A DNA stretch of 53,468 nt from a virus (Duplodnaviria > Caudoviricetes), in the IMG/VR virus record IMGVR_UViG_3300019132_000024, positions 1 through 53,468 of that record; one strand, 5' to 3'. Each line of letters begins with the position of its first letter. The stretch's first letter is position 1. The translations under genes were made by a program, and so were the position numbers. The notes under the pieces are model-generated. The model worked only from the letters and a program-made list of their open reading frames with translations. It made no database searches and had not been told where the DNA came from. Positions 1 through 53,468 of this stretch are shown piece by piece.

Positions 1-81
1 GCTCATGACAGCAATGTGTTCCAGTTGAGCTATCCCCTACTTCAGCAGCATCTTGAGCCACCGCAGGAGCTTAAGGAGGGA

Positions 82-99
82 ATGGTGGGCCCGGCAGGA
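82..99 (+). repeat. att core, left copy (ATGGTGGGCCCGGCAGGA), duplicated tRNA 3' end
   Basis: Identical to 53370-53387; flanks diverge on both sides. Confidence 0.93.
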
Positions 100-133
100 T
101 GACCAGAACTAAGCAAAGACAAAAGCTTAGCTC

Positions 134-193
134 TGGCAAACCTCAGGGGAACCTCTACTGTTTTCCTTTGATTTTTTCGGCTGATGGCAAACC
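134..193 (+). promoter_or_regulatory. Putative integrase arm-type sites, left (TGGCAAACC at 134-142 and 185-193)
   Basis: Repeated 9-mer just inside the left core; matches TGTCAAACC x2 inside the right core. Confidence 0.6.
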
Positions 194-407
194 CTTTGGG
201 TACCTAACCGCGCTATTAGGTTGCCGGAAGACCACGCCTCTTATTCTTTGGGAATCCCGGATCAGAGCTGAACACCTGAGCCATATTGAAGGCTTGTGAT
301 TAGAGTTAATGTTGTTGCGATACAGCTTATAAACCACAAGGCGGCGATCGCGTGAAGGCGCTGTCGCTTAGGCCAGACCTGCGCCTAGAAATCGTTAATG
401 GTAGAAC

Positions 408-433
408 AGCGCCGCTTCGGGCGCTTTTTCTTT
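408..433 (+). terminator. Intrinsic terminator
   Basis: AGCGCC-GCTTCG-GGCGCT stem-loop followed by TTTTCTTT. Confidence 0.65.
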
Positions 434-555
434 GCCTGCAATGCTTTGATGGTCGAAAAGTTTTTCAAGATCATTGAACGCGACCACGGAAAACCAAGGG
501 TTTCCTAAGTAGTTTGAAAAACCTTTCTTCACCCCCTTCATGCCATACGCCCAGC

Positions 556-828
556 ATGAGCACCCTCACCTACTCCCGCGACACCACCGCCATCTCGGAG
601 ATCACCGGCCAGCCTGTGAGCACCTGGTCTGAGGAGTGGCAGCACGAATGCGAGGCACGAGCCGTCCTGGCCATGTCCAAGGCCGAGCGGGACGCCTTCT
701 TCAACGGCTCGGTCGACGAGAACGGGAACCGGAAGGAGCGCGGCATCATCGCGATCCGTGGGCTGAAAGCCGCCGAGATGCTCAGGGGCTACATGGAGCG
801 GTTGCAGGAAGCCCGCGGGCGAAAGTGA
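556..828 (+). CDS. Hypothetical phage-associated protein
   Basis: ATG at 556 in the 514..828 ORF; host-like codon usage; SEEWQHECEAR segment. Confidence 0.6.
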   Translation: MSTLTYSRDTTAISEITGQPVSTWSEEWQHECEARAVLAMSKAERDAFFNGSVDENGNRKERGIIAIRGLKAAEMLRGYMERLQEARGRK

Positions 829-860
829 CAGGGTGCAACGGCTGGTAGTTCCGGCCGATC

Positions 861-2999
861 TCAGATCACCAGGAAGTCTGAAGCCTTAAGCGCGAGACCT
901 GCTTTCAATTTTGCGAAAGGAAACTGGGGCTCGGCGCCGGTCCCATCAGGATCGTAATAGAGATAACCTCTCGCCTTGTCGTAGATAAGTCTGTCCGATG
1001 TATCCTTAGCCACCGCCCCGGTCACAAAAGCTGAGCCCGCAAGTTTACCGCGCGAAAGCCCCACAAAGGCACCATCATCAAGATTGATCGTATCATCTTT
1101 GACGGAAAAGTCCGGTAGCTTGTCGACACCAGCGTTGGCTGCGGGACTGATGTCGAAGACAAAGGCATCCTTGCCGCTGCCGCCCCACAGCTCGTCGCCC
1201 CCTGCCCCACCTACGAGCCGATCGTGCCCGCCTCCGCCCTTGACGCGATCGTTTCCGGCTCCTGCAAGGACGTAGTCCGCCGCACTTGACCCAACCACCC
1301 TGTCATTGCCGTCGCCTGTGTTGCTAAGGGTGTTGTAGCCTTGGAATTTGAAGCTGAGCGACCGCAGCGTGATTGTGATACTGTCGTTGCCGTCAGTTCC
1401 GTCGTTGAAGTTCATCTTTGGGACCGAGGGAACGAACGGCTTGGATGGCTTACCTTTGAGATCCACCGGGTCCACTTCGCTCGTGACCCCGTACCAAAAA
1501 TCACCGAATTTCTGACCGAAGGCTTCGGACAGTGGCAGCGTCGACTGCATCAGGATATCATATGTCTCGCCGGCATTGAGCCGCACAAGCTTCTCAAGCG
1601 CACTGTAGTATTTAGACGTGTACTTGCTGCTGCCGGACACTGCGCCGTCCGTATAGAGCTTAAGGCTCTTCACAAACAGGACATTGGCTTCGATGAACAA
1701 GGCCCGATAGGGATTCGGCGCCCCCGCTGCATCGATACCATCAGCGACGATCGACCGGATCGTTTTTATCCATTCAATGCCTGTCTTGTAGGATGAGGGG
1801 ACTTTCACTCCCCCTGCCTCGATATACTTCAGCGCTGTCTCTAAGAAGTCGGTGGCCGACTCAAGAGCCCATTTGAACCCGGCAATCGCCTGAAGCTTCT
1901 CATAGGGCACCTCGTCCCGGGCAAAGCGCAGATGCTCGATCCGATCCGTCAACGTATCCGACGCATCCCCGAACCTGCTACTAATCGTGACCTGCAGCCC
2001 CTTTCCCATAAAGAAGTCCCGGAAGGAAACGCTGAGGGTCTTGTCGTATTCCTCATACCGGCCGCTCCAGATCACGGTATCTGAGTCCGTCCCGCCGGTG
2101 ATCCGGTTATGGCCTGTCTCAACCTCCCGACTATTCAACGGATTGCCGACCCCGTAGAACACATCATTTCCCGCCCCACCGATTATTGTATCGTCGCCGC
2201 CTCCGCCGGAGATAGAATCACTCCCGGCGCTGCCGGTGACGTGGTCGTTGTCGCCGCCAGCCTTGAACTTACGTGCCTCGAACTTACGGGACCCTGCCAG
2301 GATGGTACCGGTCGGAACGAGGGTTACTACATCGTTCCCGTCCTTGGCATCGTACAGGTCGACGCCACCTTTGATGCTAATTTTCTTCTCTTCGCTGAGC
2401 CTGCCGAAATTCACCTTATCCGCATCGTTCGAGAACAGCTTCCTCGCCCCGTAGAGCCTCTGAATTGCAGCGATGTCATAATCGGTAAGGTCTGTCGGTC
2501 CCACGCGTTCTGAGGGCCCGCTACCCATAATGGAGGGATCTCCCGTGTGATGGCCCAACCCGAGTGCATGTCCGATCTCATGGAGGACTAGGAAGTAGAA
2601 GGACGTTCCGTCCTTCGCCACCAAGCGACCGTTCTGATCCCTGTGCCATCCTGCGGTTGGATCGATTCCGATTTCGACCCAACTGCCTGGTCCACCCTTG
2701 CCGATAATCTGAGCAAGTCCAATCGGGCCAAAATCGCGCCATCCGATCGCGATATAGGGCGGCTCTATCGGGTGCGGACCAGGAGTTGCCTCTTCCACGG
2801 TCTCCATAACGTCGTATGGAACCTCGGAAAAATTGATCTGGGCGACCGACTGCCAGCGCTCAAAGGCCCTTTTCACGTCCTCCGCAAACTGGCCCGTCAT
2901 CTTCTTGGTCCAGAACTCGATCCCACCAGGAAGACCAAATGACCACTGAATGTCAGATCGGTACCATTTCAGGCCGTTGAAATTGAACGAATATGCCAT
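861..2999 (-). CDS. Serralysin/matrixin-like (M10) zinc metalloprotease with RTX Ca-binding repeats, probable type I secretion substrate
   Basis: HEIGHALGLGH zinc motif plus SIM Met-turn; GGxGxD repeats; C-terminal LIYDKARGYLYYDPDGTG...DFLVI; GGGGG RBS before ATG 2999. Confidence 0.88.
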   Translation of the reverse strand: MAYSFNFNGLKWYRSDIQWSFGLPGGIEFWTKKMTGQFAEDVKRAFERWQSVAQINFSEVPYDVMETVEEATPGPHPIEPPYIAIGWRDFGPIGLAQIIGKGGPGSWVEIGIDPTAGWHRDQNGRLVAKDGTSFYFLVLHEIGHALGLGHHTGDPSIMGSGPSERVGPTDLTDYDIAAIQRLYGARKLFSNDADKVNFGRLSEEKKISIKGGVDLYDAKDGNDVVTLVPTGTILAGSRKFEARKFKAGGDNDHVTGSAGSDSISGGGGDDTIIGGAGNDVFYGVGNPLNSREVETGHNRITGGTDSDTVIWSGRYEEYDKTLSVSFRDFFMGKGLQVTISSRFGDASDTLTDRIEHLRFARDEVPYEKLQAIAGFKWALESATDFLETALKYIEAGGVKVPSSYKTGIEWIKTIRSIVADGIDAAGAPNPYRALFIEANVLFVKSLKLYTDGAVSGSSKYTSKYYSALEKLVRLNAGETYDILMQSTLPLSEAFGQKFGDFWYGVTSEVDPVDLKGKPSKPFVPSVPKMNFNDGTDGNDSITITLRSLSFKFQGYNTLSNTGDGNDRVVGSSAADYVLAGAGNDRVKGGGGHDRLVGGAGGDELWGGSGKDAFVFDISPAANAGVDKLPDFSVKDDTINLDDGAFVGLSRGKLAGSAFVTGAVAKDTSDRLIYDKARGYLYYDPDGTGAEPQFPFAKLKAGLALKASDFLVI

Positions 3000-3296
3000 G
3001 TTGCCCCCAAGCATCCGAACCGACCTCGGCATTGGAGGCCCACTTCGATCCCACCTCCGCGTCGTGTGACGACGCAACAGCGGCCTTTTTTACTAGGAAA
3101 GTGATCCAGCTCGACGGTCAACTTAACCTGATGGGGTATTCCTTTAGTGAGGGAAGGTGAAGAACCCGGCCAAGTCCAGCATGCTGTGGCTCTCACGAAG
3201 CCCTGGGCTTGGCCGGGAGTATCGGCCGGGGGGCAGCCGATGCAATACAAGAACAAAAACTCTTTAAGAGTTCCTTGCCCTTCTTAGGCCGAACCG

Positions 3297-3464
3297 ATGA
3301 CCCGCAACCCCCGCCGAGCCTATGACAATGACGGGAACGAGATCCCGCCCATGACCCTCGCCAGCATGCGGGACCATGGGGCCCGATCAGTGGAGGCCAT
3401 CGGCGAGCGGCACGGCTGCAGATATGAGGAAGAGAGGCCCCCTCCCCGTGCGCCTTCGAGATGA
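3297..3464 (+). pseudogene. Truncated remnant of a small conserved rhizobial hypothetical protein
   Basis: MTRNPRRAYDNDGNEIPPMTLASMRDHGARSVEA resembles a family N-terminus (from memory); degenerates and stops after 55 codons. Confidence 0.35.
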
Positions 3465-3549
3465 TGCCCACCCGGGGACAGGCTGCATTTGCGCCGCATA
3501 CCCTGTTGCAACAGGTCGGGCGGATCCGGGAATCGCTCCCGGTAGAGGT

Positions 3550-4068
3550 TTATTCTTCCGGCTCGGGAAGGGGCTGTGCGAGGCCGCCAGCAGCGCCAAT
3601 GCCGGTGTGGGGCTGACTGATTTTGATCGCGGAGGGCAGCACCGGAACCGGATCTTCAGCAGGTATCTCGGACTGGTCTGACGGCAGCGCCGTCCGCACG
3701 GCTGCAACCAGATCTGCCGGCCTGTAAGGCTTGGGAATGAACAGCGTACCCGACGGAAGCTCCTTCGGCCCGGGTGCCATTCTGCCTGAAGTCACCACAA
3801 CCCCGATATGAGGCCATGCCTGCTTCACTACACGGGACAGTGTAACACCATCAAGTGAACCCGGCATTTCCACATCAGTCACGAGGGCTCGAACGTCGGC
3901 TGTTGCCTCAAGCACGGCCAGGGCTTCATCCGCATTGACCACTTCAACGACTTTGAAACCGCCCTCGTCCCGGAGCACATCCGCAGCCATCATGCGAACA
4001 AGAGCCTCATCCTCTGCAAGGAGGACAATCACCGGCTGCTGGCCGTCTTGATTGGTGTTCATGGCCAA
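3550..4068 (-). CDS. Single-domain response regulator (REC) with Pro-rich tail
   Basis: LLAEDE, LVTDVEMPG (phospho-Asp), VTSG and PKP motifs; no output domain. Confidence 0.9.
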   Translation of the reverse strand: MAMNTNQDGQQPVIVLLAEDEALVRMMAADVLRDEGGFKVVEVVNADEALAVLEATADVRALVTDVEMPGSLDGVTLSRVVKQAWPHIGVVVTSGRMAPGPKELPSGTLFIPKPYRPADLVAAVRTALPSDQSEIPAEDPVPVLPSAIKISQPHTGIGAAGGLAQPLPEPEE

Positions 4069-4238
4069 CCCTTATCCGTCGTTTGCACTCAGACAGGAGT
4101 GCCGGGGCGCTCAGGGCTGGGTGGCATTTAGCCAAGCCGGCCAAAAATCAAGGCGCGGCTGACACCCTTTCTATTCCTCAATTTCGCATGGGGATAGCGC
4201 AATGGTGCCGCGGCCTAGGAAGAGTTCCACACAGGCGA

Positions 4239-5411
4239 TTATCCGAAGTATGGGCTCTGTTGTGCCGCCTCAGGGAATGAAATCGTCACCACCAGTCCGG
4301 CATCGTTCCTGACATCGATCTCGCCGCGGATCTGTTGAACGAGTGATCGAACAAGGCCGTAGCCGAGCGATCCTTCCCGAAGACTTGACAGCCCAACCCC
4401 GTCATCCCGGACTGCCAGTTCAACCCGCCCTGGTTGGCTGCGGTGCGCCCGGACGCGGATCGTTCCTGACCTTGGTGCCGGAAAGGCGTACTTCACGGCA
4501 TTGGTGATGAGTTCGGTCAGCACGATGCCGAGCGGGACTGCCGTGTCGGCGTCCACCAGGATGCCTTCGTCGATCTCGGCCTTCAGGCTCACGCGGTCAT
4601 CGTCCCCGGTGATGGACCTCAGGGCCTCGCATAGGTCGGCCACGTATACGGACACATCGACGTGCTGGACCCTTTCCGACTTGCTGAGCAGATCATGGAC
4701 CCGCGCCATGGCATTGAGCCGGTCCTGGGCCTCCTCAAAGAGGGCCCTGACGGCGGGGTCCGGCTGCCGTCGCCCCTGAATGCCGAGGAGGGAAGCAGCG
4801 ATAGCGAGGCTGTTCTTGGCCCGGTGGTTGACCTCGACCAGCAGCATCTCCCGCTCGGCAACCAGCGCCGACAGCCTTTTGTTGGCGGCTTCCAGCTCCC
4901 TGGTTCTGGCCGCGATCCGGTTCTCCAGTTCTGAAGCGAGGGCCCGAAGGTTGTCCTCCGCGTCGTAACGGCGAGTGATGTCGAGGTAGGAGAGAAAATG
5001 ATGGATGACGGTGCCTTGGCCGTCATCCACCGGGCTGGCGAACAGCATCGCCCGAAATGGGGTTCCATCCTTCCGGTACTGAAGGATCTCCAGCGTTTCG
5101 TCCCGACCCTCCGCGACCGCAGCCCGGTAGCGCCGGATGGCCTCCGGGTCCGTGCCTTCGCCGTTCATGAAGTGCGGGTCCTGACCGAGGAGTTCGTCCA
5201 TGGTAAAGCCGGACAAGTCGACGAACGCCTGGTTGGCAAAGACGATGGGGTTGCCGGGCAGGATGGCGTCGGTTACGAGCATCGGCATGCGGGTCCGCCG
5301 GACAGCCTCGACGAAGATGCCACCCTGCTGCCGTACGGATTCGATGTGCCGTTCGGCGATGGTTCGCTCAGGGGTATCTGCCTTGTTCTCCTGAAACGCG
5401 TTCATGGCCAA
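4239..5411 (-). CDS. PAS(LOV-like)-HisKA_2 sensor histidine kinase
   Basis: PIVFANQAF...YRKDG PAS domain; H-box EVNHRAKNSL; N-box ELITNAVKYA; DDGVG G1 box. Confidence 0.9.
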   Translation of the reverse strand: MAMNAFQENKADTPERTIAERHIESVRQQGGIFVEAVRRTRMPMLVTDAILPGNPIVFANQAFVDLSGFTMDELLGQDPHFMNGEGTDPEAIRRYRAAVAEGRDETLEILQYRKDGTPFRAMLFASPVDDGQGTVIHHFLSYLDITRRYDAEDNLRALASELENRIAARTRELEAANKRLSALVAEREMLLVEVNHRAKNSLAIAASLLGIQGRRQPDPAVRALFEEAQDRLNAMARVHDLLSKSERVQHVDVSVYVADLCEALRSITGDDDRVSLKAEIDEGILVDADTAVPLGIVLTELITNAVKYAFPAPRSGTIRVRAHRSQPGRVELAVRDDGVGLSSLREGSLGYGLVRSLVQQIRGEIDVRNDAGLVVTISFPEAAQQSPYFG

Positions 5412-5483
5412 TCCGGTCTGATGGGACCGTGGACAAATAAAGGCCCCGAGACGGCGCCTTTTTCACTCAACATTTTGAGGGTC

Positions 5484-5792
5484 TCAGTCGAATAACTCCT
5501 GAAGAAAGGATTTTTTCCTTTTGGAGTGCCCGTATTGATGGCCATGCCCATATGGCTGAGCGTAGCCCCGATCATGACCCTGGTCATACTGCGGCTTTGA
5601 AAAAGAAGGTTGCTGCACTGGAGCAGCGGCGGGTGCCTCTTGGGCGCTTCGCTCGAGGATCTTGTCAAGTTCCCCGCGGTCGAGCCAAACACCCCGGCAT
5701 TGAGGGCAGTAGTCGATCTCGACGCCCTGTCGCTCACTCATGACAAGGGAAACTTTGCAGACGGGACACGGCATGCCGACGGCGCTGGTCAT
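5484..5792 (-). CDS. zf-TFIIB-type Zn-ribbon protein
   Basis: CPVC...IDYCPQCRGVWLDRGELDKI; C-terminal KKSFLQELFD; AGGAGG RBS. Confidence 0.88.
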   Translation of the reverse strand: MTSAVGMPCPVCKVSLVMSERQGVEIDYCPQCRGVWLDRGELDKILERSAQEAPAAAPVQQPSFSKPQYDQGHDRGYAQPYGHGHQYGHSKRKKSFLQELFD

Positions 5793-6273
5793 AGGCGGAC
5801 CTCCTAAGGCTGGTAATCGGATATTGAGCCCAGACTACTGATCGGCCTTACACGGATCAGCACCAGGCGTTCTCGCTGCGGTCCGACATCACAGCCACAC
5901 GACCGTGGTTGTCAGAGGGGCCCGGCCCGCAAGGAATACATGGGCGCTTGGAGAGTAGCCTTCAAGCCTGACCATACAGGGGGCACTTCATGAGGAGCCC
6001 GATGGAGGGCCCGTATCATCGCCAGGCGTTTCCTGCTGTTTCACCTCGCTCGAATGCCGTGGGACGTGCTATCTGTCCCGAAGCTGCCGATCCTGTTGAT
6101 CTTCCGCGCTCAGGATCGTTGGTCAGGCTCACGTTGAGGTGTGCGGAGGCACCTCCGTGAGCCGCTTACCCCCGAAACACGCTCGCTTGGATAAAGACCT
6201 GATGGGCTCTGGGCGGACGCAGGCGGTCCGTATGGGGCTCAACCAATAGTTTCCACTAAAGGGGCTCTGCGAA

Positions 6274-6534
6274 TTACGGGTGCGGGGGCGGTGGCGAGGG
6301 ATCCACCCGGTCGACCTCCATCGACACCGTGATGGTCAGCACCCGCTGGCGATGCTCGTTTCTCATCTCGACCGTGATATTGCGGACGTCGCCCTTCGGC
6401 AGCCGGTCCCGTCCGATCTCCGCCGCAGCCTCAGCCGCCATGCGTTCGGCAGCGTCGAAGCTGGCGAACTCGAGACCCTCCTCATCGGGAGAGAAGTTCG
6501 CCCCCTCCCGCACGTTGAAGTAGAAGCGCGGCAT
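6274..6534 (-). CDS. DUF6894-like small protein
   Basis: MPRFYFNV...DEEGLEF...AAAE pattern; GGAG RBS. Confidence 0.75.
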   Translation of the reverse strand: MPRFYFNVREGANFSPDEEGLEFASFDAAERMAAEAAAEIGRDRLPKGDVRNITVEMRNEHRQRVLTITVSMEVDRVDPSPPPPHP

Positions 6535-6615
6535 TTGGGTCTCCAGATCCGAATGGATGCCTATCAACCCGGGGGGAGCGATTGGTTCACCCTTCAACAC
6601 GCGCGCATACTGGAG

Positions 6616-6852
6616 CTATGGCCGGCGCACGAACCAGTTTTGGATCGCTGCTACGGCGGCGAGGCTGGCGGCCCCAATCACCGGGAAGATAACCATCCGG
6701 GTTTGAATGTGCTCGATCAGGTTCTCTTCTACAGGGTGACTCCAGAAGGCATGAACGTAATTATGTATTATGCCCCCGAACACGCCAAGCGCGGCTCCGA
6801 ATAGTGCAAAGCGCTTCGTGCTCCAACGTTGCGGTGTAGACTCGCTCCTCAT
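6616..6852 (-). CDS. Small two-TM membrane protein
   Basis: Two hydrophobic stretches; start uncertain (6852 or upstream). Confidence 0.5.
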   Translation of the reverse strand: MRSESTPQRWSTKRFALFGAALGVFGGIIHNYVHAFWSHPVEENLIEHIQTRMVIFPVIGAASLAAVAAIQNWFVRRP

Positions 6853-6958
6853 GCCGCGAGTGTTGGCCGTGTCTGCCCCCAAAGCGGCCACATGCGAGGT
6901 TCCGTGATCAATCTCACCGCGAACCCGAGCCATTCTGAACGCGTTAGAGGCGGCGTGC

Positions 6959-7177
6959 TTATCCTTCCCGGTCACGAGAGGACTCAGTTTCCTCTTTGCT
7001 GATCTGATCGATGGCGCGCGCGAGATCAGCCTCGGCTTGGCTCAGTGCCTGCGAGCGGGCGATCTCAGCGCGGGACCGTTCAATCGCGTGATTGGACTGG
7101 TCAATCAGCTGGCTAAGGGAGCCAGGGCTGCCTTCGGACGTGCTGTCGCGGATAGTCAGATGGTTCGGGGTATTCAT
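6959..7177 (-). CDS. Hypothetical coiled-coil protein
   Basis: 72-aa ORF with heptad-like composition. Confidence 0.45.
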   Translation of the reverse strand: MNTPNHLTIRDSTSEGSPGSLSQLIDQSNHAIERSRAEIARSQALSQAEADLARAIDQISKEETESSRDREG

Positions 7178-7404
7178 TGGCGGTAAGAATAAGGCAGAGC
7201 TAATCGTGCTGATCCGGAATCAATCTTGGATATTTTTGCATCTGCCAACGCGAAAGCCAAGCCTGACAGCCGTAGCGGCAGCGTGACGAACGGTCCCAGC
7301 CAGAGTTCGGATGTGCGCCCGGACCAGTCTCGAGCGGGCCGGGAACAAACGAGGTAGTCATGCTGTCCTATGGGAGCTACTAAGCCCCAAGCGAGGAAAG
7401 CGAG

Positions 7405-7590
7405 ATGCCTGACTGTAAGTCAAACGAGAACGGCCCTCCTCCCGCCTCGACAGGAGAGGCCGAGGATAAGCGGGTACTTGAGCATGTCAGAACTGTCCTG
7501 GCTCGGCTGAGGACGCTCCTCCGCGACCGGCGTCGCCACGACGAGCCATCCCGCCTTGTCCCTATAGCGCCCTTTATTGCTGCCGCATGA
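7405..7590 (+). CDS. Hypothetical protein
   Basis: GAGG RBS before ATG; 61 aa. Confidence 0.4.
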   Translation: MPDCKSNENGPPPASTGEAEDKRVLEHVRTVLARLRTLLRDRRRHDEPSRLVPIAPFIAAA

Positions 7591-7801
7591 TCAGCGGGAT
7601 CGACAGGAGGACGTTTCCTTCGGAATCAGCGATATCCAGCTGCCAGTCCCGCCACTCCTCTTCAAAGTCGTCGCTTTCCTGACGCAACTCGTGGATGGCC
7701 TGAAGCGCCTCTCTTCTAGCGGTTTCAATGTCTGAGACCTCGATGCCTTCGTCGTCGCGCAGGCATTCGTGCTGGCTCACGAGGTGAACGTAGCAACACA
7801 T
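7574..7801 (-). CDS. Second DUF6894-like small protein
   Basis: YVHL...DDEGIEVSDIETARREA...WQLDIADSEGNVLLSIPL; paralog of 6274..6534. Confidence 0.7.
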   Translation of the reverse strand: MCCYVHLVSQHECLRDDEGIEVSDIETARREALQAIHELRQESDDFEEEWRDWQLDIADSEGNVLLSIPLIMRQQ

Positions 7802-7969
7802 CACGCCTTCGTCACAGATGTCTGTGCCGGCACCGGCCTCAAGAGGAAAAGGGATTGGACGCACGATGGCGCGCCCTTAAACCCGACTGCATTGCTGCAT
7901 GTCAATCCTTCCGCGAAGCCGGATCAGAGCGAGGGCGCATGGCACGGGCCCTATCGACAGCCCGGAAAG

Positions 7970-8305
7970 CTACCCACCCCCTGCCCTATGGCCGATGAGC
8001 TCCTTCACAAGGTTGTCGAGACGGTCGCCAAGCTTGTCGATCGATCCGGCGAGCCGATCCTCCACCTCACGCAGGACCTCACGGGAGACAAGGCGTTCGG
8101 CCTGGGTGAGTTGGTACGCACTCACTGAAGCCTGCAGGATGGCGATTTTCTCGTGGGCCTTGTCCGCCTTGGCTTCCGCTTCGGCTGCCCGCTTGTCGGC
8201 TTGGATCGCCTTCGTTTCCGCGGACAGCCAGAACCTGATGACGGCTAAGGCCGCCCCGCCGATCATGAAGATGGTCGAGAGGTTAATTTCCCAACTGAAC
8301 TGCAT
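7970..8305 (-). CDS. Lysis-module membrane-anchored coiled-coil protein
   Basis: N-terminal TM followed by a coiled coil; starts 2 nt after the upstream gene stop. Confidence 0.6.
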   Translation of the reverse strand: MQFSWEINLSTIFMIGGAALAVIRFWLSAETKAIQADKRAAEAEAKADKAHEKIAILQASVSAYQLTQAERLVSREVLREVEDRLAGSIDKLGDRLDNLVKELIGHRAGGG

Positions 8306-8307
8306 GC

Positions 8308-8661
8308 TCAGGCACCCAGCGGCTTGCGGGCCGCCCAGCGCCCGTAGAGGGTAGCGACACCGCCCAGGACGCTCATCCCGGCTGTGGAGTAGAGCTCGAG
8401 GTTCGTCTCGCCGTTGGCGACTGCCGTCCCGATCGTGGAGATGCCGCCGAGGATTGCGAAGATGGCACCCCAGCTGACACGCGAGCGATACCACGGCTCG
8501 TTGTTCGTCAGGTGCTCGATGACCGGAGCCACCGCTTCGGCCACTTCCTTGCGCACGGCAGGCGCTTCTGCTGGCGTGACCGTCGTCTGCGGTGAGGCGA
8601 TTAGCCGATCCAGGACCCTGTCCGCGATGTTGCCGATGATGGGAATGAAAAGCGGGTTCAT
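8308..8661 (-). CDS. Putative holin
   Basis: PWYRSRVSWG followed by two TM helices; directly downstream of the endolysin. Confidence 0.6.
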   Translation of the reverse strand: MNPLFIPIIGNIADRVLDRLIASPQTTVTPAEAPAVRKEVAEAVAPVIEHLTNNEPWYRSRVSWGAIFAILGGISTIGTAVANGETNLELYSTAGMSVLGGVATLYGRWAARKPLGA

Positions 8662-8663
8662 GG

Positions 8664-9332
8664 TTAGGCGCTCCTGGTCTTGAGGTAAGCGGTCACGGCA
8701 TTCACGATCGCCTGCCAGAGGCCGGCCGGAATGAGGTCATCAGGGACTTCGCGGGTATCGAGCGGCGGCTCGGGAGTCGCGACAACGATGGGCTGGGCAC
8801 TGTGCTGAGCCCGCGCCACGACGAGTGCCTGCTCGACGTCGTCGGCAGAGACGAGCGCCTTGTTCAGGCCGTCTCCCGCATAGTAGCTCTGCCCGCGACT
8901 GACCGTGCGGCTGCCGCCCTTGACGGTGTACGGCACCGGGAACGAGGCCCATTCCTTCGCCAGGTTGAGCATGAACTCGGCATCCGAGAGCGTGCCCTTG
9001 ATCCACTTGTCATAACCGCGGCGGCGGAGCAGATGGAACCCAAGCCGGTCCTGATAATCCGGCGTGAACCTGTCTTCCGCCTTCAGGTTGAGCTCTGTCG
9101 CCAGATCCCGGAGCGTGGCGTCCATGAACTGGTACCGGCCGCAGGCCGAGGAGCCAAAGGTCTTCGTCCGCCATTTCCCGTGGTCGAGTACCTCCTTCAT
9201 CGTCATCGATGTCAGGGGCTTTGGCATCCGATCCATGCGGTTGCCATAGACGGTGTCATAGCCTCTCGGCGCTTCCTTGCTGGCGATGAAGTCGAGCAGC
9301 ATCGCCGCCGGTTCTGGGACGGTCTTATCCAT
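8664..9332 (-). CDS. Endolysin, lambda R-like (GH104) lytic transglycosylase/muramidase
   Basis: LDFIASKE, SSACGRYQF and LAKEWASFP motifs. Confidence 0.85.
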   Translation of the reverse strand: MDKTVPEPAAMLLDFIASKEAPRGYDTVYGNRMDRMPKPLTSMTMKEVLDHGKWRTKTFGSSACGRYQFMDATLRDLATELNLKAEDRFTPDYQDRLGFHLLRRRGYDKWIKGTLSDAEFMLNLAKEWASFPVPYTVKGGSRTVSRGQSYYAGDGLNKALVSADDVEQALVVARAQHSAQPIVVATPEPPLDTREVPDDLIPAGLWQAIVNAVTAYLKTRSA

Positions 9333-9353
9333 GGGGATTCCTCACGATGTGAC

Positions 9354-9381
9354 AAAGAAAAAGCCGCTCTCAGGAGCGGCT
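9354..9381 (-). terminator. Intrinsic terminator between tail and lysis genes
   Basis: AGCCGCTC-CTGA-GAGCGGCT stem followed by TTTTCTTT on the minus strand. Confidence 0.75.
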
Positions 9382-9406
9382 CGTGGAAGCGACGATTTGC
9401 ACCCGA

Positions 9407-9877
9407 TCAGGCAGGCAGTGCGTGGGCCTGCTCCATAAGAGCGTCCATCGTGGGCTCATCGATGCCCACCCCGGCTGCGATCAGCGGCACAAAGACGCCG
9501 TCCCTGTCGAACTCGGTTCCGCGCTCGAGCGCCTCTTCGGCAGCAGCTTTCTGCAACCGATCCGCCATGCCGGCGATGTAGGCCTGGACCGCATCGAAGA
9601 GAGTTCCATCGCCGTGCGGCGTCACCTTCATGATCGTGCGGGCCCGCCACATGGCGACAACGCGCGGCGCCGGCGGCGGAGGAGGAGGCACGTACTCTTC
9701 GGGCACCCCGCCATCGGCCAGGAATCGCTCGTAAGCCTCGCGGATCTCACCAGACTCCGGGGGCGGGAGGGGCGTGTTCCACTCCGTGTCCCCAATTTTC
9801 ACGATACCCTTGCGCGGAGCGTCGGGCGCTTCCGGATTGGCTGGTTCGGTGTAGCGAACGTGCACTGTCATGTTCAA
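9407..9877 (-). CDS. Tail fibre assembly/chaperone-like protein
   Basis: Overlaps the fibre stop; YVPPPPPP linker typical of this position. Confidence 0.6.
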   Translation of the reverse strand: MNMTVHVRYTEPANPEAPDAPRKGIVKIGDTEWNTPLPPPESGEIREAYERFLADGGVPEEYVPPPPPPAPRVVAMWRARTIMKVTPHGDGTLFDAVQAYIAGMADRLQKAAAEEALERGTEFDRDGVFVPLIAAGVGIDEPTMDALMEQAHALPA

Positions 9878-12800
9878 AGCTCCGCGTTAAAGTCCATGAC
9901 CGCAGTCCAGAAAGCGTTCCCTGAGGCTGTCGAAACGCCGTGGATGCGAACACAGTCCGGCCATACGGAAACGTTGACCTGCGCATTGTTGATGTTCTCG
10001 TCGATGCGGATCGTCGCGTAGCTCGGGAAGGCACGCATCGGTGTGGGGAAGTCGATCTGGTTCCCGTACAGTGCGCTCCCCGCGAAGCAGTTGCCGATGA
10101 TCGATACGTTCTTACGGAGGAAGTACCGCGCGCACAGGCGAAACTCTTCCGGGTAGGAGCGGTAGTCGTACTCGGTCGCAGCATAGCCAGCCTCCAGTTG
10201 GAGATCGGCAACGTTCACGTACCGGGCCAGCGTATCGAGGAGGTTGGAGATTCCCGGAGCGGCAAGGTAGTTGCCGCTGAGCCAGCCACCCTCGGACGGT
10301 GCGCGATAGGTCGTGCCGCAGGCTACGGCGATGGTGAACTCCAGGAAGGTGCCGGTGGACACGTTCCAAGTGCCGTCGCTGCATCCGGGAATCGTCACGC
10401 GGTAAGTACCCGCGCCCGCTGCGAGAGTGACATTCTTAACGTAGGATCGGGTGCCGTCGGCATTCCTTACTGCCACAGAGACAACAGTGTTCGGAACCGA
10501 CGGTAGAGCGCGGAACGAAATGGTGATGGGTTTGGCTTGAGGTGTTCCCCATTTCAGATCCAGCGCGTGGACGCCCTCTACCCGCTGACCAAGCGCCACG
10601 TAGTCACCCGCCGCGAGCGAGGCCTTAGCCCCGGTGCACTGAATATAGGCGTGGATCGTAGAGGCCAGGGACGTGTCCGTATTGCCCGCTATGCCGCAGT
10701 TCACACTGACTGTCCCGCTGTGAAGGAGGCGCCATCTGTCGGCCGGATAAGCACCCGTCGCGGATACAGCAGCGTCGCCCCGCTGACGCACGATGAAGCA
10801 GGCGTTGATGAGGCGGTTCTTCATGGCCACCGCAGGCGCGCCGAGGTTATCGAGAGCCTGCTGTCGCTGTGCTGCTGTGAGTGTCTGCGCCGCGTCGAAA
10901 CGGAGTCGGTTGCTCAGGGATGTGAGAACGGTCGTGGCGAAGTTGGGATCGTCCCCAAGAGCCGCCGCCAACTCATCCAGCGTGTCGAGAGCGCCCGGAG
11001 CCCCGGTCACTAGAGCATCTATGGCCGACTTTACGAAAGCCGTCGTGGCGATCTGCGTTGTATTGGTGCCCGTCGCCGCCGTCGGAGCCGTCGGCGTGCC
11101 CGTCAGAGCCGGGGAAGCGAGGTTCGCTTTTTTGCCGAGCTCCGTATCGACGTAGCTCTTATCGGCCTTCTGACCCACCGTGGACTCGAGAGCCGCGAGC
11201 ACAGCCTTGTCGGCCTTCTTGTCCAGATCCCACGGCGTCGGCACCCGCTGCGGCGCCAGGGCATCCACGCCGTTGATCGGCTCGCGATAGGCCACGGCCT
11301 GCGCCCCGCCCGCGAACAGCCTGAAGCCGCCACGCGAGGCGACGGACTTCATGATGTCGTTGGTCAGGGCGATGGACCCAAGCGCCTCGAAATAGTTGAT
11401 ACGCCGGAACCGCACGAACTCAGACACACCGTCACCGGTGCCAGCGACAAGGGTGTTGCGCTGCTCGTCAAAGTCGATGTCATTGACCACGTTCGACGCG
11501 CCGCCGAGGAAGCACTTGGACCCGGCCTGGAAGAGCGGGAGCTCGTCGCGGTAGATCTGGCGGCTCTGCTCGTCGGTCGGGCAATAGGCGGCGGCGCGCA
11601 GCAAGGCGACCGCTCCCGGGAAGAAGGCGTTCGCGCCGGGCGCGCTGTTGCCGTTGCCCGCGCCGACGGTAAAGCGCGCGTCAGGGAAGGATACGTCTTG
11701 CGTGCTCGCGGCGGTTCCGACAAGCTCCCCGTTCACCTTAAGCCTAAGAACGCCGGAACGGCGGGACGCTTCTATCAGGACGGGCCGATTGGCCGCGAGA
11801 TAGCCGTTTGCTGCGATTTGCACTGGGCCCACAGCGAAGGCGAGGTTGACGCCATTCTGGACAATCGAGATCCGGCCCGCTGGCCCCGTGCTGTTGGTGC
11901 GGCGGAGGATATAGGCGTTTGTCGCCGTGTCGGTGTACGGCATTGCCCAGATCAGATAGGAGAAGTCTCCCGTGCCGAAATCAAGCTCCGGGCTGGCAGG
12001 CATCTCCAAGTAGTCAGTGAGTGAGAATCCGGCAGTCCACGTCAGGTCCGCTCCCGAAGCCACAGTCGTCCGCTGGAGAGTGCCAACGACGTTGAGGCCC
12101 TTGCCCTTGTAAGAGCGGTCAGGGACGGCAGGGGTGACAGTAACGTTGTCTACGAAGCCCGCCGCCGTGGATCCTGCACCCTTGTAGAACTGGAAGTAAG
12201 TCTCGGTTGTCGCGGCGGTGAACTGAAGCGTAACCCGGCCCGTCCTTGCGACCACAGACCCGAGATCCGTCCCCGCGTGACCTGAGCGGCTTGCGGCAAC
12301 GGTCATGTCCTGACCGGTGGTCAGGTCGGCGGTCAGAACGTATGTCTGCCCCGGGATCGTTACGATCTTTTGCGAGACACGGGCCGAAGAGGTCGCGGAA
12401 GTCGTGAGCTTCGCCGCGCCATTGTCCCAAGTAACGGAGCCCGTGCCATCCCCGGTCGTGATTTCCCACCCCGTCAAATCAGACACAAACGCGCCATTCG
12501 TGACGATCACAGGGCGCACAGACACGTTGTCGAGGGACGTCGAGGGACTGCCGGCGCCACGATAGAACTGGAGGTAGGAAGTGGCCGTAGTGGCGATGAA
12601 CTCGAAGCTGTGCGTCCCGGCCCCGGAAACCGAGCGAGCGGAGAGGAGTTGAGTGCCGCCGTCCGTCGTGCCGATGGACAGGTTGAGAGCTCCGGAGGTA
12701 TCGAACTCCAACCGATACGAAGTCCCGGGAATCGTCGTGAGAGTCTGGCGGATATAGACGGTGCTGGATGCCGTCGACACCAGAAGGGCGGCGCCGCCGG

Positions 12801-15114
12801 ACCATGTGATTGAACCGTCCGTGCCAGTGAAGAGGCGCCAGCTCGTCAGGTCGCGATCGAAGGTGCCGTTGACTACGACATCTTCCTTCACCGACACGTT
12901 GTCGATGGCCATGGAAGCGTTGGTGCCGCTTACGCTGAAGGTCAGGTACGAGGTCGGGCCCGAGGCAACAAAGCTGTAGATCTTGCGCCCTGCGCTGCCG
13001 ATAGACCCCGCCGGGATCAGGCTCCCGTCCGTATGCGCCCCAACGCCCACGCGGAAGAAGCCGCTTCCCGTCACAAGGTCGAAGGACACCCGATAGGCTT
13101 TGCCCGCCACCGTAGGGATCGTTGTCCAGGCGAATCCGGAGCCGCTAGCGACGGAGATTACCAGATTGCCGGTCGGGGACGCGGTCAGCGTCGTGTTGGC
13201 ATCGGAACTCCAGCCCGCCGTGTCGGCAAAGGCCGAGCCGTTCGACACAAGCTCCGGATAGTCCGAGACGTTGCCGACGGCGCCCTCGCCCAAGGCAGCA
13301 AGCCTGATGTCGCCGGGTTGCCAGCCGGTGACGTAATTGATGGTCGCGTAGCTGACCATGCTGCTCGCTTTGTCGGCAGCTTTGGCGAGGAAAGTGAGTC
13401 CTGCCGACGAGGACTTATTGCCGATGGCGTCGTCGGACACGACACCCACCCACCCTCCGAGCGGGCGCGGGAAGTTGGCAATCGGGTTCCATTCTGTCTG
13501 GTGCTGCGTCGAGAGAATGTCCGCCGTGAGCATGGCGTAGTCGCGCACGATACCGGTTCCACCGACGGCCGCGCGGATCGTGCCATCCTTGAGAAGCCGC
13601 ACCGACCATGCCGTGCTGCCCGTCATATCCCAAACGGTGCCGTTCGGTAGAATGACCGAGAAGCCCGACTGTGTTCCGACAACAATGTGAGGGATCGGCA
13701 AGCCTGCCGCATTGAGCGGAGCGCCGGGAAGAACCTCGGCGTGAACGTCGTGTACCTGAGACGAGACGATGACCGGCAGGCTGTCGTCCAAGATATGTCC
13801 ATTCGCGACAGTGGCGTTGATGATGCCCTTGGCCCTGCCGCCCGCCGCCGCCGACGTGCCGGGATAGCGCCCGAACTCGTCAATCGACCAATCGATGTAG
13901 CAGAGTCCGGAGGCCCCATCCTCCGCACTGCCGATGTCGATGCCCCACAGAAGGAGCCCGTTTCGAGCCCAAACGCATTTTCCTGCGCGCTGCGCCTGAC
14001 GCCACAACTCAGCGCCGGCATGAGGGCCTGCCGCCGGGAAGATCGACTTCCACAGACGCGGGGTGCCCGTAGCGGTATCGAGATCCTGAAGGTCAAGAAT
14101 GTCCAGGCGTCCAGCCCGAAGCACGATGCCGGCCACAACCGGATGCTCGCGCCGTCCGCCGCGCACATTGGCGACGTTCAGGGGCTCATTGAAGTAAGTC
14201 GTCCAGCCGCACTTATAGATCCACTGGCCCCGGTCGTCGTCCAGCGTCGTGTCATAGACGAAGGTATCGACAACGCCCGTCGCGGACACCACCACCTTGT
14301 TGAGCAGGTCGTAGTAGAGCTTGCTCGCCGGTCCCGAGCCCGCCTGACCGGCCGACTGCGCCGACTGCTGCGCCGACTGTGCGGAAGAATCGCGGGCGGT
14401 CTTGGCTTCGGCGGCATGAGTGGCGATGGTGGCAACGCTGGCGTCGGCGCTCGCCTTGGCAGTCTCGGCGCGGTTTGCTTCGGAGGCCGACCTGTTGGCC
14501 TCAGTGACTGCCCTATCAGCCTCACCCTTGGACCGGTCAGCCTCGATCTTGGACACCTGCGAGTAGTGCTTGGAGCTGAACTCACCGTCAGCCACCGCGC
14601 CGGTCATCTTGTTCGCCCACTCGCGAGCCAGCGAGGCCGCGGCCACAGCCTCGGCCATTGCGGCCGGTTGATCCGCCTGTAGCCGCTGACCGTTCGACCA
14701 GTCGTTGGAACCAGGGCCGGTCTTGGCGTAGAGCAGGAACGGATCAACGTCCGTGCGCAGATAGAAGAACGGCGGCAGCTGGTTGTTGTACTGTGCGCGA
14801 TTGGCAAGCGTACCGGAAGCATCAGGCTTCAGGGGCAGGCCACCCTCCAGGCGCTCGATGAGTTCGACAACCTTCCTGCTCACCGTCGCAGTGGAGCGCC
14901 AATACTCGCCCCAATTGAGGATCGTGTAATCCTCGCCCGCGATCGTCGGGCCAGACCAGGGCTTCTGAAGCACAATGCGGGATGTCGTCGGGGCGCTGGC
15001 AATCGCCGCCACATACCCGCCCGCGATGAGCAGATCGCCCTCGGCGGCCACAAAGTTCGTGAGGTCGCCAATAACCTCTTGGCTACCGTGTTCGATAGAA
15101 ACCGTGTCGGCCAT
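9874..15114 (-). CDS. Large modular tail fibre / receptor-binding protein
   Basis: Ala-rich coil, three NGxF-x3-4-TxW carbohydrate-binding-like repeats, LamG-like domain, ASPALTGTPTAPT/LDTLDELAAALGDDPNF fibre repeat, KNRLIN...QR C-terminal domain. Confidence 0.85.
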   Translation of the reverse strand: MADTVSIEHGSQEVIGDLTNFVAAEGDLLIAGGYVAAIASAPTTSRIVLQKPWSGPTIAGEDYTILNWGEYWRSTATVSRKVVELIERLEGGLPLKPDASGTLANRAQYNNQLPPFFYLRTDVDPFLLYAKTGPGSNDWSNGQRLQADQPAAMAEAVAAASLAREWANKMTGAVADGEFSSKHYSQVSKIEADRSKGEADRAVTEANRSASEANRAETAKASADASVATIATHAAEAKTARDSSAQSAQQSAQSAGQAGSGPASKLYYDLLNKVVVSATGVVDTFVYDTTLDDDRGQWIYKCGWTTYFNEPLNVANVRGGRREHPVVAGIVLRAGRLDILDLQDLDTATGTPRLWKSIFPAAGPHAGAELWRQAQRAGKCVWARNGLLLWGIDIGSAEDGASGLCYIDWSIDEFGRYPGTSAAAGGRAKGIINATVANGHILDDSLPVIVSSQVHDVHAEVLPGAPLNAAGLPIPHIVVGTQSGFSVILPNGTVWDMTGSTAWSVRLLKDGTIRAAVGGTGIVRDYAMLTADILSTQHQTEWNPIANFPRPLGGWVGVVSDDAIGNKSSSAGLTFLAKAADKASSMVSYATINYVTGWQPGDIRLAALGEGAVGNVSDYPELVSNGSAFADTAGWSSDANTTLTASPTGNLVISVASGSGFAWTTIPTVAGKAYRVSFDLVTGSGFFRVGVGAHTDGSLIPAGSIGSAGRKIYSFVASGPTSYLTFSVSGTNASMAIDNVSVKEDVVVNGTFDRDLTSWRLFTGTDGSITWSGGAALLVSTASSTVYIRQTLTTIPGTSYRLEFDTSGALNLSIGTTDGGTQLLSARSVSGAGTHSFEFIATTATSYLQFYRGAGSPSTSLDNVSVRPVIVTNGAFVSDLTGWEITTGDGTGSVTWDNGAAKLTTSATSSARVSQKIVTIPGQTYVLTADLTTGQDMTVAASRSGHAGTDLGSVVARTGRVTLQFTAATTETYFQFYKGAGSTAAGFVDNVTVTPAVPDRSYKGKGLNVVGTLQRTTVASGADLTWTAGFSLTDYLEMPASPELDFGTGDFSYLIWAMPYTDTATNAYILRRTNSTGPAGRISIVQNGVNLAFAVGPVQIAANGYLAANRPVLIEASRRSGVLRLKVNGELVGTAASTQDVSFPDARFTVGAGNGNSAPGANAFFPGAVALLRAAAYCPTDEQSRQIYRDELPLFQAGSKCFLGGASNVVNDIDFDEQRNTLVAGTGDGVSEFVRFRRINYFEALGSIALTNDIMKSVASRGGFRLFAGGAQAVAYREPINGVDALAPQRVPTPWDLDKKADKAVLAALESTVGQKADKSYVDTELGKKANLASPALTGTPTAPTAATGTNTTQIATTAFVKSAIDALVTGAPGALDTLDELAAALGDDPNFATTVLTSLSNRLRFDAAQTLTAAQRQQALDNLGAPAVAMKNRLINACFIVRQRGDAAVSATGAYPADRWRLLHSGTVSVNCGIAGNTDTSLASTIHAYIQCTGAKASLAAGDYVALGQRVEGVHALDLKWGTPQAKPITISFRALPSVPNTVVSVAVRNADGTRSYVKNVTLAAGAGTYRVTIPGCSDGTWNVSTGTFLEFTIAVACGTTYRAPSEGGWLSGNYLAAPGISNLLDTLARYVNVADLQLEAGYAATEYDYRSYPEEFRLCARYFLRKNVSIIGNCFAGSALYGNQIDFPTPMRAFPSYATIRIDENINNAQVNVSVWPDCVRIHGVSTASGNAFWTAVMDFNAEL

Positions 15115-15314
15115 CACTTCACCCCGGACTTCTTGTATGTGGACTTCACCCCTTCACAGGCCTCGACCCATGCCACGGTTTCTCGCGGTAGCTCGTGCCC
15201 CTGATCGACTAGCGCACGGAAGCCTTTTTGGATCGCATCGAGGGCATCTCCGAGTGGCGGATAGGCCCGCGCGCGAAGAGGGCGGTAGTCCCTCTTGTGT
15301 TCAATCTTCGCCAT
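15114..15314 (-). CDS. Small tail-associated protein
   Basis: RARAYPPLGDALDAI...VKSTYKK; overlaps both neighbours. Confidence 0.6.
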   Translation of the reverse strand: MAKIEHKRDYRPLRARAYPPLGDALDAIQKGFRALVDQGHELPRETVAWVEACEGVKSTYKKSGVK

Positions 15315-15777
15315 TGAAGACCACCTCAAACTCGCCTGGCGTGTGCCGCACAGACTCCACCACGACGCGGTACGTGCCAGGGTGCTCGAACGACAGTTCC
15401 GCAACCCCGTCCTCGACCTCGTACACCTCAGCCCCAGCCGGGTCGTGCACGGTCACGCGCGCAGGCACGGGCAGCTCACGCAGCACAAGGCCGTCCAGCA
15501 CTGCCGGGCAGCGGGACTTGGGACGCACCCGCATGCGCTCCAGATCGACATAGAAGGACACTGGGTCGCCGATCGCCGGGAGCCAGTGAAAGTCGCCAGC
15601 CGCTTCCAGGCGCTCCAGGCTCGCGACCGGCTGATTGCCAAAGCTGGTGATGTCGCCGGTGGTCTTGTCGTACCGGACATAATCGACGCGGCGATACTCG
15701 TTGTTGTGCGAGCCGTCGAGCTGACGGTCGTTGGCGAGGTAGGCCATACGCCTACGCTGGGCCGCAGACATCTTCAT
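15301..15777 (-). CDS. Tail-associated hypothetical protein
   Basis: Coupled to the tip gene stop; C-terminal PGTYRVVV Ig-like strand. Confidence 0.6.
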   Translation of the reverse strand: MKMSAAQRRRMAYLANDRQLDGSHNNEYRRVDYVRYDKTTGDITSFGNQPVASLERLEAAGDFHWLPAIGDPVSFYVDLERMRVRPKSRCPAVLDGLVLRELPVPARVTVHDPAGAEVYEVEDGVAELSFEHPGTYRVVVESVRHTPGEFEVVFNGED

Positions 15778-18700
15778 TTCGAGAGCTCCAGAACGTAGAT
15801 GGCGACACCGCCCATAAAGTCGTCCTCGACGCGGTAGGTGTGAACGCCCTTGGCCGGGCGGTCGATGGCGATGATCGTGGTCTGAAGGGTGTAGAGGCCT
15901 GCGCCAGAGTTGCCCTGGATGATGTAGTGGTTGTTCGTCAGGCTGCGAATCTCGTTACCGTCCCGAAGAATGCGCAGAGTGCCAGCATTGCCGATGGGAC
16001 GCAGCGTGCCCGGCTGACCGTAGTAGGTGGCCAGAATGAGCACTCGACCACCGCGCACGTTGATGCTGATCATAGCGGCAAGGCCCGTGCTCGCATCGGC
16101 CGCGTCGTTCGACACCGCGCTGTCTAGAATGGACTCGTTGTGGACAACGAGAGAGCCGACCTGGAGCTGGCCCGTAATGATCGCCTGATCTGTACGAAGC
16201 TTGGCTCCCTGTATGGTGCCGGTAACAACGAGGTCACCGTGGATGCCGAACTCTGACTGGAACGAGCCATCGAGGCGCCGAAACCCGGTGAGTCGGTATC
16301 CGCCGACCGCAGCGCCGTCCACGGTGAACGCGACGCCATGCTCTAGGCGCACGTTATTCACCTTGCCCTGAGCGTCATTAGCGGTGGCCGTGACGCTCGA
16401 CAGTTGAGTGATGACGCCACCCGAGCCGTTGATCTGAGCACTCAGGGAGGTGATGAACGTCGCGGTCGCTTCCCCACCCGTGCCGGTCAGCCCGACGGCG
16501 GTTTTGAGATCCTGGGTAAGCTGCGCTAGGGCCGTGAAGCCTGTGGTGGGATTGTTGGCGCGGCTCTCGAGCGTTGTTGTGCGCTCCGCAACAGCCTCGA
16601 TACTTCCCTCGGTTGTGCTGACGCGGGTCTGAAGGGACTCGATAGCGCTTGCAGATGCGCTCAACCCTGTCTCAGGGTCGTTAAGGCGCGCAGTGATTGT
16701 CGTGATCAGCTCGGCCAAGGCCTCGTCCTCGCTGACGCGAAGGCGGGCTTCCTCAAGGATGGCGGCGTGTGCGTTATCGATTGCGACCTTGATTAGGTTG
16801 CGCTGTTCGTAAGAGTGAACATCCTCGGTCGCAGCGGCGCTCGCCAGTTCCTCGACCTTATCGTTGAGTTTCTTCAGGTTGTCGCGAAGGGTGCGCTCAC
16901 CGATCTCAGAGATGGCGCGGATGTCCCGCTTCACCTGCTCCGAGAGCATTTCCATCTCAAGGATGAGGTCGGCGATCTCGCTGTTGATGACCGGCTTGAA
17001 GAGTTGAACCGTGGTGAAGACCGGATCGGAGGGAACGCCGCGACCGTTGATGGCATAGGCTCGGACCTGAACCTCGACACCCTCGCGGTACTCGACCACA
17101 TAGCTGCCGCTGGTCGCCTCGGCGTAGTGGATGTTTTGCCACTCGCCGCCCGCACCATAGGCGATATCGACCCTGTAAAGCCGGCACCCTCTAGCGCCGG
17201 CGGCGGCCCACTCCAACACCAGCGCTGTTGCCTTCTGAACCAAGTGGGCTCTCACCCATGGCAGGATCGGCGTCAGCTCGGCTTCATCGAGAATAACCTC
17301 CTTGATCGGCGGCGCCGGCGGGATCGCTTCGCCGAGCACCTGCCAGACCTCGGGCGCGTCATAGACGGCCGTGATCTGGATCCGGTCGAGGCCTTCGGGC
17401 TTCGCTGTGCGGATGATGTAGGGCCGGGCAAGTTCCGTCAGCGTGCCGATCAGTGCCGTGACCGGCAGGCGCCGGTTGGGCTTGCCGAACAGGCTCGTCA
17501 GCGTGCGGCCCGTCGTCTGCTCGATCACTGCCACGTCGTCGGCGTCGAGCGTAATGGTGCGCGGCCCGCTGGCCGTGATCGCGAGCGGCCCCCATTCCTG
17601 CCCTTGCTGGTCGCGCAGGACGGCATGAGTGCCGGCGGGCAGCGTCACGTCCGCGTCGAGCGTCAGGGTAAGGCCGGCGCGGGCGTCAACGCCCACGGCA
17701 ACCGTCGTGTCGAGGAACCATGTATCGATCCGAGCGCGGTCGTTCCGCTCCACGATCCGCCCGGCGCGCTCCATGGTGAGGCTGCGCGTCTCGCGGCGGT
17801 AGTAGGCCGAGGCGGCGAACCACTTCGCCAGCATATAGGCGTGATCATGGTCCGAGACGCCAAAGAGCTGCTTGCGGGTCGGCGTGAGCGTCTGAGCGCC
17901 GATCGTCGCCCGCACCTCGCCCCGGCGGTTCGTGTCGCCGTCAACGAAGTATTCGCCGATGATGTCGCTCTCGCCCCCGCCCACGTCGAGGTCGAAGTCG
18001 GCGCCGCTCGTGTCCTTGACGATCTGCCGGCGCGTGATGACGTGCCCGGCATAGGGGCGCGGTTCGTCGCGCACCATCGACCACACGTCGCCAATCATCG
18101 TCGGCTCGGCGCGGATCACGCCCAGGACCGTCGCGGCCGCCTCATAGACCGACACAGGCCCCCGGATCTGGCCGTCGAAGGTGTCGTGTTCGTTGAGCGT
18201 CAGGGCATAGTGCCGGAAGGTGTCGAGGTCGATCTTGCTGTCCGGGTAGGCGCCGCCATAGACTCGGTTCCGCAGGATGTCGAGCGCCGCCCAGACCGCC
18301 TTCCGTGTCGGCTGCTCCACCCAGGCCGAGCCGTTCCAAATCGGCAGGATCTTCGTCGTCTCGACCCAGATGTCGGAAAAGGTCATGGTGCTACCCATGG
18401 CCTCGGCCGAGATCTTCATCGCGATTTCCTGCACGTCCGGGCGCAGCGGCTCGTTGAACAGGTGCGCGCGCAGGCCGTCCCAGGTCAGGGCGGTGGCGGC
18501 CGAAACGCCCTGCTCCTCCAGCTCAGGCAGGAGGCGCGTGACGTGGTTGCGGGCGCGCACGGCCCAGCGGCCCGAGGGGACGTTGACGAACTTGGTCTTG
18601 CGCACCGCCCGGGTGGCAACGCCCTCGCCGATGTCCTCGAACAGCAGCCTCCAAGGGCCGATGACACGGCCGTCCTCATCGATCTCGGCGTACTGCACGA

Positions 18701-19703
18701 TGATGCCGTAGGAGCACGGCATCTTGTTCGGGCGCTTCGGGTGCTGGATCCAGTAGCCCTGCGGCCAAGTGTAATCGATCTGGATGCGCTTGGTCAGTAC
18801 CCCCGGCTCCGTCACCGGGAAAGGGCCAATCCACTCGATGTCGCCTTCCTGCGCCGGCAGCTCCGTACCTGCCACGGACTCGGACGAATAGACCGCGCCT
18901 GGCACAAGATCGCTTTCCTCGCCCGGTTGCAGGATCTCCACTTGAGCCTTCGTGAACGGCGGGCGCAGGCCTCCGTTCTCGGTCCACATCAGCGCTTGGC
19001 CGACGCGGATCGCGTGAACCTTGTAGGGTCCGGCGCCGACGGTCACCTTCTTGAGTAGGATCTGGTCGGAGTCTTCGCCGCCGGTGTAGATAAAATAATC
19101 GGCCTGGCTGAGATCCGGCTGGTGCCAGACGCGGCCATAGTTGATCGGAATGCGATCGCCGGGGCGCGGGAGGTTGCCGCCGCCCGAGACGCCATAGACT
19201 GGACGCGAGTCGGCTTCCGTATTCGCCTTGGCCTGGGTGGCTTTAGAGAGCAGATAGGCCGCACCGGCCACGATACCGGCCGCCACGACCTTGCCGGCGA
19301 GCGTCAGGCCCGCCGTGGTGCCGAGCACGCCGCCGAGGCCAAGGCTGGGCGCGATTGCGCCGACCAGCCACGGAGCCGCCACGGCGAGCGCAAAAGCAGC
19401 AACCGCCGCGCCGATGGCCTTGCCACCCCCGCCGCTGCTGCCGCCCATGGCTCCGCCGAGCGGCAGATAGGTAATCACGACCGTATCGTGCGGGCCGACG
19501 AGGGTTTTTCTCCAGTCCTTGCGCAGACGCACCGTGTCGTCGGACGGCTGGAGCAGCGCTCCCTTGCGGTGGACGCTGACGATGCACGGACGGCCCTTCA
19601 CGCGGCGGACCGCCAGCGTGGACAGGCGGCGGCGCCGGGGCGCGAGCGTCTGCGGCGCGCGGAGGTCTTCGCCTACGTCGCTTCTGTGCAGGATCAGGGT
19701 CAT
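15774..19703 (-). CDS. Tail tip / host specificity protein (TipJ-like) with an N-terminal gpI-like region
   Basis: IPINYGRV motif, FN3-like region, C-terminal coiled coil; follows the M/L/K-like genes. Confidence 0.85.
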   Translation of the reverse strand: MTLILHRSDVGEDLRAPQTLAPRRRRLSTLAVRRVKGRPCIVSVHRKGALLQPSDDTVRLRKDWRKTLVGPHDTVVITYLPLGGAMGGSSGGGGKAIGAAVAAFALAVAAPWLVGAIAPSLGLGGVLGTTAGLTLAGKVVAAGIVAGAAYLLSKATQAKANTEADSRPVYGVSGGGNLPRPGDRIPINYGRVWHQPDLSQADYFIYTGGEDSDQILLKKVTVGAGPYKVHAIRVGQALMWTENGGLRPPFTKAQVEILQPGEESDLVPGAVYSSESVAGTELPAQEGDIEWIGPFPVTEPGVLTKRIQIDYTWPQGYWIQHPKRPNKMPCSYGIIVQYAEIDEDGRVIGPWRLLFEDIGEGVATRAVRKTKFVNVPSGRWAVRARNHVTRLLPELEEQGVSAATALTWDGLRAHLFNEPLRPDVQEIAMKISAEAMGSTMTFSDIWVETTKILPIWNGSAWVEQPTRKAVWAALDILRNRVYGGAYPDSKIDLDTFRHYALTLNEHDTFDGQIRGPVSVYEAAATVLGVIRAEPTMIGDVWSMVRDEPRPYAGHVITRRQIVKDTSGADFDLDVGGGESDIIGEYFVDGDTNRRGEVRATIGAQTLTPTRKQLFGVSDHDHAYMLAKWFAASAYYRRETRSLTMERAGRIVERNDRARIDTWFLDTTVAVGVDARAGLTLTLDADVTLPAGTHAVLRDQQGQEWGPLAITASGPRTITLDADDVAVIEQTTGRTLTSLFGKPNRRLPVTALIGTLTELARPYIIRTAKPEGLDRIQITAVYDAPEVWQVLGEAIPPAPPIKEVILDEAELTPILPWVRAHLVQKATALVLEWAAAGARGCRLYRVDIAYGAGGEWQNIHYAEATSGSYVVEYREGVEVQVRAYAINGRGVPSDPVFTTVQLFKPVINSEIADLILEMEMLSEQVKRDIRAISEIGERTLRDNLKKLNDKVEELASAAATEDVHSYEQRNLIKVAIDNAHAAILEEARLRVSEDEALAELITTITARLNDPETGLSASASAIESLQTRVSTTEGSIEAVAERTTTLESRANNPTTGFTALAQLTQDLKTAVGLTGTGGEATATFITSLSAQINGSGGVITQLSSVTATANDAQGKVNNVRLEHGVAFTVDGAAVGGYRLTGFRRLDGSFQSEFGIHGDLVVTGTIQGAKLRTDQAIITGQLQVGSLVVHNESILDSAVSNDAADASTGLAAMISINVRGGRVLILATYYGQPGTLRPIGNAGTLRILRDGNEIRSLTNNHYIIQGNSGAGLYTLQTTIIAIDRPAKGVHTYRVEDDFMGGVAIYVLELSK

Positions 19704-19705
19704 GT

Positions 19706-20116
19706 CTAACCGTTGTTGGGGACGTACCAGCGCGGCACCCAGCCGCGGCGCTGAAGTTGGAGGATCGTGTCAAACACAACGCCATGCGGGAGGTCGCTGT
19801 GCAGGACGCCGCCGGCGCCGAGGGCGAGATACACCCCGGCATGCTCCAGATCGGACGGGTTGCCCCCGATGCGGTACATGCGGGCGACCGCGCCATGCTC
19901 CGGGGCCGGGACCTCGCGCCAACCGACCGTCTCGGCCTCGACGGCGAACAGCTCGCGGCGCTTTTCCCGGGCGGGCACGGCGAGCGGCCCAAGCGGCACC
20001 TCGCGCCCGAAGAGGTCGCGCTGCACCTGGGCCACCAGCGCCCAGCAATGGCAGCCACGCCGCTCCCACGGCCGGCCGATCAGGCCGTCGACATAGGCCG
20101 CGAGATCAGGCGCCAT
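19706..20116 (-). CDS. NlpC/P60-type tail tip protein (gpK-like)
   Basis: HCWALV, HAGVY and VLH catalytic motifs. Confidence 0.8.
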   Translation of the reverse strand: MAPDLAAYVDGLIGRPWERRGCHCWALVAQVQRDLFGREVPLGPLAVPAREKRRELFAVEAETVGWREVPAPEHGAVARMYRIGGNPSDLEHAGVYLALGAGGVLHSDLPHGVVFDTILQLQRRGWVPRWYVPNNG

Positions 20117-20609
20117 GGAGAGCCTTGTACTTGTCGAGGGAGTAGGTCAGGCGCGGGAAGGCCTGCCGGTCGGCCTTGCTCGAGCTTTCCAGCGTGCCGG
20201 TGGCGGTCGTGGCCGAGAGGCTGACTCGGGAGAGGAACATGCCGCCCCTCACCTCGCCCGGCGCCAGTTGCCCGGCGATATAGGCGCGGTAGGTGACGGT
20301 GATCGGCGAGCCCGCTTGAACCGCCGCCTGCAGGTAGGGGACGAGTTTCGAAGATACGTTGTCGATCTGCACCTGGCCCGTCGTCGGCCCGTCGTCGTCA
20401 AAGCCCTGCACAGTCACAGATACGCCCATCGCCGTGAACAGGACGGCCGCCGCCTCTGCCGAGGGCGACAACCACACATCGGCGTCGGCATTAGCGGCAA
20501 TCCGGATCGGCTCGGCAAAGGAGGGGTGGTCGAGCTCCAGCGTGTCGATGATGTCCTCGCCCACCTCGGGGTCGGCGTAGGCTTCCTTGATGGCGTCTGT
20601 GAGGGACAT
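20106..20609 (-). CDS. DUF1833-type minor tail protein (gpL-like)
   Basis: EAYA...TLELDHP...QIDNVS...VTYRAY...FP pattern. Confidence 0.78.
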   Translation of the reverse strand: MSLTDAIKEAYADPEVGEDIIDTLELDHPSFAEPIRIAANADADVWLSPSAEAAAVLFTAMGVSVTVQGFDDDGPTTGQVQIDNVSSKLVPYLQAAVQAGSPITVTYRAYIAGQLAPGEVRGGMFLSRVSLSATTATGTLESSSKADRQAFPRLTYSLDKYKALHGA

Positions 20610-20611
20610 GA

Positions 20612-20989
20612 TTACCAATCGAAGACGATCAGGGTGAAGGAGACGATGAAGCCCCGCCCGGCCGGCTCGGCATTGATCGCGCCGCTCTCGATCATTACGG
20701 TTTTCACCGGATAGCAGCCCGCGCCGGGCGTATGGACCGGCATCGTGAACCGGGACGAGCCATCGGCGAGCGTCACCTTGTGGAACTGCCGGAAGGTGTT
20801 GAACTCGGCCCAGGTCTTAAAATGGATCGCATAGGCGAGCTTCGCCCGATTGCCGATCCCTGCGCGCCGCATCAGCGGCGGGCCGTCCTCGAACTCGGAC
20901 ACGACCGGCGGCCGGGTCGCCTCCAGCACGCGGAAGCTGCTCGTCAGCGGCTTATGGTTGAGGCCCGCAGGCCATGCCGGAACCGCCAT
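20612..20989 (-). CDS. Distal tail protein (gpM-like)
   Basis: PAWPAGL...EDGP..RR...LADGSSRFTMP; directly after the tape measure gene. Confidence 0.65.
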   Translation of the reverse strand: MAVPAWPAGLNHKPLTSSFRVLEATRPPVVSEFEDGPPLMRRAGIGNRAKLAYAIHFKTWAEFNTFRQFHKVTLADGSSRFTMPVHTPGAGCYPVKTVMIESGAINAEPAGRGFIVSFTLIVFDW

Positions 20990-20990
20990 G

Positions 20991-22970
20991 TCAGCCCACC
21001 AATCCCTGGCCGTTGGCGCGAGCCGCCGAGGCCTTGAACAAGCTGCCCTTGCCGCGGCTGGCCCGCTCGGCGAGGGCGTTTTCGAGCGGGATGATTACGT
21101 CGACCCCACCGGAGGAGTTGCGGCGGGTTTCCGTCGGCACGCCCGCCTCGTTGATGATGTTGACTTCAAGCTTCGGGGCGCTAGTCCCGCCCCTGCCGAT
21201 TGCGTGGTTCGGAACAACAGTGCCATTCCGTCCGAACCGCACGAGTTCCGGCCCCTGTTCGCCGACGAGGTAGGTCTTGCCTGAAGAAACGGGGCCGCCC
21301 GAAGCGCGAGCGCCGCCGAAGCCGCCGAAGAGGCTGCCGAACAGCCCCCCACCGCTACCGCTGCCGCCGCCGAAGATACCCTTGAGCGCGCTGTCGATCG
21401 CTATGTCTAGGAGCTTGTCGCCAATCCTGCCGAGGGCATTCTCAAGGGCTTTTGCCGCGTCCACTCCGTTCAGGAGGTCCGACACGAAACCCTTGATGGT
21501 CGAACTGGCAAGCTGCTCAAGCTCCCGCTGGGTCGCGTTGGCCTCCTTGAGCTTTGTGCTCATCTCGGCGTAGGCCTGCGCCAACTGCTCGACGTTCGCC
21601 CGCTGGTCGTCCGAGAGCGTCACGCCCTCGCGCCGGAGGGCGTTCTCCACCTCCATAATGGCGCGCGCTTTCTCGCGCTCCACGTTGCTCTTGCCCAGCA
21701 TCTCGAACTCACGTTCCAGAGCCTGGGTCGCCATCTGGATCTCGGCGATTTCCTCTGCGTATACGTCCCGAGAGGGAGCGGAACTGCCGCCGCTGCCAGA
21801 GCGGGAGGAGCGTGCCGCCTGCCGAGCGGCTTCCTCGGCCTTCCTCTCGGCCTCTCGATCGCGAATGCGCTGAGTTGCGGCGAGGTAGGCCTCATCCGCC
21901 TGTCGGCGCTCGCCGGGAGTCTGAGCGCTCTCGATGGCCTTCCGGTACGCTTCGGCCGCCCTGTCTGCGTCCGAGAGGGTCGGCATGGCAATGCCAGCCA
22001 ACTCCCTGAGAGCCGAGATGAGATCCTTCACGCGGTTCACCTGACCAGACGCGACCTCGCCCGTCAGGCTGATGGCCCGCTGCATGGAGCGCAGGGCATT
22101 CTCGGCAGTCAGGGCCTTGTCCGACATGCTAAGAAGCTCGCCGGCTACTTTCCTGATTTGCTCGTCGCCGAGGTTCTGCCGCTCAATCTCTGAAATGGCC
22201 TCGCGGAACGCCTTCACATTGGGCGTTCCAGCGGCCGCCTCATCGGTAAACCGCTTGATGGCATCCGCGAACGCCTTGAACTTATCCGACACCGTAAGGT
22301 CTACACCGCCGAAGCCGATGCCGGTCGCCATGTCAGTGAAAGCGGGCGCTGCGGTATTAACCGTTTTCGCGATCTCGTTCGCCGCGTTCCTTAAATCCTC
22401 CGTAAGTTTGACGATTTGGACACGGATCTGCGTTTCAAGTACGCGCGTGCTCTCCTTGGCATACTGGTCCAAGCCTTCGGCCGCTTCCCCGTAGGCGTCC
22501 TTTAGGCTCTTGATGATCTCGCCGTGGGCCTTGAGGTGGTCGTCTAGGGTCTCAACGTCCTCTGAAGCACCCGTAATATACTGGATTGCCGCGCCGCCGA
22601 GTGCGATGATACCAATGGTGGCGAGGCTGAGCGGGCTGATGACGGAAGCAAAGGCCGCGCCTAGGGATTTAACCGCGCCGGCCGCGCCGCCCCTGCTCTC
22701 GCCTAGGACGGCCGCGATCTGCGTCCCCTGCTGAAGGGCCACGGTAAGGGGAGAAGTGCCGCTGGCGAGCTGCACCCCAATATCCTGAAACTGCGCCGCG
22801 AGGTTCGCTGTCTGACCGGCGAGATTATCGTTCACCGCCTTGAAGCGGCGCTCGATCTTCTGCGACTCCCCGTCGACGGATCGCGTGACCTTCTGCAGCT
22901 CCTTCGTGAAGGTCGTGAACCTCGCCTCCATGGAGACGACGAGGCGCTGCATGTCAGTTGCTTCGGCCAT
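20991..22970 (-). CDS. Tail tape measure protein
   Basis: NLAAQFQDIGVQLASG...ALQQGTQI and RASGGPV...YLVGEQGPEL motifs. Confidence 0.92.
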   Translation of the reverse strand: MAEATDMQRLVVSMEARFTTFTKELQKVTRSVDGESQKIERRFKAVNDNLAGQTANLAAQFQDIGVQLASGTSPLTVALQQGTQIAAVLGESRGGAAGAVKSLGAAFASVISPLSLATIGIIALGGAAIQYITGASEDVETLDDHLKAHGEIIKSLKDAYGEAAEGLDQYAKESTRVLETQIRVQIVKLTEDLRNAANEIAKTVNTAAPAFTDMATGIGFGGVDLTVSDKFKAFADAIKRFTDEAAAGTPNVKAFREAISEIERQNLGDEQIRKVAGELLSMSDKALTAENALRSMQRAISLTGEVASGQVNRVKDLISALRELAGIAMPTLSDADRAAEAYRKAIESAQTPGERRQADEAYLAATQRIRDREAERKAEEAARQAARSSRSGSGGSSAPSRDVYAEEIAEIQMATQALEREFEMLGKSNVEREKARAIMEVENALRREGVTLSDDQRANVEQLAQAYAEMSTKLKEANATQRELEQLASSTIKGFVSDLLNGVDAAKALENALGRIGDKLLDIAIDSALKGIFGGGSGSGGGLFGSLFGGFGGARASGGPVSSGKTYLVGEQGPELVRFGRNGTVVPNHAIGRGGTSAPKLEVNIINEAGVPTETRRNSSGGVDVIIPLENALAERASRGKGSLFKASAARANGQGLVG

Positions 22971-22973
22971 TGG

Positions 22974-23201
22974 CTATCCAAGCCTCTCCACGAGGTCGTA
23001 ATATTCTTCCGCCGTAGGAGCCTCGATGGCGGGCTCTGCCCCTTGCGAGACATTCCACCCATCGACGCAGGCGGCGAACTCCCACAGGCTCATTTCCCGC
23101 ACCTCGGCAGGCGTGAACCCTAGGACTGCGCCGGTTCCGTAGAGGGCGGCGGCGGAGAGGCGTTCGCCCCCGGCGCTTCCGTCGCCGCGTCGTCTTTTCC
23201 C
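22974..23201 (-). CDS. -1 frame extension of the tail assembly chaperone (gpGT equivalent)
   Basis: Slippery GGGAAAA at 23201-23195; -1 frame is open to TAG at 22974 and encodes LGFTPAEVREMSLWEFAAC. Confidence 0.8.
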   Translation of the reverse strand, partial: GKRRRGDGSAGGERLSAAALYGTGAVLGFTPAEVREMSLWEFAACVDGWNVSQGAEPAIEAPTAEEYYDLVERLG

Positions 23202-23521
23202 ACGGGCTCATTCGTCGGGCTGACAAGCGCCGCGAGAAGGATGGCTCGAGCCAGGACAGCCGCCTCAAGCAGCCGGCCAGGAACGACGTTCTCCTCCACG
23301 AGGGCCTTGGCCCTCTTTGCCTCAACTCCCCCGCCCATGAGGCCGAGGCGAATGGGCTCTTTCAGATCGGCGATACGCCATTCGCCGCCGCTGATCCGGT
23401 TGACGACCGCAGCGCAGCCGCAATCGAGCTTTTCTTCCAGGGCAAGCAACTCGCCAATGCCTAGGCGGAAGGTGCGCTCGTCTCCCGCCCAGACCTGAGT
23501 AAAGGAGGCGTTCGCACTCAT
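23120..23521 (-). CDS. Tail assembly chaperone (GTA-gp10-like)
   Basis: FRLGIGELLALEE...IRLGLMGGG; lies between the tube and tape measure genes. Confidence 0.8.
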   Translation of the reverse strand: MSANASFTQVWAGDERTFRLGIGELLALEEKLDCGCAAVVNRISGGEWRIADLKEPIRLGLMGGGVEAKRAKALVEENVVPGRLLEAAVLARAILLAALVSPTNEPVGKDDAATEAPGANASPPPPSTEPAQS

Positions 23522-23961
23522 GGGGCGGCCGGGACCACGTTAACCGGGCCGTCAGAGGTGAGCTCGATCTCGTACTGGATCAGGCCGTCTTGATCGCCGG
23601 TTAGGTTGAACGTGGTCAGGTGATACTTGCCCTCGTAGGTGCGCGGGCCAACGGCATAATCGATCACCACGCGCACGTTGCGCGAGTCCACGTCCTCGAA
23701 GAACTCCTCCCAGAGGTCGATGCTCTCCTTGGCGAGGGTGCCCGAGCCGCTGATGCCCGAGGACAGGGCGCCCTTGGCCCGTTCCGTCCAGACCGGCGCA
23801 TCCGGGTCGGAGCAGTCGGCGACGTTGAAATAGTTGGTCGAGGCCGACCGGTTGAACGACTTCGTGTTGAGGGCGCACGGTGCGGTGAACACCTCCGGGT
23901 CGGCCCCGTCGCCGATCATGATGAGCAGCTTGGAGCCGCGCAGGGTAGTAGGACGAGCCAT
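23518..23961 (-). CDS. Major tail tube protein
   Basis: GDGADPEVFTAPC...ISGSG...IELTSDG. Confidence 0.88.
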   Translation of the reverse strand: MARPTTLRGSKLLIMIGDGADPEVFTAPCALNTKSFNRSASTNYFNVADCSDPDAPVWTERAKGALSSGISGSGTLAKESIDLWEEFFEDVDSRNVRVVIDYAVGPRTYEGKYHLTTFNLTGDQDGLIQYEIELTSDGPVNVVPAAP

Positions 23962-23987
23962 GGCAGTTTTCTCCGATGTGAAGGGGC

Positions 23988-24386
23988 TTAGTCCGCGGGC
24001 TGTGTCCGTGCCCGAACCTGAATGCGCGCCCGGCTCGTAAGGCCATCAGGGTCGCGGTCGTAGTTGATGCTGTCGACCTTCAGCATCTCCAGGGTGTGTC
24101 CGGAGAGCGCCAGGTCGCCGTTATGCAGGCGGCCGCGGACGGCAGAGGCGATTTGCTTGGCCTCGGGGAAGCCGACCGAGCGCGACCACACATCAATCTG
24201 GAAATAGCTTTCCGTGCCCTCGTAGCAGTCCTCATCGACCGGCACAGACTGCCCAGTGCCGACAGTGATCCGGGGGAACGGATTGCTGCTCGGCACCATG
24301 TCAAACACGTTCGCGCCAGCCGCCGTGCCCAGGGCTTTGAGCGCGGCGACGATGGCGCCTTGAAGGGCGAGATCCGGGTCACTCAT
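23988..24386 (-). CDS. Tail terminator (DUF3168)
   Basis: ALQGAIVAAL...QIDVWSR...RDPDGLT. Confidence 0.85.
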   Translation of the reverse strand: MSDPDLALQGAIVAALKALGTAAGANVFDMVPSSNPFPRITVGTGQSVPVDEDCYEGTESYFQIDVWSRSVGFPEAKQIASAVRGRLHNGDLALSGHTLEMLKVDSINYDRDPDGLTSRARIQVRARTQPAD

Positions 24387-24802
24387 GCTTTGCTTGCTGC
24401 CTTCCTGGCTGCCTTGCGGGTGGCGCGGGTGATGCGGGCGCGGATCCGCCGGCGGTTGGAGCGATAGGCTGGGAAGAAGAACGGGTTCGCCGCCATCTTC
24501 ACCGTCCCGAACTCCTGCCAGCGGGCGTAGAACGCGCGGTCGTTGCCAGCGTAGACCACCACCCGAAGATCGGCCTCGTCGGATCCGCCTTCCGCGAGAA
24601 CCATGGAGCCCTTTGGCGCCTTGCCGAACGTCCAGCCAATCGAGGCCCGAAGAGCCCCGCTCTCAACAGGAGCGAGGCGCCGGGCCATGGCCGCGACCTC
24701 TTCGGCGCTCTGGGCAAGAGCCACCCGGATCTCGGCCTTGTATTCTCTGGGCAGGGCGCGCAGCTTGGCACGCAATGCCGCCACGCCCTCGACCTTGCCC
24801 AT
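24383..24802 (-). CDS. HK97 gp10-like neck protein
   Basis: APVESGALRASI, YARWQEFGT and PFFFPA motifs. Confidence 0.88.
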   Translation of the reverse strand: MGKVEGVAALRAKLRALPREYKAEIRVALAQSAEEVAAMARRLAPVESGALRASIGWTFGKAPKGSMVLAEGGSDEADLRVVVYAGNDRAFYARWQEFGTVKMAANPFFFPAYRSNRRRIRARITRATRKAARKAASKA

Positions 24803-24809
24803 GGGATCG

Positions 24810-24989
24810 TCAGGCCTTTGACTTGCTCTCGGCCTTGGTCGCCGGGGCTTCCTCGATCACGCCGGCAGCCTTCGCCGCCTCATAGTGCGCCTGCAGAAGA
24901 TCGTACTCCCGCCCCTTCTTGTACGAGAAGTGCTGCTGTCCGGTTGCGCGGAAGGTCCAATCCTTCGTGAACTTCGCTTTCTGAGCCAT
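24810..24989 (-). CDS. Small virion-associated hypothetical protein
   Basis: AGGAGAG RBS; fills the gap in the structural operon. Confidence 0.6.
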   Translation of the reverse strand: MAQKAKFTKDWTFRATGQQHFSYKKGREYDLLQAHYEAAKAAGVIEEAPATKAESKSKA

Positions 24990-25000
24990 GGCTCTCTCCT

Positions 25001-25354
25001 TTAGGTGGCAACGCCGAGCGTGCAGGTGAGGACGTTCCACATCCGCTTTCCGTCAGGGTCGCGGATGTCGTGGATGTTGTAGATCTCGGTCGGCTTGCGG
25101 GCGTTCACGGCCCGCCATTCCGGGGCGATCTGCACGGTCTGAGACGACCACCGGACGGTGATCTCGACCGGGCGCACGCCCTGGAGTCGCTGGGCAAGCA
25201 CCTCCTCGCGGCCACGGGCCGGGGCGATGTTCGCGGCGACCGAGAACTGATCCTCCCAGGGGCCGGAAACCTCGTTGCCGTAGCCATCATCGACGGTGCT
25301 ACGGCGCTGGAAAATCACGCGGTCGCGTAGCTGGCCAGCATGGGGCATCGACAT
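25001..25354 (-). CDS. Head closure / head-tail adaptor
   Basis: AGQLRDRVIFQ...DGYGN...ITVRW...YNI. Confidence 0.85.
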   Translation of the reverse strand: MSMPHAGQLRDRVIFQRRSTVDDGYGNEVSGPWEDQFSVAANIAPARGREEVLAQRLQGVRPVEITVRWSSQTVQIAPEWRAVNARKPTEIYNIHDIRDPDGKRMWNVLTCTLGVAT

Positions 25355-25508
25355 ATACCTTGGGCTACTGAATTGGCATGCAGCGTTGACAGATGCTTCA
25401 ATCTGGTTATGAGGCAGGTGCGGTGTTGCAACCGGCACCGCACGCGCCCTGGCTGAGATGTCCCACCCGACCCATCAGCCGGGGCGCTATCGTTTCACCG
25501 AACTTGCA

Positions 25509-25805
25509 TCAAGCAATAGCTGGGTCGCGGAACCGAGCAAGAAGCCGCGCAACTGGCCCGTCAGGCCCGAGATAGTCGCCGCCGCCATCCCCATTGCGGT
25601 CGTCCCATAATGCCGTCAGCACCAACAGGATCGCGGCTTGAACGGACTTGGGAACGGTCGTCTCAGTCCATCCGTGATCAGGCTTCTTGAGGTAGTCGAC
25701 TACGATGTCACTGGCCTGCTCGATCTTCATCTGCAGGTCAGCATTCTGGTCGTCAAAGTCGATACGAAGCTGCTGCTTGGCCTGTTCAATGGTGATGAGA
25801 GCCAT
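25509..25805 (-). CDS. Head-tail connector (gp6-like)
   Basis: ITIEQAKQQLRID...AAILL...DDR. Confidence 0.88.
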   Translation of the reverse strand: MALITIEQAKQQLRIDFDDQNADLQMKIEQASDIVVDYLKKPDHGWTETTVPKSVQAAILLVLTALWDDRNGDGGGDYLGPDGPVARLLARFRDPAIA

Positions 25806-25806
25806 T

Positions 25807-26787
25807 TCAGACTGCCTTTGCTGGAATGCCGACGCGAACCGGCTCGAATGACTTGGCTTCTTTCACCACGCCATCGCGGCCGTCCCTGCCCTTCTTCACC
25901 GCAAGTCGGAAGCCCTTGCCTGTATCCGGCTTCTCAGTCGTCTCCTGATGACAGATCCAGAATGAGCCGCCCCAGGTCACGCCGTCACCCGGGCGATAGG
26001 TCTGGCCTTCCTTGTAGACGCCGCGGTCGATCACGACCGGAAGGCGGAAGTCCTTCATCTGGCCATCGCGCATGAAGCGCAGGACCAAGCCCTCACCCGT
26101 CTCGACAAGATCGAGGTCATCGAAGCCGAACCCATCGCGTCCGTCCTTGCCGTCCGCGCCCTTCTCGCCCGGCGCTCCATCCTTACCGACTACGGGCCCG
26201 AGGTTCTTCGTTTCCCCATTGGTCAGGGTGACGACGAGCTCGCCGGCCCGGTCGATGATCGCGCCGGCAAGCCCAATACCATCCTTTCCATCCACTCCAT
26301 CCTTGCCGTCCTTCGGCACGGGGATGGCGGACACGGCTTTCTCGACTGCCTCTGACACCATCCGCTGCACTTCAGCAGGATCGACGCTCTCACCATCCTT
26401 CCCGGGCTCGCCGTCTCCTGGCTTGGGGAGTTCGCTGACGCGCTTCTCGACCTCGGCGGCGATAAGCGGGGCCACATCCTCGACGGTGACGCTCTTGCCG
26501 TCCTGCGGCGCGGGAATGGCGGCAACGGCTCTCTGGACCTCTTCGGAGACCAAAGCCGGAATGTCAGGCAGTGCGACAGGTTCGATAGCCTCGATGGTTT
26601 CTTTCAGCCCAGCGACCTCTTCGGCGATGATCTGTCGTACCTCGCCGAGATCGGCATCCTTGCCGTCCTTCGGCGCCGGCAGTTCATCGAACCGCTTTTC
26701 CAGCGCATCCAGGCGGGACAGGATCGGGTCCAGCTGCGCCTTCACGATACCCGCAAGCTCAAGGCCGAAAGTCTTAGCGTCAATCAT
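25807..26787 (-). CDS. Portal-adjacent structural protein with PKDGKD repeats and short collagen-like segments
   Basis: Repeated VAAIP..KDG units; Y..GDGVTWGGSFW; LAVKKGRDG. Confidence 0.75.
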   Translation of the reverse strand: MIDAKTFGLELAGIVKAQLDPILSRLDALEKRFDELPAPKDGKDADLGEVRQIIAEEVAGLKETIEAIEPVALPDIPALVSEEVQRAVAAIPAPQDGKSVTVEDVAPLIAAEVEKRVSELPKPGDGEPGKDGESVDPAEVQRMVSEAVEKAVSAIPVPKDGKDGVDGKDGIGLAGAIIDRAGELVVTLTNGETKNLGPVVGKDGAPGEKGADGKDGRDGFGFDDLDLVETGEGLVLRFMRDGQMKDFRLPVVIDRGVYKEGQTYRPGDGVTWGGSFWICHQETTEKPDTGKGFRLAVKKGRDGRDGVVKEAKSFEPVRVGIPAKAV

Positions 26788-28157
26788 GCCGCGAGCCCCT
26801 TCTGAAATGCCAGCGCCGCCTCTGCGACGAACGCCCGCTCTTCGGCCTGCTGCCGCGCGGCATCTTCCTCACGATCCTCCGGGGCAGGCACAGGTGCGTT
26901 CCTTTGCGCCTCGGCCTGGGCGATCAACTGAGCATCGCGGGCCGCAATGGCCTCGATCGAGTGGTCCTGCTGCTGGAGGTAGATCGTATTGCCGCCCCGA
27001 ACCTTCTTGAGTTCCAGCCGCTTGCGGCGCTCATCGAGCGTCATCACGCTCTTGGCCTTCTCCAGCACGTCCATCTGCGTCACGCTGTCCATGCGCAGAA
27101 GGTTGTCTGTGTCGAACTCGGTGCCGATGTTCTCGCCCATGCCGAGACCTTCATCGAGACAGAGCTCGATAGCCTCGATGAGCACCTGCAGGCACTGGGC
27201 ATAATACTCGACGTTCAAGCTCTGGATGTTGTTGTATGTTGGCATCGTGCCGACGCCGATCTTGTAGGGCGGAACGTGGTAGGTCGAGCAGACGACCTCG
27301 GCGGACCACTTCAGCTGCTCGATGAGCTGCGAGTCGACGGCCTTCGCCCTCATGGCCTCGTATTTCAGGCCATCGCCTAGGACTGCCACCTTGCCTGAAT
27401 TCTTGCCGGAAAAGTTCGTGTCCCAATGCTCCTTGAGGCGCTGTGCCGTCTCGTTGCTGATCGCGCCAGGCGCCGTCAGGATGCCTCCCGGCTGTGCCCC
27501 GTTCTTGAAGAACAAGGTGCTGTCGTTCTGGATTGCCAGGCCTTGCGTTGCCGCCAGACCGCCCGCGAAGATGGGCGAGAGGCCGATCAGCGGGTGAAAG
27601 AAGCAGTTGAAGCGGTCGTGGATGACCTCCCGGGCCGGCACGGTCACGCTCTCAGGGAGCCCACTGAGGTTGTCCGTGTTGAGCTGGTAGAAGACCGAAC
27701 CATCGTCGGCTACGAGCGGGGTGACGAGGGTCCAATCAAGCACATAGAGCGCCTTAACGACGCCGCGCCCGTCCCGCTGCTTGAGAGCGACTGTATTCCC
27801 GCGCTGGAGCTTCGACAGCACCCAGCTTTCTATGAACTGCATCCGGTTCTGGAAATGGTTCGGCTTGCGCAGAACCGGCGAATAGGCCGGATTGGTCGTC
27901 TCGGCCCAGATCCCGTCCGCATCCTTCTGGACCAGCTTGATGCGAAGCTTCGCGATGTCGGATGCGATCAGCGTCCGGCAGGCAAAATCGGCATGATTGG
28001 ACAGAACGGAGTCGTATCGGACCTCGACATTCTGCTGCCAAGCGCCGGCATATGACTCGAAGATGCGCCACCATCCGCCGCGCCCTTGAGCGACAGGCGC
28101 GAGCGCCTTCTCCTCCGTCGCCTGAGCGCGGGAAATGTTGATGCCGAAAAGGCGCAT
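26784..28157 (-). CDS. HK97-family portal protein
   Basis: IASDIAKL, KPNHFQ, GLSPI and FKNGAQPGGIL motifs. Confidence 0.92.
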   Translation of the reverse strand: MRLFGINISRAQATEEKALAPVAQGRGGWWRIFESYAGAWQQNVEVRYDSVLSNHADFACRTLIASDIAKLRIKLVQKDADGIWAETTNPAYSPVLRKPNHFQNRMQFIESWVLSKLQRGNTVALKQRDGRGVVKALYVLDWTLVTPLVADDGSVFYQLNTDNLSGLPESVTVPAREVIHDRFNCFFHPLIGLSPIFAGGLAATQGLAIQNDSTLFFKNGAQPGGILTAPGAISNETAQRLKEHWDTNFSGKNSGKVAVLGDGLKYEAMRAKAVDSQLIEQLKWSAEVVCSTYHVPPYKIGVGTMPTYNNIQSLNVEYYAQCLQVLIEAIELCLDEGLGMGENIGTEFDTDNLLRMDSVTQMDVLEKAKSVMTLDERRKRLELKKVRGGNTIYLQQQDHSIEAIAARDAQLIAQAEAQRNAPVPAPEDREEDAARQQAEERAFVAEAALAFQKGLAA

Positions 28158-28160
28158 GGA

Positions 28161-28418
28161 TCAGCCCTTCGCTTCAGCGATTTTGGCTTTCAGGGTCTCG
28201 GCATCCCAGCCATGGTAGGGCCTCTTACCGACAACGCGCTGGTACTCGGCGCGCAGTGCCGTGAGGTCGCCCTCAGGGGCCGCAGGGGCGGGCTTCGCCG
28301 GCTCCTGCACCGGAGCCGCTGCCATGTCGCGACGGCCATATCCCAGCCTGCCGAGAATGCGAGCATAGCGCGGATCGCGGGCGCGAAGAGCGCGGTCCAT
28401 GTAGCTGAGAGATTTCAT
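28161..28418 (-). CDS. Small head-associated protein
   Basis: AGGAG RBS; GKRPYHGWDAETLKAKIAE; between capsid and portal. Confidence 0.7.
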   Translation of the reverse strand: MKSLSYMDRALRARDPRYARILGRLGYGRRDMAAAPVQEPAKPAPAAPEGDLTALRAEYQRVVGKRPYHGWDAETLKAKIAEAKG

Positions 28419-28483
28419 GTCGGTCTCCTTTGAGGGGACCGGTCGCAACCCGTTGCGACCGGCCATGATGTTCAGGCTACCGA

Positions 28484-30451
28484 TTAGGGCGTCGCGGGCG
28501 CCGCAGGATCGCCCCAGGTCACATTGTCGATCCAGGCGGCGGCACTGGCGCGGCGGCGCATCCAGTTCATGGTGCGCTCGGCGCGGAACGCCACGCTGTT
28601 CGTCTGGAACATCGAGACAAGCTCGGCGCCGACAGGAGTATCAGCGCCCGAGTCCTGGGTCGGATTGTCGACCATCTCGAGCGACGCTTCCGTGGACATG
28701 GCGATATCAACTCCACCCTCGTCAGCAAGATACACGTCTTCGGCATTCACGAGCGCCACATAGTCACCGAGGTAGTTGGACACGATGACTGGCAGTTCGA
28801 AGAACGTGCCTCCCTGCATAGTGATGCCAGGAAATTCCCGCTGGCCGAGCGGGTTCAGCATCATCATGAGCCGCAGGGCATAGGTCGCGGACATGATCCA
28901 GACGCCTGACTGAAGCGGATTGTTCGCGGCGACGAAGGCCCCAATGAGCGCCTGCACGTCCTCGCGAACAGCGTCGGCACCGGTCGCCGTGCTGTTGGTG
29001 ACGGGGGTCACGCTGTTCAGGATCGAGGCCGGCCGAACGCCAGTAACGCCAGCAGAGGCCGGATCGATGAACGAGAGGTCGGCCCGCTTGGCGATAGCCT
29101 TGGCCAGGGAGTTGCGCAGGAGCACATCCGAAGACGGCGAACTGTCGCGGATGAGCTCCATCGTCTGCACGGCGATGGTGGCAATCTTCAGCGGGGCAAT
29201 CTCGTTGCGGCCAACCGTGAAGCGGGTCAGCGGCTTGCCCTTGCCTTCGCCAACCCACTGCGCGTCGGTCTCAGAGGTTTCCGAGATGAGGGGGACGCGG
29301 AATGGGACCCGAGTCAGGGCCGGAACGTTGCCCGTGCCGAAGCGGCCGACAATCGTCATGGGGCGCAGGAACTCCACGAAATCCGCGAAGCCGCCTTCGT
29401 TGCCGATCAACGCGTCCGTGTTGCCGCTCGTCATAGCCGGGACGGCCGCCTTGACGATGTCAACGAGATCCGGGTCGGTCTTGCCGTAAAGGGCTTCGGC
29501 GACGCGGTCCATGGGCTGACTGTGCTTGGTCGAGATGGCAAGGCACTTCGCATAGCGAGCGAAGCGGATACCCTTCTCAGGCGCCGGCTTGGCGAGCGTG
29601 ATGCCCGAGCGTGCAGCCGTTCCCTCTTCCGAGGACTTGATCTGGTTGTGGACCGGCTTGGCGTTTGTCGCCTGTGCCTTCTCCAGCGCGCGGAGCCGCT
29701 TCAGGTCGCCGTCAATGGCTTCGACTTCGCCCGCGAGCGTGTCGAACTCCTCCTGCTCCTCGGCAGTGGTCGAGCGCCCCTCATCGATGGACTTCTGCAT
29801 GACCTCGGCCATGCGTGCGGACTTGGCCTGACGAGAGGCCTCAAGCGCCGCGATCTGTTCTGCAATGGTCTTCATGTTCGTGCCCTCCTTCGGGCGCAAG
29901 TTGACGGACTTGACGGTTTTCCCGGCAGCGCCCGGGCGGACAGGCCGATCATCCGCCTTGGGCTCTTTGCCGGTCGCGGCGAGCAAGGGGGCGTCGATCG
30001 ACTTGATGGTGGAGATCACCGCGTCGGCATTGGCCGGCACGGAGACGAGAGACAGCTCTAGGACTTCGGTTTCGGTGAACCGGATGCCGCCGCTGTCGAG
30101 AAAGGCATACTCAAGGGCGCGGAAGCCGATGGAGACGGCACGGACGAGGCCAGCCTTGATCTCTCCCCAGGCGGTCTCGACACGATCCCGCAGCGGGCCC
30201 GGCTCCTCGATCTTGGGAAGGCGAGCCTCGAAGGTGATGCCGTTCTTGGTGGGTCTGTCGAAGGTGACGGTGCCCACAGGCCGGTTGTGGTCGTGCTGAT
30301 GCAGCAGTGGCATTGGGTTCGCGAACCGAACACCCAATGGCTCCACAATGTCGCCAACTCGGTCCGGATTAGGACTTGTGGCCACGCCGCGGATAACGCG
30401 CTGCTCCTCCTCAACCGCCTTGATGTTGAGGACCGAATACATCCGGTTCAT
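28484..30451 (-). CDS. Fused prohead protease (S78) - major capsid protein (HK97 fold)
   Basis: LLHQHD, SIGF and ELSLVSVPAN protease motifs; WVGEGKGKP and MFQTNSVAFRAE capsid motifs. Confidence 0.92.
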   Translation of the reverse strand: MNRMYSVLNIKAVEEEQRVIRGVATSPNPDRVGDIVEPLGVRFANPMPLLHQHDHNRPVGTVTFDRPTKNGITFEARLPKIEEPGPLRDRVETAWGEIKAGLVRAVSIGFRALEYAFLDSGGIRFTETEVLELSLVSVPANADAVISTIKSIDAPLLAATGKEPKADDRPVRPGAAGKTVKSVNLRPKEGTNMKTIAEQIAALEASRQAKSARMAEVMQKSIDEGRSTTAEEQEEFDTLAGEVEAIDGDLKRLRALEKAQATNAKPVHNQIKSSEEGTAARSGITLAKPAPEKGIRFARYAKCLAISTKHSQPMDRVAEALYGKTDPDLVDIVKAAVPAMTSGNTDALIGNEGGFADFVEFLRPMTIVGRFGTGNVPALTRVPFRVPLISETSETDAQWVGEGKGKPLTRFTVGRNEIAPLKIATIAVQTMELIRDSSPSSDVLLRNSLAKAIAKRADLSFIDPASAGVTGVRPASILNSVTPVTNSTATGADAVREDVQALIGAFVAANNPLQSGVWIMSATYALRLMMMLNPLGQREFPGITMQGGTFFELPVIVSNYLGDYVALVNAEDVYLADEGGVDIAMSTEASLEMVDNPTQDSGADTPVGAELVSMFQTNSVAFRAERTMNWMRRRASAAAWIDNVTWGDPAAPATP

Positions 30452-30465
30452 TCGGTGGTTCCTTC

Positions 30466-32154
30466 TCAGCCCAGCACGAGCATTTGATATTCGGGCTTCC
30501 GCTCGTCCTTGCGGTCGCGAGACTTGAGCCCGAGCGCCATCGTCAGCGCCACAGCACCGTCAATCCGGAACCGGGCCTTGTTCTTGCCGATCTTGCGCCC
30601 GCCGGCCGGATCCGTGACCGCGACTGCGTTCGCCATGTTCCAGTTGAGCACCGGGTTGTTGCCGTGGATCAGCTTCCGGTCGATGACGGCCACCTCCATC
30701 GCGTCGATGGCGGGTGTCATGTCCCTGAAGCCCTGCCCCCACGGGATGATCCGCAGCCCGTCGCCCTTCTCGCCGTCTTTGTGCGAGGCGAAGTCGATGC
30801 GGTCGAACTCCTTGATCAGGTCGTCTATCCGCCAGCGGTCGTAGGCCATGCCGAGGACGCGGTAGCGCCCGTAGAGGTCTGCGATGTGCCGGGCGATCAC
30901 TTCCTTGTCGATCGAGCGGCCTGGCGTCGCCAGAAGGTGCCCCTGCTTGTGCCACTCGAGATAGCGATGGTTGCCCGAGCCGAAATCCCGGTTTGAATGC
31001 TCCTTCAGGAAGGCCTCGGGCTTCCAGAGGAACGGCCGGACCCGGGTCGGATCGCTCGCCGTGACCATCACGAGGGCCGTCAGGTCGTTCACGGACGACA
31101 GGTCGAGTCCGAGATAGACCTCCTCGCCCTCCTCGATGTCTGCATCCCCCTTGCAGGCCATCCATTCGGCCCGGGAGATCAGGGAAGCGACCGGCGCCAC
31201 GCGCTGGTTGAGGTAGAGGTTCCGGAACTTCGGCTCCTCTGCCGGCAGGCGCTTGGCCTTGTCGGCGATAGCCTTCAGATCCTCGAATGACCGGAAGTCG
31301 CCGAGAGCCGGGTTTGCCAGCCCCCAGCACTTGGGGTCGAAAATATCCTCTTGCTCTTCCGGCACCTCGTAGAGATGGCAGACGATGGTCGGATCCTGGG
31401 CGCTCAGACCGTCGTCAATGAGCTTCGACAGGATGTGCTCAGGGTCGTTGCTCTGCGTCGAGATCGTTACGAACAACGGCTCCGCGCGAGCACCCATCGA
31501 AGTATCAAGAACGTCATAAAGTTCGCGGTCTTTCGCTTGAGCGAGCTCGTCAAAGATGACGAACGACGGATTGAGACCATGCTTCGTCCCCGCCTCTGCC
31601 GAAATGGCCTTATAGAACGATCCATTGCCATAGCAGGCGATGGTTTTCGTGGAGTCGACGCACCGGAGCATCGCGGAGAGCTCGGGATCGGCCTTCACGA
31701 TCTGCGAGGCGACCTTGTAGACCTGTCCTGCCTGCTCCCGGTCGTTCGCTGCGGAGTAGATTTCCCCGTTCTGAATGGCTTCCGGCCCGATCAGGTGGAC
31801 GAGCACGAGAGCCGCGATCAAGGCCGTCTTGCCGTTCTTGCGGGCAATCGAGAGGATCGCCCGCCGCACCTGGCGCCGATACTGCCCCTTCGTGAGCGCG
31901 TGCGGCTCGTAGATGTCCCGGATGAACTCCTTCTGCCACTCCCGAAGGACGAACGGGCCGCCCTGACCTTCGCCGCTCGGGACGGTCAATGCCTCGATGA
32001 AGCGAATGACTCGTTCTGCCCGATCAGCCCGTCGAACTTGCTGGCCGGCTTTTCGTCCGGAAGCTTTAACGCGGCCCGGGCGACCGGATCGAGGAACAGG
32101 CGGGCGCCGATTGACAGCAGAAGCCGCGCCTGCTCGTTCATGTGCTTGAGCCAT
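30466..32154 (-). CDS. terL: Terminase large subunit (start uncertain)
   Basis: Walker A ARKNGKT, Walker B IFDE, GLDLS and IDGAVA nuclease motifs. Confidence 0.93.
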   Translation of the reverse strand: MAQAHERAGAASAVNRRPPVPRSGRPGRVKASGRKAGQQVRRADRAERVIRFIEALTVPSGEGQGGPFVLREWQKEFIRDIYEPHALTKGQYRRQVRRAILSIARKNGKTALIAALVLVHLIGPEAIQNGEIYSAANDREQAGQVYKVASQIVKADPELSAMLRCVDSTKTIACYGNGSFYKAISAEAGTKHGLNPSFVIFDELAQAKDRELYDVLDTSMGARAEPLFVTISTQSNDPEHILSKLIDDGLSAQDPTIVCHLYEVPEEQEDIFDPKCWGLANPALGDFRSFEDLKAIADKAKRLPAEEPKFRNLYLNQRVAPVASLISRAEWMACKGDADIEEGEEVYLGLDLSSVNDLTALVMVTASDPTRVRPFLWKPEAFLKEHSNRDFGSGNHRYLEWHKQGHLLATPGRSIDKEVIARHIADLYGRYRVLGMAYDRWRIDDLIKEFDRIDFASHKDGEKGDGLRIIPWGQGFRDMTPAIDAMEVAVIDRKLIHGNNPVLNWNMANAVAVTDPAGGRKIGKNKARFRIDGAVALTMALGLKSRDRKDERKPEYQMLVLG

Positions 32155-32465
32155 GGGTTCAGTACTGGTTGACCTTGAGACCCTGCCTCGACGTGCTTGA
32201 ACTCGGGCTTGTTCACCTCCTCCACGCAGCGCTTGTGCTCGGCCCAGGCGCTCGCATAGGCCGCGAGCAGGAAGGCGTCACAAGCTGCGTAGGTCTTCGG
32301 CGGCAGCGAGCGCTTGATGATCTCGATGCAAGCCTTCGCGTCGTCGCTCAGATGATCGGGGGCGACCACAGTGCCGCCAGCCACAATCGCTGTCTCAGGA
32401 ATAGGCCGCTTGCCGGGGTTGCCCTCAAGGCGGCGAGCCTCTGGGGACTTCCGTGGGCGTCCCAT
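31986..32465 (-). CDS. terS: Terminase small subunit, P27 family
   Basis: MGRPRK...LEGNPGKR...NPW...LDPVAR. Confidence 0.9.
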   Translation of the reverse strand: MGRPRKSPEARRLEGNPGKRPIPETAIVAGGTVVAPDHLSDDAKACIEIIKRSLPPKTYAACDAFLLAAYASAWAEHKRCVEEVNKPEFKHVEAGSQGQPVLNPWLKHMNEQARLLLSIGARLFLDPVARAALKLPDEKPASKFDGLIGQNESFASSRH

Positions 32466-32489
32466 GTTACATCATCCTAAAAAGGTTCG

Positions 32490-32570
32490 GAGTTTTGCGG
32501 AAACTAAAGCGAGACTTGGGGCGCCGGTCCGGGCTGGAAACGCTCTAGAGTTTCAGATACCCCCCCGCGC
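32490..32570 (-). promoter_or_regulatory. Probable cos region
   Basis: Non-coding stretch between HNH and TerS with a G7 run followed by GC-rich GACCGGCGCCC, the usual layout in HNH/P27-TerS phages (inference). Confidence 0.45.
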
Positions 32571-32807
32571 CTAGGGCTTGGCCTGCCCGTCTGTGCGTGG
32601 GTGGCGATGCTGCACGAAACGAAAGGACCGCACGTCCATCACGTCACGTCCTCTCTGCCTCATCGCATTCAGCGGGTCAGCGTCGATCCACTCTTGCACT
32701 AGATCAGCATCTGACTGCGAGGTGCATGTGAGGTAGGTGCCATATGCCCTCACCCCGACCGGGACCGTTGACTGGCTCTTGCGCTGCTTGCTCATCCTAT
32801 CGGCCAT
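32571..32807 (-). CDS. Hypothetical protein
   Basis: Overlaps the HNH stop; same strand as the late operon. Confidence 0.4.
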   Translation of the reverse strand: MADRMSKQRKSQSTVPVGVRAYGTYLTCTSQSDADLVQEWIDADPLNAMRQRGRDVMDVRSFRFVQHRHPRTDGQAKP

Positions 32808-33130
32808 CCGTCTACGTCTACAGCCTGGAAGCGTCCTCGCTCCTCACGCTGCTTGTCCCTGTTGTGGTGTGTCTCACAAAGGCTCTGGGTGTTCTCGTAT
32901 TCGAAGAACAGGTCAGATTTGCCTTCGTGCCTCTTGATGTGATCCACAATCCAGGCCTTGCCGACCTTTCCCTCTGCCTTGCACATCCGGCACAGGGGCT
33001 CGTCTCTCAGCCTCTTGGATCGGATGGCGTACCACCGCTGTGTCTTGTACCAGGCGCGCCATGGCTTCTCGGCTCTGCGCTTGGCGTCATGCTCCCTGTT
33101 GCGGATCCGTCTATCGAGAGGGGCTGTCAT
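32792..33130 (-). CDS. Packaging-associated HNH endonuclease
   Basis: PLCRMC...VDHI...NTQSLCETHH; upstream of TerS. Confidence 0.9.
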   Translation of the reverse strand: MTAPLDRRIRNREHDAKRRAEKPWRAWYKTQRWYAIRSKRLRDEPLCRMCKAEGKVGKAWIVDHIKRHEGKSDLFFEYENTQSLCETHHNRDKQREERGRFQAVDVDGWPIG

Positions 33131-33283
33131 TCAGGCCAGAAGCAGGAAGCGCCGATGCAGCGGCGTGAGTGTCTTGCGGGTGGCGTGGAGCATGTAGAGC
33201 TGATTGCGCCGGGCTTCGGAGAGTTGGAGTTCCACCTGATTTTCTCTCAGGCTTTGGGCGAGGAAGCGGCGAAGGATGTCCAT
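33131..33283 (-). CDS. 50-aa late protein (MDILRRFL...), paralog of 34233..34352
   Basis: Translated by hand; stop abuts the HNH start. Confidence 0.55.
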   Translation of the reverse strand: MDILRRFLAQSLRENQVELQLSEARRNQLYMLHATRKTLTPLHRRFLLLA

Positions 33284-33713
33284 GGCTGCTCAAGCCAATC
33301 TATGGATCTTGCATCTGCGGTGGAACTCCTCTCAAAGTATAGCCTTGGGAGGATCGACCTATGCCGTTCAATGTTGGCGATGTCGTGCGTCTGAAAGGTC
33401 ACCCTACGCACAGGATGACGGTTGTCGAGATCAGGGACGACTGGGTCATGTGCCGATGGGTCGATAATTCCGGCCCTCAAGAAGGGGTGTTCTCGATCGA
33501 TGATATTGAATACATCCCGGAAACCAGCCAATGATCGTGCAAGATCTCCTGAATACTAGAAACCCAGCTTCTTAGCCCCAGAACGCAAAGCTAGGCATCT
33601 GCCCCTATAATGCCACAATAGTCCTTTTGGCTTATTCTCATCGGTCGAGCGGTGAGGCTCCCGATCTTTCAGGCGCAATGTTGCCCTCGAAGTACCCTGG
33701 CACGGAGGGCATT

Positions 33714-34010
33714 ATGTCCGGCCAAAGTCAGTTGCATCCTGTCTATAGAGCGTATGTGACCAGCCCTCTGGGACACATTCTCAATTCAGTTCATCTCGAC
33801 TGTGAGACGGACGAGCAAGCCATAGAGGAAGCCCGTCGTCTCGTGGGCGAGTACAGTGTCCAGCTATGGGATCGCGACCGGAAGATCGCATTCTTCCCTG
33901 CCCTCACCTCAACAGTCCCAGCTTCTCGGCCACGGTCTATGGTCCACGAACTTGGGCATTCACACAGGCTCTGCCAAGATGAGCGGACTTCCAAGGAAGA
34001 TTCCCTATGA
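33714..34010 (+). CDS. Small rhizobial hypothetical protein (moron)
   Basis: YRAY...GHI...CETDEQAIEEARRLV...VQLW pattern; GGAGG RBS. Confidence 0.65.
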   Translation: MSGQSQLHPVYRAYVTSPLGHILNSVHLDCETDEQAIEEARRLVGEYSVQLWDRDRKIAFFPALTSTVPASRPRSMVHELGHSHRLCQDERTSKEDSL

Positions 34011-34246
34011 GTTCCGAAGACACCCGCATCAAAGAACACATCCAGCGGCATAAAGACGGAAGCCTTTGGGCTAGAGGCCAAACCATCGATGGCGTCGCGA
34101 CCGGCTATTGGGAGTGGTTCAGGATCGATGGGACAAAGCTGCGATCAGGCTACTTCGAGAATGGCGAGCAGGTAGGCGAATGGACCACCTACGACAAAAA
34201 CGGCGAGGTTTACAAAGTCACCAAGATGAAGCCTAAGCCACCCTGA
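34007..34246 (+). CDS. MORN-variant (YwqK-like) repeat protein
   Basis: G.W..F..DG / G.W..YDKNG repeats; ATGA coupling to the upstream gene. Confidence 0.75.
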   Translation: MSSEDTRIKEHIQRHKDGSLWARGQTIDGVATGYWEWFRIDGTKLRSGYFENGEQVGEWTTYDKNGEVYKVTKMKPKPP

Positions 34247-34352
34247 TCGACGCCGCGATCATGTACAACTGATCCCGCAGCATCTCGGAGCGCTGCAGCT
34301 GGATCTGGTTCTCCCTCAGGGTCTGGGAGAGGAAGCGGAGAAGGATGTCCAT
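34233..34352 (-). pseudogene. Truncated paralog of 33131..33283 (MDILLRFLSQTLRENQ...)
   Basis: Similarity is lost after QLYM; GGGAG RBS retained. Confidence 0.5.
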
Positions 34353-34424
34353 GAGCCACGCTCCCTACTCAGGGCCAGGCGTGCCAGAAAGAGGGCGGGC
34401 AATTGCTTACCGACCCTCGATCTA

Positions 34425-34493
34425 TGGAGCGGGTGGGCGGTGCTGCCCCGCCGCCGCACGGGATGGGATCCCGCCGTTGCCTGCTTCACCCGC
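34425..34493 (-). ncRNA. D-armless tRNA-Gly(CCC)-like RNA with tmRNA-like D- and T-loops
   Basis: GCGGGUG/CACCCGC acceptor stem plus UCCA; GCGGG-AUCCCAU-CCCGU arm; GGCGG-GGCAGCA-CCGCC T arm; 12-nt unpaired D region. Confidence 0.75.
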
Positions 34494-34978
34494 GATACAG
34501 CAAGGATAGCAGGCGCCTGGTGCCCAGCAACTGAACTCCAGGACTACCTCAACAGCCCCGGCTTCTCAGCGTCAGAATGGCGCCCCCAAAAGGACTCGTT
34601 ACCGTGCCAGGTTGAGAAGTCGATGGGCGCTTAGCTGACCGTTGGCCTTTCAGGTGCGTCCCCGCCTCTAAGTTTTGCAAACTCTGGAGGCTCGCCATGC
34701 GATTAGGAAAAGCGCCGACGAATAGAGATGTCATCGGGCAACTGTTGCGCTGGTCCCTTAATCGACTTTGGATGATCACCGTCGCCGGCTTGTGCCTTTG
34801 GGGCACCATCTATGGCTTGAGCTAAGGACGTGCCCCAACGTCCCAAGATCCTGAGAAACAGTCTTTCAAAAGCCTCAAAGCCTCTATAGGATCCCAAGAT
34901 CAGCGGTTCCTTAGTCGGCTGCTGCCCTTTTGGGCGCATTGTGTGTCTCGAAGCTTACCTGGCTTTGGGAGACCCGCA

Positions 34979-35179
34979 ATGCCAACCGAAATGCCTTCAG
35001 GACGTGAGCCCGCCCAATCAGTTGCAGTACCACCGCCTGAATGGCTTCCGAAAGTCTTGAACTGGATGGCCGTTTTCGTAGGCCTCGGCTTATGCTTCTG
35101 GGCGCTCAACTATGGTGTGATAGCGACAAGCTACTCGAATAGTCCGAGTAGCTCGGGATCCTACAGCACCCACGAGTGA
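34979..35179 (+). CDS. Small single-TM membrane protein
   Basis: GGAG RBS; WMAVFVGLGLCFWAL helix. Confidence 0.45.
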   Translation: MPTEMPSGREPAQSVAVPPPEWLPKVLNWMAVFVGLGLCFWALNYGVIATSYSNSPSSSGSYSTHE

Positions 35180-35216
35180 CCCGCTGGGAAATTCAACGAC
35201 CTCAGAGAGGGCAGCT

Positions 35217-35327
35217 ATGTTCGGAGATACGAAATCAAAGAGTAAGCACCCTTGGCTTGCGGCCATAGGCATTACAGGCATCGGTATACTCGGTCTCCTC
35301 ATAATGTGGGGTCTTAGCTCCGAATAA
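35217..35327 (+). CDS. 36-aa single-TM peptide
   Basis: GAGAGGG RBS; MFGDTKSKSKHPWLAAIGITGIGILGLLIMWGLSSE. Confidence 0.45.
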   Translation: MFGDTKSKSKHPWLAAIGITGIGILGLLIMWGLSSE

Positions 35328-35445
35328 GGCCTAGTCTCTCCGCGATGCTCTCCTCGACATACAGGTGAGGAGAGACTTCGACCATGAGACAGCCATCGTC
35401 TCGGCGATAGGTCTTGCGGGATTTTCTGGGCATTGATGATGACGC

Positions 35446-35475
35446 AAAAAAGCCGCCTCGGAATGACCGGGCGGC
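35446..35475 (-). terminator. Late-leader intrinsic terminator (tR'-like)
   Basis: GCCGCCCGG/CCGAGGCGGC stem followed by T6 on the minus strand. Confidence 0.75.
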
Positions 35476-35492
35476 GGGGCGCTCATAAAGCT

Positions 35493-35566
35493 AACGCACT
35501 CCGGGTGAAAATCACCGAGAGTGCGTCTGTGTCGATATAGGTACCGCGGGAGGCCTACGGTTTCAA
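35493..35566 (-). promoter_or_regulatory. Putative late promoter and leader hairpin
   Basis: TTGAAA (35566-35561)-N17-TACCTATAT, then the GACGCACTC...GAGTGCGTT hairpin. Confidence 0.5.
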
Positions 35567-35623
35567 GAGTCTGCCTTGGTTATCCACGGTGTTCGAAGCA
35601 CAGCATAGTCGCTGCCAAGTAGC

Positions 35624-36193
35624 TCAAGTTAGTGAGCCTGCGGGCGTTTGCTCGCGCCCCGCTTTACGAAACAACGAGGCTGACCCGAGCCACAAGGCGA
35701 CGAAGACCGCCGTCAGAACCCAGGTGAAGTGTCCGGCGGCCTGAGCGATGGCGGCTACAAGTACCTGAGCGATCGACGCCGCCACCATGGCGCGCGCCAT
35801 TCCGTCTGGCTGAAAGCGCGCGATGACGGCACCGGCAAATGCCACTGCGAGCACACCGCCATACATTAAGTTGAAGGGATTATCTTCATTCCCAACGATG
35901 CCAACAGCAAGGTTCATCCATACGAGGATGAAAGCTGCCACGACCGCAATACCCACTCCGACTCGGTACGCGCCGTTGCCTGTCGCCCTCGCCGCCAGTT
36001 CGTAGGTGCCACAAGCGACGGCTAGCATTACGCCGAAGACGATAAAATCAGTCTCATCCCAATTCACTTCGTTGGTGAACTGCATTGCGATCAACGGCAG
36101 CAGAAGAAGGAACGCCGCGGTACCCCAAACCACTATCCTCCAACGGCTCCCATGCCGTCCGCTACCGTTTTGGGTTCTTCCTGCCATAGCCAT
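35624..36193 (-). CDS. Polytopic membrane protein (moron)
   Basis: Five to six hydrophobic helices; lower GC than the phage core; GGAG RBS. Confidence 0.75.
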   Translation of the reverse strand: MAMAGRTQNGSGRHGSRWRIVVWGTAAFLLLLPLIAMQFTNEVNWDETDFIVFGVMLAVACGTYELAARATGNGAYRVGVGIAVVAAFILVWMNLAVGIVGNEDNPFNLMYGGVLAVAFAGAVIARFQPDGMARAMVAASIAQVLVAAIAQAAGHFTWVLTAVFVALWLGSASLFRKAGREQTPAGSLT

Positions 36194-36236
36194 GCTCCGT
36201 ACGAGTACGAGGACATCAACCCTGATCAGGCTATAT

Positions 36237-36890
36237 TTACTCCGCCGCCTCCAATCTCTGCAACTCTGTGGCCTTCATCCGCACCTTGGCCCCTCGACCG
36301 AGGAAGTCGATCAGCACCTCGACGCGGCCCTTGGAGAGCATGGACACGACATGGCCCTGGATGTCCGTGAATGCGCCTGCTGTGAGCCTGACCTGCTCGC
36401 CGGGGGCGTATTGGGGCCCAACGTCAGGCAGGCGGGTGAAGTCGAACTCGCCTGCCAGTTCCCGCTGAAGTAGCCTCGCCAGAGGATGCGGACGCTTCTC
36501 CTCGCCTTCCTTGGGCTCCGGAGCCGGGACGCGGGCAGGAACGCCGTAGCCGTCCCGCACGAGGCCCTCAACGCCGTCCACGCCGCGCATCTTGAAGAAG
36601 TCTTGCCCTGGCCGGATGCCTAGGAACAGGTAGCGCGGGAAGAGCGGGTTCTCGCGGGCTTCCTTCTTCCTGGCGTGCACGACCCATCGCTTGGTCTGGG
36701 GCAGATACGTCTCATACCCCGCACGACGGAGGCCGAACTGCGCCCTCCTCTCGCACTTGGGATTGCAGACGACCACGAACCAAGTGAGGCCGTCGAAGGT
36801 CTCGGGCGGATCGTGGTTGACGATCGGAGAGCGGAAGTAGTGAACGCTACCGGGGTCGGCAGAGAGGGCGAAGCGAGGGAGGTTCGTCAT
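36237..36890 (-). CDS. NusG-paralog transcription antiterminator
   Basis: WFVVVCNPKCE...PLFPRYLF NGN domain; GEQVRLTAGAF...G.V KOW domain; lies in the lambda Q position. Confidence 0.88.
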   Translation of the reverse strand: MTNLPRFALSADPGSVHYFRSPIVNHDPPETFDGLTWFVVVCNPKCERRAQFGLRRAGYETYLPQTKRWVVHARKKEARENPLFPRYLFLGIRPGQDFFKMRGVDGVEGLVRDGYGVPARVPAPEPKEGEEKRPHPLARLLQRELAGEFDFTRLPDVGPQYAPGEQVRLTAGAFTDIQGHVVSMLSKGRVEVLIDFLGRGAKVRMKATELQRLEAAE

Positions 36891-36891
36891 G

Positions 36892-37125
36892 CTACACACC
36901 TTCCAGAACGGCGGGGGCGCGAGAGACCCGGCTCTTGACGGCTCCTCCTGACCGAACGGCATTCTTCCGATCAGCCTTGGTCATATGCCTCTTGGCGTCC
37001 CGAGAAGCTGCCAGCTTGCGAGCGGCTGACTGCAAAGACGCCTTCAAATTCGGATCGTCCGTTGCCGGGATAGCGAGAGAGCAGATCCGGAGGAGAGCGT
37101 CGTATTCGTTGAAACCGAGCCTCAT
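36892..37125 (-). CDS. Hypothetical protein
   Basis: ATGA coupling with the upstream gene. Confidence 0.55.
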   Translation of the reverse strand: MRLGFNEYDALLRICSLAIPATDDPNLKASLQSAARKLAASRDAKRHMTKADRKNAVRSGGAVKSRVSRAPAVLEGV

Positions 37126-38009
37126 GCCGCGGCCCTCCCGTAGCCATGGGCTGCCAGGACATGAGCGGGGATCTTGCAGCCGGGCATGTCAGGCGGGAGC
37201 GACCACTTGCCGTAGGACCAGTGCTTGGTCCGTTTCCAGCCCTCGATGGCACGGTTCCACACGTCGTCGGTGAACACTTCGTCGGGGTTGTAGGGCTTGG
37301 CGGCGGGCTCCTCCTGCGGCTTGGTCGCGGCGGCTTCCTTCAGCCGGTTGTCGAAATAGGACAGAGCCGAGATATCGGGCTTTCGGGCAAGGCCTTCGCG
37401 GATCACCGAAATGATCAGCTCGGGCGAGAAGCCGTTCGCCAGCCAGACCCTCGCCCGGCCTGGATGGGGCGGGATGGCGCTACCGGCTTCGCAGAAGGCC
37501 TGAGCAATTTCGATCTGCAAGCGAGCATAGGCCGCGTCGATCTCCGGCGCGCGGGTACTACCCTCTACAGAACTTACTAGCTCTCTATTCTTCTCTTCTC
37601 TTCTCTGGTTCGACAGTGTTGAAGCGTTTGCTTCGCGCGGTTCGTTATTTTCCAACGACTTAGCGCGCGCTAGTCCGCTGTTAGTTCCACCCTTGTGCCC
37701 GGCTACTCGACGCTTACTCGCCACGTACTCCCGGTCTAGTAGCTCTTTACCCACCCTGTCGTTGGTCAGTAGACGGTCCTCTGTGACACGGATTTTGCCC
37801 GCCTGAATGAGGGCATTGAGCAGCGCCGTCGCCTTCACATGACCGCAGCGGAAGATGACGCAGAGCAGCCGCTTGGAGTTCGGAATAGGCCCGTGGCGGC
37901 GATACATCTGGTGGCACAGGCGAAGATATGCGGCCTCTTGTTCAAGCGTTAGGTCAATGGTGCCCTCGTCCCAGGCCTCGAAGTCCATCTTGTAGAATTC
38001 GCCCTTCAT
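37122..38009 (-). CDS. Replication initiator-like protein (DUF1376/YdaU N-terminus)
   Basis: FYKMDFEAW...LTLEQEAAYLRL...AGHKGG; adjacent to DnaB. Confidence 0.75.
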   Translation of the reverse strand: MKGEFYKMDFEAWDEGTIDLTLEQEAAYLRLCHQMYRRHGPIPNSKRLLCVIFRCGHVKATALLNALIQAGKIRVTEDRLLTNDRVGKELLDREYVASKRRVAGHKGGTNSGLARAKSLENNEPREANASTLSNQRREEKNRELVSSVEGSTRAPEIDAAYARLQIEIAQAFCEAGSAIPPHPGRARVWLANGFSPELIISVIREGLARKPDISALSYFDNRLKEAAATKPQEEPAAKPYNPDEVFTDDVWNRAIEGWKRTKHWSYGKWSLPPDMPGCKIPAHVLAAHGYGRAAA

Positions 38010-38011
38010 GA

Positions 38012-39430
38012 TCAGAACTCCGACAATTCGCTAACGACGTTGCAGTTGATGGCGCAGAAGAGAGTGGCGCGGCCCGTTGGCCCCTGGCGCTGCTTCAGGA
38101 TCTCGATCTCCAGCGTGTCCCTGCTGGCTTCCAGCTTTGCCAGATCCTCGGGCGTGGGGTTGGCCTTGTGTTCGAGGTAGTAGGCCTCCCGGTAGAGGCC
38201 GATCACCATGTCCGCGTCCTGCTCGATGGACCCGGAGTCGCGGAGGTCGGAAAGCTGAGGGCGCTTCTCCTCGCGCTTTTCCGTCTCGCGGGAGAGCTGT
38301 GAGAGCACGACCACGGCCACACCGAGTTCCTTGGCGAGAACCTTGATGGCACCCGTGATCTCGGTGATTTCCTGCACCCGGTTGCCGGAATACCGCTTGG
38401 TGGCTTGGATCAGGCCCAGGTGATCGATCACCACCACGGAGAGCCGTTGCCCCTTGCGCTCCATGTTGGCGCGGGCCTGACGGGCGCGCGCGGCGATCTG
38501 GGAGATGGTGAGCCCCGGTTGCTGCTCGATCTCGAGAGGGTAGCGATTGAGGCGCTTCTGAGCCTCGCTGAGTGCCCAGAGGTCTTCGTCCTTCAGATCC
38601 TTGCCCTTGGCGATGTCCCGGTAGGAGAGCGGGTTCCGATGACGAGGAGAGAAAACAGAGGCAGCCAAGGCACGCTCTGCGAGCTCCTGAGCGGCCATCT
38701 CGAGCGAGACGAAGTAGACGCCATGCCCAGCCTTTGCAGCATTGAGCGCAATCGCGACACCGAACGTCGTCTTGCCCATGCCAGGGCGCCCGGCCATGAC
38801 GACCATCTGTCCAGGCCGCAGCCCGAGGGTCATGCGGTCGAGGCTCGGGATGCCGTAGGGCGCCCCGCGCTCGATCCGGCCCTCACGGGCGGCCATGGCG
38901 GCCTCGATGGCCTGCAAGGACGCCTCACCCAGGCTCACGCGCTTGATGCTCGCTGGCAGGCCGGCGCTGGCCACCTCGTCCAGCTCCTGGATCATGGCGG
39001 CGGCGAATTTGGCAGGGTTGTCTACCGCACCGGCTGTCATCGCCTTTACGGCATCTTGGGCCGTAGCCAGAACCTTCCGCATCATGGCGGCGTGACGGAT
39101 CGCCCGAGCATAGTCCGGGGCGTTAACGACCGTCGTGGCGTGGGTGTAGAGGACAGCGATGTACTGACCGACCGTCACCCCACCGAGATCGGCGTTACCG
39201 ATGGCGATCCGGACCAAGCGGCTGTCGATGGCCTCGCCAGCGTCCCGACGTTCGCACATCTTGCGGAAGATTGAGCCATTGACCTCGATGTGGAAGTCGG
39301 CTGGATCAACGATCCCACGCACCCGGTCGATAACGTCGGGGCTATGGAGAATTGCACCTAGCAGCCCCTCCTCTGCCGATTGGGCATGGGGCTGCTCGAT
39401 GTAGTCGCGCGGAGTGGTTTGGGCGGTCAT
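38012..39430 (-). CDS. dnaB: Replicative DNA helicase, DnaB family
   Basis: AGRPGMGKT, SLEM, VIDHLGL, LSQLSR and DLRDSGSIEQDAD motifs. Confidence 0.95.
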   Translation of the reverse strand: MTAQTTPRDYIEQPHAQSAEEGLLGAILHSPDVIDRVRGIVDPADFHIEVNGSIFRKMCERRDAGEAIDSRLVRIAIGNADLGGVTVGQYIAVLYTHATTVVNAPDYARAIRHAAMMRKVLATAQDAVKAMTAGAVDNPAKFAAAMIQELDEVASAGLPASIKRVSLGEASLQAIEAAMAAREGRIERGAPYGIPSLDRMTLGLRPGQMVVMAGRPGMGKTTFGVAIALNAAKAGHGVYFVSLEMAAQELAERALAASVFSPRHRNPLSYRDIAKGKDLKDEDLWALSEAQKRLNRYPLEIEQQPGLTISQIAARARQARANMERKGQRLSVVVIDHLGLIQATKRYSGNRVQEITEITGAIKVLAKELGVAVVVLSQLSRETEKREEKRPQLSDLRDSGSIEQDADMVIGLYREAYYLEHKANPTPEDLAKLEASRDTLEIEILKQRQGPTGRATLFCAINCNVVSELSEF

Positions 39431-39648
39431 CCGATGCGCCTCGCAGGATGAACGACCGCAACCCGGTCGAGCGAGTCGCGCTGCTCAGGGCTCATGAATA
39501 GATCCAGCCAGCGGCGCCAGGCCTTGCCCGCGGCAATGCCGTCTTCCACGGCCCACGTGGTTTCGGCCCGCTTGCGAGCGATGCAGTACGCCTGCCACGC
39601 GTCGTTGATCCGGCGCTCTTTCTCGGCCTCGAAATCGATCACGTTCAC
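39427..39648 (-). CDS. Hypothetical protein
   Basis: Coupled to neighbours; GGAGG RBS. Confidence 0.6.
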   Translation of the reverse strand: MNVIDFEAEKERRINDAWQAYCIARKRAETTWAVEDGIAAGKAWRRWLDLFMSPEQRDSLDRVAVVHPARRIG

Positions 39649-39938
39649 GCAACCCTCCTTTGAGGTGCGCCGTAGTTCGTCTCACGGCGAACCGGCTCGT
39701 TGAGGAGATGAAGGCGGTCCACGCGCCCGGCGACGTAGCCGAGGCAGGCGGCGATGCGGCGCAGGCGCTTGGCCCGGATCCGGAGGAGATCGACGGCCGA
39801 CTTGGAGCCGTCCTCCAGCTTCTCGATGGCGTCCGCAGACTGATCCATCTCGCGTGACAGCGTTTCGAGAGCCAAGGCGTCGGCCTCGATCTGGTCGAAG
39901 GCCTTCATCGGATCGGCGTCGTAGGGGAAGCGGCTCAT
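39645..39938 (-). CDS. Hypothetical coiled-coil protein
   Basis: ATGA-coupled in the early-right operon. Confidence 0.55.
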   Translation of the reverse strand: MSRFPYDADPMKAFDQIEADALALETLSREMDQSADAIEKLEDGSKSAVDLLRIRAKRLRRIAACLGYVAGRVDRLHLLNEPVRRETNYGAPQRRVA

Positions 39939-40312
39939 GCGGTGCCCTCGATGACGTTCGCCTGCAGGCAGCCCCAATGCTTGAACACGGCCAGGGCGTC
40001 GTCGAAGTTGTCGACCACGGCGACGGCCCAGCCCTGCCCGATGGCGCGGGAGTGGAAGGCCTTCTGCGCCTCGTTCAGCCCCTCGCCTTTCCGCTTCAGC
40101 TCAAGGCCGTGGAAGCGACCCTCCGGAGACACGAAGATCAGATCAGGCCAGCCGGGCATCGTGCCCATGGCCTTGAGCTTCGCGGCCGTGCGCTTGTCCC
40201 GGTGCTCACCGGAAGCCGGGTGCGTGAACGCCCAGCCCTCGGCAAGGAACTGCTTCAGGAAGGTCGCCACCTGAATGTGGAGCACGACCTCTTTGGGAGC
40301 CGGGGCCTTCAT
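39935..40312 (-). CDS. VRR-NUC domain nuclease
   Basis: GWPDL...LELK...Q..F motif. Confidence 0.85.
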   Translation of the reverse strand: MKAPAPKEVVLHIQVATFLKQFLAEGWAFTHPASGEHRDKRTAAKLKAMGTMPGWPDLIFVSPEGRFHGLELKRKGEGLNEAQKAFHSRAIGQGWAVAVVDNFDDALAVFKHWGCLQANVIEGTA

Positions 40313-40758
40313 GGGCGAAGTCCCTGCTTGCGAAGGCAATGGAGCACAGTCGTATGGTCGCGATTGAAGAAGCGTCCGAGTTGCGGGAGCGACCATGCCG
40401 GGTTCATCGTGTAGACCATGGCGACCGCCTCGAACCGGGCCTCCATGACCACGGCATGGCGGCGCGGGCCATAGATGTCCTCGGGCGTGACGCCGTGCTT
40501 GCGGGCGATGTGGGCGACGATCCTGCGGGCGCCGGGCTTGCCGGCTTCCGGCACGAACTCACCTTCCGGCTCCGGAGCGGGCTTCGGCTGGGCGATCTCG
40601 ATCTCCACGAACCGATCAACGAGCGGTTTGGACTCGGCCGGGATCTCGATGATGGCGGGCTTCTCTGCCTTCGGGCGCGGGTTGAACAAGCGGGCGTGGA
40701 GCGCGCGGTAATGGGCGCGCATCTCGGCGGCGGAAGAGAACTGGCGAACCTCAATCAT
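40309..40758 (-). CDS. DnaA C-terminal-like HTH protein
   Basis: SLPQLGRFFNRDHTTVLH matches the DnaA domain IV signature. Confidence 0.85.
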   Translation of the reverse strand: MIEVRQFSSAAEMRAHYRALHARLFNPRPKAEKPAIIEIPAESKPLVDRFVEIEIAQPKPAPEPEGEFVPEAGKPGARRIVAHIARKHGVTPEDIYGPRRHAVVMEARFEAVAMVYTMNPAWSLPQLGRFFNRDHTTVLHCLRKQGLRP

Positions 40759-41258
40759 GCCGCGCTCCGACCGTTTGAGGTGATCGGAACCACACGATTT
40801 GATGTGTCGCGGCGCAGCTCGGCCAACTCGATCTCAAGGGCAGCCGCCTTTTCATCGATGTCAGCCTTTTCCACCGGGTCGAGCCCATCAGGGAGAGCCG
40901 CCGCAATGCGGGCTGTAAGGTCGCTGAAACCCTTCGCGATGTCGCTGAGGTGGTTGGTGATCGTCGCGGGGTCTTCGGCCGGCGCTTGGGCGCGCGGCAC
41001 AAGCTTGAAGCCGGCCAGATCGGCGAGAACCTGCAGCGTCTCAGGCGTACCGCCGCGGCGCACGATCTCCATGGTGATGTCGAGCAGAACGTCGGCCGGA
41101 ACATGGGTCGTGACGTTCTGATCGGAGATCGACGAGTACCGGGAGATGAGCGCCTGCCCTACCCTTGTCTTGCTCGCGGCCATGACGACGCCGCCGAGGT
41201 GATCCACATCCTGATCGAAGGCAGCCTTAATGGCCGCATAGGGGTTCCTAGCGTTCAT
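40755..41258 (-). CDS. CII-like phage regulatory protein
   Basis: Position after cro; HTH-like N-terminus and DGLDPVE helix pattern. Confidence 0.55.
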   Translation of the reverse strand: MNARNPYAAIKAAFDQDVDHLGGVVMAASKTRVGQALISRYSSISDQNVTTHVPADVLLDITMEIVRRGGTPETLQVLADLAGFKLVPRAQAPAEDPATITNHLSDIAKGFSDLTARIAAALPDGLDPVEKADIDEKAAALEIELAELRRDTSNRVVPITSNGRSAA

Positions 41259-41539
41259 GGAATGTTTGCCCGTTGATTTGAGGTGAAAGCAGTACGGTCT
41301 GGAGCGATGCTCCCGTCATGGAAGCCTGTGCAGGGGAAGGGGCGAGAGCGGCCTGGCGATCAGAGAGGGAACCACCGTCACTCTTCAAATCGGCTGCAGA
41401 CACGAAGGAAGCGGTCCAAATCAAACGGGATTGCTCGGCAGACACGGAGGCAGACTGCCGTCGGCGTGTGCGAGCCGACACATTGGGCGTCACAAATGGG
41501 TCGTAAGAACGGTAGGAACAACTTCCGCTAGGGCACCCA

Positions 41540-41785
41540 ATGCACGCACAATTTGACGCAGGAGAGGCTGGCACACTCACCTCCTACTCGGTTGGTACGG
41601 TTGATGGCCTGGAGGCAATGATGGTTCTAGATTTTGCGAGAACCCCGGAGGATCTTGTTTTCGGCACCCGTTACAAGCTGCCCCTTGTAATGAGCGCGGA
41701 GGTGGCTCGAGGCCTTGGGCAAGCGCTCCTGATCGCTGCAGAAGCTGCAGCAATGGGAGCGTGCGACTCAGACGCCATGAACTAG
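41540..41785 (+). CDS. Hypothetical protein in opposite orientation
   Basis: 81-aa ORF between cro and the cII-like gene. Confidence 0.5.
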   Translation: MHAQFDAGEAGTLTSYSVGTVDGLEAMMVLDFARTPEDLVFGTRYKLPLVMSAEVARGLGQALLIAAEAAAMGACDSDAMN

Positions 41786-41877
41786 TCATCGGCTCGCTCT
41801 CCTGATCAGGACATAGCCGTCGTGGGTGAGGAACCAGAGGTGGCCTTGGGCACAGAGGCGGTAGCGGGCGCGCCGCA

Positions 41878-42099
41878 TCACGCGGCCTCGTCGGTTAACG
41901 CCGCAGGCTCCGTCTTAATCCACTCCGAGGCAGGAACAGCTCCCTCAGTGACATCTTCGATCCGAACGGCCACGGCTAACGAGGGCTTCCGCTCACCGTA
42001 CTTGAGCTTGCGGATGCCGTGCGAGGTGATGGAGCCGACGCGAACCGCCATCGTCTCGTCATCAAGGGCGTTTGCACGCATGTATTCGATGAGTTTCAT
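41878..42099 (-). CDS. cro: Cro-like HTH repressor
   Basis: Divergent from cI; GERKPSL...IEDVTEGAV pattern. Confidence 0.85.
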   Translation of the reverse strand: MKLIEYMRANALDDETMAVRVGSITSHGIRKLKYGERKPSLAVAVRIEDVTEGAVPASEWIKTEPAALTDEAA

Positions 42100-42107
42100 G
42101 GGCAGAG

Positions 42108-42193
42108 ATATTCCCCTTAAGGGGGAACATTGTCAACCCCTAGAAGGGGAAGGACAAGCCCAACCGTTTGATGCGATTTTCCCCTCTATGGGG
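42108..42193. promoter_or_regulatory. OR/PR region: three CCCC-N5-GGGG operators (42113, 42137, 42181) and TTGACA -35 (42136-42131, minus)
   Basis: Palindromic repeats flanking the -35 box between cro and cI. Confidence 0.8.
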
Positions 42194-42907
42194 ACAAACC
42201 TGCGAAGACTGAGGACCGCCAAGGGCTGGACGCATGAAGAAGCGGCCCAGCAGATGGGCATTTCGCGTGGGCAGTTTATCAAGCTGGAGCGTGGCGAGCG
42301 GCAGCTCACGGATCGAACCATCGCACTTGCGGCAAAGGCCTTCGGGGTCAGCAAGGGCGAGATCGTTGATGACAGCCCTCCCCCAGCGCCTCGGGCTCAC
42401 CCTGACAGCACGGTCGAGGAGCTGCCGGCCGGGGACGCGTTCACCTTCGCGAAAATTGACGGCTCGGTGCAGGCCGGCGCGTTCCTCGCGGTCGAAGCCT
42501 TTGACGACGACCTGGGCGAAGTGATCTCGGCCCCACGCGACCCGGCCTTCCCATTCGCGCGGCAGATCGCCTATCGGGTCAAGGGCGATTCCATGAACCG
42601 CGCTCAGCCCAAGCCGATGAACGAGGGCGATGTCATCATATGCGCAGCCTGGGAGGACGTCGGGCTAAAAGAAAAGGACGGCCTGAACGTTGTCGTCCAG
42701 CAGACCACTGCTGACGGCCAGCTCCGGGAGCGCTCCGTCAAGGAAATGCGGGTATTCCCTGATCGCATCGAGCTCCACCCCCGGTCTAGCAACCCGGCCC
42801 ACAAGCCTATCGTGGTGGACCGGCAGTATCACACGGACGATGGCAAGGAGGTCAGCATCCTTGCACTGGTCCGGTTCGTTTTTGATAACCAGGCGCTGCC
42901 GGTGTAG
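42188..42907 (+). CDS. cI: CI-like repressor, XRE HTH plus S24 peptidase
   Basis: LRRLR..KGWT HTH; VQAG cleavage site; GDSM Ser and SVK Lys. Confidence 0.92.
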   Translation: MGTNLRRLRTAKGWTHEEAAQQMGISRGQFIKLERGERQLTDRTIALAAKAFGVSKGEIVDDSPPPAPRAHPDSTVEELPAGDAFTFAKIDGSVQAGAFLAVEAFDDDLGEVISAPRDPAFPFARQIAYRVKGDSMNRAQPKPMNEGDVIICAAWEDVGLKEKDGLNVVVQQTTADGQLRERSVKEMRVFPDRIELHPRSSNPAHKPIVVDRQYHTDDGKEVSILALVRFVFDNQALPV

Positions 42908-42932
42908 ACCTCATGTGGACTGGTGAAATGAG

Positions 42933-43133
42933 CTAGTCGAAATCAGTCGGCGGCTCGCTCTCAGGCTCCAATTGATCGATCAGTTCCTGCAGGTGTGGCG
43001 GCATCGGCTCGTTGAGCAAATCTCGGTAAATGCTCGCGATTGAACGTCCTAAGATGAAATTCACTTGCGCTTGCGAAAAGGTAAGACTGTTTGGAATTTC
43101 GTTGAGGGGGTCTCGCTGCTCTATGTCATCCAT
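42933..43133 (-). CDS. NepR-like anti-sigma factor
   Basis: ILGRSIASIYRDLLNEPMPPHLQELIDQLE fits the NepR core IG.xL...(F/Y)....EPxP..F..LL..L. Confidence 0.6.
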   Translation of the reverse strand: MDDIEQRDPLNEIPNSLTFSQAQVNFILGRSIASIYRDLLNEPMPPHLQELIDQLEPESEPPTDFD

Positions 43134-43447
43134 GGCGCTTCATCCGTCCCAAATTTCTTAACGTAGGTTTGTCAAGAACCTACCTCCTTTAGAGCAGTTT
43201 CAGCGTGGCAGCAGAATTCAGTTATGCCCCGGACTACGTGAGGTTTTCTTTTGCCAAGCTGAAACCCTTCCCGGGCTGATCCATTCCATAGCCGAGGGCT
43301 AGCGACATCCAGCTCTCATGGACCGGGAGGCCTCCTCACCCATTGGCAACGGCGGGTGAGGAGGCCTTTCCTATTTGTCTCATTGTCGTCACGAAGCTTA
43401 GCTATCCGACGGCTGCGGCTCGGACCGCAAGAACCTCTCTCAAACTT

Positions 43448-43481
43448 GCCCCTCACACTGCGTGTGCGTGAGGGGCTTTTT
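43448..43481 (+). terminator. Intrinsic terminator in the immunity region
   Basis: GCCCCTCAC/GTGAGGGGC stem followed by T5. Confidence 0.7.
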
Positions 43482-43493
43482 GTTGGCGCGATC

Positions 43494-43787
43494 TCAGCTC
43501 TCCTGCCCAGCAAGATCATTCCGCGCCCGCAGGTATTGCACTTCCTCGAAGCTGGCCTGTTCGCATCCGCACGCCTCGCACCGGAACTTGATGCGGTCGA
43601 TTACCCCGCTCTCATAGAAATCATGCTTCGTCGCGGTGTCATCCGGCTCATCGAAGAGTGTCATGTCCAGCGGGTGCACGCGCCCGCATTCCAGACATTC
43701 GAGGGACAGGCGGAACTTTCGCTTTTGGATGATCGGGCTGACTGAAGAGCCGCTTCGGGCAGACGTAGGGAGCAACACAGCCATCAA
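43494..43787 (-). CDS. Small Zn-ribbon protein (two CxxC)
   Basis: CLEC...CEAC; AGGAG RBS. Confidence 0.55.
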   Translation of the reverse strand: MMAVLLPTSARSGSSVSPIIQKRKFRLSLECLECGRVHPLDMTLFDEPDDTATKHDFYESGVIDRIKFRCEACGCEQASFEEVQYLRARNDLAGQES

Positions 43788-43900
43788 CTTCTCCTTAGAT
43801 GGATGTTCGCATTTTGTTCACCATTTCCTAAGAGTCGAGTCGATTTGTAAGACCCTCGCCTGTGGATAGCTGGGGAAAACCAATGTGGCAAAAACTTCCC

Positions 43901-43950
43901 CATATTCCCCTTTGAGGGGTTGACACATCTTACCCTTAAAGGGGAATATG
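43901..43950 (+). promoter_or_regulatory. OL/PL region: two operators around TTGACA (43920-43925)
   Basis: CCCC-TTTGA-GGGG and ACCC-TTAAA-GGGG; same architecture as PR. Confidence 0.8.
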
Positions 43951-43979
43951 AGACATCCCGAACAACGGATGTCCTCCCC

Positions 43980-44108
43980 ATGTTCCGCTCCGATCCCCAA
44001 CCCCTCTACATCGTCGTCCTAGAGGCTGCGCTTGAACTCGCGGCCCTGACGATCTTCTGCGCTGGCATTGCGTTCCTGGCACTCGGCTGGGAGCGTGATC
44101 ATGGCTAA
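43980..44108 (+). CDS. Small TM peptide, first gene of the PL operon
   Basis: Hydrophobic 42-aa ORF overlapping the next gene. Confidence 0.45.
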   Translation: MFRSDPQPLYIVVLEAALELAALTIFCAGIAFLALGWERDHG

Positions 44109-44493
44109 CGATCTATTCGGGTCTACGGCCGTGCAGAGGATGAAGGCTAACATCTTGTTGGTCTTCGCCATGAACAACGGCAAGGCCATGAGCCCAACCG
44201 AGAGCATGAGCCTCCTGCGGATCCCGGCGGGTCATTATGGCTCGCTTACGTGGCGTCGGGCGGTCCAGGAACTGATCGCCGAGGGCGTCATCGAGATCCG
44301 CTACTGGGGCAGCAGGGCAAACGGCTGGCGGGTGCCGGCGCTCATCGTCACTGACAATGCGCCCCTGCCATACGCCGAGGCCGCAAAGTTCATGACGGCC
44401 AAGGACTACAAAACGCGCGAAAGCACTCAGTACCCGCGCGTCTTTCTTCCTGCATCTCGTGCTCAGTACAGCGAACACGCGGAGGCTGCGTGA
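44101..44493 (+). CDS. Hypothetical protein, possible winged helix
   Basis: RRAVQELIAEGVIE; ends in EAA with a coupled stop. Confidence 0.6.
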   Translation: MANDLFGSTAVQRMKANILLVFAMNNGKAMSPTESMSLLRIPAGHYGSLTWRRAVQELIAEGVIEIRYWGSRANGWRVPALIVTDNAPLPYAEAAKFMTAKDYKTRESTQYPRVFLPASRAQYSEHAEAA

Positions 44494-45667
44494 TGCGTAC
44501 CTCCCGCACCCCTCGCCGCGCCATGGCGGCATTTGAGTTCGAGATGGCAAAGCGCGACATGCGTCCTGCCGCGCGTAGCGAGGCCGCAAAGAAGGCCTGG
44601 AAGAACCGTCAGATCGAGAAGGCCATCGCCGACGCGGACAAGCGCCGCCTGAGCCTTTCCAAGAAGGGATGGTGAGCGATGGGTGTCGTTGTCCACTTCC
44701 CTACCCGGCCCCGGCTAATCTGCTCCGAGATCACCGAAGCACAGGCTGAGGCTGCACAGTCTGCCCTCTTCGACGTGATGGGCTCCCGCCCTGACTGCAC
44801 CGGGCGCGGCTGGATCTTCTTCAACCGTGCCGATGGGCTGGTCGGTGTCGTTCGCTGCCCTTGCGGCGGGTCTGATGCTGATCGGATCGAGGAGGCGCAG
44901 TGATGCGGACCTTGCATACGAAAGACCTCCTCAAGGGTGATGTTGTGGAGATGCTGACCGGCGGGAGCCGCGACATCGGCCGCCGGTTCCTTGTCCTCGA
45001 TCCACCCAGCAACCTCGACAGTCTGCATGTGACCTACGCCACCAAGTGCGGTCTGGCAGACGCTCGTTACACCCCTTGGTCCGGCTGGTACGGCGACTGC
45101 ACGTGGCGGCTCATCTACCGCGAGGAGGCCGCCTGATGTCCTTCTCCCGTCCTCAGTGCAAGGCCTTCTGCGGAAGCGCGCTCAACCTGGCTTTGCTCGC
45201 CCTCTGCTGTGGCCTCGTGGCCTTCATCATCTTCGCCTTTGTGCAAGCGGTGAACTCATGAAGCGCGTTCCCATGACCCTCAAATGGCGCGGCCCTGAGA
45301 CGAAGCGTGTCTCGTTCCTCAAGGCCAGAACCACCGGACAACTCTCCAAGGAATGCGGCTGGCAGAAGCCGCTCGTCAAACTGGCGGGCAAGGAGAAGCA
45401 GCAATGACCATCCTGAAGGCCTTCGGCCAGCGCACCAAAGAGATCCTAGACATGACGCGCGCCCTGGCGACGTGCGCCGATCTCGCCAACACCTACGTCA
45501 ACGACACGGTGAACGGGTGCAGCCAAGCGGATTTCGACCTGCTTCTGGCCGCTCGATACGCAGAGGACGCCGCCCGCGACCTGCGGCAGCTCCACGCCAA
45601 GATCCAAGCCATGCGCGGGGAGAGCGAAGCCCCGGCCCAGATCCCCGTTTACACAGTCGGACACTGA
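44493..45667 (+). other. Run of six small coupled early ORFs (44493-44675, 44679-44903, 44903-45136, 45136-45261, 45258-45407, 45404-45667)
   Basis: TGATG/ATGA overlaps and GAGG/GGAG RBSs; no family recognised. Confidence 0.6.
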
Positions 45668-45668
45668 C

Positions 45669-46169
45669 ATGACGCACCCCATCGAAGTCGCCGCGCTCGA
45701 GCGCGAGATCGAGAACCTGATCGCATCCTACCCGGAGCTTGCCGAGGACGAGACGCTGCGGGCGGATATGATCGCCGGCAGCACGGCGGCCGAGGAAGTG
45801 CTCTCCGCTCTCACGAGCCGGATCCTCGACGCCCAGGCCATGGCTTCGGCCATCCAGAAGCGCAAGAACGACCTCGACGCCCGCCTGAGCGCATGCGAGC
45901 GCCGGGAAGAGGCATACCGCTCCCTTGCCCTCCGGGTGATGAATGCGGCCCAACTCCGCAAGATGCCGCTGCCGGAAGCGACCCTTTCGCTCCGAGCCGT
46001 GCCGCCGGCCGTCATCATCTCCGATGAGAGCCAGATCCCGACCGAGTTCCAGAAGGTCAAGACCTCCCCTGATCGGACGAAGATCAAGGAGGCGCTGCAG
46101 GCCGGTGCGGTCGTGCCCGGCGCTTACCTGTCGAACGGCTCCGAGTCTCTGTCGGTGAGGACGAAGTGA
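45669..46169 (+). CDS. Siphovirus Gp157-family protein
   Basis: Coiled coil followed by DESQIP.EF...PDRTKIKEALQAG..VPGA. Confidence 0.82.
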   Translation: MTHPIEVAALEREIENLIASYPELAEDETLRADMIAGSTAAEEVLSALTSRILDAQAMASAIQKRKNDLDARLSACERREEAYRSLALRVMNAAQLRKMPLPEATLSLRAVPPAVIISDESQIPTEFQKVKTSPDRTKIKEALQAGAVVPGAYLSNGSESLSVRTK

Positions 46170-46885
46170 TGAACGAGACCGACAAGAAGATTGCCGAAAC
46201 CCTCGCCAAGTTCGGGGAGCCCATGGCCGGGAATGTGTGGCGCGTGCAGGGGAACGCGGTCATCTATCACAAGACATTGGAGCGGATCGCAGCCCAGGCC
46301 AAGATCACCTTCGACCTTCCGACGATCGTCCGAGCCGAAACCGATGAGGCCGTGCTTCTCGTCGCCGGACGCATGGGCGAGCGGATGGAGTGGTCGATCG
46401 GCGAGGCCGTCATGGCCGGCGGCAATCACCCGGGCAACTACCGGGTGTCGGGCAAGCAGGCCGCCTATCCCTACGCAATGGCTGAGAAGCGGGCCAAGGA
46501 CCGCGTGATCCTGAAGCTGATCGAGCTTCACGGACTCGTCTACTCCGAAGAGGAAGCCGACGAGTTCAAGGAGAGCGCCCGGGGAAACGGCGGCGGGGAG
46601 ATCTCTTCTGCGAAGACTACACAATCCCAGGACCGTGCGGGAAGTTCGGATGCCCGTACCTCCTCGCCATCGGAGGCGGGCCAAGGGCAGATTGGCAGTG
46701 TCGAAGCCGAACTCAAGCAGAAGATCACCAAGGCCAAGAGCATCAACGCCGTCAGTGACCTTATGCTGCATGCGGACACTCAGAAAATCCTCAACGAACT
46801 GCCCGAGCCGGTTCGAGACAAGATCCGTGACTTTGCCAAGGCTCGCCTGGTCGAACTCGGCTGGCCGACGAAGAAGGCGCAGTGA
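46166..46885 (+). CDS. Putative single-strand annealing/recombination protein
   Basis: Position after Gp157; AMAEKRAKDRVILKL...YSEEEAD core followed by a low-complexity linker. Confidence 0.45.
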   Translation: MMNETDKKIAETLAKFGEPMAGNVWRVQGNAVIYHKTLERIAAQAKITFDLPTIVRAETDEAVLLVAGRMGERMEWSIGEAVMAGGNHPGNYRVSGKQAAYPYAMAEKRAKDRVILKLIELHGLVYSEEEADEFKESARGNGGGEISSAKTTQSQDRAGSSDARTSSPSEAGQGQIGSVEAELKQKITKAKSINAVSDLMLHADTQKILNELPEPVRDKIRDFAKARLVELGWPTKKAQ

Positions 46886-46886
46886 C

Positions 46887-47321
46887 ATGACCACCCGCGT
46901 CGTCTCCACCGAAGCAGATCGCCAAGGCCTAATGCGCCTGCTTCAGGCCCGCGAGCTGCCGTTCACCGTCGAGATCGTGAAGGGCAAGCGGCGCTCTGTC
47001 GACCAGAACCGGATGCAGCGCCGCCTCCTGAACGAGATCGCAGAGCAGACCGGGCAGACCGCCGAGGAAGTCCGCGCCTATTGCAAGCTGACCATCGGGA
47101 TCCCGATCCTGCGGGCTGAAAGCGAATTGTTCGCACAGAAGTATGACGAGCACATTCGCCGCCTGCCCTATGAGACCAAGCTGGCAATGATGGCAGAGCC
47201 GTTCGACTTCCCTGTCACGAGGCTGATGACCACGGCGCAGAAGACCCGCTACCTCGATGAAGTTCAGCGGCACTTCGGCGCGCAGGGCGTGGTTTTCTCG
47301 TCTCCGTTGGAGGTTGCCTGA
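46887..47321 (+). CDS. NinB/Orf-like recombination accessory protein
   Basis: KRRSVDQN...LNEIAEQ...T..M....T.YLD pattern. Confidence 0.6.
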   Translation: MTTRVVSTEADRQGLMRLLQARELPFTVEIVKGKRRSVDQNRMQRRLLNEIAEQTGQTAEEVRAYCKLTIGIPILRAESELFAQKYDEHIRRLPYETKLAMMAEPFDFPVTRLMTTAQKTRYLDEVQRHFGAQGVVFSSPLEVA

Positions 47322-47704
47322 TGGCCTTCCGTATCTGCGAGGATGTCGGGACCACAAAGCGCCGGAAGATGACGCCGAGCCGCGCCCTGAAGATCTGGGA
47401 GGCCAATGGCGGGCTGTGCTGGTTCTGCAAGCTGCCGATCGATGGTGCCCGCGAGGATTGGTTCATCGAACATAAGCGGGCGCTTGAGCTAGGCGGCGAG
47501 GACATAGACGAGAACTGTGCCCCGGCCCATTACTTCCACAAGGCCGAGAAGGACGCCGAGGACCACAGCCTCGCGGCCAGATCGAAGCGACAAAAGCAGA
47601 GACACATCGGTATCAAGAAGCGGAAAGGCCCGCCGATGATCGGCAGCAAGGACAGCGGCTGGAAGCGCCGCATGGATGGGACTCTCGTCCGGAGATCCAA
47701 ATGA
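47321..47704 (+). CDS. HNH-family nuclease
   Basis: CWFC...IEHKRALELGG...N..PAH. Confidence 0.8.
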   Translation: MAFRICEDVGTTKRRKMTPSRALKIWEANGGLCWFCKLPIDGAREDWFIEHKRALELGGEDIDENCAPAHYFHKAEKDAEDHSLAARSKRQKQRHIGIKKRKGPPMIGSKDSGWKRRMDGTLVRRSK

Positions 47705-47768
47705 ACACCGTTTCACCCCTCCCCCTCATGGCTCGCACCGGATCCAGGGTCTCGCGTCCCGGCGCCGG

Positions 47769-47966
47769 TCATGAGGTGTGGCAGCAATCGCAATACGGCC
47801 GCGCAAGATCTCGCTCCAGCGCTTCAAGTTTAGCCTCCACAAGATCAGCAAGCGCGCTGTCCGGCACAAGTGCTCGAAGATCCCTGACCGTTGCTTTGAG
47901 TTCGGCCATGGTCGCCCCATCCACGAGCGTTTCCGGGGCGATGAGCAGAGCGGTTCTGGAGTGCAT
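47769..47966 (-). CDS. 65-aa hypothetical protein with a CDCCH tail
   Basis: GGAGG RBS; lies between 20-bp direct repeats. Confidence 0.5.
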   Translation of the reverse strand: MHSRTALLIAPETLVDGATMAELKATVRDLRALVPDSALADLVEAKLEALERDLARPYCDCCHTS

Positions 47967-48841
47967 GGTTGTCCTCCATTGGCCGAAATGGCAGCGGGAT
48001 ATGAGGCCTCAAATGGGGCGCTCCTGCGGTCCCCAGCCAGTCATTTCGGGGCAGCGGTCGCGAAAGCGTTCAGTCGCACGCATTTCTCTCTCGGCCGGCG
48101 CCGGTCACGAGGTGCGGGGTTGGTCTTCCGCTCAACAGAATAGTCTCGCCGGTAGCGGCACCAGGACGGACACTGCCACTACTAAGCCTATGGATGACAC
48201 AGCTGGCCATGGGACCGGCGAACAGAAGATCCAGACACGATCTGATGCTCAGCCAGGGGCTGCCCTCTATCCTACGTCCGAAACGCCTTGGCTGGTCTCT
48301 TCCACGCGCAATGTAGCAGCGCCACCGGGTGCGAGTAAACTTGGTCGGCGTGCACGAGAAGCGCAAAGAAAAAGGCCACTGCTTCCAGCGGCCTTAGGTA
48401 ACAGAGGACCTAACTCTGTAAAGGGAACTCGCTCGGAAGGAGATCCGAGTCAGGAAACGGGTGTAATGCCTCAAGGCGACAATGGGAAATTAAATTTCCT
48501 GAGGGCGCTCGTGCGCGCAATGCATGTACTGCAACTCGCGTTCGGGTGCCTTCAGAAAGAAAAAGACCGCCGGGGGCAGCGGTCGAAGTTGCAGAGCTCA
48601 ACGCTCTGGAGGCGGACTACGCAGACGAGCGCAGGCCAGGACCGACTTTGCAGCCCACTGGTCTGGATTTGAACTCCGATTCCGTGGCCCCTCCCATGCC
48701 GGCGACGCATAGAGCGACACGAACGATCGCAGATGCATGGCAACGAATGCAGGTGGCCCACAGCCAAGCTATTGAAAGCAAAGCTTCCGCAATCGGACCC
48801 GGTAAGTATTCGAAGCTTAGCTACATTCACTGGAGGATCTG

Positions 48842-49084
48842 ATGGGAAGGGTACAACCCTCTCATAGCCTGCCGCCTTCCCTGCCCCCGCGCGGGCTCAA
48901 CCGCGAGCAGGCTGCGGCCTACATCGGCGTGGGCTTGAGCAAGTTCGACGCTATGGTCGAGGATGGGCGCATGCCGAAGCCAAAGCGCGTCGACCGTCGC
49001 AAGGTCTGGGACATACGTGCCCTCGATTTGGCATTCGACGACCTTCCAGGTGATGATGCCAGCGAGACCAACGAATGGGATTAG
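48842..49084 (+). CDS. xis: Excisionase / AlpA-like HTH
   Basis: PRGLNREQAAAYIGV...GRMPKP...WD...LD; immediately upstream of the integrase. Confidence 0.8.
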   Translation: MGRVQPSHSLPPSLPPRGLNREQAAAYIGVGLSKFDAMVEDGRMPKPKRVDRRKVWDIRALDLAFDDLPGDDASETNEWD

Positions 49085-49086
49085 CG

Positions 49087-50112
49087 ATGGCGCAGATCAG
49101 ACTGCCCTACGTTCAGGAGTTCGTGGACCGACACGGTAAGGTCAGGCGGTATTTCCGGAAGAACGGCAAGCGCACCCCTCTGCCCGGATCACCGGGATCC
49201 AGGGAGTTCCGGCTGGCCTATGAGGCTGCCCTTGCCGGTAACTGGGAGGCGGACGTCAAGGACAAGAACACGTCTCCACCCGGCTCGATGAGCCGCCTGA
49301 TTGCCCTCTACTATTCGTCAGCTACCTTTAAGGGTCTGGAGCGGATCACGCAGGCCAGCTATCGCAACGAGATCGAGAAGATCCGCCTCGCCCACGGCGA
49401 GAAGCGTGTGGCGATGCTCCGCCGCGATCACGTCAAGAAACTGTTTGCAGAGAAGGCAGACAAGCCTGGCGCCGCCAACAAGTTCCTACGACACATGCGG
49501 ACGCTGATGCGATTCGCCATCGATGAGGGTTGGCGCACCGACGATCCAACCTTCGGCATCCGTAAGATGAAGATCAAGAATGGCGGCTTTCGCGCCTGGA
49601 CCGATGACGACATCGCGGCCTTTGAGAACAAATGGCCTATCGGCACGCGCGAGCGGCTTGCCCTCTCGCTCCTGCTCTATACAGCCCAGCGCCGCTCCGA
49701 TGTCATCCGCATGGGCTGGCAGCACGTCCGCAATGGCATGATCCAGGTCCGGCAGCAGAAGACCGGCACACCACTTTGGATTCCGATTCATCCGAAGCTG
49801 GATGCCGTGCTGCAGGCCACGCCGCGCTCCAACATGACGTTTCTCATCACAGCGCAGGGCAAGCCGTTCACGTCGGCTGGGTTCGGCAATTACTTTTCCG
49901 AAGTTTCTCGCGAGGCGGGATGCTCTGAGGGGTGCTCCGCCCACGGCCTGCGGAAGGCTGCAGCGCGCCGCTTGGCAGAAGCTGGCTGCACGTCAAAGCA
50001 GATACAGGCTATTACCGGCCACAAGAGCCTAGATGAGGTTGAGCGCTATACTAAAGAGGCCGAGCAGGTACTGCTGGCTCAGCAGGCGATGGCGCTTGTT
50101 AGCTCTGACTGA
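49087..50112 (+). CDS. int: Tyrosine integrase
   Basis: TAQRRSD (R), QQKT (K), HGLRK and TGH...Y catalytic set. Confidence 0.95.
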   Translation: MAQIRLPYVQEFVDRHGKVRRYFRKNGKRTPLPGSPGSREFRLAYEAALAGNWEADVKDKNTSPPGSMSRLIALYYSSATFKGLERITQASYRNEIEKIRLAHGEKRVAMLRRDHVKKLFAEKADKPGAANKFLRHMRTLMRFAIDEGWRTDDPTFGIRKMKIKNGGFRAWTDDDIAAFENKWPIGTRERLALSLLLYTAQRRSDVIRMGWQHVRNGMIQVRQQKTGTPLWIPIHPKLDAVLQATPRSNMTFLITAQGKPFTSAGFGNYFSEVSREAGCSEGCSAHGLRKAAARRLAEAGCTSKQIQAITGHKSLDEVERYTKEAEQVLLAQQAMALVSSD

Positions 50113-50447
50113 AGCGAGTGAGCTACGGCAGTTAGTTCTGCCAAGCTTAGGACAGGCCAGGTCCTGCGGCCTCATCCACGGACACAAGAACCGTCAGGAC
50201 GCGTTTAACAAATCACTAATTAGCCCTCCTTGGAGACGCCCCCTAAGGAGAGGGACGATCTTGCTAATAGGGTTACATGCAAATTTCGCGGAAGCCGTTT
50301 ATGGAACGGCCTTCGCTAACAGGATCCAGGCAGGGACTGGCGGAGCTAGGCCGCTTGGGCACAAGCGGCCGCCTAAAGGAGAAGGCGGGAAATGAACCTC
50401 CCGCCTTCCTCGTCCTGGGGCTGCACCGCAGGCGGCCCTGCCAGCGC

Positions 50448-52721
50448 TTATACGTCGAACAGGAAGTCGGACCTGTCGATGTGAACCCGCGCGACGAAGT
50501 TTTCGTCGAATGTGGTTCGCACCTCAATGAGCCCAGCCGTAGGATTGCTGATCTTCGCGTAGGCGAAGTACCCAAGATCTACGTGTTCGATGGTTAAATC
50601 CTCGAAGGTCAATCCAGTTCCTCTGAGGTCGATCTTTTCGACACCGTCCTCGAAGTCCCAAATGATATCTCCGATCCCATATTCAATTAAGGTAGAGTCG
50701 CTCCAAACCGCGCCGAAAACAAACTGATCGACACCCGCGCCGCCGGTAAACTGGGTGTCGCCGGCGCTCCCTACCAGTTGGTCATCGCCCGCACCCCCGT
50801 CCAGTCCGGCGTTCTCTGCACCCGCTTTGACGATGTCGTTGCCATCTTCTCCGCTTAGAGATGAATAGCCCACATTGCTGCCAATTAGCAGGTCGTTGCC
50901 GGTGCCGCCAAAGGCAGTGCCGGAGTTGCCGCCGGAGAGGTCGAGCGTGTCATTGCCCGCTTCCCCGTAGAGCGCATCGAACCCTGTGCCGCCATCCAGG
51001 GTGTCATTGCCTTCGCCACCGTGAATTTCGTCGTCGCCACCGAGACCGTAAATCAGGTCGTTCTTACCGAGACCGAAGATAAAATTGTCGCCCTCTGTGC
51101 CGGAGAGCGTATCGCTCTTCTCGGTTCCGGCAATCGCGAGGTTGGTGGCTTCGGTGAAATCCGCCTCCGTGAAGGCATGCGTACCGACGAACTGGACCGC
51201 AAAGTCGGTGTTGTTGAGCACACCGTTGTCATCGGTGTCCGCGAAGAGCCATGTGTTCCCATCGCGAAGCGTGTAGAAGATATCGATGACCCCGTCGCTA
51301 CCTCCCGACAACGTGGCGCCGGTTGTCGGAGCGAACGAGACAGCGCCACGGAATACCAGAGGACTCGCACCCGAGAGGCCAATCTGGTCTCCGCCCGCGG
51401 CGCCAGCGCCCTCGAAGTCCAGCACCTGGTCTGCGGTAGTGAGGGTCGAGTGTGGATTGAACGAGGCCAGCGAGAACTTGAACGTGTCGGCACCACTACC
51501 GCCCTCGAGCACGTCGGCGCCGTTGTAGCCCTCCAGTTCGTCATCGCCGTCGCCGCCAGACAGAAAATCGTTTCCGGTCCCACCGCCCTCAAGGTCGTCG
51601 TTGCCGGCGCCGCCGAACAGTTGATCGTCCCCATCGAGACCATTCAGAAAGTCGTTGCCCTCCTCTCCGTGGAGAGCGTCATTGCCACCATCGCCCCAGA
51701 GAGTATCGCGCCCTGTGCCACCGTACATGGTGTCATTGCCGGTGCCGCCATTCATGTTGCCATCGTTGCCGGCACCGCCGTAGATCAGGTCGTCGCCCGC
51801 GTCGCCGTTGAGTGCCGCATCGCCAAAGCCGTCCGTGCCATCGAAGTTGAGCTCGTCCCCACCATAAATCACGTCACTGCCGATGCCGCCGGATATCTGG
51901 TCGCGACCGGCGCCGCCGTTGAGCGTGTCATCTCCAGCATCGCCGCGAATTACGTCGACGCCCGCATCGCCATTGATGGCATCGTTGCCATCACCGCCAT
52001 TGATCGTATCGTTGCCATCACCGCCATTAATGGTATCGTTTCCGCCAACACCGAAGATTGTGTTGTTCGACTCATCGCCGACGATGATGTCGGGGCCATC
52101 CGTGCCCCGGCTGACAAAGGCGGTGCCGGTGCTGAAGTCGTCTTTGGTAAGGCTATGTTGTCCTGCTATGCGGACGGTGAAGTCATTGGCGTCGTAGATG
52201 CCGTCATCATTGGAGTCTGCGAATAGGACCGTGGTGTTCGTTGTTTCATCGAAGGCATAGAACACCTCGGTGAAGCCATTGCCGCCGAACGAGAGCGCAG
52301 AGCCTATGGCGGGCATCGCGGCGAGAGCGCCCTCGAAGACGAAGCGGCGGCCTCCGGGGGGGCTGGCCAAGTTAAGAACGTCTCCCCCGGCCACACCTGC
52401 GCCCTCGAAATCGGAGATCGTGTCCTGAGCCGAGGCCGTCGATTCGCCTGCAGCGACGGACCATGTGAAAGTGTCAGCGCCACTGCCGCCAGTCATACTA
52501 TCGGCACCAGCGTTGCCGGACAGGCTATCATTGCCGTCGCCGCCGAGCAGCGTGTCACTGCCGGTGCTGCCGGAGAGGGTATCGTCGCCGGTGCCGCCAT
52601 CGAGCATGTCATTGCCGGCTTGACCGAACAGGCTGTCATTGCCGCCAAGGCCGAAGATCTGGTCATCCTCCGCGGTGCCTGACAGGAAATTGTTGAATTC
52701 TGTACCGGTGATCTGTGCCAT
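50448..52721 (-). CDS. RTX/hemolysin-type calcium-binding protein, probable type I secretion substrate
   Basis: Many GGxGxDx(L/I) nonapeptides; two copies of a DFEGAG.AGGD...ADx.DxG..DF module; GGAGG RBS; no signal peptide. Confidence 0.9.
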   Translation of the reverse strand: MAQITGTEFNNFLSGTAEDDQIFGLGGNDSLFGQAGNDMLDGGTGDDTLSGSTGSDTLLGGDGNDSLSGNAGADSMTGGSGADTFTWSVAAGESTASAQDTISDFEGAGVAGGDVLNLASPPGGRRFVFEGALAAMPAIGSALSFGGNGFTEVFYAFDETTNTTVLFADSNDDGIYDANDFTVRIAGQHSLTKDDFSTGTAFVSRGTDGPDIIVGDESNNTIFGVGGNDTINGGDGNDTINGGDGNDAINGDAGVDVIRGDAGDDTLNGGAGRDQISGGIGSDVIYGGDELNFDGTDGFGDAALNGDAGDDLIYGGAGNDGNMNGGTGNDTMYGGTGRDTLWGDGGNDALHGEEGNDFLNGLDGDDQLFGGAGNDDLEGGGTGNDFLSGGDGDDELEGYNGADVLEGGSGADTFKFSLASFNPHSTLTTADQVLDFEGAGAAGGDQIGLSGASPLVFRGAVSFAPTTGATLSGGSDGVIDIFYTLRDGNTWLFADTDDNGVLNNTDFAVQFVGTHAFTEADFTEATNLAIAGTEKSDTLSGTEGDNFIFGLGKNDLIYGLGGDDEIHGGEGNDTLDGGTGFDALYGEAGNDTLDLSGGNSGTAFGGTGNDLLIGSNVGYSSLSGEDGNDIVKAGAENAGLDGGAGDDQLVGSAGDTQFTGGAGVDQFVFGAVWSDSTLIEYGIGDIIWDFEDGVEKIDLRGTGLTFEDLTIEHVDLGYFAYAKISNPTAGLIEVRTTFDENFVARVHIDRSDFLFDV

Positions 52722-53308
52722 GTGGTCCTCCCATTCCCGTGCTGAAGCCGGTTTCTTATTGCCGGATGTAACCGGGACTATTCACCGCTTCCCGTCGCTA
52801 TGACGATCAAGCAGATACTGTAGCTTAGCGGTAGATCACAGCCGGACAATTGTCCGCCGATGGGGTTATTTGGGTATTTCGAGCAGGATTTGGAAATCTT
52901 TGTTTTATGCTGAGGACGCTGAAGCGGACATTGGGCGCATCGGTAGAGCGACCTAAGTAAGGGCACTGGCCTCCTGCGCGACGATGAGCATTTAATAGAC
53001 AAACCAGCAGATGCCATACTCTCCCATGAGAATGGTTGTGGCTGACGGACCAAGGATGTTGCCTGCTTCACCCAGCTTACCAATTGGGTGCTGTTTCCCG
53101 CGTATCAGAAGAGGGCGTGCGGCTGCCAAGTTGAAATGTCCGTTGGCCTGCAAAGCAGGATCAGGACATTCTAACTTTGCGGCTACAAGGCGATTTCGCA
53201 AAACGGGCGTTATGGAAAGCAGGTTTCTGGGTACCTCACACCTACTCGGGATCGCCACGTCCGCTTCATCAATCCACGATCATCGTGAGCACGAATTGAG
53301 AACACCGG

Positions 53309-53330
53309 GTGTCAAACCTAGTGTCAAACC
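53309..53330 (+). promoter_or_regulatory. Putative integrase arm-type sites, right (GTGTCAAACC x2)
   Basis: Perfect 10-bp direct repeat about 40 bp inside the right core. Confidence 0.65.
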
Positions 53331-53369
53331 AGATAAAAATGCAAAGTATGGCAGTGGCTTAGAGAGAAT

Positions 53370-53387
53370 ATGGTGGGCCCGGCAGGA
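53370..53387 (+). repeat. att core, right copy
   Basis: Identical to 82-99; overlaps the tRNA 3' end. Confidence 0.93.
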
Positions 53388-53446
53388 CTCGAACCTGCAA
53401 CCAGACCGTTATGAGCGGCCGGCTCTAACCATTGAGCTACAGGCCC
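53371..53446 (-). tRNA. tRNA-Ile2 (anticodon CAT, lysidine type)
   Basis: 76-nt cloverleaf GGGCCTGTAGCTCAATGG...CT-CAT-AA...TTCGAGT...ACCA; C4-G69/C5-G68 TilS determinants; no initiator C1 mismatch or GGG/CCC anticodon stem. Confidence 0.92.
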
Positions 53447-53468
53447 CGTTCAGGGGGAGAACGGCATT

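Follow-up and report, generated by a model that had tools for sequence, protein, structure and literature searches.

The window, a 53,468-nucleotide stretch of viral DNA (IMG/VR record IMGVR_UViG_3300019132_000024), contains a prophage of about 40 kb flanked by host genes, with an RTX metalloprotease, an HWE kinase and the terC RNA to its left and an RTX-repeat protein and a tRNA-Met gene on its right. An integrase is encoded at 49075-50109 and a CI-like repressor at 41822-42904. On the minus strand lie genes for DnaB (38012-39430), a DUF1376 protein (37122-38009), a NusG-like protein (36237-36962) and a membrane protein (35624-36193), followed by a conserved hairpin with a strong terminator (35524-35445) and a conserved small ORF (35314-35433). 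Between this ORF and another small minus-strand ORF at 34233-34352 is a variable stretch of about 1 kb that contains the RNA described here, and beyond it, again on the minus strand, are genes for HNH (32792-33130), TerS (31986-32465) and TerL (30466-32154).

Relatives of the phage with terminases 75-92% identical have the blocks on both sides of this slot in common, but not the variable stretch itself. Among these terminase relatives only L011 carries the RNA there, and L001, L002, L003, L007, L014 and L017 lack it; the RNA is therefore accessory cargo and not a core gene of the phage lineage. We also considered that it might mark attP and rejected this, as covariation is seen on both strands of the acceptor helix and 14.6 kb separate the RNA from the integrase.

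A D-armless tRNA-Gly-like RNA in a prophage slot

The RNA is 69 nt long and is encoded on the minus strand at 34425-34493, as delineated by sequence reading, RNAfold and a covariance model; the original prediction had read this strand from 34493 to 34425, and its stems and loops are confirmed letter for letter. A perfect 7-bp acceptor helix (GCGGGUG/CACCCGC) is followed by 12 unpaired nucleotides, AAGCAGGCAACG, in place of a D arm. The middle arm has a 5-bp stem enclosing AUCCCAU and is followed by a 5-nt variable stretch, the T arm has a perfect 5-bp stem and the 7-nt loop GGCAGCA, and the 3' end consists of U73 and an encoded CCA. All of the glycine marks (G1-C72, C2-G71, G3-C70, U73, CCA and the CC of the middle loop) are present. 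RNAfold returns the same three helices, with the middle arm zipped to 7 bp by pairs 32-38 and 33-37 to leave a CCC triloop. In this G+C-rich DNA the single-sequence fold is not significant (z −1.16; 21/200 shuffles as good).

Standard searches do not recognize the element. ARAGORN at its default settings calls neither a tRNA nor a tmRNA at the site, nor does it find the RNA in mitochondrial mode at default thresholds; the relaxed calls, 2-7 of them within 351 nt and mutually inconsistent, are noise. Rfam gives no match at gathering score and none even at E<=10, including to the tRNA model RF00005, and the tmRNA models RF01849 and RF04321 likewise find nothing down to E<=10.

Six nucleotides after the CCA is a hairpin followed by UUUCU (about 34386-34418, minus strand), a likely intrinsic terminator. 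It had been noted from the sequence at the outset and is real, with a folding energy of −20 kcal/mol (z −4.09; 0/200 shuffles as stable). A strict terminator scan does not list it, its U-run having only 4 U. The nearest relatives, L011 and L284, have hairpins with U-runs in the equal position that are unrelated in sequence (−24.8 and −25.2 kcal/mol), such that a terminator is in the same place in all three phage copies. Upstream, alignments point to promoter-like hexamers on the minus strand at 34503-34530, TTGCTG (34530-34525) and TATCCT (34508-34503), separated by a 16-nt spacer, with the putative −10 hexamer ending 9 nt 5' of G1. The corresponding hexamers are TTGCGC/TAACCT in L011 and TTGCTC/TATCCT in L284; the spacer sequences differ and the 16-nt spacing is fixed. 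A consensus promoter and terminator scan lists nothing on the RNA strand, the hexamer site falling below threshold. Among the public sequencing runs listed for the stretch, none is of RNA. Further upstream is a conserved flank (34531-34558, minus strand) defined by alignments of the copies that, as described below, stand free of any mom gene; it includes the block GAGGTAGTCC (34550-34541), which is common to all of these copies in diverged form, and blastn conservation of the window flank with them extends to position −65.

A covarying RNA family linked to Mom

The first relatives were recovered by blastn, before any model was built, with a 161-nt stretch against 80 loci picked by their terminase gene. 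One match was in L011, and L059/L061 matched over exactly the 69 nt; compensatory changes are present in these matches. An exact 28-nt pattern has no matches in viral contigs. A gapped pattern derived from the first three relatives identified 78 viral contigs, 5 of which (3 distinct sequences) are coding look-alikes, and 90 genomic stretches, 23 with 7/7 acceptor pairs and the remaining 67 with no more than 5; one of the latter, L161, is nonetheless a genuine copy that has lost 1 nt. From 69 sequences, the window among them, we built a covariance model (R1); it gives 102 matches (72 distinct) in 100 sources, and scores the window RNA at 73.2 bits (E 1.7e-15), a value to be read with the window itself being in the seed alignment. 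More than 170 related copies were found by covariance model across viral contigs, genomes and metagenomes. Searches by blastn of 50,697 GenBank phage records with 2 kb around the RNA and with one high-scoring family member gave no match.

The fold is strongly supported by these relatives. Among the 102 R1 matches, 94.5% of pairing cells are complementary as compared with 73.0% in shuffles (0/500 shuffles reach the observed value), 13 of the 18 base pairs show changes on both sides, and the covariation score is 0.546 versus no more than 0.096 for slid partners. These values come from an alignment fitted to the model, with members pre-filtered for at least 6/7 acceptor pairs. The filter inflates only helix 1, and the T and middle helices, to which it was not applied, covary too. 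A chance fold is therefore excluded for the window RNA, and the original view of a selected RNA instead of a one-off product of tRNA decay is upheld. The window element is a real, conserved RNA gene belonging to a family best explained as reduced tRNA-Gly derivatives.

Most members of the family are joined to genes of the Mom family. In 68 of the 86 distinct contexts the RNA is entered by a same-strand Mom-family ORF of about 240-280 aa, which stops 4-100 nt past it, and the four fused ORFs tested all match PF25680 (E 1e-42 to 1e-54). The Mom domain ends some 10-17 codons before G1, and the second conserved RNA block is read in differing frames among loci, showing that the conservation lies in the RNA and not in a peptide. 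A ParB-domain gene precedes mom in 59-68 of the 86 contexts, and terminase genes come after. The association also holds when loci are picked by Mom protein alone: among the best 80 of 526 such loci, 73 have an R1 match 40-60 nt 3' of the Mom match, and in one of the seven others the sequence ends 12 nt past the Mom match. ARAGORN found no tRNA in any of the 42 Mom-selected loci tested. The isolated Psychrobacter phage vB_PmaS_Y8A, which was reached through its Mom protein and not by nucleotide search, has Q, ParB and Mom in that order, then two RNA copies in tandem that lack annotation, then TerS and TerL. Five other isolated phages with Mom, namely Mu, JD024, PAN70, pAEv1818 and Riggi, have no RNA of the family that we could find, and Mom therefore does not need the RNA.

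The use of charged tRNA-Gly by Mom was described in a 2023 preprint (bioRxiv 10.1101/2023.03.24.534169) and a 2026 paper (PMC13219725). Mom is reported there to move glycine from Gly-tRNAGly onto adenine N6 in double-stranded DNA (PMC13219725, Nat Commun 2026); it accepts all three E. coli tRNA-Gly isoacceptors and rejects Gly-tRNAAla, and its authors suspect that mainly the 3'-acceptor end is read (PMC13219725). A phage-encoded tRNA-like partner of Mom is not mentioned in the main text of PMC13219725 or of its preprint. Because Mom uses Gly-tRNAGly and the RNA is embedded in mom, we infer that the embedded RNA may be Mom's private glycine carrier. It would be excised by RNase P and 3' processing, glycylated by the host glycyl-tRNA synthetase (GlyRS), and the charged RNA would then act as a private, non-ribosomal glycine carrier, feeding Mom for the transfer of glycine to adenine N6 in DNA.

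The tRNA shape might alternatively be a processing handle that recruits RNase P or RNase Z to cut or stabilise a phage transcript, with aminoacylation irrelevant. The position of Mom-linked copies within the mom ORF, such that excision would truncate the message, is in keeping with this. However, acceptor and T arms would suffice for such a handle, leaving the invariant G1-C72, C2-G71, G3-C70 and U73 and the CC of the loop unexplained, along with the exclusive link to an enzyme that uses Gly-tRNA; moreover, the window copy ends at a terminator of its own and is not attached to any message. We give this explanation little credence.

Retained glycine marks and the tmRNA-like elbow

The Mom-selected loci (the best 80 of 526 viral loci found by Mom domain alone) provide an independent sample of 62 distinct RNAs. 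Within it, the GCG at the 5' end and U73 are present in 62/62, the CGC before U73 in 59/62 and CCA in 55/62; a bulged A in the 3' strand of the T stem is likewise found in 62/62, and the T stem around it covaries perfectly. G3 and C70 are invariant in 69/69 sequences even though the search pattern left them free. The length of the middle loop among the 131 distinct RNAs of both samples is 5 nt in 95, with GACCA and GUCCA the usual sequences, 3 nt in 21 and 7 nt in 3. A CC lies within the loop in 126/131, and only 26 of those 126 have U33, scored as a U two before the first C.

Published determinants for bacterial GlyRS are G1C72, C2G71, C35, C36 and U73 (PMC10464925), and the acceptor end and CC conserved throughout the family match these, bearing out the glycine identity set recognized in the original prediction. 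LpGlyRS is reported by the same source to require the arms and the whole L shape (PMC10464925), such that charging of a D-armless RNA is not assured. The window RNA shares 6/7 acceptor pairs with a Bosea tRNA-Gly(UCC), the one tRNA compared, the differing pair being 7-66. As far as the alignments tell, the family keeps the features read by the synthetase and drops those read by the ribosome, namely the D arm, the T-psi-C-type loop and a 7-nt loop with U33.

These counts bear directly on whether the element could decode GGG on the ribosome as a working tRNA-Gly(CCC). The window copy alone can be drawn with a 7-nt loop, U33, CCC and A37. In the RNAfold structure, however, positions 32-38 and 33-37 are closed, the D arm and T-psi-C-type loop are absent, both ARAGORN and the Rfam tRNA model miss it, and its relatives mostly have a 5-nt middle loop without U33, so the RNA is no decoder. 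A role in translation of this kind can hardly be right, and the name tRNA-Gly(CCC) in the original prediction is not supported in the sense of a decoder.

The elbow of the RNA resembles that of alphaproteobacterial tmRNAs. In the two examples compared, from Bosea and Microvirga, the T loop is GGCGGUA and the D region is AAAUAGGAUCGAC, as against GGCAGCA and AAGCAGG in the window RNA (AAAUAGG in the tmRNAs); an elbow without a D stem, with a T loop of the form GGC-R-G-Y-A and a D loop of the form AA-nn-AGG, is thus found in the window RNA as in both tmRNAs, as a likeness only. The likeness pointed out in the original prediction holds for both. The acceptor ends are different, the two tmRNAs having GGGGGCG/CGCCUCC-A-CCA whereas the window RNA has G3-C70 and U73 and not the alanine identity G3-U70/A73. 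The window RNA is also not permuted, reading 5'-3' in the normal order, and has its terminator directly behind it, with no mRNA-like part, resume codon or tag frame.

The Mom-linked relatives form a graded series. It extends from 76-nt D-armed RNAs with T loops TTCAATT or TGCAAxT, through intermediates with TGCGACT or TGCAACA, to D-armless forms with GGCAGCA or GGCGGCA, and all forms have the same glycine acceptor end and the same T-stem bulge. The tmRNA-like loops are thus probably derived from tRNA-Gly, and stepwise reduction of a tRNA-Gly appears to be the simplest reading of the series. The elbow is probably either a solution on which a D-armless L shape converges or a by-product of D-arm loss, and neither tmRNA descent nor SmpB binding is needed to explain it. 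This series undercuts the earlier use of the loops as an argument for a tmRNA or SmpB function.

A mimic of the tmRNA tRNA-like domain, the foremost idea of the original prediction, would bind SmpB and either enter stalled ribosomes or titrate SmpB, thereby blocking or redirecting trans-translation. Absence of the D stem, the correspondence of GGCAGCA to GGCGGUA and of AAGCAGG to AAAUAGG in the Bosea and Microvirga tmRNAs, and the occurrence of a GGCGGCA T loop even in some Mom-linked relatives are what such a mimic would have. Against it are the Gly-type acceptor in place of G3-U70/A73, the absence of an Rfam tmRNA signal at E<=10 and of a resume codon and tag frame, the gradation among relatives, starting from D-armed RNAs and T loops of the usual tRNA kind, that indicates tRNA-Gly descent, and the fact that the conserved partner of the family is Mom and not SmpB. 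We regard SmpB mimicry as very improbable.

Free-standing copies and comparison with known systems

Since no mom lies in or beside it, the window copy is filed with a free-standing sister class instead of with the Mom-linked members. This class consists of the window, L011, L284 and about 35 chromosomal or metagenomic contexts in Hyphomicrobiales-type DNA; 16 contexts came from the first searches and 38 were known after a metagenome scan. These contexts share the acceptor GCGGGUG and the conserved flank 5' of the RNA, and all lack Mom. A phage subgroup within the class, made up of the window, L011 and L284, has common hexamers and equally placed terminators. About 25 nt downstream of most non-phage copies is another aberrant tRNA-like sequence, called in two cases as a tRNA with an odd anticodon loop; beside many of the copies this second gene has an 8-nt loop of UCCA type, which may point to a small two-RNA module with its own function.

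Mom was sought in the 53-kb window by tblastn, with no match, and with a profile of 62 Mom proteins against the 309 window ORFs, for which the best E value was 1.5; these searches rule out a divergent Mom among the unannotated window proteins. In genomes with free-standing copies Mom was found in 0/5, and the same search was positive in 5/5 Mom-linked genomes. The 38 free-standing contexts share no protein neighbour, their neighbours being ordinary and unrelated host genes; large protein clusters that at first looked like a common partner were only translations of the RNA region itself. With neither Mom nor a shared neighbour, there is no visible consumer of a carrier in the window. The idea of a non-ribosomal glycine donor, one of several uses entertained in the original prediction, fits the family, most of whose members are joined to mom genes, but not in its Mom-linked form the window copy, which has no Mom.

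Several free-standing copies have assorted tRNA genes 30-720 nt away, a setting like that of island borders. In one family only 2 of 121 genomes have the RNA, a count made with stricter filters and only 42 candidates scored per genome, and the notion that it is a conserved host gene is not supported. Within the class the middle stem nonetheless covaries, its pairs being CG in 27 and UA in 4, GC in 24 and CG in 4, AU in 21 and GC in 7, and GC in 27 and AU in 3, and the loops and acceptor end are intact across 38 distinct contexts. The T-stem bulge may here be U, G or two bases, or be missing altogether, as expected if a constraint imposed by Mom were gone while others remain. In the window the T stem has no bulge, the sole gap at that column among 69 sequences; L284 also lacks it, and as all other aligned sequences have it the window copy could be drifting.

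These features can also be read as those of an orphaned remnant, according to which free-standing copies arose from mom-RNA cassettes by loss of mom and the window RNA is transcribed but useless. Mom is missing from the window and from 5/5 host genomes, the RNA occupies a hypervariable slot in which only L011 has it among terminase relatives, its occurrence is sporadic (2/121 genomes of one family), and the bulge that is A in 62/62 Mom-linked RNAs is relaxed. A useless remnant would not, however, be expected to keep its middle stem by compensatory changes, to have loops and acceptor end intact in 38 distinct contexts, or to retain hexamers and terminator while the sequence between and inside them changes. 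There is also no trace of mom coding sequence in the 5' flank; nhmmer searches in both directions gave a best E of 0.64, and decay of a mom 3' end as the source of this flank is rejected. We think a remnant unlikely.

We favour, with a probability of about one half, the reading in which the window RNA is a chargeable glycine carrier without Mom, an offshoot of a family of ribosome-unfit carriers that evolved with Mom. It would be transcribed from its own promoter-like site and end at its own terminator, would be a chargeable glycine carrier as well but with a consumer other than Mom, and would keep its charging marks under selection. A more specific form of this reading, which we put forward tentatively and with considerable doubt, is that the free-standing subclass provides a dedicated carrier for a second, non-Mom tRNA-dependent glycyl transfer, the elbow keeping the charged RNA off EF-Tu and the ribosome or handing it to another factor such as SmpB.

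Persistence of the carrier without Mom suggests either another consumer or a role as a decoy. As a decoy, the RNA would imitate the acceptor end of tRNA-Gly and soak up TacT-type GNAT toxins or the Mom of a superinfecting phage, to the benefit of the prophage through protection or exclusion. TacT acetylates Gly-tRNAGly (as cited in PMC13219725), the acceptor helix of the likely hosts' tRNA-Gly is kept and the decoding parts are not, and copies are found in a prophage and in island-like spots beside tRNA genes with no partner gene. However, no recurrent toxin or defence gene lies alongside, and a pure acceptor-end decoy has no need of the conserved CC and elbow, making this quite unlikely in our judgement.

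If the favoured carrier reading of the family is correct, mom genes come with a phage-encoded glycine carrier unfit for the ribosome, which would make it the first private RNA cofactor known for a DNA-modifying enzyme. As to the tRNA features needed by GlyRS and Mom, the family represents a natural experiment in which evolution has kept the acceptor end, the discriminator, two Cs and the elbow and has discarded the D arm, U33 and the T-psi-C loop. Because standard tRNA finders and Rfam miss them, phage and prophage records carry no annotation of these RNA genes, many of which are visible there only as the tail of a mom reading frame. Phage vB_PmaS_Y8A, with its two RNA copies, is a possible bench system.

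Several known systems invite comparison. In Staphylococcus, non-proteinogenic tRNA-Gly species feed peptidoglycan bridge synthesis; they too are glycine carriers for a non-ribosomal transferase with an altered T-loop region, but they are cell-encoded full cloverleafs, whereas the RNAs described here are D-armless, have no usable anticodon loop and are borne by phages or islands. D-armless tRNAs are functional in animal mitochondria, although these still decode and have 7-nt anticodon loops. The alphaproteobacterial two-piece tmRNA (RF01849) likewise lacks a D stem and has a GGC-R-G-Y-A T loop and an AA-nn-AGG D region, but it has alanine identity, a permuted gene and an mRNA part, and is about 350 nt in all.

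The co-substrate of Mu Mom is host tRNA-Gly, as reported by Silva et al. (PMC13219725), with a Gly-type acceptor end, the part that is invariant in the RNA family; unlike the RNAs described here, these are ordinary host isoacceptors, and Mu has no RNA of the family. Beyond the Mom papers, the one mom-linked tRNA-like RNA that we found in the literature is that of McMurdie et al. 2011 (PMC3146451), a 76-bp tRNA-Gly-like 'pseudo-tRNA' inside the mom homologue of Dehalococcoides ssrA genomic islands. It is similarly a conserved tRNA-Gly-like locus in a Mom-family gene after a ParB-domain gene, giving the same order of ParB, Mom and RNA, but it is 76 bp long, has a complete tRNA-like fold and lies in the first 150 bp of the gene (PMC3146451); the account of the locus in the 2011 paper draws no link to Mom chemistry (PMC3146451). 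The window RNA, in contrast, has no mom joined to it and is a D-armless RNA of 69 nt with the T loop GGCAGCA.

Mom-linked copies of the tRNA-Gly-like RNA

At 68 loci the tRNA-Gly-like RNA is joined to a mom gene (the Mom-linked RNAs), and at all of these the mom open reading frame reads through the RNA and reaches its stop codon only beyond it (as at L103, 2177-2920, minus strand). The frame crosses the RNA start in the same way at these loci, with G1 as the third base of a codon, followed by K-Q-A. If the RNA were cut out, the remaining mom message would have no stop codon, which may couple carrier production to Mom dosage in a built-in manner.

Some mom genes are followed at the 3' side by a tandem pair of the RNAs (L195, 1499-1567 and 1574-1642; L246, 970-1038 and 1045-1108; L329, 2292-2360 and 2362-2429; L381, 2162-2229 and 2234-2302), and a pair is also present in the isolated Psychrobacter phage vB_PmaS_Y8A. 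Three Mom-linked RNAs (L347, 1144-1219; L324, 1297-1372; L346, 1325-1400) have U at position 70 and retain U73; the resulting G3-U70 pair is the alanine determinant.

Other structured RNAs

Many of the free-standing copies, those without Mom, have a second tRNA-like sequence about 25 nt downstream. Its T loop is of the ordinary GUUCAA type, and its anticodon loop is enlarged and contains UCC(A). Examples are at L293 (1493-1568, plus strand) and L219 (2703-2779, minus strand), and similar stretches are found at L223, L237, L239, L240, L279, L281, L283, L285, L294, L297 and L299. ARAGORN reports one of these sequences as a tRNA whose anticodon has four bases (tcca) and another as 'SeC (tca)', and makes no call for the majority.

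The genomes of Microvirga vignae and Methylobacterium nigriterrae each contain a main alpha_tmRNA gene and one weaker match (155 and 104 bits; G003:C19:11163-11545 and G004:C215:854-1209), which may be island- or prophage-borne copies. In the window, the left host flank carries a terC RNA (Rfam RF03067, 55.4 bits; 5874-5933, minus strand), and a tRNA-Met (CAU) lies at the right end (53371-53446, minus strand).

The MORN-repeat region and a candidate late-leader element

Two copies of a repeat of about 70 nt (34278-34354 and 33216-33284, minus strand) both align to one common site in three terminase relatives of the window prophage (L001, L007 and L011). They repeat the start of a small ORF in direct orientation and flank the MORN-repeat gene region (34007-34246, plus strand), which from this arrangement looks as if it were an inserted cassette.

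An element at 35445-35524 (minus strand), 3' of the NusG-like gene and 5' of the late genes, is a candidate terminator of the late leader and a candidate target for antitermination. Its first 39 nt (35524-35486) form a GCACUC/GAGUGC hairpin and are 100% identical in terminase relatives L007 and L017, compared with 75-80% elsewhere in those phages; a second hairpin (GCCGCC...GGCGGC) and a six-U run follow on the 3' side. The NusG-domain protein (PF02357, E 1e-13; 36237-36962, minus strand) is encoded by the phage and kept in all close relatives. Its gene occupies the same position as the Q gene of lambdoid phages, and in Psychrobacter phage Y8A a Q gene lies at the equivalent relative place.
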